From the NCBI GenBank assembly GCA_014905635.1, contig JABVCE010000013.1, positions 310,001 to 374,000 of the forward strand: a DNA stretch of 64,000 bases. Direction: 5' to 3'. Within the stretch, counting starts at the first letter, position 1, and every line of letters begins with the position of its first letter. The notes below the pieces were generated by a model, which saw only the letters and a program-made list of their open reading frames with translations, ran no database searches and was not told the origin of the DNA. Source of the DNA: Scenedesmus sp. PABB004 (taxonomy: Eukaryota). This document shows, piece by piece, positions 1-64,000 of the stretch. The translations under genes were made by a program, and so were the position numbers.

Positions 1-1367
1 TGCTGTCCGGCGTCAAACAGCATGTTTGCCATCTCTGCGTCGTCCGGCGGCGGCGGTTTGTACCTGCGCGCGTGTGCAGCCGCTCGACGCGCGACGCGCA
101 CCGCGCCGCGCGCGGCGCCGGGCACGGCGCCGCGCGCAGCCCACGCAGCCGCAAGCGCCGCACCGGTCGGGCGTTTTGCTCGGGTACGCGATGCACAGCC
201 CGACCTGCAGCGCGCCAAACACCGCCCCCACCTGCGCAGAGCGCCGCGGGGCACTGCGTGGGCGGCCCATGGCGCACGCCCTGCCTGCCCCGCCCCCTCC
301 TCACCCACCCGCCCACCCACCGCGCCGCCCTGCCCCGCCGCCGCGCGCGCGGCGCACCATGTTTGGCCCGTAAATGAACGCGTCCCCGAGCGCGAGGCCG
401 TACCCGCTCCAGAGCAGGCCGTTGACGGCGTTCATGCACGCAAAGGGCAGGTGCAGCGCCGCCGCGCTGCGCGTGGCCAGCACCTCGGCGAGCACGCTCA
501 GCGGCGCGCAGTAGAAGATGATCAGGATGAACACCGTGGTGCTGCCCCTGTTGTGAGGGGCGGTTCGTTTTGCCCGGCATCGGGGCGTGTGTGTGTTTGG
601 GTGGGTGTGTGGGGGGGGGGCGGGGCGCTGCGCTGAGGGGCGGCCGCGCTCGCGGGCGGCACCAAGCGCGACGGGGCCGCGCACCAGATGTTGACGGTGC
701 CCGCGTGGTCGAAGCGCCCGAAGCTCACCGCCGCGCCCGCGGCGGTCAGCAGCGCGGCAAAGGCCATGACGCCCTGCAGCATGCGGTCGCGCGTCTGCGC
801 GGCGCGCGGCGCGCGGCGTCGGCGCGGGGTGGGCGCCGGGCGCCGGGCGCCGCGCCGGCCACGCCGCCGCCGCCGCCGTCGGCACCGCGACCGCCGCCGC
901 GGCGCCGTTGCGGCGCGCCGGCGCGCACCCGGTCGTCGGCGAAGCCGTAGCAGCTGATGGCCATGAACGACCCCAGCAGCAGGCCCGGCACGTTGCTCGC
1001 GAGCACGTAGGGGTCGACGGTGATGAACGAGTAGACCAGCCACGCCACGCAGTTGGCCCACATCGCCACCAGCGGCAGCGGGTTGAGGCTCTGGCGCGGC
1101 GCGGCGCGGCGCGGCGCGGCGCGGCGGGCGAGCGCCACGGCGGCGGCAGCGGCGGCGCGGGAGCAGCGGCTCGGCGGCGCGGCGCCCGGCGGCGCGCCGG
1201 CGCCCGCCCCGGGACCGCGGATCCGCGGCGTCGGCCCGTGCGCCGCTCACCCCCAGGGCCTTGGCGCCGCGCACGGCCAGCACGGCCTGGAAGGGGCTCG
1301 CGAAGAGCGCCCATGCCACCAGGCAGCCCAGCCCGGGCACAACGTGCTTCATGATCAGGTCCCCCAT
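1..1367 (-). CDS. SWEET: SWEET/MtN3 sugar transporter, multi-exon, 3' end runs off the window
   Basis: Spliced translation MGDLIMKHVVPGLGCLVAWALFASPFQAV...SLNPLPLVAMWANCVAWLVYS...SNVPGLLLG...IFYCAPLSVLAEVLATRSAAALHLPFACMNAVNGLLWSGYGLALGDAFIYGPNM-VGAVFGALQ gives two MtN3 repeats. The last visible exon (YKPPPPDDAEMANMLFDAGQ) is open at position 1. Confidence 0.92.
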
Positions 1368-1685
1368 CGCGCCGCCGCCCCGCCCTGCCGCCGCGACACG
1401 GCGGGCGGGCGGGCGGGCGGCCAGGCGGCGGCGGCAGGCGGCACGAGGCGGCAGCAGCGGGCGCGGCGCGGCGCGGCGCGGCGCACGGTGCGGTCGACGG
1501 GGCCTTTGTGGCCGTGCGGCGCGGCGTGGGGAGTGGAGAACACTAGGACCGGCGGCGCTGCCGTTGCGCCGGCGGGGTTTGGCGACAGGTCAAACGGCGG
1601 CGTCTGCGGCGGCCCGGCGCGCGGCCGCCCCGCCACAGCCATTGCGCCCGGCCGTCGCCGCCCGCCGCTCCCGCACAGGGCCACG

Positions 1686-2409
1686 ATGGCGGCGGCGCCC
1701 GCGCCGCCGGCGGCCCGCGCCGCCGCTGCCGGCGGCGGCGCCGCGACGGAGGCGGAGCTGCTCGGCCTCGCGCCGCCGCCGCAGCTGGTGGACCGCGTGC
1801 GGCCGGGGCCGTCGGGCACCGTGGCGTCCACAGCGGCAGCGGCGGCCGTGCGTCTCGCGGCGTGCGTGCGCGCGGCGCCGGAGCGCGCGCCAGGCGGGCT
1901 GGCCGCGGCGCCGCCGGCCCGCCGCCGCCCGGGGGCGTCATGCAGGTGCGGCCGCGGTGACGCGGCGCGGCGCGGCGCGGCGGCGAAGAGCCCGGCGCCG
2001 ACGCCGGCGGGCCCGCCACCGCGCCGCCGGTCCGCGCGCAGGACCTGCTGCGCGCGGCGGATAAGGCCGCGGCGGCGGGGCTCGGCGACTGGCACCTGCA
2101 GGCGCTGCAGGGCGGCAGCCCGCTGTTCACGCAGCACGTGCTGCTCGGCGCGCTCGGCCCCGAGACGCTGCTGCACCGCCACCGCCTGGGCGAGCCCCAG
2201 ATACTCGCCCTCTACGGCCTCCTCCACCGCCACGCGGCCGGCTTCCAGGCCGAGGTCGCGCGCGCGCTCGAGGGCGCGGACGAGCGCTCGGCGCTGCTCA
2301 CGAGCGTGTGGGCCGCGTTTGCGCAGCTCTGGGACGAGTGCGCGCAGGTGCGGCGCGCCTGGCGCGCGCGGCGCCGGGTCCGGTGTGCCGCGCGGCGGCG
2401 GCCGACCGC

Positions 2410-2445
<36 letters not shown>

Positions 2446-2737
2446 TCTGGCAGGGCGCCTTCCAGGGCGAGGTGCTGGCGGCGGTCGGGGAGCTGCGGGG
2501 CACGCACGCGGCGCTGCTGGATGCGCAGGACGCGCTGGCGGACGCGCAGGCCGAGGGCGCGGCGCTCAAGGAGCGCTGCGCCGAGTTTGTGCGGGCCAGC
2601 CTGGACCACATGCTCGCCTGGCGCAGCCTCAAGGCGCGCGCGGACGCGCTCGAGGGTGAGCGCGCGCGGGTCGCGGCGGGCGGGGTGGGGCGGGCGCAGC
2701 CACCAGCGGCGCGCGCGGCCGTGCCGGCCGGCCGAGA

Positions 2738-2778
<41 letters not shown>

Positions 2779-5700
2779 GGCGAGGTCGCCATGCTGGGCG
2801 CGGCCAACAGCGAGGTCAGCCTGCGCGCCGCCGCGACGGCCGCGCGCAACACGCAGCTCACGCTGCAGCTGGAGGGCGTGCAGGCGCGCCTGGGCGGCGC
2901 GGAGCGCGCGATCGCGGAGCGCGAGGCCGCGCTCGCGGCGGCGCGGGGGCGCTGCTGGAGAAGGACAGCGCGCTGCGCCAGCTTGACGCGCACGCGGCGG
3001 CGCTGCAGCAGCAGCTGCTCGCGGCGGGGCAGGCGGCGCAGCGCCAGGACGCCGCGGCGGCGGCGCTGCAGCGCCAGCTCGCCGACGCGGCCGCGGCGGT
3101 GGCGGACGGCGAGCGGCGCGTGGCCGACAAGCAGCGCGCCTTTAACCTGCTGCACGCCGACTTTGCCAAGCAGAAGGCCGAGGCGGCCGAGGCGGCCGAG
3201 CGCGCCGCGGCGGCGGAGGCGAGGTGCGCGCGGGCAGCGCGCGCAGGCGGGGTCGCGCGGGCCGCCGCCGCCGGCAGCTGCGCAGCATGCGCACCGCGCC
3301 CCGCCGCCGCCGCCGGCACCGCAGGGCGGCAGCGCTGCAGGGAGAGCTGGCCGCGGCCCGCGGCGCCGCCGCGCGGGGCGACGCTTGGCGGCGGCGCTGG
3401 GAGGCCGGCGCGATGGAGGTGGAGGACCTGCAGGCGGCCAACGCGCGTGCGACGCGGCGCCGCGCCGAGCTGGTGGCGAGCTACTGGCCGGTGATGACCC
3501 GCCTCGGCGCGGCGGAGGACGCGGTCGCCGCGCTGCGCCGCCAGGTGGGCGGGCCGGCAGCCGCGGCCGCCGGCGTCGCGCCGCGCGCGCCGCCGAGCCG
3601 CGCACACCGCCGCCCGCGGCCCGCGGCCGCAGCTGCTCGACCTCGGCCAGGAGCCCGCGGCGGCGCTGCCGCCCCGGGACAGCAGGGCCGCGGACGTCGA
3701 GGCGCTGGCTGCCGTGGAGGCCGGCGCCGGCGCCGGCGCCGGCGGCGGCCCGCCTGCTTCTCAGCGGCAGCCGGCGCCGGCCGAAGGCAGCAGCGCGGTG
3801 CCTGAACCGCCGGCGGCTCAGCAGCAGCCGGCAGCGCAGCAGGCGCCCGTGCAGGCGCCGCCAGCTGGCGGCGGCCCGCCGCCCCCGGGGGCATGGAGGC
3901 TGCGGTGGCCGGCGAGCTGGCGGAGCTGCAGGCCAGCTTCCTGCAGCTGCAGGGCGAGTACTGGGGCCTGAAGGAGCGGGCGCTGGCGGCAGAGCTGGCG
4001 GCGGTGCAGCTGCGCGCGGACGGCGAGGCCGCGACGGCCGCGGCGGAACAGGTGGGCGGGGCGGGTGGGGAGGAGGTGCGCGCGCGGCGGGCGCGCGCGG
4101 CGCCGTCCCTGACCCGGCGCCAACGCGGCGCGGCACGCGCGGCGCAGGCCACCGCCGAGCTGGCCGGCGCGCGGGCGGAGGCGGCGCGTGGTGCGGCGCA
4201 GTGCGCGCGGCTGGAGGCGGACATTGCTGGGCTGCGTAGCTGGGTGCGCGAGCTGGAAAAGACCGAGCAGGCGCACCTCAAGGCCCTTCGGTGCGGTGCG
4301 GGCACGGCGGGGGCCCCGGGCCTGCACGCTTGCCTGCCTGCCGCGCTGCTGCCTACCCATGAGCCGCTGCCGCCGCGCCGGCGCAGGCAGCAGGGCGCGC
4401 TGGAGGACGCGGCGACGGTGGCGCAGCGCCAGCTGGACGACTGCCGCGCCGCGCTCGCGGCGGCGCGCGCGGACGCGGCGCTGGCGCGGGCAGCCGCCAA
4501 CGCGGCGGCGCGGGAGCGCGGCGCGCTGCTGGCGCAGCTGGCGCAGGAGCTGAACAAGGCGACGCTGGTGGAGCAGGTGGGGCGCTGCGACGAGGCCGCC
4601 GGCTGTGTGCGCACGCGCGCGTTGTGCCCGACGCTGGCGGCGCCGCCGCCGTCACCGCAGGCGCTGAACCGCGCCCACGAGCAGGAGCTCGGCCGGGCGC
4701 GGGCCGGCGCCGCGCGCCTGCAGGCGGCGCTGGACCAGCAGGCGGCGGCGCTGGCGTCGGCGCAGGCGCAGCTCGGCGACGCCGAGGCGGGCCGCGCCGC
4801 GGCGCGCGCCGCGGCGGCAAACGCGCAGGGCGAGCTCGCGAACGCGCAGCAGGAATGCCAGCGGCAGGCCGCGGCGCTCGCTCAGGCGCAGGCCTTCCTG
4901 GCGCAGACGCTGCGGCGGCTGGAGGGCCTGGAGGGCCGCGTCAGCCTCCTCAGCAGCACCGGCCTGCTGGCGGACGAGGGGCCCGGAGCGGACGCCGACG
5001 AGGGGCCCAACGCCGCCGGCCCGGACGCGGGTGCGGCGCCCGTCGTGGCGCGGCCGATCGACGCGGGCGTCGAGGCCGCGCTGCACCTGCTGGACCGGCT
5101 GCTGGTGTCGCTGCAGTGCCTTGCCCTGGACGCTGGGACCATCGCCAACGCCGCGGCGGCGGCCAAGGTGGAGGCGCTCGCGGGCGCGCTCGTGGCGGGC
5201 GTGGACGCGGCGGCCGCGGCGGCGGCGGCGGCCGGCGGGCCCGCCGCCGCGACCGCGGGCCTGGTCGCGGCGCGCAACGCGGGCAGCGCGGCGGCGCGGC
5301 AGCGCGCGGCCGAGCTGGAGCAGCAGGCCGCGGCGCTGCGGCTGGCGGCCTCGGACGCCGCGTCGCGCGCGGCGGCGGCGGGCTCGGCGCGCGAGCGGCT
5401 CGCGCGGGCGCTGCAGCTCAAGGCCCGCGCCGCGGCGGGGCTGGAGCGCCAGCTCGCCGCGGCGCAGGCGGCGGCGGGCGCCGCCGTCGCGGGCGCCGCC
5501 GCGCGGGAGCGCGCGCTGCTGGCGCTGCAGCAGGAGCACGCCGCGGCGCGGCTCGAGCGCGGCGCGCTGCTGGGGCAGGCGACCGCGGCCGCGGGCGCGC
5601 TCGCCGCCGCCGCCGGGCGGGCCGCGGCCGCGGAGGGCGAGGCCGCGCAGCAGGCGGCGTCCGCCGCCGAGGCGGGCGACGCGGCCGTGGCGCTGTCGGT

Positions 5701-6094
5701 CGCGCTCGCGCGCGTGGCGGCCGACGCGCGGCGCGACGGCCTCGAGGCCCGCACGGCGGCGGCGGCCGCCGCGGCCGCGGCCGCGCAGGTCGACGCGCTG
5801 GGCGCGCAGCTCGCGGGCGAGCGCGCGCGCGCCGCGGGCCTGGCGGCCGAGCTCGGCGCCGCGCGGCGGCGCGCCGACGCGTGCGTGGCCGCCGCGCGGG
5901 ACGCCGAGTACGCGCGCGTGGTCACGGCCACGCTGCTCGCAGACGCCCGCCGCGCCCTCGCGGGCGCGGGCGGGCAGGAGGGCCTGGCTGCGCTTGCGGC
6001 GGAGGAGGCGGCGGTCCCGGCGGCGGTGGTGTTGGCCGGGCGGCAGCAGCCGGCGGCGGCGGCTGCCGGCGGGCCGGCGGGCGACGGGGGTTGA
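1686..6094 (+). CDS. Long Ala/Gln/Glu-rich coiled-coil protein of unknown function, multi-exon
   Basis: ATG at 1686. Exons with coding-like content and GT-AG boundaries include LFTQHVLLGALGPETLLHRHRLGEPQILALYGLL, LLEKDSALRQLDAH, ELAELQASFLQLQGEYWGLKE and LEADIAGLRSWVRELEK. Stop at 6092-6094. Apparent 1-bp frameshift in a G run near 2945. Confidence 0.7.
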
Positions 6095-6383
6095 CCGCGC
6101 CCTGCGTTTTGAACCCCGACGCAGCAGCAGTCTGCCGCAGGCGACCTCATCAGCACGCCAGTCTTCGCCCCGCTGCGCTGGGCTGTTGAGCAGCCGGCGC
6201 CGGCGCCGGCGCCCGCACCACAACGGCCGCCGCCGCGCGCGCCGGTCAGGCCGTGCCGCTCCCGGCGACCGGGCTTGCCGCGAGGGCCGTGTGACACTGC
6301 CGCCTTGCGGCCCGCCAGCCCTCCGCGTGGCCTGGACTGGCCGCTGACCTCCTGGCATCAGCAGCACCTGCAGCGAGCGGCAA

Positions 6384-7283
6384 ATGCTCTCCCCGGAGCC
6401 CGGGGCTGACGCGCCTCCCCGGTCGGTCCCGGCCCGGCCCTTCCTGAAGCGGGGCGAGGGCGTGAACAAGCGCCTGACGGCCTACCAGCGCCGCACGCCG
6501 CCCAAGCAGCAGCCCGCCGGCGGGAGCGACCAGGCCGAGCCGCCGCCGGCCAGCCCGCCGCGCAGCCCCGCCAAGGGCCTGGCCCGGACCGCCGCCGACG
6601 CTCCGGCCGCCGGCGGCCGGGGCTACGGCGCAGCCGCGCAGCGCGCCGCCGCGGCGCGCGCGGCGGCGGCGCCGGCCGACGACGGGAAGGCCGAGGCGGA
6701 GGCCAGCCTGTTTGGCGGCTTTGCCGGCCTCGGTTGCGATGACGCGGGCACACCCGGCTCAGCCGGCCGGGCCGGCAGCGAGCAGTGGGGCTCGCGCCAG
6801 GCCGAGGAGGTGGGCGCGCCCCGCCGCGCGGCGCCCGCCCAGCGCGCGGGCCCCAGCCGCCGCTCGCACGCCGCCGCTGAGCCCACCCGGCTGCTGCTGA
6901 GCTTGCCGCTGCCGTCGCCGCCCCGCTGCCGCGCAGGACCTGGAGCTGGAGGAGTTTCGGGCGCTCGAGCGGGAAATCTTGGGCGGCAGCCACGTGCACC
7001 AGCCCGACCAGCGCCCGGCGCAGCAGCAGCACCAGCACCAGCACCAGCACCAGCCGCGCCAGCAGCCGGCGTCGCCGGCCCGCCGCGCGCTGAGCCCCCG
7101 CCGTGTGCCGCAGCAGCGCGGGCCGACGGCGGCAGAGGCGGCCGAGGCGGCCGCGGCGGCGGCGTACGGCGTCGCGTTTGGCGCCGACGGCAGCCCGCTG
7201 GGCGGCGAGTGCGAGCAGGCGATGATGCACTTCCAGGACGACACGGAGTGGGTGGACACGGAGTTTTCGTTCGCGGGGCTGCC

Positions 7284-7335
<52 letters not shown>

Positions 7336-10054
7336 CAGCCCCGGTCCCCGGGCCGCGCACAGTTCGCGGAGCAGGCGGAGCCGGAGCAGGACGACGGCGA
7401 GCGCGGCACACTGTCGCAGCCCTACGTGCGCGCGCTGTTCAACCAGGCCGCGGGCGGCGGCGGCGGCCGGCCGCCGCGGCCCGGCACGGGCACGGGCGCG
7501 CGCGGCCGGCAGCAGGCCGCCGCCGCCGCCACCGCGTCGCGTGCGGTCGCCGCCGCGGCGGCAGCGGCTGCCGCGGACGGCAGCTGCAGCCCGCCGCTGG
7601 GCGGCGAGCCGGGCGGCGAGGGCCCGCTGGTGGCGGTGCCGGCCGAGCTGGTGGACCGCTGGACGGCGCTGGAGGCGGCCGCGCCCGGGCTGCAGCAGGA
7701 GAAGGCGGCGCTGCGCAAGATGCGGGTTGAGCTGGAGCGCGCCGCGACGCGCCTGTCGCAGGAGCGCACGGCCTGGGAGAAGCAGCAGGTGCGGAGGGGC
7801 GGCGCCTGCCAGGCGCGGCGCACGCCGCGGGGGCCGCTGCGGCGCCGACGCCGCCCTGTCGCCCCCTCCCCTCCCTTCCCCGGCCAGGCCGCCGCGCAGG
7901 CGTCGCTGGAGGCGTGGCGCGCTGAGGAGGCGCGCCGGCTGGCGCGCGACCGGCGCGTGCTGGAGCAGCAGAGCAAGGCGCTGCTGGCGCTGCCGAACAA
8001 GTGCGACACGCTGCGCCGCTGCACCGCCGGCCTCGCTGCCGGGCCGCGGCGCCGACGTCGCCCCGCGCGGCGTCGCCTCGCAGGAAGGAGCGCGCGGCGG
8101 TGGAGGCGGCCGAGGCCGCGCTGGAGAAGGAGCGCGGCGACGCGCGCGCAGCGGCGGCGCGGCACCGGCTCACGGTGGAGCGGCTGCGCTGCCAGGTCAA
8201 GGAGCTGCAGGTGCGGGCGCTGCGCCGCGCTGACGCGGCCGCGGCCGCGCCGGAGCGGTGCTCTGACGCGCGCGCGCGGTCGCGCGCGCGCCGCAGGACC
8301 GCTGTGCAGAGCTGCGCGAGGAGGTGCGCTGGCACGAGGCGCAGCAGCTCAATTCGACAGCGTACGCGGCCGGCGAGCCGCGCGCGCGGCGCAGGCCGAC
8401 CGCCACCGCCACGTGAGCGCGCGGCGCGCGGCGTGCGGCACGCGGCGTTCGCGGTGGCCGGGCGCGCGTGTGGGTGCGGCGCCGCCAGGGGCGTCCGCGC
8501 CGAGCTCGCACCGTGCCGCCCGCAGGACGCAGACGGACGCCGCGCTGCAGCCGCCGTCTGCCACGGCTGCGGCAGCCGCGGCGGCGGCCGCCGCCGCCGC
8601 GCGGCTCGAGGCCGGCAACGGCGGCGGCGACGGCGGCGGCAAGGCGGCTGACCCGCTGTATGCTGCGCTCTTCGGCGATGACGCGGACGACGCCGCGCCG
8701 GCTGTGTGCGCCGGCAGCGGGGGCAGGCCGGCGGGCGCGGCGCGCGGCGGCGCCGCCGCGGCGTGGCCGGCCGCCGGCGCGGCCGCCAGCTCGCGGCGGG
8801 CGGCGGGCGGCAGCCCCCTGAGGCAGCAGCAGCCGGCCGGCCGGCGAGCGGGCAGCGGCGAGAGCTGGGCCGCGCCGGAGGCGGCGCAGCAGCGCCAGGC
8901 GAGCCCGGGGCGTGGCCGCAGCCCGTCGCCGCGGCGGCCGCAGGCCGGCGGCGGCGCGCAGTCGCCGGCGTCGCCGCGGCGCGCCGAGCCGGCCGGCGCC
9001 GGCGGCGGCTGCTTTGACGGCGGCGAGGAGGACAGCTTTAGCTTTGCGCCCGCCGTCGCGGCCGCCGAGGCAGCGGCGCAGCGCGCCAGCCCCAGCAGCG
9101 CGGCCGGCGTGCTGCTCGCAGCGGGGCCGGCGGCGGCAGCCCCGCGCAGCACTGCGGCGACGCCGGGCCCGGCTGGCCGGCGCAGCACCAGCAGCAGCAC
9201 CAGCAGCGCGGCGTCGCCGCAAACGGCGCCGCCGCCGCCGCCGCGCCCGCGCCGCCGCGGCGGCCCGGCACACCGGTGCTGCTGGAGGAGCTGGCGCACG
9301 CCGACGGCAAGCGCGAGCGCATCTACAGCGACGGCTCGCGCGCGCTGCGCTACGCCAACGGCACGCTCAAGCGCTGCGACCCCGATGGCGGCGTGGCGAT
9401 CCGCTTTGTCAACGGCGACGTCAAGCGGCAGGACCCCGGCGGTGTGACGCACTACTACTACGCAGAGGCGCGGCGCGCCCGCCACCGCGCCCGCCCGCCC
9501 GCCACCGCGCTCGCCCGCCCACGCGCGCGCCCACGCGCGCGCGCCGCGCGCCCGCCACCGCGTGCCCGCGCGGCGGCCCGGCCCGGCCGCCGACGCCCCC
9601 CCCCCCCCCGCCCGCCCGCGCCGCAGGTCGCCACGTGGCAGAGCAGCCACCCCGACGGCGTGGAGGTGTTTTACTTCCCCACCGGCCAGGTGCGGCTGGC
9701 GCGGACGCGCTTGCTTGCCCGCCGGCGCCGCGGCGGCACGTGCGCGTGAGCACGCGCCCGTGCGCGCTCGTGCGCAGGTGGAGGGCCACCACCCTGACGG
9801 CACCAAGGACATCGTCTTCCCCGACGGCGCCATCCGGCGCGTTGCGCACGACGGGTGAGCCGCACGGCCACGGCTGTGTGTGCGTTGCGGCGGCCGCCGC
9901 GCCGCGCCGCGCCGCGCCGCGCCGCGCAGCGCGGCCGAGCTCGCCCCGCCCCGCGCCTGCGACCGTCCGGCGCAGGAGCGAGCGTGCCATCACCGCGGGC
10001 ATGCTGCACGCCGCCGTGCGCACGCCGCCGCCCGACCTGGACGATCTGCCGTGA
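6384..10054 (+). CDS. SAS4: Centriole protein SAS-4/CPAP (centromere protein J) homolog
   Basis: N-terminal PARPFLKRGEG motif, then DLELEEFRALEREI and a central coiled coil. C-terminal Tcp10/G-box glycine repeats: HADGKRERIYSDGSRALRYANGTLKRCDPDGGVAIRFVNGDVKRQDPGGVTHYYYAE-VATWQSSHPDGVEVFYFPTGQ-VEGHHPDGTKDIVFPDG. Start codon is uncertain. Probable frameshift near 9170. Confidence 0.88.
7285..7332 (+). repeat. (CAG)16 microsatellite encoding polyQ in SAS-4
   Basis: Directly visible CAG run in frame with the SAS-4 exon. Confidence 0.95.
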
Positions 10055-10381
10055 CGCGCGGCGCAGGGGGGCGTCTGTGAGCGCGGGGCGCGGAGCGGGG
10101 CTGGGCGGCACTGCGCTCGGCCTGCTTGACTCAGCCTTGACGACGACCGCGCACGAACGCGTGCCGGCGCGCTGCGACGCGCGCTCGGCCGCTGCGGCGG
10201 GCCTGACCGACCGACGGTGCGGCTGCGTGATCTGCCAGCGCCGTGACAGCAGCCCGCGAGCGTGAATTGCACGCCCGCCTGCTGCGTGCTCGGACCAGAC
10301 CGACGGGGTTGCAACAAACGGCTCTCTCCCTCTCTCTCTCGCTCTCACCCAGCCCAGCTGCCTTGACCGCTCGCCTGCGGC

Positions 10382-12222
10382 TCACGCGCCGGCCGCTGGC
10401 TTGACGGCGACGACGGTTCGGTGCCGCGGCGAGTTGCTGGCCTGCCGCGGCGCGTCAAAGCCCGCGGCCGCAACGGCGGCATGCAGGTCCAGGGTGACAT
10501 ACTGGATGAGCCACGGCTCGGTGGACTTGAAGGCGCAAAAGGCAAAGACGTTGCCGAAGATGCGCGAAAAGCTGGGGGCGGCGGGGTCCATCTCCATTAT
10601 GGTCAGCACTGCGCGAGAGTGAGCAGCGAGGCGCGTGGTGCGTGTGAGCGGCGGCGGCGCACACGGCGTGAGCGGCGGCGGCGGCGCGGCGTGGCGCCCC
10701 GCCCCGCCGCACCGCCGCCGGGGCGGAGCACGCGGTGCGCCTCCGCCAGGATCGCCCGCGTCGCGTGCTGGGGCAGCTCGTGCGCGACGAGGCACATCGA
10801 GACGACGTCAAAGGACCCCGCCGGCAGCCGCGTGTCCTCCGCGTTGCGGTGCAGCAGCGTGAGCGGCTCGGCCGCGCCCGCCGCGGCCTCGCGGCGCTGC
10901 TGGTGGTAGCGGCCCACGGCGACCATGTGCGGCGACAGGTCCACGCCGGTGACGTGCGCGGCGGGAAAGAGCTCGCGCAGCGCCTGCGGGCCGCGCGAGG
11001 CGGCGGCGGCGGTCGAGGCCTGCCGCCGCCGCGCGCGACCAGCCACGCCGGCCGGCTGGGGCCGGCGCCCCACCCGCCCGCCATCGCGCGCGCGCGCACC
11101 AGGCTGCTGAGGCCTGTGGCGCAGCCCAGATCTAGCACGGCGCGCACGTCACCAGGGGCGGGCGCGCCCGGCGCGTCCGCCATCAGCTGCAGCAGGCAGC
11201 GCCCGTAGCTGCTGCGCAGCTGCTGGTCGCCGCTGCGGGCGCGGCGGCCGGGCGCGGCGGTCGGGCGCGGGCGCAGCCGCCCGGCGGCGCCGGCCGGCGG
11301 CGCGGCCGCGCCGGCGGGCTGCGGCCGGTTCGCTGCGGCCGGCGGGCTGCGGCCGGTGGGCTGTGGCCGGCGGGCTGCGGCCGGTTCGCTGCGGCCGGTG
11401 GGCTTTGGCCGGCGGGCTGCGGCCGGTTCGCTGCGGCCGGCGGGCTGCGGCCGGCGGGCTCACTCTGCGTCCATGCGCTTGTTGGCGGGGTCCATGACCG
11501 GCGCGTGCACGCTCGCTGACGACAGCGCAAACTCCTGGGCCGCCTCCCAGCACAGGTTGCCCTGCGACCGGCGGCGGCCGCGGCGGCGCGCGCGTCAGCG
11601 TGGGGGCGCGGCTGCCCACACCGCGCGCGCGGTGTCGCGTCGGCGCGGCCGCGGCGGTCAGCTCGTGGCGGCGGTGCCGGAGCCCCGCGCGCCTGCTTGT
11701 AGGCGTGGAACGGCTGCGTGTAGTAGGCCGGATACGCCCCCGCGGCAGGGTCGGTCGCGGCGGCGAGGCGGGCCGGCCAGTCAGGCACGGCGCGCAGCTC
11801 GTCGAGCGTGCCCGTCCAGTCCACGCCGATCGCCTCGCCCCGCTGGATGATCATCGCGCGCGCCTTCTTGGTCGCCGCCTCGAACACGGGCGGGAAGCGG
11901 AACAGTGCCTCCACCGCGCCGACCAGCAGCGGGTTGGGGGGTGCGCTCAGCGGCGCGCCGCCCGCGCCGGCGGTGCTCTGCGGCGCGCCGCCGGCGCTGG
12001 CGGCGCTGCGCGCGCGGGTGGCGCGCCCCGGCGCCACCAGCGAGGGCCTGGGCGGGCGTGCGGTGAAGGCGCGGCCCTGCGGCGGCCGCGGTGGCGCCGA
12101 TCAGCAGCGGCAAGCGGCGAGCTGCACCGAGATCCGGCCGCACAGCGCCGCTCGCCGCCGCCAGCCCTCACGTGGAAGTTACGCCCGGCGGGCTGCACGC
12201 CCGTGCTCGCGCCCGACAGCAT
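10382..12222 (-). CDS. Class I SAM-dependent methyltransferase (Methyltransf_11/UbiE-like), probably plastid-targeted
   Basis: Motifs YPAYYTQPFHAYKQ-GNLCWEAAQE, VLDLGCATGLSS (motif I), VTGVDLSPHM, SFDVVSMCLVAHELP, EAHRVLRPGG and STEPW. The Arg/Ala/Ser-rich N-terminus resembles a transit peptide. Confidence 0.88.
11317..11460. repeat. Intronic ~14-bp tandem repeat, about 10 copies (gctgcggccggNNN)
   Basis: Variant units gctgcggccggttc, gctgcggccggcgg and gctgtggccggcgg lie inside a methyltransferase intron. Confidence 0.85.
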
Positions 12223-12500
12223 CGCTGCGCGTGCTCGCTGCGAGCGGCGGCGGGCGTCGCGGGCCTGCGCTGCTGGGTGCCGGCGCCGCACGGCGAGGAG
12301 AGCGCGCGCGCGAGACTTGCTGGTGTGGCGCGGGTGGGCGGCCAGCGACCCGGCACGACGATGGTCCCCGCCGGCGCGGCGCTGCACCGCCGCGGTCTGG
12401 CGGCGCGGCGCAGCGGCGGCGGCGGTGCAAACACCGGCCCGCCCGCCCGTCAGCTGCTGCGCCGACACCACCACCACGAGCGCCACGGCAGCGCCGCGCC

Positions 12501-15500
12501 ATGGCGGCGGCGTCGCCGCACGCGAAGCCCGATATGGAGCAGGAGCAGGAGGACCCGGTGAGCAGCACGAGGCCGTGCTGGCCCCGCCCTGCATCCCGGG
12601 AGCAGGCCCCGCGGCCGCCCAGCCGACAGCCGGGCCGGCAGGCGCTGCGCCGGCGGCGGCGCGCGGCGGCGCCAACCGCCGCTGCTGTCGCGCCGCGGCG
12701 TGCGGCGCCGTGCAGGCCTTCGTGATCAAAAACCTGGACACCGGCCTGGAGATGCGCATAGACGACTTCGACCGGCTCGCCAACATCGCCGTCGACGAGC
12801 CGCAGGCGCGCGCGGCGCGGGCGCAGGCAGCGGCGCAGCAGCAGCGGCTCGCTGCGCTGCCTGGCTCACCCGCCGCCGCTCGCAGGAGCAGCAGCAGGAG
12901 CAGAAGAAGGGCGGCCTCATGAAGGGCACCAAGGCGCTCAAGCACTGGTGCGCGCCGCGCAGCGCCGCGCCGGCGCGCGCGGCGGCGGCGGCGGCGGGCC
13001 GGCCGATCGCCGTCGCGCACCCCGCGCGCGCGGCGGCGCCGCCGCCGTGCTGCAGGACCGCGGCCACGGCCAAGAAGGCGAGTGCGACGGCCAAGAAGGC
13101 GGTCACGGGCATCAAGGAGGCGGCGCACGACATCAACCTGCAGGCCCACGTGCTCGCAAAGGCGCGGCCGGCGGGCGGCCTCGCGTGGGACGCGGCGCCC
13201 AGCCCCGGCGGGCGCGCGGCAGCGCGGTCGGCGCCGGCCCCTCCGCGGGCGCCGGCGCGGAGCTGCTGCTGCGGCGGTCGACGACGGCAGAGGTGCGCAC
13301 GCGCCGCCGCACGCGGCGGCCGGCCGGCCCGAGTGGCGGCCGCGCGGCGGCGCTCACGGGCGCCCGCGCCGCGCCGCAGTCTGCGGCCCAGCCCGAGTCC
13401 GAGCCGGGCCTGGCCAGCAGCAGCCTGGCGTCCGTGAGCGTGTCGAGCGGCGGCGAGCACGGGGGCGACGGCTATGCGCAGCCCGGCGGCGCCGCGCTGC
13501 CCGCAGCGGTCGTGGCGGCGCCCAGCGCCGGGCACCACCGCCACGTGCCCGGCGCGTCGGCGCCCTCGGCCACCTCCGGCACGGCGTCGGCGCCCAGCCT
13601 CACCCCGCACGCCTCGCTGCTGCCGGCGCCGGGCGCCGGCGCGGGCGCCGCTGGCTGCGCGGCCGCGGCTGCCGCGGCGGCGGCGGGGCTCGTGGGCCCC
13701 CCGGTGCCCGCGGCGGTGCGGCTGGTGTCGCACAAGCGGTCGGGGCGGGCGATCGACGAGGTCGTCTTGGCGCAGGTGCTCGAGGGCAGCTGCGGCGTGG
13801 TGTGGGCGCTGGCGTTCAGCAGGGACGGCAGCTTCCTCGCGGCCGGCGGCCAGGACGGCGTGCTGCGCGTGTGGCAGCTCACCGCCAGCAGGTGGGCGCG
13901 GCCGCGGCGCGGCGCCGACGGCGCCGCGCCAGTCGCTGCAGCCGGCGCCGCGAGCTGACGCGCCGCCCCTGCCGGCCCGGCCGCGCCGCGCAGGGACAAG
14001 GAGCCGCGCACCAACTGGGTGTACGCGCCGCCAGCGCCGCCGCCGGCCGAGCCGCGCCGCAGCAGCGACGCGCACTCGGAGCAGCTGGAGGAGGAGGGCA
14101 GCAGCCCCAGCCACCGGCGAGGCGAGCAGCCGCAGCAGCCGCAGCAGCCGCAGCAGCCGCTGCCGCCGTCTCCGCCGCAGCAGCAGCAGGAGCAGCAGCA
14201 GCAGCAGCATGCGCAGCAGGAGCAGCACGCCGGCGGCGACACCCCGAGCCCGAGCGGCGGCAGCAGCAGCCACGCCTCGCCCAGCCCGGGCCCGGAGCAG
14301 CCCGGCGGCGCCGGCGGCGCGGCGGCGGCGCAGCAGCCGCCGCACGTGGCGTGGGGGCCCTACCTCTCGCTCGCCCCGGTGCGGAGCTACGCGGGGCACG
14401 GGGAGGACATCCTGGACGTCTCCTGGAGCGGCGCGGGCTTTGTGCTGACCGCCTCGCTCGACAAGAGCGCGCGGCTGTGGCACGTGTCGCAGCCCGGCTG
14501 CCTCCGCACGTTCTGGCACTCCGACTTTGTCACGAGCGTGCAGTTCCACCCGGGCGACGCGCAGCGCTTCGTGTCGGGTGCGCGCGTTGCCCCGCCGCCC
14601 GCGCGCCGCCCCGCTTGCCCCCGCGCCGCCGCCCCCGCGCCGCGCCGCGCCGCCCTTGCGCACGCCCTGACGCCCCGCGCCGCCGCGCCGCACGTCGCAG
14701 GCTCCATCGACGGCAAGATCCGGGTGTGGTCCATCCCACAGAACGCGGTGCTCGCGACGGCGTCGCTGCACCAGGACATGGTCACCGCGGTCGCCTTCTC
14801 CCTCAGCGGGACCCGCGTGCTCGCCGGCACCATGCGCGGCCGCGTGCGCTTCTACGAGCTCGCGGCGCGCAAGCTGGAGTACGTCGCGCAGGTGCGCCGG
14901 CGCGCCCGCGCGCACCGCCGCGCGCACCGCCGCGCGCCGCCGCCGACGCGCCGCCCGCCGCGGCCGCGCGCGCAGGTGGACGTGCGCAACACGCGCGGGC
15001 AGCACGCGAGCGGGCGCAAGGTGACGGGCATCCGCGCGGTGCCGGGGCACCCCGCCCAGTTCCTCATCACCACCAACGACAGCCGCCTGCGCCTGCTGGA
15101 GGGCTACGGCCAGGTGCGCGGCGCGCGGCGCGGCGTCGCGGGGCGGCGCGCGTGCCTGCCCCGTGCGGGGCCGCCGGTGCGGGCGCGCGGCGGGCGCGCG
15201 CGTGCGCAGCGCGAGGCGGGGCCGACCGCCGCGCGGGCGCGCGCGCGCGTGCGTTGCGGCGCAGGTGCTCAAGTTCAAGGGCCACCGCAACAGCAGCACG
15301 CAGAGCAGGGCCGCCCTCTCGGCCGACGGCGCGGCGGTCGTGTGCGGCAGCGACGACGGCTGGGCGTACGTGTGGCAGCTCGCGGCGGCGCGGCGGCGCG
15401 CGGCCGCCGGGCGCGGCGCCGCCGGAGCAGCTGCGACAGCTGCTGCAGGGCGGCAAGAACCAGGCGCACCAGGCGTTCCTCGCTTCAGACGCGGGCGCGC

Positions 15501-15751
15501 CGGTCACGGCGTGCGCGTTTGCGCCGCCGGGCGCGCTGGGCCCGGCGCCGCGCTCGGTACTGGCCGGCACGCCCGGCAGCGGCGGCACCACCGCCGGCGG
15601 CGCGGCGGAGGGCGGCGAGGCGAGCGACGGCGCGGCCAGCGGCGCCGCGAGCCGAGCGGGCTCGCGGCCGGGCCTGGGCGGCCGCCCGGTGCAGCAGCTG
15701 CTGGTGACGGCGGGGTTTGCGGGCGCCGTGCGCGTGCACGAGCTGCTGTGA
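12501..15751 (+). CDS. WD40-repeat protein, WDR44-like
   Basis: Motifs [107 protein letters not shown] and KFKGHRN. Possible frameshift near 15390. Confidence 0.88.
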
Positions 15752-16021
15752 TCGATCGCAGCCTGAGACGCGGGGCGGGGCGGAGGGGGCGGCCTTGCTG
15801 AGACACGCAAGCACTGCACGGTGCCGGATTTTTGAACACGCCGCCGCCTGTGCTGTCCGCCTGGGCGGCTCGCTCGCTCGCTCCAGCTGCCGGGCGCTGC
15901 TGCTGACGGTCGCTCAGCGGCGCGGGCGGCGACGGCGAGAGCGCGGGCGGCGACAGCGAGAGCGCGAGCAAGCAGTTGCCAGCAACTGCGCGACGCGCGG
16001 GGCGCCGCCGCGCCCTGCGCC

Positions 16022-18175
16022 TCACGTCCACGGCTGGTACAGCGCCGCCGCCGCCTGCTGCTTCAGGCCCGCGGCGCCGTCGAGCCCGCCGGCAAAGCCG
16101 AAGCCCGGCGGCGCGCCGCCCACCGCGGCGCCGCCCGCCTGCTGCGCCGCGCCTAGGTCGGCAAAGCTCAGCGGGTTGTAGCCGCCCAGCCGCGAGCCGC
16201 CCAGCACGCCAAAGCCTGGCGGCGGCGCGGGGCTGGGCGCCGCGCCAAAGCCGCCGCCCGCCGCGCCGCCGGCGGCGCCTCCGCTCGCCCACAGCATCTG
16301 CAGCCGCGCCGGCACCGCGGGGATGCCGCCGCCGAGGCCGGCGCCGCTGAAGTCGACGCTCGGCAGCGCGGCGCTGTCGTTCCACACCGCCGCCGCCGCC
16401 GGCGCGCCGAGCGACGAGCCCTGGCTGAAGAGGCTGCTGTTGCTGTCGACGCTGTGCATGCCGCTGCCGCTGCCCTGCGACGCGTACGCGTCGGCCTGCA
16501 GCGGGCGGTAGCCGCCCCGCGCCGCCGCGGCGTCGGGCTGCTGCTGCACCGGCGGCGCGTACGCGTCGCCGCACGCCTGCTGCTGCTTGGCGGCCGGCGC
16601 GTGGCCGAAGCCCGGCGGCGGCGCGCGCACGGGCGGGCGGCCGTTGGGCGGCCGCAGCCCGCTGGCGCCCGGCCGCGCCGCGCCGCCGCCGCCGCTGCCG
16701 GCGCGGCCGCCCGCCGCGAGCGCCTGCTGCAGCCACGCCGTCGTCTGCTGGCCCGGCTGGCTGTCGGCCTCGAGCTTGCGCAGGCACTGCACCAGCTGCA
16801 CCGCCGCCTCCGTGCTCGACAGCGTGCTGCCGTGCACCGCGGTCTGCAGCATCCGCAGCAGCGCCGCGGCCTCGGGGTAGGGCGGCACGCTGCTGTGCCC
16901 CGACACCGGCACGCACACGTTGTGCCGCGCGCCGCCCACGACGGTGGTCACCTCCACCGCCGTGAAGCCGCCGCTGCCGCCGCCGCCGCCGCCCAGCGCC
17001 TGCTGGTGGTGGCCCGCCGCGTCGCCCGCGCCGCCCGCCGCGTCGGCGGTCAGCGTGCTCACGCTGCTGTCGCACGAGCTCCGCAGCGGGTCGTGCCGCC
17101 CGCGCGCCGCGAGCGGCGCGACCTGCGTCGACGACAGGCTGCTGCTGCTGCTCTGCCGCCGCACGGGCACGTGGTCGTGCGACCGCTGGTGCGCCGCCGC
17201 GCCGCCTCCGCCGACCGCGTCGCCCAGGCTGGGCCAGGCGGCGTCGTCGACCGGCGCCGGCGCCGCGACGGGCGGCTCGTGCCCCGGCGGCGGCGGCGGC
17301 GGCGCGGCGCCCGACACCCACGATGCCGTCGCCGGCAGCACGTCCGCGCGGTCGTGCGTCGCGCCGCGGCCGTGGTGGGCCGCGGCGGCGGCGGCGTGGC
17401 CGTGCGGCTCGGGCGTGTGGTGGTGGTGCGGCGGGTGGTGGTGCCCCGGCCGCGGCACCGTCCGCACCGTCGCCGCGCCGCTGCCCTTGCCGCCCGCGCG
17501 GTGGCCGTGCCCGCCGTGGCTGTGCGCCGCGTGCGCCGCGTGCGCGGCGGCCGCGTGGCCGCCGTGCGCGCCGGCAGCAGCAGCGGCGGCGGCGCCGCCG
17601 CCTCCGCCGCCGCGGCCCGCCGCCGCCTCCGCCGCGGCGGCGGCCTGCTTGCGCGCCATGTGCTGGCGCACGGCGTCCAGGTCGTCGCTGTACTGCTGCC
17701 TGCAGCCGGGGCAGGTGTTGTTGTACTCGCTCTGCAGGCGCTGGTAGCAAAAGAGGCACACCTGGTACCTGTGCGGCGCGCTCAACGAGCGCATGGGCGT
17801 CGGCGGCGGGCGTGGGGCGGCGCGCGGGGCGCGCCGCGGCGCGGCGCGCCGCGGGCGGGCGTTCGCATCAGCAGCATGCGCTCCCCCGCGCCGCCCGGGC
17901 CGCCGGCGCCGCGCGGCGCACCCGCAGGAGCAGGGGAAGAAGTCCCGGTCCGTGTCATCCAGCACCTCGATGCAGAGCGGGCACTCCAGCTCCAGCGGGG
18001 GCGGTGGCGGGGGCGGGGGCGGAGCGGGCGCCTGCTGCTGCTGCTTGCGCGGCGCGGCCGCGGCCGCCGCGGCGGCCTTGCCCGCTCGCGAGCGCGCCTG
18101 CGGGGGCGGCGCGGCAGGGTCAGCGGGCGCGCCCGCGCGCGGCAGCGCGCCCGATCGCGGCCCGCTGCGCACCAT
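16022..18175 (-). CDS. NOT4/CNOT4-type C4C4 RING E3 ligase-like protein with a low-complexity C-terminus (no RRM seen)
   Basis: ECPLCIEVLDDTDRDFFPCSCG-YQVCLFCYQRLQSEYNNTCPGCRQQY, followed by a His-rich tract and PPPGF motifs. Confidence 0.82.
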   Translation of the reverse strand: MVRSGPRSGALPRAGAPADPAAPPPQARSRAGKAAAAAAAAPRKQQQQAPAPPPPPPPPPLELECPLCIEVLDDTDRDFFPCSCGCAARRRRPGRRGGAHAADANARPRRAAPRRAPRAAPRPPPTPMRSLSAPHRYQVCLFCYQRLQSEYNNTCPGCRQQYSDDLDAVRQHMARKQAAAAAEAAAGRGGGGGGAAAAAAAGAHGGHAAAAHAAHAAHSHGGHGHRAGGKGSGAATVRTVPRPGHHHPPHHHHTPEPHGHAAAAAAHHGRGATHDRADVLPATASWVSGAAPPPPPPGHEPPVAAPAPVDDAAWPSLGDAVGGGGAAAHQRSHDHVPVRRQSSSSSLSSTQVAPLAARGRHDPLRSSCDSSVSTLTADAAGGAGDAAGHHQQALGGGGGGSGGFTAVEVTTVVGGARHNVCVPVSGHSSVPPYPEAAALLRMLQTAVHGSTLSSTEAAVQLVQCLRKLEADSQPGQQTTAWLQQALAAGGRAGSGGGGAARPGASGLRPPNGRPPVRAPPPGFGHAPAAKQQQACGDAYAPPVQQQPDAAAARGGYRPLQADAYASQGSGSGMHSVDSNSSLFSQGSSLGAPAAAAVWNDSAALPSVDFSGAGLGGGIPAVPARLQMLWASGGAAGGAAGGGFGAAPSPAPPPGFGVLGGSRLGGYNPLSFADLGAAQQAGGAAVGGAPPGFGFAGGLDGAAGLKQQAAAALYQPWT

Positions 18176-18481
18176 GGCTCCCCGCGGGCGCGACGGGCGG
18201 GCGGTGAGGTCGGGGAGAGTGGCGGGGCGGCGCGCGGGCGCAGGGCTGGCCGCGCGAGCAGGCGGGAGCCTCGCGCGGGCTCAGGCCCCACGACCGCTCG
18301 AGCGCACGCTGCAGCGCCGCGCAGGCGCACGCAGCAGCTCGCCACGGTTAACTGCGCGCGGTGGCCCCGCGGCGCGCCGCGCAGCGCGCGCTCAGCGTGC
18401 TGCGGCCCGCGCCGCCCCGCCGGCCGGCCGCGCACGCGCGCTCGTGCGCGCGCCCAGGCCCCGCCCCAAGCAGCACCACGC

Positions 18482-20313
18482 CTACGCGGCCGCGAAGCCG
18501 CGCGCCCAGCCCGCGAGCGCGGCCGCGGCGCGCGCGACGCGCGCGCGCGCGCCGCCGGCCGCCGCCGCCGCGGCGCGCGCCGCGGCGCGCGCCTCGGCAA
18601 AGTCGCCGGCGAGGTCGAGCCCCGGGTGCGCGGCGAGCGCGGCGTCGATCCAGGCCTCGTCGTCGTCGTCGCCGCCGTCGTTGTCGCGCGGGGCCCTGTC
18701 GACGATGACGGGGACGAGCTCCGCGTTCTGGGGCCGGTACGGCTCGCGCCGCACCGCGAGCAGCACGGAGCGCGTGAAGCCGCTGTGCGTGACGACCACG
18801 ATCACGCGCTCGGGCGCGTGCTCGAACAGGATGTCCAGGAAGTGCTTGGCCCGCCGCACCTGCGCGGGACGAGGCGCGGCCGAGCGCGCGCTCGGCGCGG
18901 CGCGGCGCGCGGCGCGGCGTGCGCGGGCGCAGGGGCGGACCGGCCGCCGCCGCGCCGCGCGCCGCGCGCGCCTGGTGCTTCTGCCGCTCGCGCTTGTCCT
19001 TGGTCCACAGGTGGTCCGCGTCGCCGAGCAGGCCGAAGCCGCGGTCGGCGCGCGCCTCGGGGTCCCAGACCGGGTAGTCAAAGTCCGGCCAGCTGCTCGC
19101 GAGGCCCTTGTCAAAGGAGCAGGGGCTCTGCGGCCCCGCCCCGCCGCCGCCGTTGCCGCCGGGGGCGGCGTTGGGGTCGGACACGCTGCGCCGCGCGTCG
19201 CACGTGTCCTCGCCGAGCGTCTCGCGCACATACTCCTCCACGCTCGTCGCGTTGGGCGACACGCCCTCCAGCGCGAGCGTGGCGGTGTGCAGGCAGCTGT
19301 GGCGCGCGCGGGGCGGGGCGGCGCGCGCGGGGCGGGGCGGCGCGCGCGTGGGCGCGCGCCCGGGCCGGGCCAGGCGGGGCGCGGCGGGGCGGGCCGCGCT
19401 GCGCCGGCGCCCCGGGCGTGGCGCGCTCACCGCGTGAGCGGGCTGATGACCGCGCGCAGTGGGCGGCCGCCGGTCATCTTCTCCAGCCAGCCGCCGCCGA
19501 CGAGGATCGAGTTGAGCGACCGGGCCTGGTCCGAGCCGAGGCCGGTCAGGTCTGGCGTGGCGCGGGCCGGTGGCCGGGCGGGCGGCGCGGCGCGCGTGAG
19601 CGGCGGCCGCGCCCGCCGCCGGCTCGCGCCGCCCGCCTGCACCCGGCTCGCGGCCGGCTCTCGCCGTCGCGGCGCGCACCCGCGTCAAAGATGTTGTAGA
19701 TGGTCCCGTTCTTGTCGTCGTACTGGCAGGTGCCCTCGACCGCAAACCACTCGTCCGGGCCGAGCGTGTCGCCCAGGAAGTTGCTGATCGCCTGGCCGTG
19801 CCGCACCACCAGCAGGAGCTTGCGGTCTGCGTGGCGGCCGCGGCGGCGGCGGCGGTGTCGCGCCGCGGCCTGGCGGCCGGCGCACGGGCGCGGGCGCGCG
19901 GCCTGGCGGCGGGCGACCGCCGGGGCGCTGCGCTGCGCTGCGCGCGCGCCGCGCACCCGGCTCGTCCTCCAGCATGGCCTGGATGTCCTCCCAGGGCTTG
20001 AGCGCGCCGAAGCTAAAGTGCTGGCCGGGCCCGGGGAGCTGCTTGGACGCGCGCTCCTGCGGCGGCGGCAGCGGCGTGCTCGGCGCGCGGTCGCGAGGCG
20101 CGGGGGCGGAGCGGAGAGAGCGCAGGGCGGCGGCGGTGCGACCGGGCCGCGCGGCCGCACCTGGATGAACAGGCCCTCGGGGCTGGTGTAGGGGTGCTTG
20201 GGCTTGCGGCGGCGCGCGAGGCCGGCGCCGGCGGGGCGCCGCGCGCCGTCGGCCGCGCCGCCGGCCGCCAGCAGCAGCGCCAGGCCCAGTGCGAGCGCGG
20301 GCGTGCGCGCCAT
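18482..20313 (-). CDS. Histidine phosphatase (phosphoglycerate mutase-like, PMU1-type) with signal peptide
   Basis: Motifs LLLVVRHGQAISN, DADLTGLGSDQA, VISPLTRCLHTA, VRETLGEDTCDARR and VVVTHSGF. Hydrophobic N-terminus PALALGLALLLAAGGAADG. Alternative ATG at 20322. Confidence 0.87.
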
Positions 20314-21721
20314 CCTGCGCATTCGGCCGGATCGTGGCAGCCGGGGATCGTGGCAGCCGGCTCAGGCGCGCGCGGCGGCGGAGAGCATCACGAGCAGCAC
20401 ACCGGAGATTGTGCTGCTGCGCCGCACTTGTGGGCACGTTCCAGTTCCGGACGCGCTGCGAGCGCGAGAGTGAGACGCCCACCGAGCTGTCTCACCGAGC
20501 TGAAGCGCTGCGAATCGCCGATGCGCGCGCGGTGCCGGACGATCCGGTTGCGGCAGCGCGCACCGCGATGCGACTGCGTGACGGTTCGCGCCGGGCGCGA
20601 TGGGGCAACGTGAGTGCGGGCGGACGTGGGCGCCGCGCGCTGAGAACAACCAGCCTGAAGCGCCGCGACCGCCCGGCCGCCGCCAGGCCGCGGCGCGACC
20701 GGCGGCCACTCTTCAAAATGGCAACTCTTTACACTGCCCCTAGCTTGCTGTGTGGCGGCCTGAGCAACATCAACAACCCGGCCGGGTGCCTGTCTGCCAA
20801 CTGCAAGGCTTGGCGGCTCACAGCGCGCGCGCCCAGAGTGCCGCCCGAGTCCAGCCGCGGCCGACTCGCCGAGTCGAGCGCCGCGATGCTGGTTTTCTTT
20901 GTTGTTGTTAGACCGCGCAGACAGGCAGAAAAGTGCGCGCCGGCCCCCGCGGGCCGGGCGACGAGCGCCGCGGCCGCGCGTGTGTAGTGCGTTGGTCAGC
21001 GTGTGCGCCCGTTCCTGTCCCCCAACGTGAGCGCCATCCATGCCGCCAATCGATGCCAATCCAGTCGTGCACGCCACCACTCGACCGCGCAGAGCTGCAC
21101 CGCGCGGCGCATGCATACCACACCACACCACAGGGTGGAGCCGCCGCCAGCACGCACGGTCTGTTGTGCTGCGCTGGCCGCCGGCCGGCGCGGCGGCGCA
21201 GGCGGCCGGGCGGCGAGCTGCCCCGCCCGGCCTGCTGCGCCGCGCGTGCGCTCGCGCCCCCCGGCACCGTGCGACGCCCCAGTCATCTCCGCCACGTTGC
21301 CGTGTCTTGGGCCGCCGCCACAACAGGCCTCAGGCGCGTGAAGTCAGTGCTGAGTGCCGAGCGCGCAGCCGTGCGCGTGGTAACATTGACCAGGTGCGGA
21401 GGATCATGCGTTGGTTGGTGGCCTCCCAGCCCTGCCCGCCCCGCCGTGCGAGCACGCCCGGCGAGCCGCGCTGCCCGCCGACTGGAGCCGAGGTCGGGGC
21501 GCGCGTGGGAGGCCGCGCGGCGGTGCATTCGCACAGGCCAGCGACGCGGCGTCGGCCCGGGCACAAGCCCCGCCGGCGCCTGCGCTGCACATGACGTACC
21601 GTGCGACGGCCGTACGCCTCGAGGCCGTGCCCCACACACGCACAAGAGCGCACACGCACGCACACGCGCGCGCGTGCAGCCCCCGCAGCGGCAGCGCCGC
21701 CCGGGCCGCGCCGCCGCCGGC

Positions 21722-23741
21722 TCAGGCCTGGCTGTCCAGGGCCTTGCCGCCGCCGCTGAGGCCCTTGCCGCCGCCGCTGAGGCCCTTGCCGCCGCCGCTG
21801 CTCCTGGCCTCGCCCGCGGCGCTCTCGCGCGCGTGCTCCTGCAGCACGTCGGTGATGTTCTCGTCGCCGTCGGTCTGGAAGCGCTTGGGCGGCGAGCCGG
21901 TGATCCACATCATCATGGCCTCGGGGTAGCTCAGGCCCAGCTCCTTCATGGAGAACAGGGGCGAGAGCGGGCCCCAGCCCGACACAAAACTGAAGATGGC
22001 GCACGCGAGGATCGCGGCCTGCCGCGCGGGCGGGCGGGCGGACGGGCGTTGCGGTCGCGGCGTTGCGGTCGCGGCGTTGCGGTCGCGGCGTTGCGGTCGC
22101 GGCGCGCGGCGAGCCGGCGGCGCTGGCTGGCGCTGCGTGGCGCTGTTTGCGCCGCTGCGCTGTGCGCGGTCGCACCAGGAGCTGGGCGAGGACGTAGATG
22201 TAGGCGATGCCGCGGCCGCAGCGGAAGACGGCCAGCGGGCCAAGCACGCGCGCGGGGTTGAGCGCGGCGCCCGTCCACTTGCCGCCTGCGCGCGCGAGGG
22301 GCGAGCGGCAGGGCTCGGCGCGGCGCTCGGCGGGCGCGCGTGCGCGCATTTGCGGCGGCGGCGGCAGCGGCGGCCGCGCGCGCGCGGCGCGGCGGCGTCG
22401 CGGCGCACCGGTGCCGGCGCAGGCGACGAGGGAGAGGCCGACGACGAGGGGCGTGAACGAGCCGTGGCCGGGCTTGGCGACGCCGCAGGCGTAGACGACG
22501 CTGATGAGCGTGAAGGTCATGACCACCTCCCAGCCAAAGAGCTGCGAGTGCGTGAGGCCCTTGCCGACGACGGTCGGGTCGAAGCAGCCCGGCGCGCCGT
22601 CGCCCATGCCGACGTACACGCCCGGCACGAGGCCCGCGACGAGCATGGAGCCGAACATCGCGCCCACGATCTGGAGGATGATGTAGAGGATGGAGTGCAG
22701 CAGCGGGTAGAAGCCGCAGATGAGCGTGGAAAAGGTGACCGCGGGGTTGAGGTGCCCGCCCGACACGTTGGCGGCGGCGTAGATCCAGATCGCCAGCGCG
22801 AGGCCGTTCACCCAGGGGCCAAACACCTGCGCGCACGCGCGCGCGAGAGAGAGGGAAAGAGAGAGAGAGCGAGCGGCGGCGCTCGCGTCGGCGGCGGCGC
22901 GGGCGCGCGTCGGGGCGGCCTGCGCGCGCAGCGCAGGCACGGCGTGCGCGGCGCGCGCGCTGCGCGGACCTTGTCAGAGACGGTGGAGCCCAGGAAGGTG
23001 AAGACCATGACGCCGATGAACTCGCACAGCAGCGAGATGGCAAAGGTCTTGCTCGTGATCGCCTGCGCGCGATCGGCGGGCGGCGCGGAGGGGCTCAGCG
23101 GGTCGCGGGAGCGGCGGCCAGCCGGGCTCCGGGGGCCAGGCCGGCCAGGGCACCCTGGCGGCCCGGCGGCGCCGGCGGCGGCGCGCGCGCCCGCGCGCCG
23201 AGTGGTGCGCCGCCGCACACCTGATAGTTGCTGCGGGCCACACGCGGCGGCGGCGGTGTCGGCGCGGGGCAGACGGCGGGTCAGGGACCAGCGGAGCGCG
23301 GGAGGCGGGCGCCGGCGCCGCGCGGCCGCGGCCCGCGCGGCGCCGGGCGGGCGCGGCCGGCGCTGATCGCGCGCCCGCCCCGCCGCCGGGGGCGACCCAG
23401 CGCGCCCCGGCGCGCGCCGAGCGATGCGGTGCGGTCACGCCGCATGCAGTGCACGGCGCTGCGGCGCCGTTGAGCGAGCTAACCCCCGCGGCCCGCCGTG
23501 TATGCTTTACGGGCGCCCGCCGCCAGGCGCCCGCGGCCGGCCTGGCCCGCCCCAGCGGTCGCGCGCCCCGCGCGCGCGCCGTCGAGCAGGCGGCCGCGGC
23601 GCGCGGTGGCCGGGCCGCGGCCGCGCCAGGCTGGCAGGCGCGGCCGCTCGCCGGTGCCGCCGCCGGGCGGCGCGCGCGGGCTTCCGCGATCACGCGATCG
23701 ACGCACCTGAAGCATGAGTCCTTGTCGACGGCGGCCGGCAT
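21722..23741 (-). CDS. Aquaporin / major intrinsic protein
   Basis: Motifs CEFIGVMVFTF, SGGHLNPAVT, WEVVMTFTL and TGAALNPARVLGP give both NPA boxes. The N-terminus MPAAVDKDSCFS-NYQ-AITSK is assembled through a 10-nt microexon at 23221-23230. Confidence 0.95.
22045..22104. repeat. Intronic 14-bp tandem repeat, 4 copies (ggcgttgcggtcgc)
   Basis: Directly visible in the last aquaporin intron. Confidence 0.85.
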
Positions 23742-24421
23742 CTTGGCGAGCCTTGGCGGTGGCGGGCGGGGGTGGGCGCCGCTGCGGCAGCTGCTGCGCG
23801 CGCGGGGTGCGCCGCCGGGTTGGTGCGCCGTGCGGAGGCTGCGTGCGCGATGAGTGGGCAGCGGCTGGCCGGCGGCGGCGGGCGGGGAGGTTGTGGTCGG
23901 CAGGCGGGCTGACTGCCAGCCGTGGGGTGAGTCCACCTCGACGTCACCCGGCTCGTGCAGCCATCCGTTCGCTGACCCGCGGCCCCAAAAATTCCAGGAT
24001 TCGAAGCTGCAAGGCTCCGACAGCAGCGACGGGCACAAGAGCGGCGGGCGGCGCCGCGGCGCCCGCCGCCGCGGCCGCCGGCGCGGCGTGCGGCCCAGCG
24101 GCGTCCCGGGATCGCCGGCCGGCCACGCGGCTACACTCAAGGAGCTCGCACCGAGCCGCTGGGATGCCGGCGCGCGGCGGCAGCTCTTCTGCGGCAGTTG
24201 GCGTTCGCGCGCGCCGCCTCCTCGCCTGCCGCGGCCTGCTGCGCCGGCGCGCGCCGCCGCGGCCACACCACTCGCCCCGTTCGCGCCTCCTCTCGAGACG
24301 GCCGCCGACCCACTGCGCACGCTCCTGGGCCGCCACGCCGCCGCTCTCCGCCGCCGCTGCTCGCCGCTCTCCGCCCGACGCGCCGCGCCGAGCCCGTCGC
24401 AGCCGCCGCCCCCCGGCCGCC

Positions 24422-25692
24422 ATGGCCGCCCGGGCGCCGGACGCGGGGCCCACCAGCCCGCGCGCGGTGAACGTGGGCCACTCGCAGCTGCTCGACGCGC
24501 CGCTGCAGCGCGAGGCGCTCGCGCCGGGCGGCGAGGCCGCGAGCCTGCTCGAGGCGCGGCGCAAGTTCAGCAGCGCCCTGGAGAGCAGCGTGCTGGACTA
24601 CCTGCACTTCGGGCCGCAGCAGCTGGAGGAGTGAGTTTTCTTTGCCGCACGCCGCAGCTTCGTTGGCGCCGCGCGCCGCCGCTGCTCGCCGCACCGCGCG
24701 CCGCACGATAGCTCACCACGCGCGCGCCGCCCCGCCTGCCAGCTGCGTGCGCACGTTGCACACGCTGTTCGACAACATCGTGCAGCACCCGGGCGACGCC
24801 AAGTTCCGCCGGGTGCGCGTGCACGCGCGGTCGACGAGGCCGCACGACGGCGCGGCGCGGCGCGCCCCGCGCTGACCGCGCCCCGCGCCCCGCGGCCGCG
24901 CCCCACAGATCAAGGCGAGCAACAAGGCGTACCTGCGGCACGTGGTGGGCGTGAACCACACGGAGGGGCTCATGCTGCAGGCCGGCTGGCGCTCCAAGGC
25001 GCGGCGGCGGCCCGGGGCGGCGCGCCCGGCGCGCGCGGCGAGCCCCGCGGTCGGCCCCTGGCGGCGCGCCGACGCAGGGGCCACTGTCGCCGCCGCCATG
25101 CAGGTGGTGGACTTGGAAAAGTCGTGGGTGTGGGAGCACGAGCCCAGCAGCCACGAGTTTAGGTGCAGCGCGGCGCGCCGGCGCAGCCCCACCCCGGGCG
25201 GCGGCAGCCCCGCCGCGGGCCGCCGGCGCTGACCGCCCGGCGGCCGCGCGCCGCGCGCCGCCCCAGGGTGCTGGTGGAGGTGACCGAGGTGCTGGCCAAG
25301 GCGCAGGCCACGCTGCACGCCAAGGCAGAGGTGGCCGCGCCGCGCCGCGCAGCAGCAGCAGCAGCAGCAGCGCTGGCAGGCGCTGCGCGCGGCGCGCCGG
25401 GAGCCGCCCGCGCGGCTGCCCGCGCCTCGAGCCCCGGCGCCGCCCGCCCGCCCGCCCGCCCGCCCGCCCGCCCGCCCGCCCGCCCGCCCGCCCGCCCGCC
25501 CGCCGGCCGCAGCGCAAACGCAAGGAGGAGGAGGAGCGGAAGAGCAAACACGCTGCCGAGCGCGAGCGCATCCGGCTGGCGCTGGAGGACGACCGCCGGC
25601 AGCGGCTGCTGACCGCCGAGCTCACGGCCGCGCGGCCCCACGCGGCGCCCGCGCCCGACGCGGGCGCCGCCGCCGACGCGCCCGACGGCTGA
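24422..25692 (+). CDS. PUB-domain (p97/CDC48-binding) protein with C-terminal coiled coil
   Basis: CVRTLHTLFDNIVQHPGDAKFRR-IKASNKAYLRHVVGVNHTEGLMLQAGW matches the PUB pattern NI..HP...KFR.I...N. C-terminus RKRKEEEERK...ERIRLALEDDRRQR. Confidence 0.82.
25443..25503. repeat. (CCCG)n tetranucleotide microsatellite in an intron
   Basis: About 15 visible units. Confidence 0.9.
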
Positions 25693-25976
25693 CCCGCGCG
25701 GCGGCGGCGCGCTCAGTCAATGTCCATCGACCTGCGCATGAGCGCGCGCGCATCAGTTGAGAGTCGCGGTTGCCGGCGCGCCCTGAAACACCTGGGCTGC
25801 GCCGGAGCGCGTGCCGAGCCCGGGGTTGAGTGCTGGGGTTGAGTGCCGTGCAGCCAAAAACCCGACGCCGCTGCCCGGGCGCATCCACTTGCGGCGCCGC
25901 CAGCCAGCTCGGTCCACACAGCGCGTGCAGCACGCAGCCAACCCCACGACAGCAGCAGCAGCACGCCAGCAGCACG

Positions 25977-26893
25977 ATGGTGGCCAAGGTGGGCGACAAG
26001 CTCCCCGACGCGGCGGCGGCGCTGAAGCTGCCAGACTGCAGCGACATCAACGTCGACGAGGTGTTCAAGGGCAAGAAGGTGGGAGAGCGCTGGGGGCAGC
26101 GGCGCTGCTGCTGGGGGCCGCGGCGCGGCAGCGTTGGCGGCGCGCCTCTGCTGCTGCTGGCGCCGTCTGCCAGCTCTCTGCCGGCGCGCCCGGTCGCGAC
26201 GTCGGAGCGGGTTTGGGCGCTCTGCGCGCTGCGTGCTGATCCAGGGCGCGCCCTGGCCTGCAGCGCGCGCGAGCAGCGGGGAGCGCACCGCTGCTGCTCA
26301 CGCCACGCCCACGCCCCGCAGGTGGTGCTGTTCGCCGTGCCGGGCGCGTTCACGCCCACGTGCTCGAAGACGCACGCCCCCGGCTTCATTGAGCACGCGG
26401 AGGCGCTGAAGGTGCGCCACGCGCCGGCGGCAGCGCGCGCCGCGCGCCGCGGCGCCCGCGCCGCGCGCCCAGCGCGCGCCCGCGCCGCGGCAGGCCAAGG
26501 GCGTCGACACGATCGCGTGCGTCTCGGTGAACGACCCGTTTGTGATGGACGCCTGGGCCAAGAGCCTCAACGCTGGCAGCGCACTCCTCTTCCTGGCTGA
26601 CGGCAACGGCACCTTCACCGAGGCGCTCGGCCTCGAGCTCGACGGCAGCGGCTTTGGCCTCGGCAAGCGCAGCCGGCGCTACGCGATGGTCGTCGACGAC
26701 GGCGTCGTGAGCGCGCGGCGCGCGGGGGCCCCGCGGTGGGCCGCGGCGGCCAGCGCGGGGCGGCGCGGCCGAGCGCTGCGCCCGACCGCGTCCGCGCGCC
26801 GCGCCGCACGCCGCGCAGATCACCAAGCTGAACCTTGAGGAGGGCGGCGGCCTGACCTGCAGCGCCGCGAACGACGTGCTCGCGCTGCTCTGA
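25977..26893 (+). CDS. Type II (PRX5-like) peroxiredoxin
   Basis: KVGDKLP...[70 protein letters not shown]. Three GT-AG introns. Confidence 0.96.
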
Positions 26894-26932
26894 GCCCGCC
26901 GCCCGTGGGCCCGACCGGCGACAGGCGGCAGG

Positions 26933-26984
26933 GAGTTGCCGCTTGCCGGGGCGAGTTGCCGCTTGCCGGGGCGAGTTGCCGCTT
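26933..26984. repeat. 20-bp tandem repeat (gagttgccgcttgccggggc, about 2.6 copies) in the convergent 3' region
   Basis: Directly visible. It is followed by TTACA, which is the TGTAA polyadenylation signal on the minus strand. Confidence 0.8.
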
Positions 26985-27331
26985 ACATGGGCCGCGTGCT
27001 GCGCAGCGCCGCCGAGCAAGCCAGCAACAGGGAGCGCGCGCGGGCGCTGCGCCGCATGGCGGCAGGCCGCGCGCGCGGGGCTCGGGAAACGAAACACTCC
27101 ACGCCGCGCCCCCCGACGCCGACCCCCCTCGGGGTTCATGCGTGTGCCGCCGGCCCCGGCCCGCCGAGGTCTGTCTGTGCGCAGCCAACCAGACAAGTAC
27201 AACCGCGCGCGCGCCGACATTGCTCGCCGCGCGGCGCCACATCCTGCGGGTGCCCCAAAACTCTGCCGCGCCACCCAGCGCGGCCCAGCGCAGCAGCCCA
27301 GCGCGCGGCCTCGCGCCCCGCCCCGGCCGCC

Positions 27332-28235
27332 TCACGCGACGCGGTCAAAGTTGGCGTCCGGCTCGCTCAGCAGCTTTTCCTTGACCAGCTCCGCCTCGAT
27401 GTCATCCAGGTACACGATGCCCAGCGGCGTGAACGCGTCGTCGACGACGACCGCCGCCTCGCTCGCGCGCGCGGCGAGCGCGTCGCGCGCCTGCTCGAGC
27501 GGCAGCGTGTGCCGCACGTACAGCCGCGCCGGCGTCGCGATCACGCTCTCGACCGTCTTGACCTGCCGCCGCACCGCGACCGCGACGGGCGGTCCGCCGC
27601 CGGCGGCGCTGCCCGGCCGGCCCGCGCCGCCGCCGCCGCCGAGCGCGGTCGGCGCGCTCGCGCCCGGCGCGGCGTCGTCGCCGGCGGCGCTGCCGCCAGC
27701 CGCGGCCGCCGCCGCTGCGGCGAGCGCCGCCGGCGCGGCGGCGCCGTCGGGCCCGGCGCCCCAGAAGAGCATCTTCTCCTTGAGGTACACGCCGGTGAGC
27801 ACCTTTTCGAGCTTCTCGCTGAAGATGCCCTCCGCGTACTCGCTCACCAGGCTCGCCACGCCCACCGCCGCGAGCAGCGGCACAAACAGGCCCGTGTCGC
27901 TGCGCCGCGCGGGGCGTGTGTGCGCGGCGCGCGGCGGCGGCGTCAGGCGCGGCCTGACGCGGCGTGCGTGCTGGCGTGCTGTGCGTGCCGCGCAGCGCGG
28001 CGCGGGGCTCACCGCGTGATCTCGACCATCAGCCCAAACGCGGTCAGCGGCGCGCGGCACGCCGCGCCGAGCACCGCGGCCGCGCCGACGACGACGAGCG
28101 TGGTCGGGTCGGCGACGCCCCACCTGCGCACGGGCGCGGCGACGTGCGTCAGGCGCGGCGCGGCGTGTCGGGCGCGGCGCGCGGCGCCGGCGCAGCCACA
28201 GGCCTCCGCGCGGCGCGCGCGGCGGCGGCGCGGCG

Positions 28236-28267
<32 letters not shown>

Positions 28268-31186
28268 TGCGCGCCTGTTTGCGACAAAGTGGCCCATGAT
28301 GTCGCCGACGAGCGCGCCGATGAAGAGGCTGGGCGCAAAGAGGCCGCCCACGAGCCCGCCGCCGACGCAGACGCTCGTGGCGGCGATCTTTGCGAGCAGC
28401 AGCGAGGAGAGGTCGACGACCGACAGCCTTTTGGCGGAGGAGGCGAGGACGAGCGGAGGAGGGGGCAAGGGGGGAGCGCAGGAGGGAGTGCGAGCAGAGT
28501 GAGCGCAGGGCGGCGGGGCGCGTGCGCGCGGGCACGAGCGAGCGGGAGAGAGAGCGGGCCGCCGCCCCCTCGCGAGCGCGGGGGCGGCGGCGGGCCGGCG
28601 CGACGGCGCGCCTGGTCGAGTCCCTGAAGATCTCTTCCAGGTTGATGTAGCCGTACTGCACCTGGGGGAACTTGAACGCGATGAGCCCGCACACCGCGCC
28701 GCCGAGCGGCGCGCTCGCCCAGCGCGGCAGCGGGCGCAGCACGACCTCGCTCACGCGCACGCCCTCGTACAGCAGCACCGCCGCGCCGGCGCAGCCGACG
28801 CCGAGCGCCGAAAACTGCGGCGCAGCGCGCGCGGCGGCGGCGCATGTGGCGGCAGCGCAGGCGGCGTCGCGCGCGCTGCCGTCGCGCGCGGAGCCGTCGG
28901 CCGCCGGCGCGCGTTCAGTGCCGCGCGCCGCGCTGCGCGGACCTGGAGCACGTCTGTGAGCAGGTTTGGGTTTATGCTGAAGTAAGGGATGCGGCCAACC
29001 AGGTGCGTCGCGGCGCCGGTGATGCCCAGCGCCTGGCCCTGCGCGGCGGCGCGGGGCACCGGGCGGACGCTCGGCCACCGGGCGCGCGCCCCACGCGCCG
29101 CGCGCGCCGCCGCGCCCGCCCCGCGCCGCGCCGATCCCCGCCCGCCGCGCCGCCGCGCCGCGCCGCGCCTGGCCGCGCAGGAAGCCGATGACGCCGGCGG
29201 CGACGCTGGTGCTCGCAAACACGGTCGACGTGGAGAGGCGGTCGAGGCCGAGGCGGCTCGACTTGAGCACGAACTCAATCGCAAAGAGCGCGCCCGTCGC
29301 GGGCGCGTCAAACGCGGCAGACACGCCTGCGTGTGGGGGAGTGGCGAGGGGCGGGCGCGGTGGGCGGTGGGCAGTCGGCACGCGTGCGCGCGGGGGGCGG
29401 GAGGCGGGAGAGAGGGGGCAGGGCGGGCGCGCGGCGCGCCGCACCCGCCGCCGCGCCAGCCGCGACGAGCATGCGCTGCCGCCGCTTGGAGAGGTGCTTC
29501 GGCGCAAAGACCGCGGCCGTGTTGGCGCCGAGCTCGACGCTCGGCGCCTCGGGGCCGAGGCTCGCGCCGCTGCCGAGCGTGATTGCGCTCGCCGCCGCGC
29601 GCCGGAACACCTGCGCCGCCGCGCGGCGGCCCACCGTGAGGCGGCGCGGCGCGGCGCGGCGCGGCGCGAGGCGCGGGCGCGCAGGTGCGGGGCGAGCGGC
29701 GCGGCGCGCGGGCGCGGGGCGCGGGTGCGGCGTGCGGTGTGCGCGGGTGCGTGCCTGCCAGTAGCTCGTCGGCAGCGCCGCGTTCTTGGTGTCGTCGACG
29801 ACGCCCTCGATCGCGCGCGTGAGGAACTTGAGCGCGGGGCTGAACCCCCAGCTCTGCAGGTACGCGACCAGCAGCCCCGCGCCGATCGGCATGATGCACC
29901 TGCGGCGGCGGCGGGAGGGGGAGGGGTTGGCCCGGCGGCGGCGGCAGCGCACACAGCGCACGCGCGCGGGCCGGGCTCGCGCCTCCCCCCACGCGGGGCG
30001 CAGACCTGAAGGGGATGGCCGTCTCGCCGATGACGAGGCCCGTCGCGCGGCCGCCGCCGACGTGCAGCTGCGGCGGCGCGGCGGGCCCGGGTCGCGCGCG
30101 CGCTCGGCGCCGCGCGCTGGCCGCCCGCCGCCCGCGCGGCGCGGCGCATTGCGCGCGCGGGCGCGCGCGTGTGCGGCCATCCGCGCGCGCACCTGCGCAA
30201 AGATGTCTGGCAGGTCATGGATGTACTGGATGCTCACGTCAAAGGCAAACACACTCGTCGCGACGAGCCCGCCCATGCCCACGGCGTAGCTGAGCGTGAG
30301 CAGGTCGTCGCGGTTCTTCCACCACCCGCCGAGCGGCTCGCCCTCGTCCTCCTCCTGCCACGTGCCCGGCGTGTAGCTCGCGCCGCCGCGCGCGCCGCGG
30401 TAGCGCCGCTCCGGCGCCACGCCGGCGGGGCTGGAGTAGTTGAGGTCGGTCAGGCCCTCCGGCGTGTCCAGCTCGTCGACCTGCGGCGCGCGGCGGAGGG
30501 TTGGCGGCGTGGGTGCGAGGCGCACGCGCACGCGCCGCAGCGACCGCGGCGGCGGCGGCGCCGCCGCCACGGCGCCCCGCAGCGCCGCGCCCCGCTGCCG
30601 CCGCGCCCGCCGGCACCTGGCAGAGGTCGTCCGCGGAGTCGCTGGGGCTGAGTCCCAGGTCCTCGCATGACAGCACCGCGGTCTCGCCCGACACGGGCGA
30701 GCCGGCGCCGCTGCCGCCGCCGCCGTCGGAGCCGCTGCTGCCGCTGCTGCCGTCGCCCGCCAGCGCCGTGGCGCCCGCCTCGGCCTCCGCGACCAGCGTG
30801 CTGATGCTGCTGGCGGCCTCTGCGGCGTCGTAGCTGCTGCCGCCGCTGCCGTCGCCGCTGTCGGCCGCGGCAGCCGCGTCGTCGGCCGCCGACGCGCCGC
30901 TGTTGGCGCCGCCGCGGCTGCCGCTGCTCGTGTCCAGCGCGCGCGCCGGCGGCAGCCGCTGCTGCTGCCGCCCCGCTGTGCTGGCGGCGGCCGCGGGCGC
31001 TGCCGCTGCAGCGCCGCGCCCGCACCGCGCCGTCGCTGCTGCCGGCCGCGCGACGCCGGCGCCGCCGCCGCCGCCGCCGCCATGCGGCGCTCCAGCAGCC
31101 TTCAACGCCGAGGGCCGCAGCGGCGCGGGCCCTCGGCTGCCCCAGCGGCCCGCCGGCCGCGCCCCTGGGGCGCTGCGGGCCAGCAT
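27332..31186 (-). CDS. CLC chloride/anion channel with C-terminal CBS-like domain, plastid CLC-e/f-like
   Basis: Motifs TLGSGASLGPEAPSVELGA (gating Glu), AAGAAAGVSAAFDAPATGALFAIE, GGGLVGGLFAPSLFIG, CRAPLTAFGLMVEITRD and AVVVDDAFTPLGIV. Transit-peptide-like N-terminus. Confidence 0.93.
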
Positions 31187-31466
31187 GCCGAGCAGCAGCA
31201 CTGGCGCAGGCCGCGAGAGGCGCCCGCCGGCCTGCCCTGCCGTGAGGGGCGCGATCAGGGTGCACTGATCACGGGAGCGCGGGGCATCAAGCCCACCGGA
31301 CACGCGATTGGCGGCAGCGAGCACAAGTGCGAGGGTGGCACCGCTGGCGAGCGCGCGAGCCCGGGACGCTGCGTGTGGAGCCCAGGACGAGCATCCACAC
31401 TGCGGCAGCACGCCGGCGTCGCCTGTGGGCAGGGCTGGCACATGACGACGACGCACGCTGCTGCCA

Positions 31467-31570
31467 CACGCCGCCGCCGCGTGGAAGGCATCAATTGCCC
31501 CGCTCGCGTCACCCGCAGCTACATCAGTCCGCCCCCAGCTCGCAGCCGTGACCCCGCAAGCCGCCGCGCA
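31467..31570 (+). repeat. Direct repeat copy 1 (~100 bp), homologous to 34527-34644
   Basis: Shared blocks cacgccgccgcc, catcaattgccccgctcg(c/t)gtcacc(c/t)gcagc(t/c)acat and ccagctcgcagccgtgaccccgca(a/g)gccgccg. Confidence 0.9.
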
Positions 31571-31862
31571 CACTCGCGCGGCGGCCGCGCGGCACGGCGG
31601 CCGCTGGTCGGCGATCGCTGCTGGCTCGACGCCTGTGCGTGCAGCGCTGGGATGTGTCTGCCGACACCGAAACTCAGGCTTCCGGCTTGTCAGAGCGCCG
31701 TGGCGGGCGGTCGTAAAACTGGGAGTGGGCGGCGGCGAGGTGAGGCATCACCGGAAATGCCCACGCTCGCCCCCTGCGGCCAGCCCCACTCTCGCGCCGC
31801 CGCCCAGTCCGCGAAACATAGCTCGACGCGCCGCGTGGTGCCGCTCTCGCTCGCGCGGCGCC

Positions 31863-34367
31863 ATGGCAAGCTCCCGATCGCAGCGCCGACCGCCGCTGGC
31901 GCCGCTGGCGGCGCTCCTCCTGCTGGTCGCAGGCCGCGGCTGCTCGGCCTGCACGGAGGTCAGCACGGCACCGGCGCCGGCACGGTCGCGGGCCCGGGGT
32001 CGGCCGCGCCGCTGCCGCGACTGGGCCCGCTGCCACCGCTGGTGACGCCGCGCTCGCACGACCGGTCACCCGCGCGCGCGGCGCGCCGCCCGCCGCGCCG
32101 CGGCTGCGCAGGTCATCCTGAAGGACAAGTGCACCGCCGACGCGGTGGTGTCGGGGCGCACGATGTCGTTCCCTATCTCGCTGACGCCCGCGGTCTCCTG
32201 GGCGGCGGCGGGCGCGAAGCTGACGATGCTGCCCATCGCGCCGGGCCGGGACTCGACGTTTGGGGTGACCGTGACGGTCAAGATTCCATTCGTCTGCATC
32301 ACCCACGCGCGCTACGAGCTCGGCCAGCTCTTCCCGCAGTCCGACCCCATCAACGGCAAGGACTTTTTCTGGGTGCGCCGGCGCGCGCGGAGGACGCGCG
32401 GGCGCGCGGCGGAGCGCCCCCGGCGCCCACGCGCGCGCGCGCGCGGCGCGGACGCGGCCGCCGCCGCGCCGCCCGCAGTGCATCGACGGCCTGAACGCAA
32501 AGGGCCTCTCCGCTGCGGTGCTGGTGCGCGCGCCGCGCGCGCCGAGCGCCGCGCGCGCCGCACCCCCCGCCCGCTCCCCTCCCGGGGCCCGGCCTCCCGC
32601 GCGCCCCCGACCCGCGCGCCCCCGCCCCCCGTCCCGCCGCCTCGCCACGCCCCGCGCGCGGCCGCGCAGTACCAGGCCGAGTCTGTCGGCATGGCCGGCT
32701 ACGACGCCGCCAGCCCCAAGCGCGACGCCATCAACTTCATGAACCTCGGCGCCTTTGCGCTCGCGCGCTTCGACACCGTCGCGCCGCTGCGCCGCTTCCT
32801 GCGCGGCGGCCTGCAGGCGCGGCGGCGCGCGCCCGCGCCCGCGCGCCGCGGCGTGGCGCGGCGCGCGCGGGGGCTGGCAGCCCCCCGAGCGCGGCGCCGC
32901 CCGCCCGCCCGCCCGCCGCGCCCCGCGCACCGCCGGCAGGTCGTGTGGTCGCCCACGTACGACAAGTTTGGCAACGCGCTCAGCCAGGGCAAGGCGGACA
33001 ACCCCACGCTGCACGTGACCTTCCACGACGCGACGCGACAGGCGCGCGGCGCGCCGCCGCGGCGCGGCGCCGGCCCAGGCCCGCCGCGCGCGGGGCGCGT
33101 CGCGTGCCGCCGCCGGGCGCGCCCCTCCCCCGACATGCGCGCGCGCCGCTCGCCTCCCGGCAGGCGATAGCCTCGTCGTGCAGTGGCGCGCCGGCAAGAT
33201 GGAGGTGCTGGACAACCCGCTCGGCGTGTTTGCCAACAACCCGCTGCTCCAGGAAAGTTACAAGGCGCGCGGGCGGAGCCGCCGCCCGATGCCGGCCGGC
33301 TCTGCCGGGCTGTGCGTGGCGGGGGCGCGCGGCGCACAGGCCCGCGCGGGCCCGCGCCTCACGCCGCCTGCCCGCGCGCGCGCGCGCGCGCGCGCCGGCC
33401 CCCGCCGCGGCCGCAGCACCACGCGGAGTACCGGCGCAAGATGTTTGCAAACCCCAAGGGCGTCGCGCCGCCGGTGCGCGACCTCGGCGCGACCGACGTC
33501 GTTGACGCCGCGACGACGCAGCACCTGTTCTGGCCGGTGCCGGGTGCGCGGCCGCGCGGGCGCGCCGCGGCCCGCCGAGCGCGCCACGCCGGCGTGGCGC
33601 GGGCCCGCGCCGACCCCCGACCCGCGGCGCGCAGGCGACTACAGCGGCCCGTCGCGCTTCACGCGCCTCGCGCTCGTCAAGGAGGCCGCGCTGGGCGAGT
33701 GCTGGCGCAACACGAGCGCCCTCTTCCCAAAGCTCTACGAGACAGGTGATGCGGCGGCGCAGGGCCCTCCTCGGGAGGCGGCGGCCACGCGCGCGCGTGC
33801 ACTCCTCGGGAGCCGCCCCGACGCGCCGCGCGCCGCCGCGCGAGCCCGGGGCGCTGACGCGGCGCCGCCGCCGGCCCGGGCCGCCCCGCCGTGCGCGCAG
33901 CCAACCCGGACTACGTGTGGAAGGGCGCGCCGGCGTCAAACCCGACCCTCTTGACGGTGCTGGGCATCATCAATACCGTCTACCTGCCCAACGGTGCGGC
34001 GCCGCACCACCTGCCGCGGCGCGGCGGCCGCCCGCGGCGTTCACTCGCCGCGCCGTGCCGCCGCCGCCGCCGCGCCAGGCATCGACGACTCTGGCGGCCG
34101 CGGCCCGAGCAAGATGCCCGAGTTCACCGTCTACACCACGCTGCGCGACCACAGGGCGCGCGTGTTTTACTACCGCACGGCCAACACCCCCAGTTCAAGG
34201 CGGTCGACCTCAAGCGCGTCGACTGGGCCGCGCTGCCGGGCGCCACCGCGATGACCTACCTCGCGCCCGCGCCGGAGCCCTGGTTCGCGGACCACTCCAA
34301 CGAGTTCAAACGCGGCGTCTGGGGGACCGGGTCGCTCAAGATGGTCACCGACGGCCCCGGGCGCTAG
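31863..34367 (+). CDS. Secreted Ntn-hydrolase of the choloylglycine hydrolase / penicillin V acylase (CBAH) family
   Basis: Signal peptide ...LAALLLLVAGRGCSA, then CTE-VILK...VVSGRTMSF, CIDGLNAKGLSAAVL-Y, LHVTFHDAT-GDSLVVQW, NPLGVFANNP, PGDYSGPSRF and TVYTTLRDHRARVFYYRT. Apparent frame disruptions near 33035 and 34185. Confidence 0.88.
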
Positions 34368-34526
34368 CTGCGCGGCGCCGCGCTGCGTGCTGCGCGCGCA
34401 TGCGGGGCGCCGCTGGCCTGCCCTGCCCAGCCAGAGCGGCCGGCTGGCACGGTTGGGCCGCTGTGGCACGCATCGCTGAGCAAGCAGCGCCTGAGCGAGT
34501 TTAACGAACGACAACCGCCACAACAC

Positions 34527-34644
34527 CACGCCGCCGCCCCGCGCCATCAATTGCCCCGCTCGTGTCACCTGCAGCCACATTATTCCGCCGCCGCCACATT
34601 ATTCCGCCGCCAGCTCGCAGCCGTGACCCCGCAGGCCGCCGAGC
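34527..34644 (+). repeat. Direct repeat copy 2, with an internal 19-bp tandem duplication; promoter/5'UTR region of the gene at 34662
   Basis: Homologous to 31467-31570. The unit gccacattattccgccgcc occurs twice. The repeat ends about 17 bp before the ATG at 34662. Confidence 0.9.
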
Positions 34645-34661
34645 AGCACGCACCAGACAAC

Positions 34662-35758
34662 ATGCGCGCCACGCTGTCCACCCGCCGCGGCGCCGCCGCC
34701 GCGGCCCACCCCGCGCGCGCTGGCCTCGTCGTGAGGTGAGCGCGACACAGCGGCCGCTCGCGGGCGCGCCTGGCTCGTGGGCTGGCCGCCGCCGGCTGCG
34801 AGCGCTTGCCGACCACACGTGAGCGCCGCGCCGCTGCCGCCCGCCGCGCAGGGCGTCGGCCCAGCAGCAGCAGCCCCTGCTGCGCCGCGCCGGCTCTGCC
34901 CTGCTGGCGGCGGGCGTGGCGCTGAGCCTCGCGGCCGGCCCGATGGCGCCGCCGCCGGCGCTTGCCGCGCCCGCCCGCCTCGCCGACCGCCGCGCGGAGA
35001 AGGAGGCTGCCCTCGCCGAGCAGCTCCAGAAGCTCGAGTACGCCTTCGAGCAGGAGCAGACCGCCCGCCGGGCCCAGCTCGTCGGCCAGTGAGCGCGCGC
35101 GGCCGCGTGCAGCTGGCTGAGGCGCGCGGCGCTGGCCGCGCTCGCGCCGTGCCTCGCTGACGACGGACGCCCGGCGCCCCGCAGGCGCCAGGTGCTTGAG
35201 AACCAGGTGGAGCAGGTGGAGACGGTCCTGCAGCGCAAGCTCATCGAGGAGACCGCCAACGAGCAGGCCGCCGCCAGCAAGGGGGTGCGCGCGCAGCGCG
35301 CCCGCGCCCGCGCGCGAGAAGATGGAGCCGGGCGGCGCAGGACGGCGCGCACGCACGGGCCGCCGCGCCGACGCCCGCGCGCCGCCTGCCTGCCGCGCGC
35401 CGCCCGCGCAGGAGGTGCAGCGCGCCGCGCGCATCGCGGCCGAGGCGGACCAGGTCCGCGCGCAGGAGGCGGCGCTGCAGGTGCGCTGCCGCGCGGCGCC
35501 CGCTTGCGCCGCCGGCCGTGCCCGCCAGCTGCCCCGGTCGCCACCGCACGCCGCCGGTGCGCGCCGCGCCGCGCCGCGCCGTGACCGCGCCGCGCCGCCG
35601 CCGCCGCGCAGGTTGCGGCGGCCAAGGCCGAGGCGCAGCTCGCGCGCGCCGAGCTGGTGGAGAAGGCGACGGAGGCGGCCGAGAAGCAGCAGGTTGACCG
35701 GGCGGCCGCGGGGACGATGGCCATGCTGGGCCTCAAGCCCAGCGACCTGGGGCTCTGA
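34662..35758 (+). CDS. Small coiled-coil protein with a bipartite plastid + Tat thylakoid-lumen targeting peptide, unknown function
   Basis: [63 protein letters not shown] has RR, a hydrophobic core and AxA. An E/Q/A-rich helix follows over 5 exons with consistent phases. Confidence 0.78.
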
Positions 35759-36097
35759 GCAGGGGCCCGCGGGGCGGGCGCGCAGGAGAGAGTGAGTGAG
35801 CCATCGATTCGTCGCGCGCTGCGGCGCCGGGGGCATTCCCCGCGCGAGAGAATAAGCGGGCAGCCGCGCGGGCGGCGGGGTTTGGGGTTTGCGGCGGCGG
35901 GCCCAATCGCGGGTTAAGTCCAGCACTCCTCCGGCACTCCTCGTCCGCCGCTCCACGCGCCTCAAGTCGCCCCCTCGCGAACACAGAGCGACCGAGAGCG
36001 GCAATCGCGCTCGGCGACAACGAGCTCAGCAGCGCGCCCCGCAGAGCGCCTCCGAGCCCGCCCCCGCGGCCGCCTCACCCTCCCGCCACCGTCCGAG

Positions 36098-36490
36098 ATG
36101 GTTCCCGCGCGCCTGGTGGCCCTGCTGGTCGCTGCCGCGCTCGTCGCGGGCAGCAGCGGCGCCGCCGCCGCGCGCGGCCTGCTCCAGGGCGTGGCCGTGT
36201 CCGCGCCCTTCACGGACGTCGTGGTCGCCGGCAACGCGCCCGGCAACGCCACGGCCGTCAGCGTCGACGCCCCCGGCACGCACGCGGACGTCGGCGGCGG
36301 GCGGCGCCTGACGGCGGTCGTCGCGACGTTCCCGGGCGGATCCGTCAACGTCTCGTCCAGTGGCGTGACCGTTTCCGCGCCGGGCACGACCGTGCGCGTC
36401 GCCAACGCCAGCACCCACGGCAACGTCACGCGCGTGAGCGTCACCGCCTCGCCGGGCACCGACGTGGGCGTGCACAGCGCGGGCCGGTGA
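36098..36490 (+). CDS. Small intronless secreted protein with five VxVxAPGTxVxV-like repeats
   Basis: Signal peptide MVPARLVALLVAAALVAGSSG, then RGLLQ. Val/Thr-rich repeats with coding-like codon use (GTC/ACG/AAC). Confidence 0.75.
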   Translation: MVPARLVALLVAAALVAGSSGAAAARGLLQGVAVSAPFTDVVVAGNAPGNATAVSVDAPGTHADVGGGRRLTAVVATFPGGSVNVSSSGVTVSAPGTTVRVANASTHGNVTRVSVTASPGTDVGVHSAGR

Positions 36491-36657
36491 GCGCGCGCGC
36501 GCGGCGAGCCGGCGGCCAGTTGCTCAAGCGAGGCGGCGAGTTGCCTAGGTTGCCACAGCGACTGCGAGTTGCCTTAACTCAGAGTAAAGCCAGGCCGTGC
36601 CCGCGCGTGCGCAGCCCGCCAGCCCACGCGTCGACGCCCCGACTGCTCCGCCGCCGC

Positions 36658-39600
36658 TCACGCGTACGCCGCCGGCGGGGCCGAGGGGTCGTTGGAGACG
36701 GCGATGCTGGGGAACGCTGCCGCGGGGCGGTCGTACGGCACGGCGTAGCTCTCCTCCAGCGGCGTGGGCGCGGCCCAGCGCTCCGGCGCACCCGGCGCGG
36801 GCTCGCTGCGGCGGTAGCAGAGTGGCCCCGTGTCGCCGAGCGAGACCTCGCAGCGGTACGTCGGCGCGCGCGGCAGCGCGGCGCGGTCGGCCGCGCTGCG
36901 CGCGCGGGCGGCGGCGGGGGCGGCGGCGGCGGCGGCGTGTGAGCGGGCGCGCGGCGCGCTGCGGCGGCCAGCCCGGTCGCTGCCGGCCCGGCAGCCGCGG
37001 GCCGCCCCCGGCCCGCACCCGTCGAGCGCCGACAGCGGGTAGCTCGCCACCTTGCCGGCGGGCGGCGGCGCCCTGGCGTGCGCGCGCACGCCCGAGGCCA
37101 GCGCCGCCACCTTGGCGCCCGCCGCGTCGCCGCGCTGGCCGCCCGGCGGTGCCTGCAGCTGCCCCGGGCGCTGCGCGAACGGCGGGGGGACCGGCGGGTA
37201 GGCCCGGGCGCCGCCGGCGCCGTCGCTGCTGTCGCTGCTGCGGCCGCCGCGGCCGCCGCGCAGCACCTGGGCGGCGTCGTACGTCGCGCGCGCCGGCGGC
37301 GGGGCCGCCGGCGAGGCCTCGCCGGCGCCGGCCGGCGCGGCGGCGCCGAGCGGCTGCAGGGACGCGGCCTCGGCCGCCGCGGACGCCGCGGCCGCGGCCG
37401 CCGCGGCCGCGCAGAGCTGGTCGCCGCGCGGCGAGGGCATCAGGCCGCCCGCGGGCGCGGGGAGCTGGGGGTAATACTTGCCGACCGCCAGCGCCGCCGC
37501 GACGGCCGCCGCGACCGCCGCGTCGTCGGGCGAGGCCGCGGGGCGGCCGCCGCGCGCCGCCGCGCCCTCGCTGCGCGCGCTGCCGGGCGCGGCGGCGCCC
37601 GCGCCGTCGTCGTCGCCGTCCTCGGCCGCCGCCGCGCGACGGGCGTGCTGGGCGTGCGCCTGCTGCGCCTGCTGGTACTGTTGCAGCACAGCCTGGCGCT
37701 GCAGCTGCTGCTGGTACTGCTGGCGCTGCACCTCCAGCTGCGCCTCCATGTCCTCCTCCAGCTGCCGCTGCCGCCGGCGGCCGTGCGACGACGGCGGCTC
37801 CTGCTGCGCCTCGTCGGGCGCGGCCGCACCGCTGGTGCCGCCTGCGGCGCGCGAAGCGGTGGCGGCGGCGTTGGCCAAGCGCGCGGTGAGTTTGCGCCGG
37901 GCGCCGCTGGCGGGCTCGCAGGGAGCTCGGCCTGGCCGCGCGGCGGGCTTGGGCGCCCCGCGGCCCGCAGCCCTCCGCACCCGCTTGCCACGCCTGCTGG
38001 AGCAGCAGCTGCTGATAGAGCAGCTCCTCCTTGCGGGCGGGGTCGGCCGCCTCGTACGCGCGCAGCAGCTGCGGGTGCAGCAGGCTCGCCGCCGCGCCGG
38101 CCGCCGCCGCGGCGCGGCTCGGAGGCCGCGCGGGGGGCGGCGCGCCCCGCCGCCGCGCGGCGCCGCCGCGCGGCGGGCCTGCGCCGGCGCGGCGCCGGCG
38201 CGGCCGACGGCGCTGACGTCCGCGCCGGTGGCCGCCGCGGTCGCGGCGGCCGCGGCCTGCAGCACGCGCCCGTGGTCGCGCTGCATGCGCTCGCGCAGCA
38301 GCTGGTTGCGCCGCTGCTGCGCCGCCAGCAGCCGCCGGCTCTTCTCCAGCTGCAGCCGCGCGCGGTGCGCGCGCAGCGGGCTGAGCGCCTGGTCGCAGGC
38401 CGCGACCTCCGCCGCCGCCGCCTCCGCCGCAGCCTCGACTGCCGCCAGGTCCAGCGCCGGCGGCACGCCGCGCCGCGCCGCCGCCGCGGCCCGCTGGTCC
38501 GGCGAGCGCGGGCCGCCCTGCTCGCCGCCGCCGCTGGCGTCGCTGCTGCTGCGGCTGAACTGCGTGCTGCCGCGCAGCCGCGCGAGCAGCAGGCTGCCGC
38601 CGCCGCCGTCCGCGCTGGCTGCCGCTTCGCCGCCCGGCGCCGCCGCCGCCGCCGCGAGGCTGGCAGTGAGGGGCGGCGCCGAGGGGCTGCCGCTGAAGCT
38701 GTGCTTGAGTCCATGCCCCGCCGGGGGCGAACCGGCCTCGCACTTGGGCGTGCCGCCACCACCGCCGGCGCCGTCAAACGCGCTGTCGGTGCGCGCGAGC
38801 GAGGGCGGCGCCCGCTGCGGGCGGCTGGCGTCGTCCATGCTCTTGCGCGGCCGCGCCAGCCCCAGGATGGCGCCGAGGCCCTGCCCCAGGCTGCCCACGA
38901 GCTTGTGCCCTCGCCGCGAGGGCGTCTCTGGCTCGGGCGCCGGCGGCGCCGCCGCCGCCGACAGCGAGCCCGACGCGGCGCCGCCAAGCGGCGGCGGGCC
39001 GCCGCGCAGCGCGGCGACGAACGAGCCGGCCGGGCCGTCCGCGGCGGAGAGGTGGTCGTGCTGGAAGCTGGCCGCCGCCGCGCTGCCGGCGGCCTTGGGC
39101 GTGGCCATGCGGCCGCTCGCGGCCGAGCAGAGCGACCCCGACGGCGCGAGCGTGAGGCCGGGGATGTCCAGCCCCGCCGCGAGGGCCTTGGACGAGGTGG
39201 AGACCTCGACGTCAAACAGCACCTGCCCCAGGCAGACCCCTGCGGCGCCGCCGCGAGCCTGGGACCCCCACGGCCGGCGCCGGCTCTGTGCCGGCGGAGC
39301 GCCCCGGGCTGCCCGGCGGCGCGGCGCAGCGCGCCCGGCGGCGGCGCGGCGCGCGGCGCGCACCTGAGCCGCTCACGAGCGGCGCCGACGCGCCGAGGCA
39401 GCCCGCCTGCAGCATCGAGGCGACGTCGACCGCGCACTGCCCCAGGAACGTCGCGGGGTGGCGCGACGCGTCAAAGGCCTGCGCGGGCGGCCGGCGGCGT
39501 CGGGCGGCGTTGGGCGCCCTGCCGCGCGCGCCGCTGGAGCCGCTTGCGGCTCTCCCTCTCCCTCTCCCTCTCTCTCCCTCTCTCTCTCCCTCTCTCTGCC

Positions 39601-40122
39601 CGCCAGCTGTGCCCCCACGCGGTCACGCACCATGATGACCAGGTCGGCGGTCGGCACATAGGGGAAGGTCGCCTTGCGATTCCACGCCGTGACGGTGCCG
39701 GCTGCAGCCAGGCCAGCCGCGGGGAGATGGCGCGCGCGCGTCAGCGCGCGCGACGCACGCCGAGGCGCCCGGGGGCGCGCAGCAGCCCGGGTGCGCGCCG
39801 CGCCGCACCCACCTGCCGCGACGTCGGTCTGCTGCTGCTGGCCGTTGTGGTCCACCACGAGGTAGGGCGCCGTCACGCCTGCGCGGGGCGGCCGCGGCGG
39901 CGTCGGCGTGCGCTGCGGCCGCCGGCTCGCGCGGCGCGCCCCGCAGCAGCGGCGCGACCCCGCCGCGCCGTTCTGCTGGCGCCGGCTCCATAGCGTCTCG
40001 ACGACTGCGACGCAGGGGCGGTCGCGGGGTGCGTCGGCCAGGGCGGGCGCGCGCTCGGCGGCGTGCCACGCCCCCTGCCGCCCCGGCCAGCACTGACCGT
40101 GGACGTGGAGCACGCACGCCAT
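36658..40122 (-). CDS. Protein with an N-terminal C2 domain and a long low-complexity/coiled-coil C-terminus
   Basis: Spliced [92 protein letters not shown]...[13 protein letters not shown] follows the C2 beta-strand pattern (PY, T, WN..F, D, FLG). Confidence 0.72.
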
Positions 40123-40795
40123 CGCAGCGGTCCTTGTGCGCTACGCAGACAGCAGCATTTCTGGCCCACACGCGCAGCGGCGAGGCGTCCGCGCGTCTCG
40201 GCGCGCAGCTGGCCTCGCGAGGGGCGCGGGCGCCGAGTGCCGCGGCGCAGCTGCCTGCGCGGGCGCGTGGGCGCGCGGTGCGACCTGAGGGTGACTGCGG
40301 GAGCGTGGGACGGAGCGCGAGCTTGCGGCGCCCCGGCGGCGGCGCGGTACGTCGCCCGGCGACCGCCGTCACACGAGCGCCGCCCCCGCCCTGGACGCAC
40401 ACCACCGAACGACCCCTGACTGACCCTGAGCTCGCTTGGCCCCAGTCGCCGCCTACGCCTCGTCAAGTCCTGCCCGCCGCACGCACACGCCACTCGCCAC
40501 GCCCACGCATCGCGAGTGCCGCCCGATCGAGTTTTCGCCGCGCCCGCATGCGCACACGTAATGACCATGACCATGACCATGCCCCAAAAACGCAGCTGGC
40601 CGCTGCTGCACACGCACACACATACGGGTGCGCGCCGCGCGGGCGCCGCGCGCGGAGGGTGCGCCGCGCCGGCGCCTCGCGTCGCGTCACTGCCGCAACA
40701 CACCCAAGAATGCCTCAAGCCGCACACGACACACGCACACGCGCGCGCACACGCGCACAAGCCCACAGACGCCCCCGCCCCAGGGCCAGCGCGCC

Positions 40796-43248
40796 TCAGT
40801 TGTCGGCGCCGGCAGGCGCCGGCGCCCCGCCGTCGGCCGACCCCGCCGGCGACGGCGAGCCGCCGCGCGACGCGCCCGCCTCGGGCGCCGCCTCGCCCTC
40901 GGCGTGCGGGCGCGCCCAGACCGCGTAGTCCTTGCCGCTCGCGGCCTTGACCCAGCCCTGGTCCTTGGGCGGGAGCAGGTCGCCCATGTCGAGGCGGGGG
41001 CCGAGCTTGACCACGACCGCGCCGCGCCCGCCCGTCACGCGCGCGACGTACATGTCGCCCTTGGCCGCGAGGATCTCCAGCTTGCTCCGCGCAACGATGC
41101 CCGCGTCGCGGCGCACCTGCGGCAGGGTACGGCGGGGCGCGGCGCGGCGCGGCGGCGCGGCGGCGCTCGCCCACGGCCCGCCCCGCGGCGCGCGCACGCG
41201 CGCCGGCGCCCCATCGTGGACGCGGCGGCCTCGCTCCCCCCGCGCGCCGTGCCTTGATGAGCGCGTCGATCTCGCCCCGCAGGCCGCTGCCCCAGTCAAA
41301 GAAGTGCTCGTAGAACACACACGGCATGCCCGGGTGCGTGAGCAGGTACGCGTAGCCCTGCCCCACCGCGCCGCTCGGGAAGGGCCAGTGCGCCTGCGCG
41401 CTGCCTGCGCGCGGCGGAGGCCGGGTCTGTCTGCTTCTGCGCCGCGGCCGCGCGCGCGGCGCGAGGCCGGCCGCGGCGCGCCGGCCGCGCCGCGCCGCCC
41501 CACCTGTGTCGTGGTTGTCGATGAACGTGACGGCCTTGCTGGGCCACCACCCGATCAGCCCCGGCGCCTTGCCCTTGCCGTCGCGCAGGCGGTGGTACTC
41601 GCACTTGCGCAGCGCCTCCTGCAGGACGCCCTTGGTCACAAAGTCAAACGCGGTCGCGCTGCGCTGCGTGCCGTCGATCCAGTCGCAGAGGCGCTGCCGC
41701 GCGGCGTCCTGGTTCATGCCCAGCACGCCTGGCCCGGCCGGCCGGCGGCAGGGTGCGGGGCGGCCCGCGGCGAGGTCGGCGCGGCGGCGGCGCGGCGCGC
41801 GGGGCGGCGGCGCGCGGTGCGGCGGTGCGGCGCGCGGCGTGCCGCGCCGTGCCGCACCGCCGTCCTCCCACTGGAGGTCGACCCAGAGCTCGCCGACGTT
41901 GAGGTCGGTGCCGGCGCCGCTGTCGTGGACGTACTGCTTGATGAACTGGGCCCCATAGCCCTGCAGCGCGGCAGCACCGTGGCAGCGGCGCGGCGCGGCG
42001 GTCGAGGGGCGCGGCCCCCGCCGGCGGCGGCAGCCAGGGCCAGCCACGCAGCGCCGCGCGCGCCCCGGCGGCGAGTGCGCACCCGCGCAAAGTCGAAGCG
42101 CCAGCCAGTGAAGCCCACGTTGTCGCGCAGGTGCTGCAGCCAGTGCACCAGCGCCTCGCGCAGGTGCGGGTTGGCGTGGTCGAGGTCGGGCGCGCCTGCG
42201 CGCGCGCGGGCGGCGGCGTCGGCCCCGACGCGGGCCGGCCCGCGCCGCGACGGCGGCGGCGGCCGGCCGACTGCTGCTGCTGCGCCTGCTGCCGCTGCTG
42301 CTGCGCCTCTGCGCCTCCGCGCGGCGCACGCGCCGGCGCGCGGCGCACCCCAGAAGTCGTCGCCCGTGTCCCGGTTGCCCTGGCCGCCAAACTCCTTGTC
42401 GTCGCTCGTGATCGCCCACTGGCCCCAGTCGATGGCGTGGCCCTCGTGGTCGTGGTCGTCGGCGTAGCGGTTCCACCGCCCCTCCGCGTCCTGCGTGTCG
42501 GCGCACCGGTGGTTGATGACGATGTCGGCGATCGGGCACACGCCCGCGGCCTTGAGCGCGGCGGTGAGCGCCACGAGCTCCGCCTCGTTGCCGTAGGCGC
42601 TCGACAGGTTGTACAGCTGGCCGGGCATGTAGCCCTGCGGCGCGCGCATGTGGGGGGCGGGGGAACCGGGGACGGGGCGTCGGCGGGCGGCGCCCTCGCT
42701 GCCCAGCGGCCGGCGGCGCGCAAGCAAACGCCGCGGGCGCACGGCGCACCTCAGGCGCGACCGAGTTGGAGGGCGGTGGCAGCCAGACGTGCGAGAAGCC
42801 CGCAGCCTGCGCGCCGCGGCGCGTGAGCTGCGAGCGCGCCCGCGCAGCGGCGTCGCCCGTGCGGCCGGCCGCGCGCCGCACCTGGATGTCCGGCACCTTG
42901 CTCGCGAGCACGTTGTACCAGCCCTTGGTCTTGTGGGAGGTCCAGCCGAAGCCTGGGAGGCCCGGCGGCGCGGGCGGCGGCGCGCGCGCTCGCTGCTGCC
43001 GCTCGCGCGCGCGTCGCCGCCGCGTCGCCGCCGCGGCCCGCCCCCGCGCGCGCCCAAGGGTGCGCGCGCGCACCCTGCAGCATGAGGCCGTCCACGCCAA
43101 GCGCTCGGGCGTCGCTGGCGGTCGCCGGGGGCGCCGATACCTCGGTGGCCAGGCTCGCGACGCGCGCCTGGCGGGCGCGCGGCGCCACGCGCGGGCGCGG
43201 AGCGCCTGCGAGGCCCGCGGGCGCGCGGTGGAGGCCCGGCGCGGCCAT
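40796..43248 (-). CDS. AMY: Alpha-amylase (GH13, plant AMY type), probably plastid-targeted
   Basis: Motifs [84 protein letters not shown] and [17 protein letters not shown]. Confidence 0.96.
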
Positions 43249-43501
43249 GACGGGCGCGATCGCGCCGGGCGACGACTGCTGCTGCCGAGTCAAGCCCTAG
43301 GTCGATCGGGGCCGCCGGACGCGCGGCACGGCGGGCTGGTGGCCGGGGCGAGCTGGCGCGACGGTCCTCGTGCGGCGGCGGCGGGGGCGGCGGCGGTTCG
43401 GGGTCCCGAGCGCCGTCACTTTGCTCGCGCCGCCAGCGTGCCGCCCGCGCAGATCGGTGACCCGCGCCACACGCCGCCGCCGCCGCCGCCGCCGCTGTCC
43501 G

Positions 43502-46500
43502 TCACGCGGCGCCGCCGGCGCCGAGGCTGTGCCGCAGGCGCAGGTGGTGCGGGCACGCGGCGAGCAGGTCCGGCCCCGCGGCGCGGCAGCCGCGCACGTC
43601 GAGCGACACGAGCCGCCCGCCCGCGGCGGCGCCGGCGAGCGCGCGCGCGAGCCCCGCGGCGCTCAGGGCGCAGTCGGAGAGGTCCAGCTCCTCGAGCGCG
43701 GGCAGCGCGCGCACCGCGGCGTCGAGCCCCGCGCCGTCGCCGGCGAGACCGCCCGCGCCGCGCAGGCAGAGCGAGCGCAGGCGCGGCAGGCCGCCGAGCG
43801 CCTCGACCACGGCGCCGCCCGCGCGCGTGCCGGCGAGGGAGAGCGCCTCGAGGCGCGTGGTGCACGCGGCCGCGTGCCGCGCGGCCGCGTCGCCGACGTC
43901 GGGGCAGCCCGCGAGCGACAGCTCGCGCAGGCCCGGCAGCGCGCCGAGCAGGCGGCGCAGCTGGCCGCAGTGCACGCCCGACACGCCCGCGAGCTCGAGC
44001 CGCGTCAGGCCGCCGCCGCACGCGGGCGCGGCCACGCAGCCCGTGAACGCGTTGCCCCAGGGCAGCGCCTTGAGCGCGAGCGAGCACAGCGCCGGCGGCA
44101 GCAGGTCCTGCGCGAGCGCCTCGGCCGCGGCCACGGCCTTGCAGCCGTCCAGCACGAGCGCGGTCACGCCGCGCAGCGCCCGCAGCGCCGACAGGCCGCC
44201 CGGCCCGAGCGCCGCGCAGCCGTGCAGGCGCAGCACGGCGAGCTGCTGCGGCGGCGGCGCCGCCGCCGCGCCGGGCCAGGGCGCCGCCGCGGGCACGGCG
44301 CAGCTGCTGAAGCTCCCAAAGCTGCGCGTGCTGCCAAAGCTGGGCGCGCGCGCGGCGAGGTTGTGGCTGCTGTTGCTGCGGCTGCTGCTCGCGCTCAGCG
44401 CCGGCGCGCCGCCGCCGAGCAGCTGCCTGCTGCTCGCGCTGCGCCCCGCGCCCGGCCCGCGCGGGCTGGTCGGGCTGGGCGCGGCGCAGGCGAGGCTCCA
44501 GAGCATGTGCGGTGGGGGCGCCGCCGCCGCCGCCGCCGCCGCCGTGCCAGCCGGCGGCGGCGGCGCGGCGGCGGCGGCGAGCAGCTCGCAGTCGACGTCG
44601 CCCCAGCACGGCGCGGTGACCTCGAGGCAGCGCAGCGCCGGCAGCGCCGCGGCGGCGCGCCCGATGGCGCCCGGGCCCAGGTCCTGGGTGAGCCCGAGCG
44701 ACAGGCTGGTGAGGCCGGAGAGCTGGCGCAGCGCGAGCAGCCCCGCCGCGGTGGCGTGCATCGCCTCGGTCAGCGTGAGCGCGCGCAGGCTGGTGAGCTT
44801 GGCCAGCTCCGCCAGGCCCGTGTCGCCCGTGGCCCAGAGGCCGCAGAGCTTCAGCTTCGCGAGCCGCGTGAGGCCGGCCAGGCGCCAGAGCGCCGCGTCG
44901 GGCAGCTTTGCGTTGCCCAGCTCCAGCGACGTCAGCCCCGTCAGCGCCGCGACCGCGGCCAGCTCGGGGCCGGGGCTCTTGAACGTCACCTCGGAGCACG
45001 TGAACGCGAGGCTCCGGAGCCGGGGGAAGGGCATCGCCGGCAGCGGCTTGTCCGCCGACGCGCGGCGGCGGCTGAAGCGGCTGGCGGCGCCCGCGCCGCC
45101 GCCGCCGCCGCCGCCCCCGCCGTCGCCGCTGCCGCTGCCGCCGCCGCCGCCGCCGCAAAACTCGGCGCCGCCCTCCTCGCCCGCCAGGTAGGCCAGCAGC
45201 GCCGCCTGCACCGACGTGCTCTGGCGCCCGAGCGAGCCGCTGCTGAGCGCCGCCGCGGCCGCGGTGGTGCTCTGCCGCACGAGGCTGCCCACGCGCTCGA
45301 CCGCGGAGTAGAGCACCGACGGCGCCGCGCCGGCGCCGGGCGCGCCGGGCGGCGCAGACGCCGCGCGCGGCGCCGGCTGGCCCGCGCTGATGCTCCAGCA
45401 GCCGCCCAGCGGGGGCGGCAGCCCCTGCCCCGCCGGCTGGCCGCCGCCGGCAGCGCCCGCGGCGCCGCGGCTGCCGTCCGCGCAGGCGGGCTCGCCGTCG
45501 GCCGGCTCGTCGGCGCAGTCGATGAAGGCGGGCTCGCAGGCCGCCGCCGCTGCCGCCGCCGCCTGCTGCTGCTGCTTCTGCTTGCGGTACAGCAGCCGCC
45601 GCACGCCGCCGCCGCCGTCCTGCGAGCCGCCGCCCGAGCTGCTGCGGCCGTTGCCGACGGCGCCCTTGGCGAGCTGCGCGGCGCCGGCGGAGGCGCTGCG
45701 GCCCTGCGCCATGCGCGCCAGCAGCCCCGCCGCGCCCGACCGCTGCCTCACGAGCCCGCCCGGGGCGGCGCCGCCGCTGGCGCTCGACGACGTGCGGAAC
45801 AGCCGGCCGCCGCCCGGCAGCCAGCCGCCCAGGCGGCTCGCGACGCCGCCGCCGCCGCTGCCGCCGCTGCCGCTGCCGCCGCCGCTGCCGTCGGCCTCGT
45901 ACGCGGCGCACGCGGCGCGCCACGCGTCGTGGAGCTCGCGCCAGCCGACCTTGCCGCAGTGCCGCAGCTCCAGCACCTCAAGGTTGCCCAGCGCCGCCAG
46001 CAGCAGCAGCGCGCGCGGCGACAGGCTGGCCGCGCCCCGGATGCGCAGCTCGCGCAGCGTGGGCGCGAGCGGGTGCAGCGCCTGCGCGCGGCGGCGGCGG
46101 CGTGAGCTGGGCGGCGCCCCCGCGCGGGGCGGCACGGCGGCGGCGGCGGCGGCGGCGGCTGCACTGCAACCGCCCACGCCCCACCTGCAGCGAGCGGTCC
46201 TGCAGCGCCTGGCCGTGCGGGATGTGCAGCGCGCGCAGCTGGCGCGCGGCGGCGAGCGCGCCGAGCTGCTGCGCGCCCACGGCCGAGAGCCGGCCGCCGA
46301 TCGTGAGCTCCTGAAGACAGGGCAGTGCCAGCGCCATGAGCTCCAGCTGCCCCTTCCACGCGCTCACGCTCGCCGGCTCGGGCGGCGTCGTCGCGCGCGT
46401 GGCCAGCGCCGCGAGCGCCTTGAGCCAGGCCTTGCACACGAGCCGCGCGCGCCGCAGGTCCGCCGCCGACAGCCAGCGGCACGCGTCCTGCGGGCGGGGC

Positions 46501-46844
46501 GGCGCCGGGTGGGTGGGGCGGTGCGCGAGGAGAGCGGCGGCGCGCGCGCGCAGCAGTACGGGCGCGCGGCGCTGCTGTGCGACGCGGCGCGGCGCGGTGG
46601 CTGCGCGCCGGCTCGGCTGCAGCCGGCCACGCGCTGGCCGCAGCGCGTTGGCAGCTCCCGGGCGCAGCGCGGCCGAGGAGGGCAGGGGAGCGCGCGGCAG
46701 TAGGGCGCCCCCCACCCGCAGAATCTGCTCCTCCACGCCGCCAGCCCAGGCCGTGCCGTCGCTGGAGCACGCGGGAAACACGCTGGCTCCTCCCGCTCCG
46801 CCCGGCTCGGCGCCGTCGCTGCCGCAGCCGACGAGGCCGGACAT
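43502..46844 (-). CDS. F-box-like / leucine-rich repeat (RNI-like) protein
   Basis: EEQILR-DACRWLSAADLRRARLVCKAW is F-box-like. Many LxxLxxLxLxxC repeats follow, e.g. LTGLTSLELG, LPGLRELSLAGCPDVGD and LPALEELDLSDC. Confidence 0.8.
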
Positions 46845-47475
46845 GGCGCGCGAGCGCCCGACCCGACGCCGACGCGCCCCCGAGAGCGCTCCCCGAGCGG
46901 GCGGTAATGCGCGGGGAAGCTGCGCTTGCGGAAGGCCACCAGCGGGCGGGTTTGGCTCTTCGTCGGGGTGTTGCACGCGGCGCCGCCGCCGCTCGCACGC
47001 GACCGCTCCTCGGCATGTGCACCGCCGCCGCTGGGTCAAAAGAGAACACGCATGCATGTGCAAAGATGCGCGTGCGCGGGCGCGCCGCGCGGGCGCGCGC
47101 GCGGTGGGCGGTGGGGGGCTGACCCGGCACCCGCGACCGCAGCGCGCGCCGCGCGGCGCGCCGCCGCAAAGAGACCGATCGCCCGCCCGTCGTCGTTCTT
47201 CTTCTCCACGGCGTCCCGTTTGATGGGGCTGCGATGGGCGCTCTCTCTCTCTCCGGCCGCCGCCTCCTCCTCCCAGCACGCTCCGAACGCCGCAAACGGC
47301 GACGACGACGAACACGACCACGCGGGCAGAGACCACAAACCGCAAGCGAGAAGTGCAGGGACGGGCAGCCCATCAGACACAGCCGCCTCTGGGGCGGCGA
47401 TGAGTGTTTCGTGCGATGCTCTCGCTCGCTGGCGGGCACGCAAGCAAGCGGGGCGCGCGCTGCGCTCGGAAAAAC

Positions 47476-47530
47476 GCGCCGCGGGGCGGGCGCCGCCGCC
47501 TGCGCAGGCGGCGGCGCCCGCCCGCGGCGC
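47476..47530. repeat. Near-perfect 55-bp palindrome with a perfect 40-bp core (47484-47523)
   Basis: gggcgggcgccgccgcctgc|gcaggcggcggcgcccgccc, with the centre between 47503 and 47504. Confidence 0.9.
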
Positions 47531-47851
47531 AGCAGGCGCTTCCAATCCAAGCTGTGTCGAGCGTTGGTGCGCGCCACCGCCGCGAGGGCGGGGCGGGCAG
47601 AACGTGTCGTGTGGTTGGGTTGGCAAGCGTGTGTGCTTGCCAAGGCCGGCGCGTGCGTTGGCTGTCAGAGGGCCCTCCTCGCCTCTAGCGGCAGTCAAAG
47701 TCAGTCGTGAGCTGGCCTGGGTGCGCCCCGAGCCCTCCGTCCCCCCGCCCCCCGGCCCTCCAGGAATGGCCCGTGGGGGCCGCTGTTCACGAGCGCCGCG
47801 GCGCACCCTGCTAGGGTACAGGGGCCGCGGCACGCGCCGCGGGCGCCCTCC

Positions 47852-50455
47852 TCAGGCAGCCTTGACCTTCAGGCCGCCGCCGGCCGCCGACGGCGCGCCG
47901 AGCTCGATGACGAGCGCCTGCGCCGGCGGCGCCGGCGCCGCGAGCTGCCGCGCCGGCTCCTCCTCGCCGCCGTCCTCGGGCAGCGGGCGGTCGCCGACCC
48001 AGCGCGCCCACAGCGCGGCGCCGACGACGTTGTGCGCGGCGGCGAGCCCAAACGCGAGCGACCAGTTGCCGGTGTGCTGCAGCACGTAGCCGAGGCCGGG
48101 GACCGCGACGAGGCCCGCCAGCGTGCCCGCGGTGTTGCCGACGCCAAACACGACGCCCGCGTGGCGCGGCGCGATGTCGAGGTGGCTCGCCGACACGCCG
48201 CCTGCGCGCGCGGGCGCGGGCGGGCGCACGGCGCGGTCAGCGCCGGGCGCGCAAGGCGCAGCGCGCCACTCGCGGGTGGGGCCGCCGCGGGCTGCCGTCG
48301 GGCTGCCGCGGGCGCGCGCGCGCGCGGCACTCACTGCACGTGAGCGCAGACATGCCCATGCCCAGCGTGATGAGGCCGGTGGCCATGTAGGGCGAGTGCG
48401 CCGACAGGGGCGACGCCGCAGCAAAGAGGCACGCCGCGGGGCCCAGCATGCCCGCCACCTGTGGGAGGGGGGGGGGTGGGTGAGTGTGAGCGCCGCGCGC
48501 GGGCCGCCAAGCCCCGCCACGCCCGGCACGCGCTGGCCAGCCGCCGCCGCCGCTGGCGGCAGCGCCGGCGGCGCCCGCGCCCCGGCCCCGCCGCGCGCGC
48601 ACCTGCATCAGCACGCGCACGTCGCGCACCGCCCAGCGCCGCTTGGTCAGCAGGTTGTCGGCCAGCAGCCCCGCCGACGCGCCGACGGCGGCCTGCGGTG
48701 GGCGCGGGGCCGCGCGTTGGCGGCAGGCCGCGGTCCGCGCGCCGCGCGCCGCGCGCGACTGCGTGCCCAGCCGCACCCCGCCCCGCAGCGCCGCGCGCGC
48801 CCGCACCTGCAAGAGGTACGGCGCGAGCGTGAAGCCGCCGAGCTGGCTGAGCTGCAGGCCGCAGTGCTCCAGGAAGAAGGAGGGCAGCCAGGCGAGGAGG
48901 CCGTAGAAGCCCCAGCCAGCGGTGTACTGCGCGACCGCGATGGCCCACACCTCCTTGCGCCGCATCAGCGGCCAGAAGCCGACGTTGGGCGCGCCCCCTG
49001 CCGCCTGCTGCTGCGTCTGCTGCGTCTGCTGCTGCTGCGTCTGCTGCGTCTGCGCCGCCGCCGCGCCCTGGGCCACGAGGTGCTGCTGCTCCAGCGCGTC
49101 CAGCAGCGGGTGCGCGCCGCCGCGCCCGGCGGCGCCGCGCGCCGCGTCGCCCGTGCACAGCACCGCGCCGGCCGCCGCGAGCCCCGGCGCGCGCACGACG
49201 TTGTTGCTGCCGCCCGCCGCGGCGGCGGCTGCCGCCGTCGCCGCGCCGCCGCCTCCGCGCGCGGCAGCCGCGGCCGCCGCCGCGGCGGCCGCGACCGTCG
49301 CAGCGGCGCCCGCGGTCGCGCGCGCGCGCTCGCGGCCGAGGCTGAGCCAGGCGGGCAGCCAGAGCAGCGCCGCGCCACCGAAGAGGTAGTACGTCCAGCC
49401 CCAGCCGAGCGCGTCGATGATGGCGGGGCTGGCGCCAAAGCCGAGCGCGGTGCCGCAGTGCGCGAGGGCCATGATGATGCCGATCGCGCCGCTGCGCACC
49501 TTGCCCGGCACGTGCCGCGCGAGCAGCGCGTGCATCGCGGGGAACGCGACGCCCTGCGCCATGCCCAGCAGCGTGCGCGCGCCGAGCAGCGGCACCGTGC
49601 CCGCGCTCGCCGCGAGCGGCGTGAGCGCCGTCGCGAGCGACCAGACGCCGAGCCCGGCGGCGAGAACCGCGCCGCCGCCGTACTTGTCCGAGAGCGTGCC
49701 GCCGAGGACCTGGGTCAACCCATAGCCCGCGAAGAACGCGCTGAGCACGGCGCCGCAGAACTGCTTGTCCCAGCCGTACTGCTCCGCCATGGGCACGATC
49801 GCGGTGCTGATGTTGGTGCGGTCGAGGTAGCAGAGGAATGCGGCAAACGCGCACACGCCGACGACCTTCACCCAGTGGCTGCCCAGGTTGCGCGCCGCGC
49901 TCGCCGCGGGCAGCGGCGCCGCGACCTCCGTCGCGACGACGTCGATCGGCGCCGGCGCGGCGAGCACGGGCGACGGCGACGGCGACGGCGCCACCGCGGG
50001 CGCGCTGCCGGCGCTGCCGCCGGTCGTCGTCGCGAGCGAGGTGCTCGCCGCCGCGATCTCCGCGACCTCGTCGCCCGGCAGCGCGCCCGCGCCGCCGCCC
50101 GGCGCCGCGCCGCCCGGGGGCAGCAGGGGCTGCAGCAGCGACTGCAGCGAGTGGTCCGACGGGAGCTGCTGCTGCAGCACGCTGCTGCCCCACTCGCTCG
50201 TCGTCGTCGCCGGCGCCGCGGCGGCGCTGCTGCCGCCGCCCGCCGAGTCGTCCCGCGCCGGCACGCAGCGCGGGACGCCGGCGAAGGGCCGTCGGCCGCC
50301 CCCCAGAGCGCCACGGCGCAGGCGTGGGCCCGGGGATGCGCCGGGCTGCTGCTGCTCCCCCAGGGCCGCGCTCGCGCCCGCTCATCGCCACGTCGCAGCG
50401 CCAGCACGCCGGGCGCGGCGGCGCGGCCGGCCAGGGCCGCGCGCTGGAGCGCCAT
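47852..50455 (-). CDS. PHT4/ANTR (SLC17-like MFS) anion/phosphate transporter, probably plastid
   Basis: Motifs FLCYLDRTNISTAIVPMAEQYGW, SAFFAGYGLTQVLGG, LGMAQGVAFPAM, GFYGLLAWLPSFF and SHLDIAPRHAGVVFGVGNTAGT. The ATG at 50455 requires a 1-bp frameshift correction near 50327. Confidence 0.92.
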
Positions 50456-51416
50456 GGCCAGCCTGGGCAGGGATGCGCGCGAGTCAGACGCGGGCCTGCG
50501 CCGCGCGCCTGCGGCGGGCAGCGCCCCCGCCCGCCCGGCCGCCGCCGCACCTGGGCGCGACCATGCACCGGCGCTGCCCCGCAGGCTGTGCGCGGCCGAG
50601 GGCGCGGCAGCGCGCGGTGCTGACGCTGATGGGCACCAACTGCGCGCTCGCGCGCCGCCCTGCGCGCCCGGGCACCCGCGCCGGCGGCCTCGCTGCGCCT
50701 GGTCGCGACGGGGGCGCCGCCGCGCACGGGAGAGCGCGGTGTGTGGCTGGGCGTGCGGGGAGGGCGCGGAGTGCCTCGCGGTGTTCGGGCGTGCTGGAGG
50801 TGCGTTGTGGGCGGGACGGGCGCGGGAGCGTGCGGCCGGGCGCCGGGCTGCGCAGGATGAGCGCCGCGGATTAGACGCTCGGGGCCCAAGCCCCGGGCCT
50901 CCCACCAGCTCCGAGCGCCGTGCGGCCGCGGCCCGCCTGAATGCAGACCGCGTCGCGCTTGGCCGCGCTTCACACCGCGAGCTGGCAGCAGCAGCAGCTG
51001 CCAAGTTTGAGCGCCGCGCCCGCGGCGGCGGCCAGGTGGCGCCGCCGGGCGCCCCGGGGCGCGGCAGCGATCGTGCGCGGCGCGACCGAGCGGCGGCGGC
51101 AGCAGCGCGGCGGCGGCCGGGCCGCGCGCGCGCGGCGGGGGCGCGGCGCGAGCGCTCGCCGCGCCGCGCGGGCGGGCGGGCCAGGCGCAGCAGCACGGGG
51201 CGGCACCGCCCTGCTGCTGGGCTCCTGCGGGCCGGCACTGCTTGCAGCGCGTGCGGCCACGCTGCGCCGCGCCGCGGCCCGGCGCCCCGGGCTGCGGCGC
51301 GGCGGCAGCGAGCGCTGGGGGCAGCGCGCCCACCTCGGGGGCCGGTCACGGCGACCCCGCCCCAGCTGGCGGGGGACCAGGCCCTGCTGCTGGCTCGCCG
51401 GCAGCCTGGCCCGCGC

Positions 51417-51585
51417 GCCGTCAGCTGCGCCGCCCGAGGCCCGTGCGCTGCGGGTGGGGGCCCGGGGATGCGCCGGGCTGCTGCTGCCCCCCCAGGGCCG
51501 CGCTCGCGCCCTCTCCGATCGCCACGTCGCAGCGCCAGCACGCCGGGAGCGGCGGCGCGGCCGGCCGTGGCTGTGCGCTGCACGC
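51417..51585 (-). pseudogene. Degenerate duplicate of the PHT4 5' (transit-peptide) coding segment
   Basis: Homologous to about 50290-50450 (GRAAAPGVLALRRGD...ERARARPWG.SSSPAHPRA). It lacks the ATG and contains indels. Confidence 0.7.
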
Positions 51586-51906
51586 CGGGCGCTTCCGTGC
51601 GAGCAAATCAGTTTGCGGCCGCGCGGCGGCGGCCGGCCGCGCGGCGCGGCGGCGCAGCGCGTGCCGCTCGCCCGCTCTGAACGCGTTGTCAGCCAGCGGG
51701 CGGCCGCCGTGGCATCACGCGAGCTTGGCAACTGGAGGGGCAGCTGACTGCTGGCCGAGGCTGCTCCGCCCTTCTGCCCGCGCCCAGGCTCCGCCGCCCA
51801 CTCTCCCGCACCCCGGCAGTCCCCCCGCTGCCCCCCGGCCGCCCGCCAGCCCTCCCACCAGCCCGGAGCCACCTCGGCGCGCGCGGCCCGGGCGTTTGCG
51901 GGCGCC

Positions 51907-54869
51907 ATGGAGCCCGCCAAGCCCGTGGTGGCCTACTACTATGACGACGAGAGCGGGAACTACTGCTACACGGTGAACCACCCCTGGCGGCCGCACCGGA
52001 GCAAGCTGGTGCACAACATCGTGACCGGGTACAACCTGGAGAAGGAGATGATCGTCCACAGGCCCCGCGCGCGCACGTTTGAGGAGCTCACCGAGTTCCA
52101 CGCCGACGGTGCGCGGGCGCTCGGCGGCGCGGGGCGGCCGTGCGGGGCGCGCCGGCGCGGGGGGGCGGCCTCGATCATCGGCAGCAGCAGCTGCCCGGCC
52201 TGCTGCCGCGCCCCACGCCGCCCCCGGCGCGCGGCGCCGCGCCCCGGCGCAGACTACATCAACTTCATCAAGCAGGTCACGCCGGAGACGACGCAGGAGT
52301 ACATGACGCAGCTGAAGCGCTTCAACATGGGCTCGCCCGGCGAGTCCGACTGCCCCGTCTTTGACGGCATGTACGAGTACTTTGCGGTGCGTGGGCGGCA
52401 CCGGCGGCGGCGCCGCGGCAGGCCGCGCCGCGCCGGCGCACGCACCCGCCGGTCGGCGGCGCTCCACCGCCGCCGACGCCGCCGCCCGCCCGCGCGCCGC
52501 GCAGTCGCTGAGCGGCGGCTCGGTGGACGGCTCCGCCTACCTCGCGGAGGGCAAGGCGGACATCGCCTTCAACTGGTCGGGTGCGCGGCCGCGGCGCGTG
52601 CGCGGCGGCGCGGTCGGGGCGCGGTGGGGGCGCGGTGGCGGCGGCAGCGGCAGCCCCGCGGGCCGCGGCCGGCTGCGGCAGGCTGGGGGCGGCAGCGGCT
52701 GGCTGCGGCTGGCTGCGGCTGGCTGCGGCCGGCTGCGGCTGGCTGCGGCTGGCTGCGGGCGGCGCGCCGCCCGCAGCCAGCGGCCGCGGCGGGCGCGTGA
52801 GCGCGCGCGGCGCTGCCGCGCGCAGGCGGCATGCACCACGCCAAGAAGGCCGAGGCGAGCGGGTTCTGCTACATCAACGACATCGTGCTCGCCATCCTGG
52901 AGCTGCTCAAGACGTACAAGCGCGTGCTGTACGTCGACATCGACATCCACCACGGCGACGGCGTCGAGGAGGCGTTCTACCTCACCGACCGCGTCATGAC
53001 GGTGACGCGGCGGGGCGCAGAGGGCGGCCGGGCGGGCGGGGCGCGCGGCGCGGCAGGCCTGCGGCTGGGCGGCGCGCTGCGCGGCGGCAGGCTGGGAGGC
53101 AGGGGTAGCAGGGGCAGCAGGGGCAGCGGCAGAGGCAGCAGAGGCAGCGGCAGAGGCAGCGGCAGAGGCAGAGGCGGCAGAGGCAGAGGCAGCAGCAGCG
53201 GGGGCAGCAGCGGCGGGGGCGCGCCCGCGCCGCCGGCGCGCTGACCCGGCCGCCGGCGCGCCGACCCGGGCGCCCGCGTCAGGTGTCGTTCCACCGCTAC
53301 GGCGACTACTTCCCCGGCACGGGCGCGATCGAGGACGTCGGGTACGGCCCGGGCAAGGGCTTCTGCGTCAACGTGCCGCTCAAGGACGGCATGGACGACG
53401 AGAGCTACCGATACGTGTACGAGCCGATCATGAAAAAGGTGCGGCCGCGGCCGCGGCCGCGGCCGCGCGGCGCCGCGCTGCGCGGCGGCCGCGCGGCGGC
53501 CGCGCGCGGCAGGCACGGGAGCCGGCCGGCCGCGCGTGTGGGCGCGGGCGCGGGCGGGGCGCGCGGGCGCCGCCGCGGGCGCCCGGCACGCCGCCGCGGG
53601 CTGCTGACGCGCCCCCCGCGGCCGCCGCGCGGCGGGCGGGCGGGCGGCAGGTGATGGAGATGTACCAGCCCGAGGCGATCGTGGTCTGCAGCGGCGCCGA
53701 CAGCCTCAGCGGCGACAAGCTCGGCTGCTTCAACCTCAGCCTGCAGGGGCACAGCAACTGCGTGGAGTTCCTCGCCAAGTGAGCTGGCAGCCCCCAGGCG
53801 GCGCGGGCGGCGGGCGTTGGCGCGCGCCGAGCTGCGCGCCAGCGCGGCGCGTGGTGGTGGCGGTGAGGCGGCGCTCACGCGCCCCGCGCCGCGCGCGCCG
53901 CGGTCGCGGCGCGCAGGTACAAGGTCCCGCTGCTGGTCGTGGGCGGCGGCGGCTACACGCTGCGCAACGTCGCGCGCTGCTGGGCGTACGAGACGGGGCG
54001 GCTCATGGGGCATGACCTGCCCGACCAGCTGCCCGAGAGCGTGCTGAACAGCTTCAACTACTACATGGACAACCAGCGCCTGCGCATCGAGGCGCGGCGC
54101 GCGCGCGCAGCACGCGCAGCACGCGGCGCCGCACGGGCCCGCCTCGCACGCGGCGCCGCGGCCGGCGGCCAGCGGCCGGCCTCGGGCGCGCGCGCGGGGG
54201 CGCTTACGCGCGCGCTCGCCGCCCGCGCCGCCGCGGGGGCGCAGGTGTCCAACATGGAGAACAGCAACACGCTGGCGGAGCTGGAGAAGATCAAGAACAA
54301 GGTGCTGGAGCAGCTGCAGGCGCTGCCGCCCGTGCCGAGCGTGCCGCTCATGGTCGTGCCCGCCACGGCAAAGGTGCGGCAGGCGCGCGCGCCGCGTGCC
54401 CCCGGCGGCGCGCCGCGCCCCGGCGGCGGCGGTCGCGGCCGCGGCCGGGGCAGCTCGGAGCGGCGGCAGCGGCGGCGGCGCCCCGGGGACGGACGGGGAC
54501 GGGGCCTCACCGGCCGCGGGCGCCGCCGCCGCCGCCGCGGGCGCAGATCCCCGACCTGCCGGAGGAGGACCCCGACGTGCGCGGCGGCGGGCAGGACCAC
54601 GAGGACCGGCGCACCAACGGCGACGGCGAGGCGGCGGACGAGAGCGACGCGGCGCGCGAGCGGCGGCGAGGCGGCGTGGCGGTGGTGAAGCAGGAGGTCG
54701 CGGGCGAGGTCGCGCCGGCGCTGCCGGGCGGCGCCGCCGACGGCGCGGCGGCGGCGGCGGCGGCGGTGAAGCCCGAGCCGGCCGCGGCGGCGGCGGCGAG
54801 AACATCGCGCTGGAGGCGGACGAGGCGCTGGAGAACATGTCGCCGCCCCCGGGCGACGCGCCGGGCGCG

Positions 54870-54900
<31 letters not shown>

Positions 54901-55148
54901 GCGGCGACGCGGCAGCGGCGGCGGCGGCGCCCGCGGCAGAGCCGGCCGCCGAGCCGGCGCCGGCGGCGGCCGAGGCGCCGGCCGAGGCGGCGCCGGCGGC
55001 GCCGGCCCCCATGGACGCCGCGCCGGCGGTCGAGGACGCGCCCGCAGCGGCTGGCGCGGAGGCGGCGGCGGCGGCAGCTGGCGGCGAGGGCGCGCTGCCG
55101 CCGCCAGCGGCCGAGGCCGGTGGCCCCGCGCCCATGGAGCAGGATTGA
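51907..55148 (+). CDS. Class I (RPD3-type) histone deacetylase
   Basis: Motifs [76 protein letters not shown] and [14 protein letters not shown]. Acidic tail with a probable frameshift near 54790. Confidence 0.96.
52695..52757. repeat. Intronic 10-bp tandem repeat (gcggctggct)n
   Basis: Directly visible in an HDAC intron. Confidence 0.85.
53108..53197. repeat. Intronic purine-rich (ggcaga/ggcagc) repeat
   Basis: Directly visible in an HDAC intron. Confidence 0.8.
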
Positions 55149-55869
55149 GCCGGCGCGCGCATGCGGCTGGCGCGGGCGCGGCGCAGCAGGCCCGGCAGCG
55201 TCCCGGGCGCGCGCGGCGGGTGGCTGGCAGAGCCAGCCTGGCCGCCGGCGCGGGCGGGCGCTCGGCGGGGCTGGCGGCCGAGTTGGGCGCGGCTTTGCGG
55301 CTTCGCCGCCGCGGGGGCCGGGCCGCGTTGCAACGCGTCTTGCTGCGCGCGTCCGCCGCCGACTCGCCGCCGGCCGCGCCAGCGCTGCGCCCGCGCCGCG
55401 CGCGGCGGCGGCGCCGTCGCGCCTGGCCGGCCGGCAGGTGTGCCCTGTGCCGTGCTCAGCCCTGCGGTCGCCGCGTACTGCGGCCGCGCCGCGCCGCGCC
55501 ACGCGCGTGCGCCGCCGGCGAACCCTGCATCGCGCCCGCGCGCGGTGCACACCTCGCCCACATCGCCGCCCGCGCCACACTAGCCTCCGCACCGGCCGCG
55601 CGCCCTAGCCCAACGCACGCCCGCGGATTAGAGAGAGAGAGAGCAGGCGGCACCCGACCTCATAGGCCGCGCCCTCGCTCCGCCCGCGCGCGCGTCGCCC
55701 TGGCCGCCCGCGTGGTGCCTACGGCTGCTCCCCCGCCCGCGACTAGCTGCGCCGCTCAGGCCCCCGCGGCCGCCTGAGGCGCCAGCAGGGGGGGCAGCAT
55801 CGCTGGCGGCCGCGCCCCCGTGGCGGCGCCGCCGGGGCGGCGCGGCGGCGCGGGGCCGGGCCGGCGTGA

Positions 55870-57628
55870 ATGCCTCCCGGGGCTGAGCCGCTCCAGCCGG
55901 CGAGCGTCCTGCCAGGAGGTGCGGGGCGCGCGCGGGCCGCGGGCCGCCGCTGCGCGCGCCGCTCGCTCGCCGCCGCGGGCGCCCACGCCGCCCGCGCCGC
56001 CCTGCTGCGCAGTCATGATGGGCGCGGCGGGCTCGTGGCAGGGCTCGCCGACCGCGCTGTTTGCGCCCTACATGGATGCGTTTGGCAACATCCTCGCCAG
56101 CCCGGGCATGGCCGACGCCTACGGCCCGCCCGCCGCGCTCTTCGGCCCGCCCGGCGGCTCCTACCTCTACCACGCCTCCCCGCCGGGCGCCGGCGGCGGC
56201 GGCGGCGCGCCCGGGCCGGGCCTCGCGCCCGGCGGCGGCGGCGCGCCCAGCGCCGCCGGCCTCGGCGGCGGCGGCCCCGGCGACAACCTGCGCACGCTCT
56301 TTGTGAGCGGATTCCCGCCCGACGTGAAGGAGCGGGAGCTGCACAACCTGTTGCGCTTCATGCCGGGCTACGAGGCGAGCCAGATGAGCTGGAAGGCGGG
56401 CGGGCCGCAGGGCTTTGCGCTCTTTGCGACGCCGTCGCACGCGCGCGCGGTCGTCGAGGTGCTCGCCGGCCTGCCCTACGACGACGGCGCCGTGCTGCGC
56501 GCCGAGATGGCGCACAAAAACATGTTCATCAAGGCGCGGCGCGGCGGCGGCGGCGGCGCGCAGGGCGGCGGGCGCGCGGGGCGCGCCAGCCTGGCGCGGC
56601 GCGGCGCGGCGCGGGGGCGCTGACCGTGCGCGCCGCCGCGCCGCCGCGCCGCCGTAGCCGGAGGACCCCTCGGTCAAGCGCGTGAGCCGGGGCAGCCCCG
56701 GGCTGATGCCGCCGGCCGCGATCATCGCCGCGCCGCTCGGCCCGATGGCGGGCGGCAACGGCCTCGGCGGCGCGCCGCTCTCGCCCGCCGCGGCGCCCGC
56801 GTTCCTCGCCGCCGCGGCCGCCGCGGCCGCGGCCGCCGGCTCGCCCGGCATGGGCATGGGCATGGGCATGGCCGGCCTCGGCGGCCTCGGCGGCCTGGGG
56901 CACATCGCCCCCATGGGCGGCATGCTGAGCCCCGTGCCGCTGCGCCCCGCGAGCTTCAGCCCCGTGACCAACCTGCGGGACAACCCGCCCTGCAACACGC
57001 TCTTCATCGGAAACCTCGGCGACGCGACCAACGAGCAGGAGCTGCGCGCACTGCTCTCCAGCCAGCCCGGCTACAGGCGCGCGGCCCCCGGGCCGCCCGG
57101 CGCGCGCGCGGGGGCAGCCTGGCGCGCGCGCCCGTGCGCCCGCGCGCCGCGCGCTGACGTCGCCCCCGCCGCCGCCGCCGCGGCCGTGCGCGCGCCGGCG
57201 CGCCGCGCAGGCAGCTCAAGATGGTGCGCGGGCCCAAGGCGACGACCGCGTTTGTGGAGTTTGCCGACGTCACGAGCGCGATGGTCGTGCACAGCGCGCT
57301 GCAGGGCGCGGTGCTCGCGAGCAGCGACCGCGGCGGCATCCGCGTGCAGTACAGCAAAAACCCGTTTGGCCGGCGCGACATCGGCGGCTCGGCGGCGCAC
57401 GCGAGCCCGCTCGGCACGCCCGCCGACGACGGCAGCCTCGCGAGCTTGTCGGTCGGCAGCCCGTCGGCCGGCGGCGGCGGCAGCGGCGGCGGCGGCGGCG
57501 CGCCCGCGGCGATGCCCGGCGCCAGCCTGCTGGGCATGCAGCCGGGCCCCCACGCCGGCATGGCGGTCGGGCACGGCGGCTTCATCGGCCAGGCGGGGCT
57601 CGACGCCGTGCTCGGCGGCGACGCCTGA
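55870..57628 (+). CDS. Two-RRM RNA-binding protein (RBPMS/Scw1/Whi3-like)
   Basis: RRM1 is LRTLFVSGFPPDVKERELHNLLR...QGFALF...LRAEMAHKN. RRM2 is DNPPCNTLFIGNLG...TAFVEFADV...GGIRVQYSKNPFG. The first exon MPPGAEPLQPASVLPG splices in frame; alternative start at 56015. Confidence 0.9.
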
Positions 57629-58824
57629 GCGCCGCGCCGCGCCGCGCCGCGGCTGCGCCGGGGCCGGGGCCGGGGCCGGGGCCGGGCGGGAGGCGGGGGG
57701 AGCTGGGGGGAGGGGGATGGACTGCCGAGCGAGCTGGTGCGACCCCAGCCCAGCGCGGGGGCTGGTTTGGCCGCGCGTCTGCGGCCGCCGGGGGCGCGAC
57801 GTGCGCCGCCGGCCGGCCGCGCGCGCGCGCGCGCCTGCGTTATTGCTTGCGCGCCCGCGGCCACGCAGCGCGCCCTGCAGGGCATGAACCCCCCAGTGGC
57901 TTAGGCTGCGTGGTCCCAGCCTGTGGATGGATGGTGAGTGAACCATGACGGGCGCCGCGCGGCGGCGCCCGCGGCTGTGCACGCGTGCTGCATCGGCCGG
58001 TGCCTGCCTGCGCGCTGCGACGCGTGCGTGCCCGACGCTGCCCTGCCGCTGCTGAGCGGCCGGCCGGCTGGCCGGACGGCCGCCTGCCCCGCCTTCACTT
58101 GCCATGCCCCGCCGCCCCGAGGATTGGACCGCGCGACTGCCCATGGGCGGCGCTCGCGCGGCCGCCGGCGTGCTGTGCACTCACGCCGCCGCCGGCCGCG
58201 CGGCGCCGCCCCGGCTCCACAATGGGCACCCATCGCCGGGATTGTTGTCGGCGCGCCCACGGCGGCGCCGCCGCTAGTTGCACGCGCGCGCGGCGCGACC
58301 CGCCCGCGCGCGCGGCGCGAGGATCTGTCGGGGCTTTGTTTGTGGATAAAGCGCCGCCGCGCGCACTGCCTCTGCCTCTCACCTCGTCGCGGCGGCATGC
58401 GAACGCCGCGCAGCACGCCTGCCTATGCCCTGTCGCGCTTTGCTTTGCCTGCCTGCTTGCCTGCCTGCCTGCCTGCTTTGCCTCTCCTGTCTCTCTCTCT
58501 CTCTCTGTCTGACGGCGCACGGATCGGTCTGTGGCGGGGATGATGACGGCTGCTGTTGACCGGCAGCGGCGCATGTGCATGCGCGCGCGATGTCGCGCAA
58601 CGCACGCACCGCACCACCACCACCACGGCACCTGCAGCGCCCTCCCCTTCCCTTCTCTTGACGTGCGCCAGCCGGCCGCCTCGTGCTCGCTCCCTGCTTT
58701 GCAGCCCAACGCGCGGCCTGTACCGAGCAAGTCAGTTGCCGAGCGTGCGCGAGCGCCTTGCATTCCCTCCCGCGATTTTTTTCGCGCCGCCGCATGCGTC
58801 AGCGCGTTGCAACCGCTGCCGCCG

Positions 58825-59960
58825 CTAGCTCGCCTCGCCGCCGCCGCGCAGCTCCGCCTCGACCGCGGGCTTGAGGGCGTCGTCCTTGAGCAGCTGCCCA
58901 AGCACGTCGCGCGCGAGCACGCGGCAGTCGACGTCGCCGCCCTGCCGCAGCAGCGCGAGCAGCGCGCGCAGCGCGCCCGGCGCGGCGGCGAGCTGCGCCG
59001 CCGCCGGCGGCCGGCCGGGCAGCAGCATGCCCAGCACGAGCAGCGCGCGCGCGCAGACCTCGAGCTGCGGCGGGCCGAGGTCGCCGCGCTGCGCCAGCAG
59101 CGCCGCGGCGGCGGGCACGGCGCCCGCGCCGCACAGCGCGTCGCGGGCCGCCTCGTGCGACGCGAGCGCGCACAGGCCGTCCGCCACCGCCTCCTGCAGC
59201 TTGAGGGGTTGCGACGCGTCCGCCATGCGCAGCAGGCAGGGCAGCGCTGCGGGCGCGGCGCGCGGGCGGTGCGTGAGCTCGCGCGTGAGCGCACGCGTGG
59301 GGCCCCTGCGACGCCGGCTCGGCGCTCACCCTCCGGCTGCATCACGGCCTGCACGGCCGGCTGCTGGTCCCGCGCCAGCTGCCCCAGCGCGGACACCACG
59401 TTGAGCTGCAGCTCGCCGCCGCGCCCCTCGCACGACCGCAGCAGGCCGACCAGCTTGGGCGTCTGACGGGCGCGCGCGGGGCGGCCCGCGCGCGTGAGCG
59501 CGCTCGGGGCAGAGCGGCGTGTGCGGGCCGCGCGCCGCGGGGCGGCGCGGCGCTCACGCAGTCCGCGGCGACGCTGGCCGCGAGGCCGTCGTCCAGCGCG
59601 GCAGCGGCCGTGAGCGCGGCGCAGGCGTTGGCCTGCGGCGCGCGCGCGGGCGCGTGGGCCGCCGCCGGCGCGCTGCGCCGCCCCGAGGCGCGCCGCCGGG
59701 GCCCCCGCCGCGCCCCCGACGCACACCTGCACCAGCTGGTCGTCCACGCCCAGCGCCGCGTGGATCGCCGGCAGCGCCGCGTGGATCGCCGGCAGCTGGC
59801 CGTCGCCCGCGCGGCTGAGCAGCAGGGTCAGCACCGCGAGCGCCCGCCCCGCGGCGGCCGGCTGCGCCTCGCCCTCCAGCGCGGCGCTCAGGCCCGCCAG
59901 CGCCCTCTCCAGCTCGCCGTCCAGCTGCTGCGAGTCCAGCGCGCTCGCGGCCGCCGCCAT
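58825..59960 (-). CDS. Armadillo/HEAT-repeat protein
   Basis: DQLVQ-ANACAAL, TPKLVGLL...LQLNVVSALGQLA, ALPCLLRM...LQEAVADGLCALA, GAVPAAAALL and GALRALLALL. Confidence 0.78.
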
Positions 59961-60449
59961 TGCTCAATTGCCTGCTTCCGTCGCTGCCGCCGCCGCTGCC
60001 ACCGCCGCTGCCGCTGCCGCTGCTCCTGCCGTGAGCGTGAAGTGGATGAGGGTCAATGGAGCGGGAATGAGCCAGGTCTGGTCCGCGTGCGCGGGCTCTG
60101 CGCTGCACGACACGGCGAGAAAGGACGGCCGCCGCCCGCGGCGCCCTGTGCCCTGCCAGAGCCGCCGAGCTCCGCCAGCGCGGCCCACGCGCTTCCCCAT
60201 CATCGGTCATCGCGCCCAGCTCACGCGACCGGCAGCAGCGACACGCAGCGCCCGTGCGGAGCGGTCCGGTTGCTGCTGCTGCTGCGGTGCAGCTGCGCGG
60301 CCCGGCGATCCCCGCGCCCGCCGTGGTCGTAGGGCGCCGCGTCCCGCACGCGCGGGCGGCGCCAGACATGCGGCGTGGCCGGTGATCGCGAGCGCGAGCA
60401 GCGGCAGCAGCGGCGGCGCGCTCGACAGCGGCAGCGCGCCGGTGCCGGC

Positions 60450-62774
60450 ATGGCGCAGGCCGTGGCGCCGCTGCCAGCGCTGCTCGCGGCGCTGGCGGCG
60501 GTGCTGGCCGGGGCGGCGCTGTTCCTGCTGCGCCTGCTGCGCGGCCTGCCGCGCGTCGAAAAGGTGGGCGCGGCCCGCGGCCGCGGCGGCGCCGCTGTTG
60601 TCGCGCTGTTGTCGCGCGCGGCGCGGCGCGCCGCCCCGCGCGGCCGACCCGCGCGGCCCCGCGGCGCGCAGGGCACGGTGGCGTTCTTCCACCCCTTTGC
60701 CGACGGCGGCGGCGGCGGCGAGCGCGTGCTGTGGTGCGCGGTGGACGCGATCCAGCGCGCCGCGCCGCACGCGCGCGTCGTGATCTACGCGCGCGAGGGC
60801 GTGACCGCGGCGCAGCTGGTCGCGGACGCTGAGGGCCGCTTCAACGTCAAGCTGCGCGGCCCCATCGAGGTGCCCACGGCAGCGGCGGGCGGCCGGGCGG
60901 GGGCAGGGCGCGCCACGTGTCGAGGCGGCGAGGCCGCGGGTGCCGACCCTCCACGCCGCGCCGCGCCGCGCTGCGCAGGTGCTGCCACTGCGGCGGACAG
61001 CGCTGATCGTGCCGGAGGCGTACCTGCGCTTCACGCTGCTGCGCCAGGCGTGGGGCTCGGTGCTGCTGGGGCTGGAGGCGCTGCGGCTCTTGGTGCCAGA
61101 GGTGCGCGCCGCCGCCGTGCGCCGCCGCGTGCCCGCGCCGCCCTGCGCCGCCGCGCGCCGACCCGGCCCCCGCCGCGCGGCAACGCGGCCCGCGCCGCGC
61201 GCCGCCGCGGCGCAGCTGTACGTCGACACCACGGGCTGGGCGTTCCCCTACCCCCTCGCGCGCGCGGCGGGCGCGCGCGTCGCGGCGTACGTGCACTACC
61301 CGACCGTCTCGTCCGACATGCTGCGCCGCGTGCGGCGCCGCACGGCGACGTACAACAACGACGGCGGCGTCGCCGGCAGCGCGCTCGCGTCGGCGGCCAA
61401 GGTGCTGTACTACCGCGCGTTTGCTGTGATCTACGGCCTCGCCGGCGCGGCCGCGGGTGCGGCGGCGGCGGCCGGCGGCGTTGCGGCGGAGGGGTTGAGG
61501 CCGAAAGCCTGGCCCGCCCGCGCCGCGCCACGCCGCGCGCGCAGACGTGGTCATGGTCAACTCGTCGTGGACGGCGGGCCACGTGCGGGAGCTGTGGTGG
61601 AGCTGGGACGAGCCGGCGCTCGTGTACCCGCCGTGCGACACGACCGACCTGCAGGCGCTGCCGCTCGACCGCCGGCTGAAGCACCTCTTCCTCGTCAGCG
61701 TCGCGCAGTTCCGGCCAGAGAAGAACCATCGCCTGCAGCTCGAGGCCTACGCGATGGCCCGCGACGCCGCGGGTGCGCGCGGCGCAGCGCGCGCGCGGGG
61801 CCGCCGCCCCGCCCTGCCGCGGCGTGCGCCCGCCCCGCCGGCGGCGGCGCCCGCGCCGACCCGCGCGCGCCCGCGCCGCCGCGCCGCCGCGCCGCCGCCG
61901 CGCCCGCGCCGCCGCGCCGCAGCGGCCAAGAGCCCCGACCCGCGCAGCAGCGCGGTGCTCGTGTCGAGCCTGAAGCTCGTCGGCAGCTGCCGCGGCGCCG
62001 ACGACGAGGCGCGGCTGTCGGCGCTGCAGGCGTACGCGGCCGAGCTGGGCCTGGGCGGCGCGGTGGAGTGGCACGTCAACGTGCCCTACGCCGCGCTGCG
62101 GTCGCTGCTCGGCGGCGCGGTCGGGGGGCTGCACACGATGCTGGACGAGCACTTTGGTATCAGCGTGGTAGAGTACATGGCCGCGGGTGCGTGCCGGCGT
62201 GGGCTTGGTTAGGGTTGAGGCCGGTGTGACGGGCGTGCGGGCGCCCAGGGCGCCGCCCAGCGCGCCGCCCAGCGCGCCCGCGGCCCATGTGCCGCCGCCG
62301 CGCCGCCGCGCCGCCCAGGCGTCATCCCGATCGCGCACAACTCTGGCGGCCCGCGCGCGGACATCGTGGTCGCGGCGGAGGCCGGCCCCGACGGCGGCGC
62401 CGCGCAGCGCACGGGCTTCCTCGCCGAGACGCGGGAGGAGTACGCCGACGCCATCCGCACGGTGCGTGTCGGGGAGGGGGCTTGGCGGCAGGGGGCACGC
62501 GGGGCGAGCGGGGGCGGGCGCCGCGGCACCGTCGCGGCGGCGTCGCCGCGCCCCGCCGCGCGCGCGGGGGGCCCCGTGCCTCACGCCTCACGCCCCGCCG
62601 CGCGCCCCGCCCTCGGCCCGCCAGGTGCTGGAGATGGACCAGCGCGACCGGCTGCGGATCGCGGCCGCGGCGCAGCGCCGCGCGGCGACGCTCTTCTCGA
62701 CCGAGCGCTTCACCGCGGCGTTCCTGGAGAGCGTCGCGCCCGTGCTGCCACGCCCTCGCGCCGGCGGGCCGTGA
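60450..62774 (+). CDS. ALG11: GDP-Man:Man3GlcNAc2-PP-Dol alpha-1,2-mannosyltransferase
   Basis: N-terminal TM, then AFFHPFADGGGGGERVLWCAV, YVDTTGWAF, YVHYPTVSSDML, MVNSSWT, VYPPCD, SVAQFRPEKNH, GLHTMLDEHFGISVVEYMAAG and IAHNSGGPRADIV. Confidence 0.96.
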
Positions 62775-63509
62775 GGCGAGCCGGGGGTGCCCAGCTGCAG
62801 CGGCAGCTGGACGACCGCCGCGACGCGGGGCGGCGGCGTGCAACCGCTGCAACCGCACGCGTCTGGCCGCGCCGCCGCGCGCTCTCTGGGCGCTCTCGCC
62901 GCGCGCAGCGGCGCGCTGTGCCGCCCCGACGTCAGGCTCGCCCCGGCCAGGCCGCTGTACAGCGATCGCAGCCCTGCTGGCCCGCGCGACGCGCGCATCC
63001 ATCGCGCGACTGCCACGGCGGCGTGCGCGGCGCGCCAGCAGCTCCGCCGCTCCGCCTGCGAGATAGACGAATTGAAGGCATTCCGATTGTCCACCTCCCG
63101 CGGGATCAGGAGGCCGCCCCGCAAAGTGCCAGCTCTTGTTGCCCGCCCGACTGCTCAACCGCTTCTCCCTGCTCGCCTGATAAGCGCCCAGCTCCACCGC
63201 TCCTCCCGCACTCTCACGCCTGACGCCCTCGCACTCCCAGCACCTCAGGAGCTCCGCAGCCACCGTGAGTGCCGGCGCAAGGCGGGCGCCGTGCTGCAGG
63301 CCGGCGCCTGCGCGAGCGCGACCCCATCGCCCGCGCCAGGCAGCTCAGACGGCAGTGGCACAGCGACTTTGACAGATCGCGCCGCGCCGCGGCCGCTGCG
63401 CGCGCGTCTCGGGTCCGGGGCGCACCGTCAGCCTGAGCACGCGCGCGCCGTCGCCCGCCCCGACGCGCAGGCCCCTCCCGACCTGCTGCGAGTCGCAAGC
63501 TCAGGCACC

Positions 63510-64000
63510 ATGAAGGCCGCCGTGTTCGCCATCCTGCTCCTGGCCGGCTGCGCCAATGGTGAGCCCGGGCGCGCGCGGCTGGCTGTGCATGACGCGCCGC
63601 CAGCTCCGCGCGCCGGCAGCACGGCAGCACGGCAGCGGCGCCAGACTCATCCAGGACGCGTAGAATGCTGCCAGCGACAGCCGGAGTCCAACTGCCGCCC
63701 CCGCGGGGCGGCGAGCATGAGGTCGTGACCGCGAAATCGCGGGCCGGCGCCAACGGCCATCCCCGGCGCGGCGCGCGGTGCCCAGCGCGCAGGCCAGCTC
63801 GCAGGATGCGTCTGGCACAGCCACGCCGCGCGCGGGAGGCGCCAACTGCCGCCGCCAACAGCCGGCATTGACCTCTCCGCTGCGCCCTCCTGCCACCCCC
63901 GCCTCCCGCGCAGCCAACAAGGGCCTGAGCATCTCCATCAGCCACGACGCCGCGGCGCCCGCCGCCGGCAACCCGTCGGCGCCGCCCGCGGCCGACAGCC
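63510..64000 (+). CDS. 5' part of a secreted protein of unknown function (continues beyond the window)
   Basis: Signal peptide MKAAVFAILLLAGCAN, a GT donor, and an acceptor near 63913 giving ANKGLSISISHDAAAP... Confidence 0.6.

Follow-up and report, generated by a model that had tools for sequence, protein, structure and literature searches.

A ten-exon nuclear gene for a CBAH-family (MEROPS C59) cysteine Ntn amidohydrolase, probably of old bacterial origin, in the green alga Scenedesmus sp. PABB004

Gene structure at the locus

The window analysed here is a 64-kb stretch of contig JABVCE010000013.1 of Scenedesmus sp. PABB004. Its GC content is 0.795, and the published GC content of the genome is 78.5%, as given in excerpts of PMC12571836. 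On the forward strand the window carries a nuclear gene, for which a spliced model was derived from the sequence. Its features are listed below, and the residue numbers used throughout (Cys30, Arg48, Ser51, Tyr136, Asn243 and Arg301) are those of the spliced window model of about 457 residues.

31863..34367, + strand: gene of 10 exons and 9 introns, from the start ATG at 31863 to the stop TAG at 34365-34367
31863..31958, + strand: exon 1; GT donor, boundary identical in the NCBI 764-aa model
31863..31949, + strand: signal peptide MASSRSQRRPPLAPLAALLLLVAGRGCSA, 29 codons, inside exon 1 (rule-based reading)
31950..31952, + strand: predicted N-terminal nucleophile Cys30, the first residue of C-T-E in the spliced model
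32112..32372, + strand: exon 2; conserved Arg at 32157-32159, Ser in place of BSH Asp21 at 32166-32168
32479..32523, + strand: exon 3; encodes CIDGLNAKGLSAAVL
32670..32816, + strand: exon 4; first codon Tyr (Asn in BSH), GC donor
32940..33041, + strand: exon 5; GC donor that is also used by the NCBI model, phase-0 end that clashes with exon 6
33164..33264, + strand: exon 6; reading frame starts at 33166, GC donor, oxyanion-hole Asn of ANNP at 33235-33237
33417..33543, + strand: exon 7 (splice reading)
33635..33745, + strand: exon 8; PSRF with a conserved Arg (33655-33657)
33901..33993, + strand: exon 9 (splice reading)
34079..34367, + strand: exon 10; ends with the TAG, C-terminus VTDGPGR resembling the VTKGGA of the ortholog
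34187..34191, + strand: second frame break, a run of five C in exon 10

The introns are 85-155 nt long with a GC content of 0.86-0.95; six of the nine are GT-AG introns and the other three are GC-AG introns with the donor GCGCG. The preliminary description of this DNA had spoken of about eight spliceosomal introns, and introns are indeed present, with the count corrected to nine. Third codon positions in the exons have a GC content of 0.937, and exon 2 is 100% identical to the NCBI protein HT031_004208 of Scenedesmus sp. PABB004.

Together the exons make up 1372 nt, a number not divisible by three, and the reading frame is broken at two points. The first break lies at the junction of exons 5 and 6, where the phase-0 end of exon 5 meets an exon 6 that requires one base from its predecessor; no canonical junction joins the two in frame. 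Other junctions, namely an acceptor after ATAG at 33170, GC donors within exon 5 and the CAG ahead of TGG as a start, were rejected because each meets a stop or deletes residues conserved across the aligned relatives. At the second break, six C instead of five would be required for YYRTANTPQFKAVDLKRVDW to be read in one frame, and the ortholog from Tetradesmus obliquus reads YYRTANNPVYKAIDFNKIDW without a gap; a small intron at this position was rejected because the ortholog alignment crosses it gaplessly. As assembled, the gene would need two corrections of its frame before it could yield the complete enzyme.

Because the assembly breaks the frame twice, the NCBI 764-aa model skips the ANNP exon (exon 6) and continues its frame into the next gene. 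This is the only splice variant that stays in frame, and it is without the exon that carries the oxyanion-hole Asn; the Tetradesmus ortholog has a counterpart of this exon, SLVVQWRDGKMEVLDNPLGVFANDPLLQDNYK. The public gene model is wrong in three places, with a skipped exon, an invented intron around the frameshift and a fusion to the next gene.

Signal peptide and N-terminal cysteine

The 29-residue leader MASSRSQRRPPLAPLAALLLLVAGRGCSA has an n-region with three Arg and an h-region, LAALLLLVAG, whose ten residues have a mean Kyte-Doolittle value of 2.82. Small residues occupy the -3 and -1 positions (C-S-A) and are followed by Cys-Thr-Glu at 31950-31958. By rule-based reading, this agrees with the earlier claim that a signal peptide ends directly before C-T-E. 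A chloroplast transit peptide was considered and rejected because of the ten-residue hydrophobic core. It should be noted that a predicted leader of this kind shows entry into the secretory pathway and not release into the phycosphere.

The position of the cysteine is shared across the family. Cys21 of the Tetradesmus ortholog corresponds to position 1 of the Pfam CBAH profile and to residue 1 or 2 of the solved BSH and PVA chains; Cys occupies the nucleophile column in 102 of the 103 rows that have a residue there, and a signal-peptide-like leader immediately ahead of it is the rule among the relatives. In the alignment to a bacteria-only profile, 'eaeaCtgirlk..gRtlEf' is paired with 'GCSACTEVILK..GRTMSF' of the window protein. 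For example, periplasmic CGHs of Gram-negative bacteria, such as the PVAs of Pectobacterium atrosepticum (4wl2) and Agrobacterium tumefaciens (5j9r), have a signal peptide that ends at the nucleophile Cys, and oomycete proteins annotated as 'cysteine protease family C59' (Phytophthora, Aphanomyces, Achlya, Lagenidium) have a signal peptide followed by Cys-Ser/Thr. The BSHs of Firmicutes, unlike the algal protein, are cytosolic, start with Met-Cys and are without a signal peptide.

The following course of maturation would fit this arrangement. The signal peptide would bring the protein into the endoplasmic reticulum, and signal peptidase would cut between Ala29 and Cys30; a cut at this site would mean that the mature protein begins with Cys, whose free alpha-amino group and thiol would together form the catalytic centre. 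Autoproteolysis would not be required, as in the bacterial members that bear a signal peptide.

Family assignment by profile and fold

Against a profile of 96 relatives the spliced window protein reaches 289.4 bits, where the best of 200 shuffles has -0.4; against one made from 16 named bacterial proteins only it reaches 125.9 bits (best of 200 shuffles, 0.2). Pfam CBAH is matched by 94 of the 96 aligned relatives. The Tetradesmus ortholog (P0002; 50% identity, E 7e-126) matches it at 4.3e-28 and 99.3 bits, with residues 21-339 on profile positions 1-269, and a second relative (P0003) scores 57 bits. The NCBI model (P0001), which is defective in its lack of exon 6, reaches 18.2 bits on Pfam CBAH (PF02275) against a cut-off of 20.4, 15.6 bits on the NCBIfam bile_salt_hydro model (cut-off 350) and 12.4 bits on the NCBIfam PVA equivalog (cut-off 600), and this defective sequence has no significant match in NCBIfam or the PDB. 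When single exons, which are short, were scanned against Pfam, nine of the ten gave no CBAH match and exon 6 reached only E 0.074.

Structural evidence points in the same direction. It should be kept in mind that both the Pfam score and the fold come from the Tetradesmus ortholog, which is 50% identical to the window protein. A PDB profile search returned 33 matches at E <= 1, comprising 30 BSH/PVA entries and three weak fumarate-reductase entries (E 0.55-0.65), with the conjugated bile acid hydrolase of Clostridium perfringens (2bjf) as the top match at 7.6e-16. The ortholog model (pLDDT 87.3, pTM 0.88) likewise has 2bjf as its top Foldseek match (E 3.2e-25; TM 0.79 by target length; Z 35.7 across 320 residues). 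Its VIA Z against 42 BSH/PVA/CGH entries is 31.1-35.8 with 287-327 residues aligned, which includes values of 34.3 for 4wl2 and 32.5 for 5j9r. The Shewanella loihica enzyme SlCGH1 (5x8z), with 17% identity, shares both family and fold and is among the lowest-scoring CGH entries (Z 31.1-31.5). Taken together, the bacteria-only profile score and the ortholog fold bear out membership in the CBAH family (MEROPS C59).

Animal NAAA and acid ceramidase belong to the same Ntn superfamily and share with the algal protein a Cys nucleophile and routing through the secretory pathway. Grouping with these enzymes had been named beforehand as a result that would speak against the assignment, and it was not seen: the VIA Z of the ortholog model against NAAA, over its beta chain, is 16.8-17.1, about half of the BSH/PVA values, and neither acid ceramidase nor NAAA is among the 33 PDB profile matches (E <= 1). 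Their alpha-subunit propeptide is absent from the algal protein, which has just 29 leader residues ahead of the Cys and, unlike them, should have no need for autoproteolysis. Nor does the protein have the marks of a BSH, since Tyr rather than Asn stands at position 81/82 and the bile_salt_hydro score, obtained on the defective P0001, is below the cut-off; bile salts would in any case not readily suggest themselves as the substrate of an enzyme from a freshwater alga. Placing the gene in this family is not in itself novel, because relatives in Tetradesmus, Raphidocelis and Coccomyxa have already been annotated automatically as CBAH-domain proteins.

Active-site residues

All four motifs that had been proposed for this gene were found at the codon level: GR with Arg48 (32157-32159), DGLN..LY as DGLNAKGLSAAVL followed by Tyr136 (32670-32672), ANNP with Asn243 (33235-33237) and PSRF with Arg301 (33655-33657). 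Excerpts of PMC8066178 name Arg18, Asn175 and Arg228 (C. perfringens numbering) as conserved, and the window protein has an equivalent of each. Among 113 aligned rows the catalytic columns hold Cys in 102, Arg in 101, Asn in 112 and Arg in 113, and the window protein keeps all four. Arg48, the backbone of Tyr136, Asn243 and Arg301 would accordingly be available, by analogy with the family, for stabilisation of the thiolate and for the oxyanion hole.

The exception is the position three residues after the conserved Arg, which corresponds to Asp21 of BSH and is Ser51 here (codon 32166-32168). Ser occurs at this position in the window protein and four close relatives (P0002, P0003, P0004 and P0016), and Asp or Glu in 102 of the 107 rows that have a residue there. 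In this subclade, the acidic partner of the N-terminus would thus be replaced by Ser. Asp21 is described in excerpts of PMC8066178 as belonging to the catalytic Ntn-diad, and therefore the activity of the algal protein may be altered or lost. By fold, profile scores and its other residues the window protein is still assigned to the CBAH family, as a member with a variant active site.

The Tyr at the Asn82 position of BSH had been put forward as typical of penicillin V acylases. The Tyr is present, but it does not single out PVAs: in 113 aligned rows the column holds 49 Y, 35 W and a single N, and because an aromatic residue is common to 90 of the 110 rows with a residue there (the same Y and W, plus F in 6), it is non-discriminating within this branch. 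The Gram-negative CGHs have an aromatic residue at this position and the active-site Arg/Asn/Arg in common with the algal protein, whereas Firmicutes BSHs differ in having Asn instead of the Tyr. The window protein differs from the Gram-negative CGHs, with which it shares 18-23% identity, in several insertions that lengthen it by about 100 residues, in having Ser for the acidic Asp21 residue and in being encoded by a eukaryotic gene with nine introns. Where the alga has Ser, the oomycete C59 proteins have retained the Asp of Asp21 (GRSMD/ARTMD); at 473-866 residues they are also the longer proteins, and carry either C-terminal extensions or CBAH stretches in repeat (4-6 stretches matched).

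Phylogeny, distribution and origin

To place the gene, a careful IQ-TREE analysis of 66 rows, 35 of them without an organism label, was rooted on Firmicutes BSHs, which form a clade with 100/100 support and serve as an assumed root. The window protein groups with Tetradesmus (100/98) within a green-algal clade of 12 rows (100/99) that comprises Sphaeropleales and Coccomyxa, with the genera Tetradesmus, Hariotina, Raphidocelis, Monoraphidium and Coccomyxa. The oomycete C59 proteins are the nearest named relatives outside the algae, and the two groups form a joint clade with 94/81 support. This pairing varies with the taxon set, from 97-98 in quick trees to a three-way fork in another tree and 94/81 in the careful tree. 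The algal clade sits under successive nodes that add named bacteria (100/99 for 36 rows, 100/99 for 52 and 98/96 for 57), and the Gram-negative CGHs lie on the same side as these bacterial relatives with respect to the Firmicutes BSHs. An alternative in which eukaryotes are kept with the outgroup, and are not nested among prokaryotes, was rejected by the AU test (p-AU 0.0255), the tested group having been chosen after the tree was inspected.

Relatives are widespread in bacteria: of 588 pattern matches obtained in species genomes, 584 encode one, and these cover many phyla, with 19-29% identity for the bacterial representatives. Only a few eukaryotes are named among the holders, and their distribution is patchy; among 30 representatives and the other named matches they consist of six green algae (Sphaeropleales/Coccomyxa) and five oomycetes. 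The Sphaeropleales have several paralogous subclades, with at least two loci in Tetradesmus and two in Monoraphidium. A 20-sequence profile retrieved only seven proteins in a word-indexed search. Narrow patterns, some of them crossing intron positions of the window gene, gave scans that say little: none was confirmed of 47 matches in prokaryotic genomes (two-sequence algal pattern), of 54 and 134 matches in JGI metagenome contigs (P0004 query and three-sequence alignment, respectively) or of 10 matches in viral contigs (seven-sequence algal alignment).

Since the algal clade is nested in prokaryotic diversity and the non-nested tree is rejected, an old bacterial origin is reasonable, and acquisition from bacteria with later gain of host-like introns and codon usage is plausible from the sequence. 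The proposal of an old, intronised horizontal acquisition finds partial support here, with the qualification that the gene is not private to PABB004. A quite different history, to which we give a fairly low probability, is that of an ancient eukaryotic lineage that was inherited vertically with many losses and without any bacterial transfer. Such a history would sit well with the union of green algae and oomycetes in most trees (97-98 and 94/81), with the lack of a close bacterial donor at 19-29% identity and with a eukaryote-rich (Cnidaria) CBAH cluster in the protein atlas, which is among the nearest to the ortholog. However, it would have to accommodate the position of the clade under several strongly supported nodes with named bacteria when Firmicutes BSHs are the root, the p-AU of 0.0255 and the patchiness of the few eukaryotic holders. 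On balance, our best explanation of the locus, which we hold to be probable, is a ten-exon nuclear gene of PABB004 for a CBAH/MEROPS C59 cysteine Ntn amidohydrolase that was acquired from bacteria long ago, and whose frame breaks are likelier to be assembly errors.

Possible substrates and roles

The most likely reaction would be cleavage of a non-peptide amide that bears a hydrophobic acyl group, and two kinds of substrate can be weighed. In the first scenario, the enzyme would be released into the phycosphere and cleave bacterial N-acyl-homoserine lactones (AHLs), so that the alga would quench quorum sensing. The nucleophile directly after the signal peptide, the shared signal-peptide-bearing branch with Gram-negative CGHs and the likeness of the ortholog model to the Pectobacterium and Agrobacterium PVAs (Z 34.3 and 32.5) and to the Shewanella loihica CGH (5x8z/5x9i, Z 31.1-31.5) are all consistent with this role. 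A 2017 paper by Sunder reportedly deals with Gram-negative PVA and AHL. The Shewanella enzymes are described in the abstract of bioRxiv 10.1101/788646 as active on AHLs and not on penicillin V or bile salts, and the AHL-only activity reported for SlCGH1 indicates that the CGH fold can include AHL acylases.

Nevertheless, the fold gives no pointer to a substrate, because BSHs, Gram-positive PVAs and AHL-active enzymes are tied within about 4 Z units, and identity to any characterised enzyme is 17-23%. The insertions of about 100 residues and the Ser at Asp21 in the algal proteins make it likely that the pocket is different, and a signal peptide is equally compatible with a vacuolar or wall-bound fate. 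A search of the literature on choloylglycine hydrolase or AHL-acylase quorum quenching in green algae and microalgae turned up no publication about an algal enzyme of this kind, and the passages searched of a cell-wall proteome paper (PMC11839794) mention neither the protein nor the family. AHL hydrolysis by this protein is conjectural, and we regard quorum quenching by the alga as improbable.

In the second scenario, the protein would be an endomembrane or vacuolar lipid amidase, a functional analogue of animal acid ceramidase or NAAA whose substrates are N-acyl lipids of the alga itself (N-acylethanolamines, ceramide-like or N-acyl amino-acid lipids) and not bacterial signals. Lysosomal amidases likewise travel by way of entry into the secretory pathway, as would the algal protein, whose catalytic machinery belongs to the superfamily of NAAA (Z 16.8-17.1); moreover, several paralogous subclades in Sphaeropleales look like housekeeping rather than a single weapon. 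The Cys directly after the signal peptide, with no alpha-subunit propeptide in between, and the absence of both enzymes from the 33 PDB profile matches argue against so close an analogy, and we consider this role unlikely, though somewhat less so than AHL quenching.

A more elaborate version can also be imagined, in which a periplasmic CGH of bacteria was domesticated by chlorophytes, and perhaps by oomycetes in one shared or linked event, with its Cys now exposed by the eukaryotic signal peptidase. The Scenedesmaceae would have rebuilt its centre with Ser for an acidic residue that is otherwise almost universal, and the exported enzyme would destroy the acyl-amide signals of partner bacteria as a quorum quencher of the CGH fold encoded by a eukaryote; we regard this as very improbable. 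Whatever its substrate, the protein would, if active, be a eukaryotic, intron-bearing member of an enzyme family that has been studied almost only in bacteria, distinguished by an unusual Ser where a catalytic residue is expected and by lineage-specific insertions that total about 100 residues. It would also be a concrete candidate for the processing of acyl-amides in algae, whether their own lipids or bacterial signals. The points concerning the gene model and the assembly are surer than this enzymatic meaning.

Nature of the frame breaks

The two breaks could be real, in which case the gene would be a recent pseudogene and PABB004 would have no full-length enzyme. Two independent disruptions within 1.37 kb of coding sequence are in keeping with such a loss, and the annotators' pipeline likewise produced no intact model. 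On the other hand, each break adjoins short runs of G or C, in an assembly of 77 contigs at 78.5% GC (according to excerpts of PMC12571836); both flanks of each break align gaplessly to the ortholog, with 60-61% identity over about 350 kept columns; and every catalytic residue apart from the Asp21 equivalent is retained. Differences from a near-identical freshwater strain are also mostly synonymous, in what is a small sample: eight coding-site differences are listed in its contigs, five of them synonymous on their own, and in the mature part four of five are synonymous. We therefore judge a pseudogene to be possible but rather doubtful, and homopolymer errors in the long-read assembly of this GC-rich DNA are the likelier cause of the breaks. 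If so, the assembly may contain homopolymer indels within other genes, which bears on the low gene count of 7,092 given in excerpts of PMC12571836.

Among sequencing runs, none from RNA was listed as containing this locus, and two freshwater metagenome runs contain 0.08 and 0.06 of the sampled words. Their contigs, which represent the near-identical strain, span parts of exons 1, 2 and 6 only, with neither frame break covered. Most of the remaining metagenome pieces are short GC-rich partial matches.

Gene structure and composition

The locus at window positions 31863-34367 (+) is a genuine gene and belongs to a known family, the choloylglycine hydrolases (Pfam CBAH). Three-frame translation combined with located splice boundaries gave a plus-strand model of ten exons, and the gene limits proposed in the preliminary description, a start at 31863 and a stop at 34367, proved exact.

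Exons of the amidase gene (window coordinates; each placed from translation and splice boundaries)
Exon 1: 31863-31958, + strand
Exon 2: 32112-32372, + strand
Exon 3: 32479-32523, + strand
Exon 4: 32670-32816, + strand
Exon 5: 32940-33041, + strand
Exon 6: 33164-33264, + strand
Exon 7: 33417-33543, + strand
Exon 8: 33635-33745, + strand
Exon 9: 33901-33993, + strand
Exon 10: 34079-34367, + strand

Intron lengths range over 85-155 nt and intron GC content over 0.86-0.95. Of the nine introns, six have GT-AG ends and three (introns 4, 5, and 6, beginning at 32817, 33042, and 33265) are GC-AG, each with a GCGCG donor following an exon-final AG. For a single gene this proportion is high, perhaps a trait of this very GC-rich genome; the published Scenedesmus sp. 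PABB004 genome (PMC12571836) comprises 77 contigs totaling 39.8 Mb, has a GC content of 78.5%, and carries 7,092 genes, and window GC is 0.74-0.84 all along (0.795 overall). GC content is 0.687 in the exons and 0.937 at their third codon positions, and these values together with those of the introns make the gene look fully native in composition.

The summed exon length of 1372 nt is not a multiple of three, and the preliminary description overlooked two breaks in the reading frame. At the first, phase 0 is reached at the end of exon 5 (33041) and exon 6, whose only good acceptor is 33163/33164, needs one base from the preceding exon. At the second, the frame of exon 10 shifts at a five-C run (34187-34191), across which the Tetradesmus obliquus ortholog (P0002) is uninterrupted (YYRTANNPVYKAIDF versus YYRTANTP/QFKAVDL). 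Since each break coincides with a short run of G or C and the assembly is of long-read style, we favor assembly error as their probable cause over real lesions. In two freshwater metagenome runs, which cover exons but neither break site, five of the eight differences listed are synonymous when taken singly (four of five in the mature part), lending slight support to recent constraint. Over window 31700-34500, these runs (X1 and X2) yield short contigs that are almost identical to stretches of the gene, for instance one of 151 bases without a difference and one of 265 bases with 4, so close relatives of strain PABB004 occur in the wild.

Over exon 2, the gene matches the NCBI protein HT031_004208 of this strain at 100% identity. 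The public gene model of the locus (P0001, 764 aa) is wrong: it leaves out exon 6, which carries the Asn of the ANNP motif, cuts an artificial intron around the exon 10 frameshift, and splices from ...GSLKM beyond the true stop and on into the downstream gene (34348-34612 onward, +), creating a chimera with an Ala/Gln-rich product (MRATLSTRRG...). The C-terminus of the spliced model, ...KMVTDGPGR, matches that of the ortholog P0002, ...KELVTKGGA. This error deserves to be recorded along with the two frame breaks; similar fusions, if common, could account for some of the assembly's low gene count (7,092).

Family membership and predicted fold

The defective P0001 scores 18.2 bits on Pfam CBAH against a cut-off of 20.4, and single exons are too short to score usefully. 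A search with a 394-residue part of P0001 recovered P0002 (450 aa, 50% identity, E 7e-126) and another close relative, P0003 (432 aa, 33% identity), which match Pfam CBAH from the Cys onward at 4.3e-28 and 3.3e-15, respectively. A profile of these two returned 1052 proteins at E <= 0.001 from 1.84 billion representatives, only 22 of them at E <= 1e-30, indicating that the clade is small and set apart. CBAH is matched by 94 of 96 aligned full-length-like relatives. The spliced window protein scores 289.4 bits against the profile of these 96 (best of 200 shuffles, -0.4); with a profile built solely from 16 named bacterial proteins, it reaches 125.9 bits (best of 200 shuffles, 0.2).

The predicted structure of P0002 (96-row alignment; pLDDT 87.3, pTM 0.88) has the C. 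perfringens bile acid hydrolase 2bjf as its top Foldseek match (E 3.2e-25). A second aligner gave Z scores of 31.1-35.8 to 42 bile salt hydrolase (BSH), penicillin V acylase (PVA), and choloylglycine hydrolase (CGH) entries, in which Cys21 of the model aligns to chain residue 1 or 2, whereas isopenicillin-N acyltransferase (19.4-19.8) and NAAA (16.8-17.1) are far less similar. The sequence profile matched 30 BSH/PVA sequences in the PDB and no ceramidase or NAAA. Both comparisons uphold the earlier proposal of a CBAH-type enzyme as opposed to an acid ceramidase or NAAA. As BSH and PVA entries are tied, the fold gives no indication of substrate.

Active site

Every sequence item listed in the preliminary description was recovered. 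The predicted signal peptide MASSRSQRRPPLAPLAALLLLVAGRGCSA, whose hydrophobic core is LAALLLLVAG (mean hydropathy 2.82) and whose -3 and -1 positions are occupied by small residues, ends right before Cys-Thr-Glu, and the family motifs GR, DGLNAKGLSAAVL-Y (the proposed DGLN..GL....LY), ANNP, and PSRF were all located at codon level. This architecture, a secretory-pathway leader joined directly to a Cys-Ntn amidase domain, is common to almost all relatives.

Active-site columns across an alignment of 113 rows (the window protein with 96 relatives and 16 bacteria)
Nucleophile Cys: C 102, 10 gaps, 1 D; window protein Cys
Arg: R 101; window protein Arg
Oxyanion-hole Asn: N 112; window protein Asn
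Second Arg: R 113; window protein Arg
BSH Asn position: Y 49, W 35, F 6, N 1; window protein Tyr
BSH Asp21 position: D/E 102, S 5, gaps 6; window protein Ser

The Tyr at the BSH Asn position, earlier read as typical of PVAs, is present and fits the PVA-type pattern set out in a review (PMC8066178), but it is the norm across the whole branch and carries little information. Ser at the Asp21 position is found in the window protein, Tetradesmus, P0003, P0004 (a further close relative), and one Monoraphidium protein; the same review describes Asp21 as the partner of the N-terminus in a catalytic diad. This Ser is kept among proteins of 33-50% identity that retain all other catalytic residues, which suggests a center that is variant yet probably working. 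We count it among the points worth keeping.

Evolutionary history

Names were looked up for 30 representatives, and further names came from other sequence searches. Five trees were reconstructed: FastTree with 111 rows (excluding proteins of <300 or >560 aa, cluster members P0152-P0171, P0001, and P0173); quick IQ-TREE with 63 rows (46 representatives, the window protein, and 16 of 80 bacterial loci), with 71 rows (adding 8 plasmid-borne genes, four of them Firmicutes bsh genes serving as outgroup), and with 66 rows (four long-branch rows and a Streptomyces row dropped); and careful IQ-TREE on the same 66 rows.

1. Algal sequences cluster together and are nested among bacterial sequences. Named holders in the nearest clade are chlorophytes without exception: Tetradesmus obliquus (two loci), Hariotina reticulata, Raphidocelis subcapitata, Monoraphidium minutum (two), and Coccomyxa viridis. 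This algal clade is robust; in the careful tree the window protein groups with Tetradesmus (100/98), and successive nodes add P0003/P0004 (99/92), Monoraphidium (99/91), the Raphidocelis group (98/94), and Coccomyxa (100/99). Beyond the oomycetes (see below), outer nodes (100/99, 100/99, and 98/96) successively take in named bacteria. The remaining large majority of relatives resembles proteins of many bacterial phyla; a pattern search of species genomes gave 588 matches, of which 584 encode relatives, with 35-50% identity to the bacterial-type query P0028. In a protein atlas, the neighbors of P0002 are one cluster rich in eukaryotes (Cnidaria) and two of Pseudomonadota, and an intermediate representative adjoins purely bacterial clusters. 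Constraining the eukaryotes with the outgroup cost 37.8 log-likelihood units (p-AU 0.0255, for a group picked after the tree was seen). Bacterial ancestry of the algal clade is likely, though dependent on an assumed root and on many rows that carry no organism label. The nesting of a chlorophyte, plus possibly oomycete, clade among bacterial sequences is likewise worth retaining.

2. Oomycetes may share the acquisition. The next nearest holders are Phytophthora infestans, P. cactorum, Aphanomyces stellatus, Achlya hypogyna, and Lagenidium giganteum. Their pairing with the algae received 97-98 in two quick trees, was an unresolved fork in another, and received 94/81 in the careful tree. The Aphanomyces, Lagenidium, and Achlya proteins (P0015, P0020, and P0021; 583-866 aa) align to the algal profile over 4-6 distinct segments, and the DNPNGVLTNDPPL stretch of the Aphanomyces protein is repeated in the alignment. 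The sequences suggest tandem CBAH domains and hydrophobic C-terminal segments in these oomycete relatives.

3. A viral link is neither supported nor excluded. A virion-protein table for Chlorella virus PBCV-1 (PMC3281028) lists A284L as 'Choloylglycine hydrolase', and one scan with the algal alignment found no relatives among viral contigs.

Potential substrates

Whatever is said here of the substrate and destination of the window protein, we infer. The preliminary description, which spotted the gene and its family correctly, had also proposed quenching of N-acyl-homoserine lactones (AHLs); the evidence carries its interpretation as a whole only in part. AHL hydrolysis by members of this fold was reportedly described by Sunder in 2017. 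The abstract of bioRxiv 10.1101/788646 attributes it to some members. The algal proteins, however, share just 17-23% identity with any characterized enzyme, hold about 100 extra residues in insertions, and carry the Ser variant. AHL quenching by the algal enzyme would be quite improbable. Action on the alga's own acyl-amides appears somewhat less improbable, though still unlikely, and the remaining probability falls to some other hydrophobic acyl-amide. Literature on green algae and microalgae, oomycete family C59, and microalgal AHL-acylase quorum quenching yielded no paper on an algal enzyme of the choloylglycine hydrolase family.

Flanking direct repeat

The gene sits between two copies of a direct repeat of ~90-110 nt (31483-31575 and 34533-34650, +), in which blocks of 48-58 nt are 88% identical. 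One 23-mer, CAGCTCGCAGCCGTGACCCCGCA, is present exactly twice across the 64 kb window; it appeared in 0 of 100 shuffles. About 290 nt separate the upstream copy from the ATG of the amidase gene, and the downstream copy, with an internal 19-nt duplication, lies just before the ATG of the next gene (about 34663). The repeat may represent a duplicated promoter or leader, or the target duplication of a 3.06-kb insertion.
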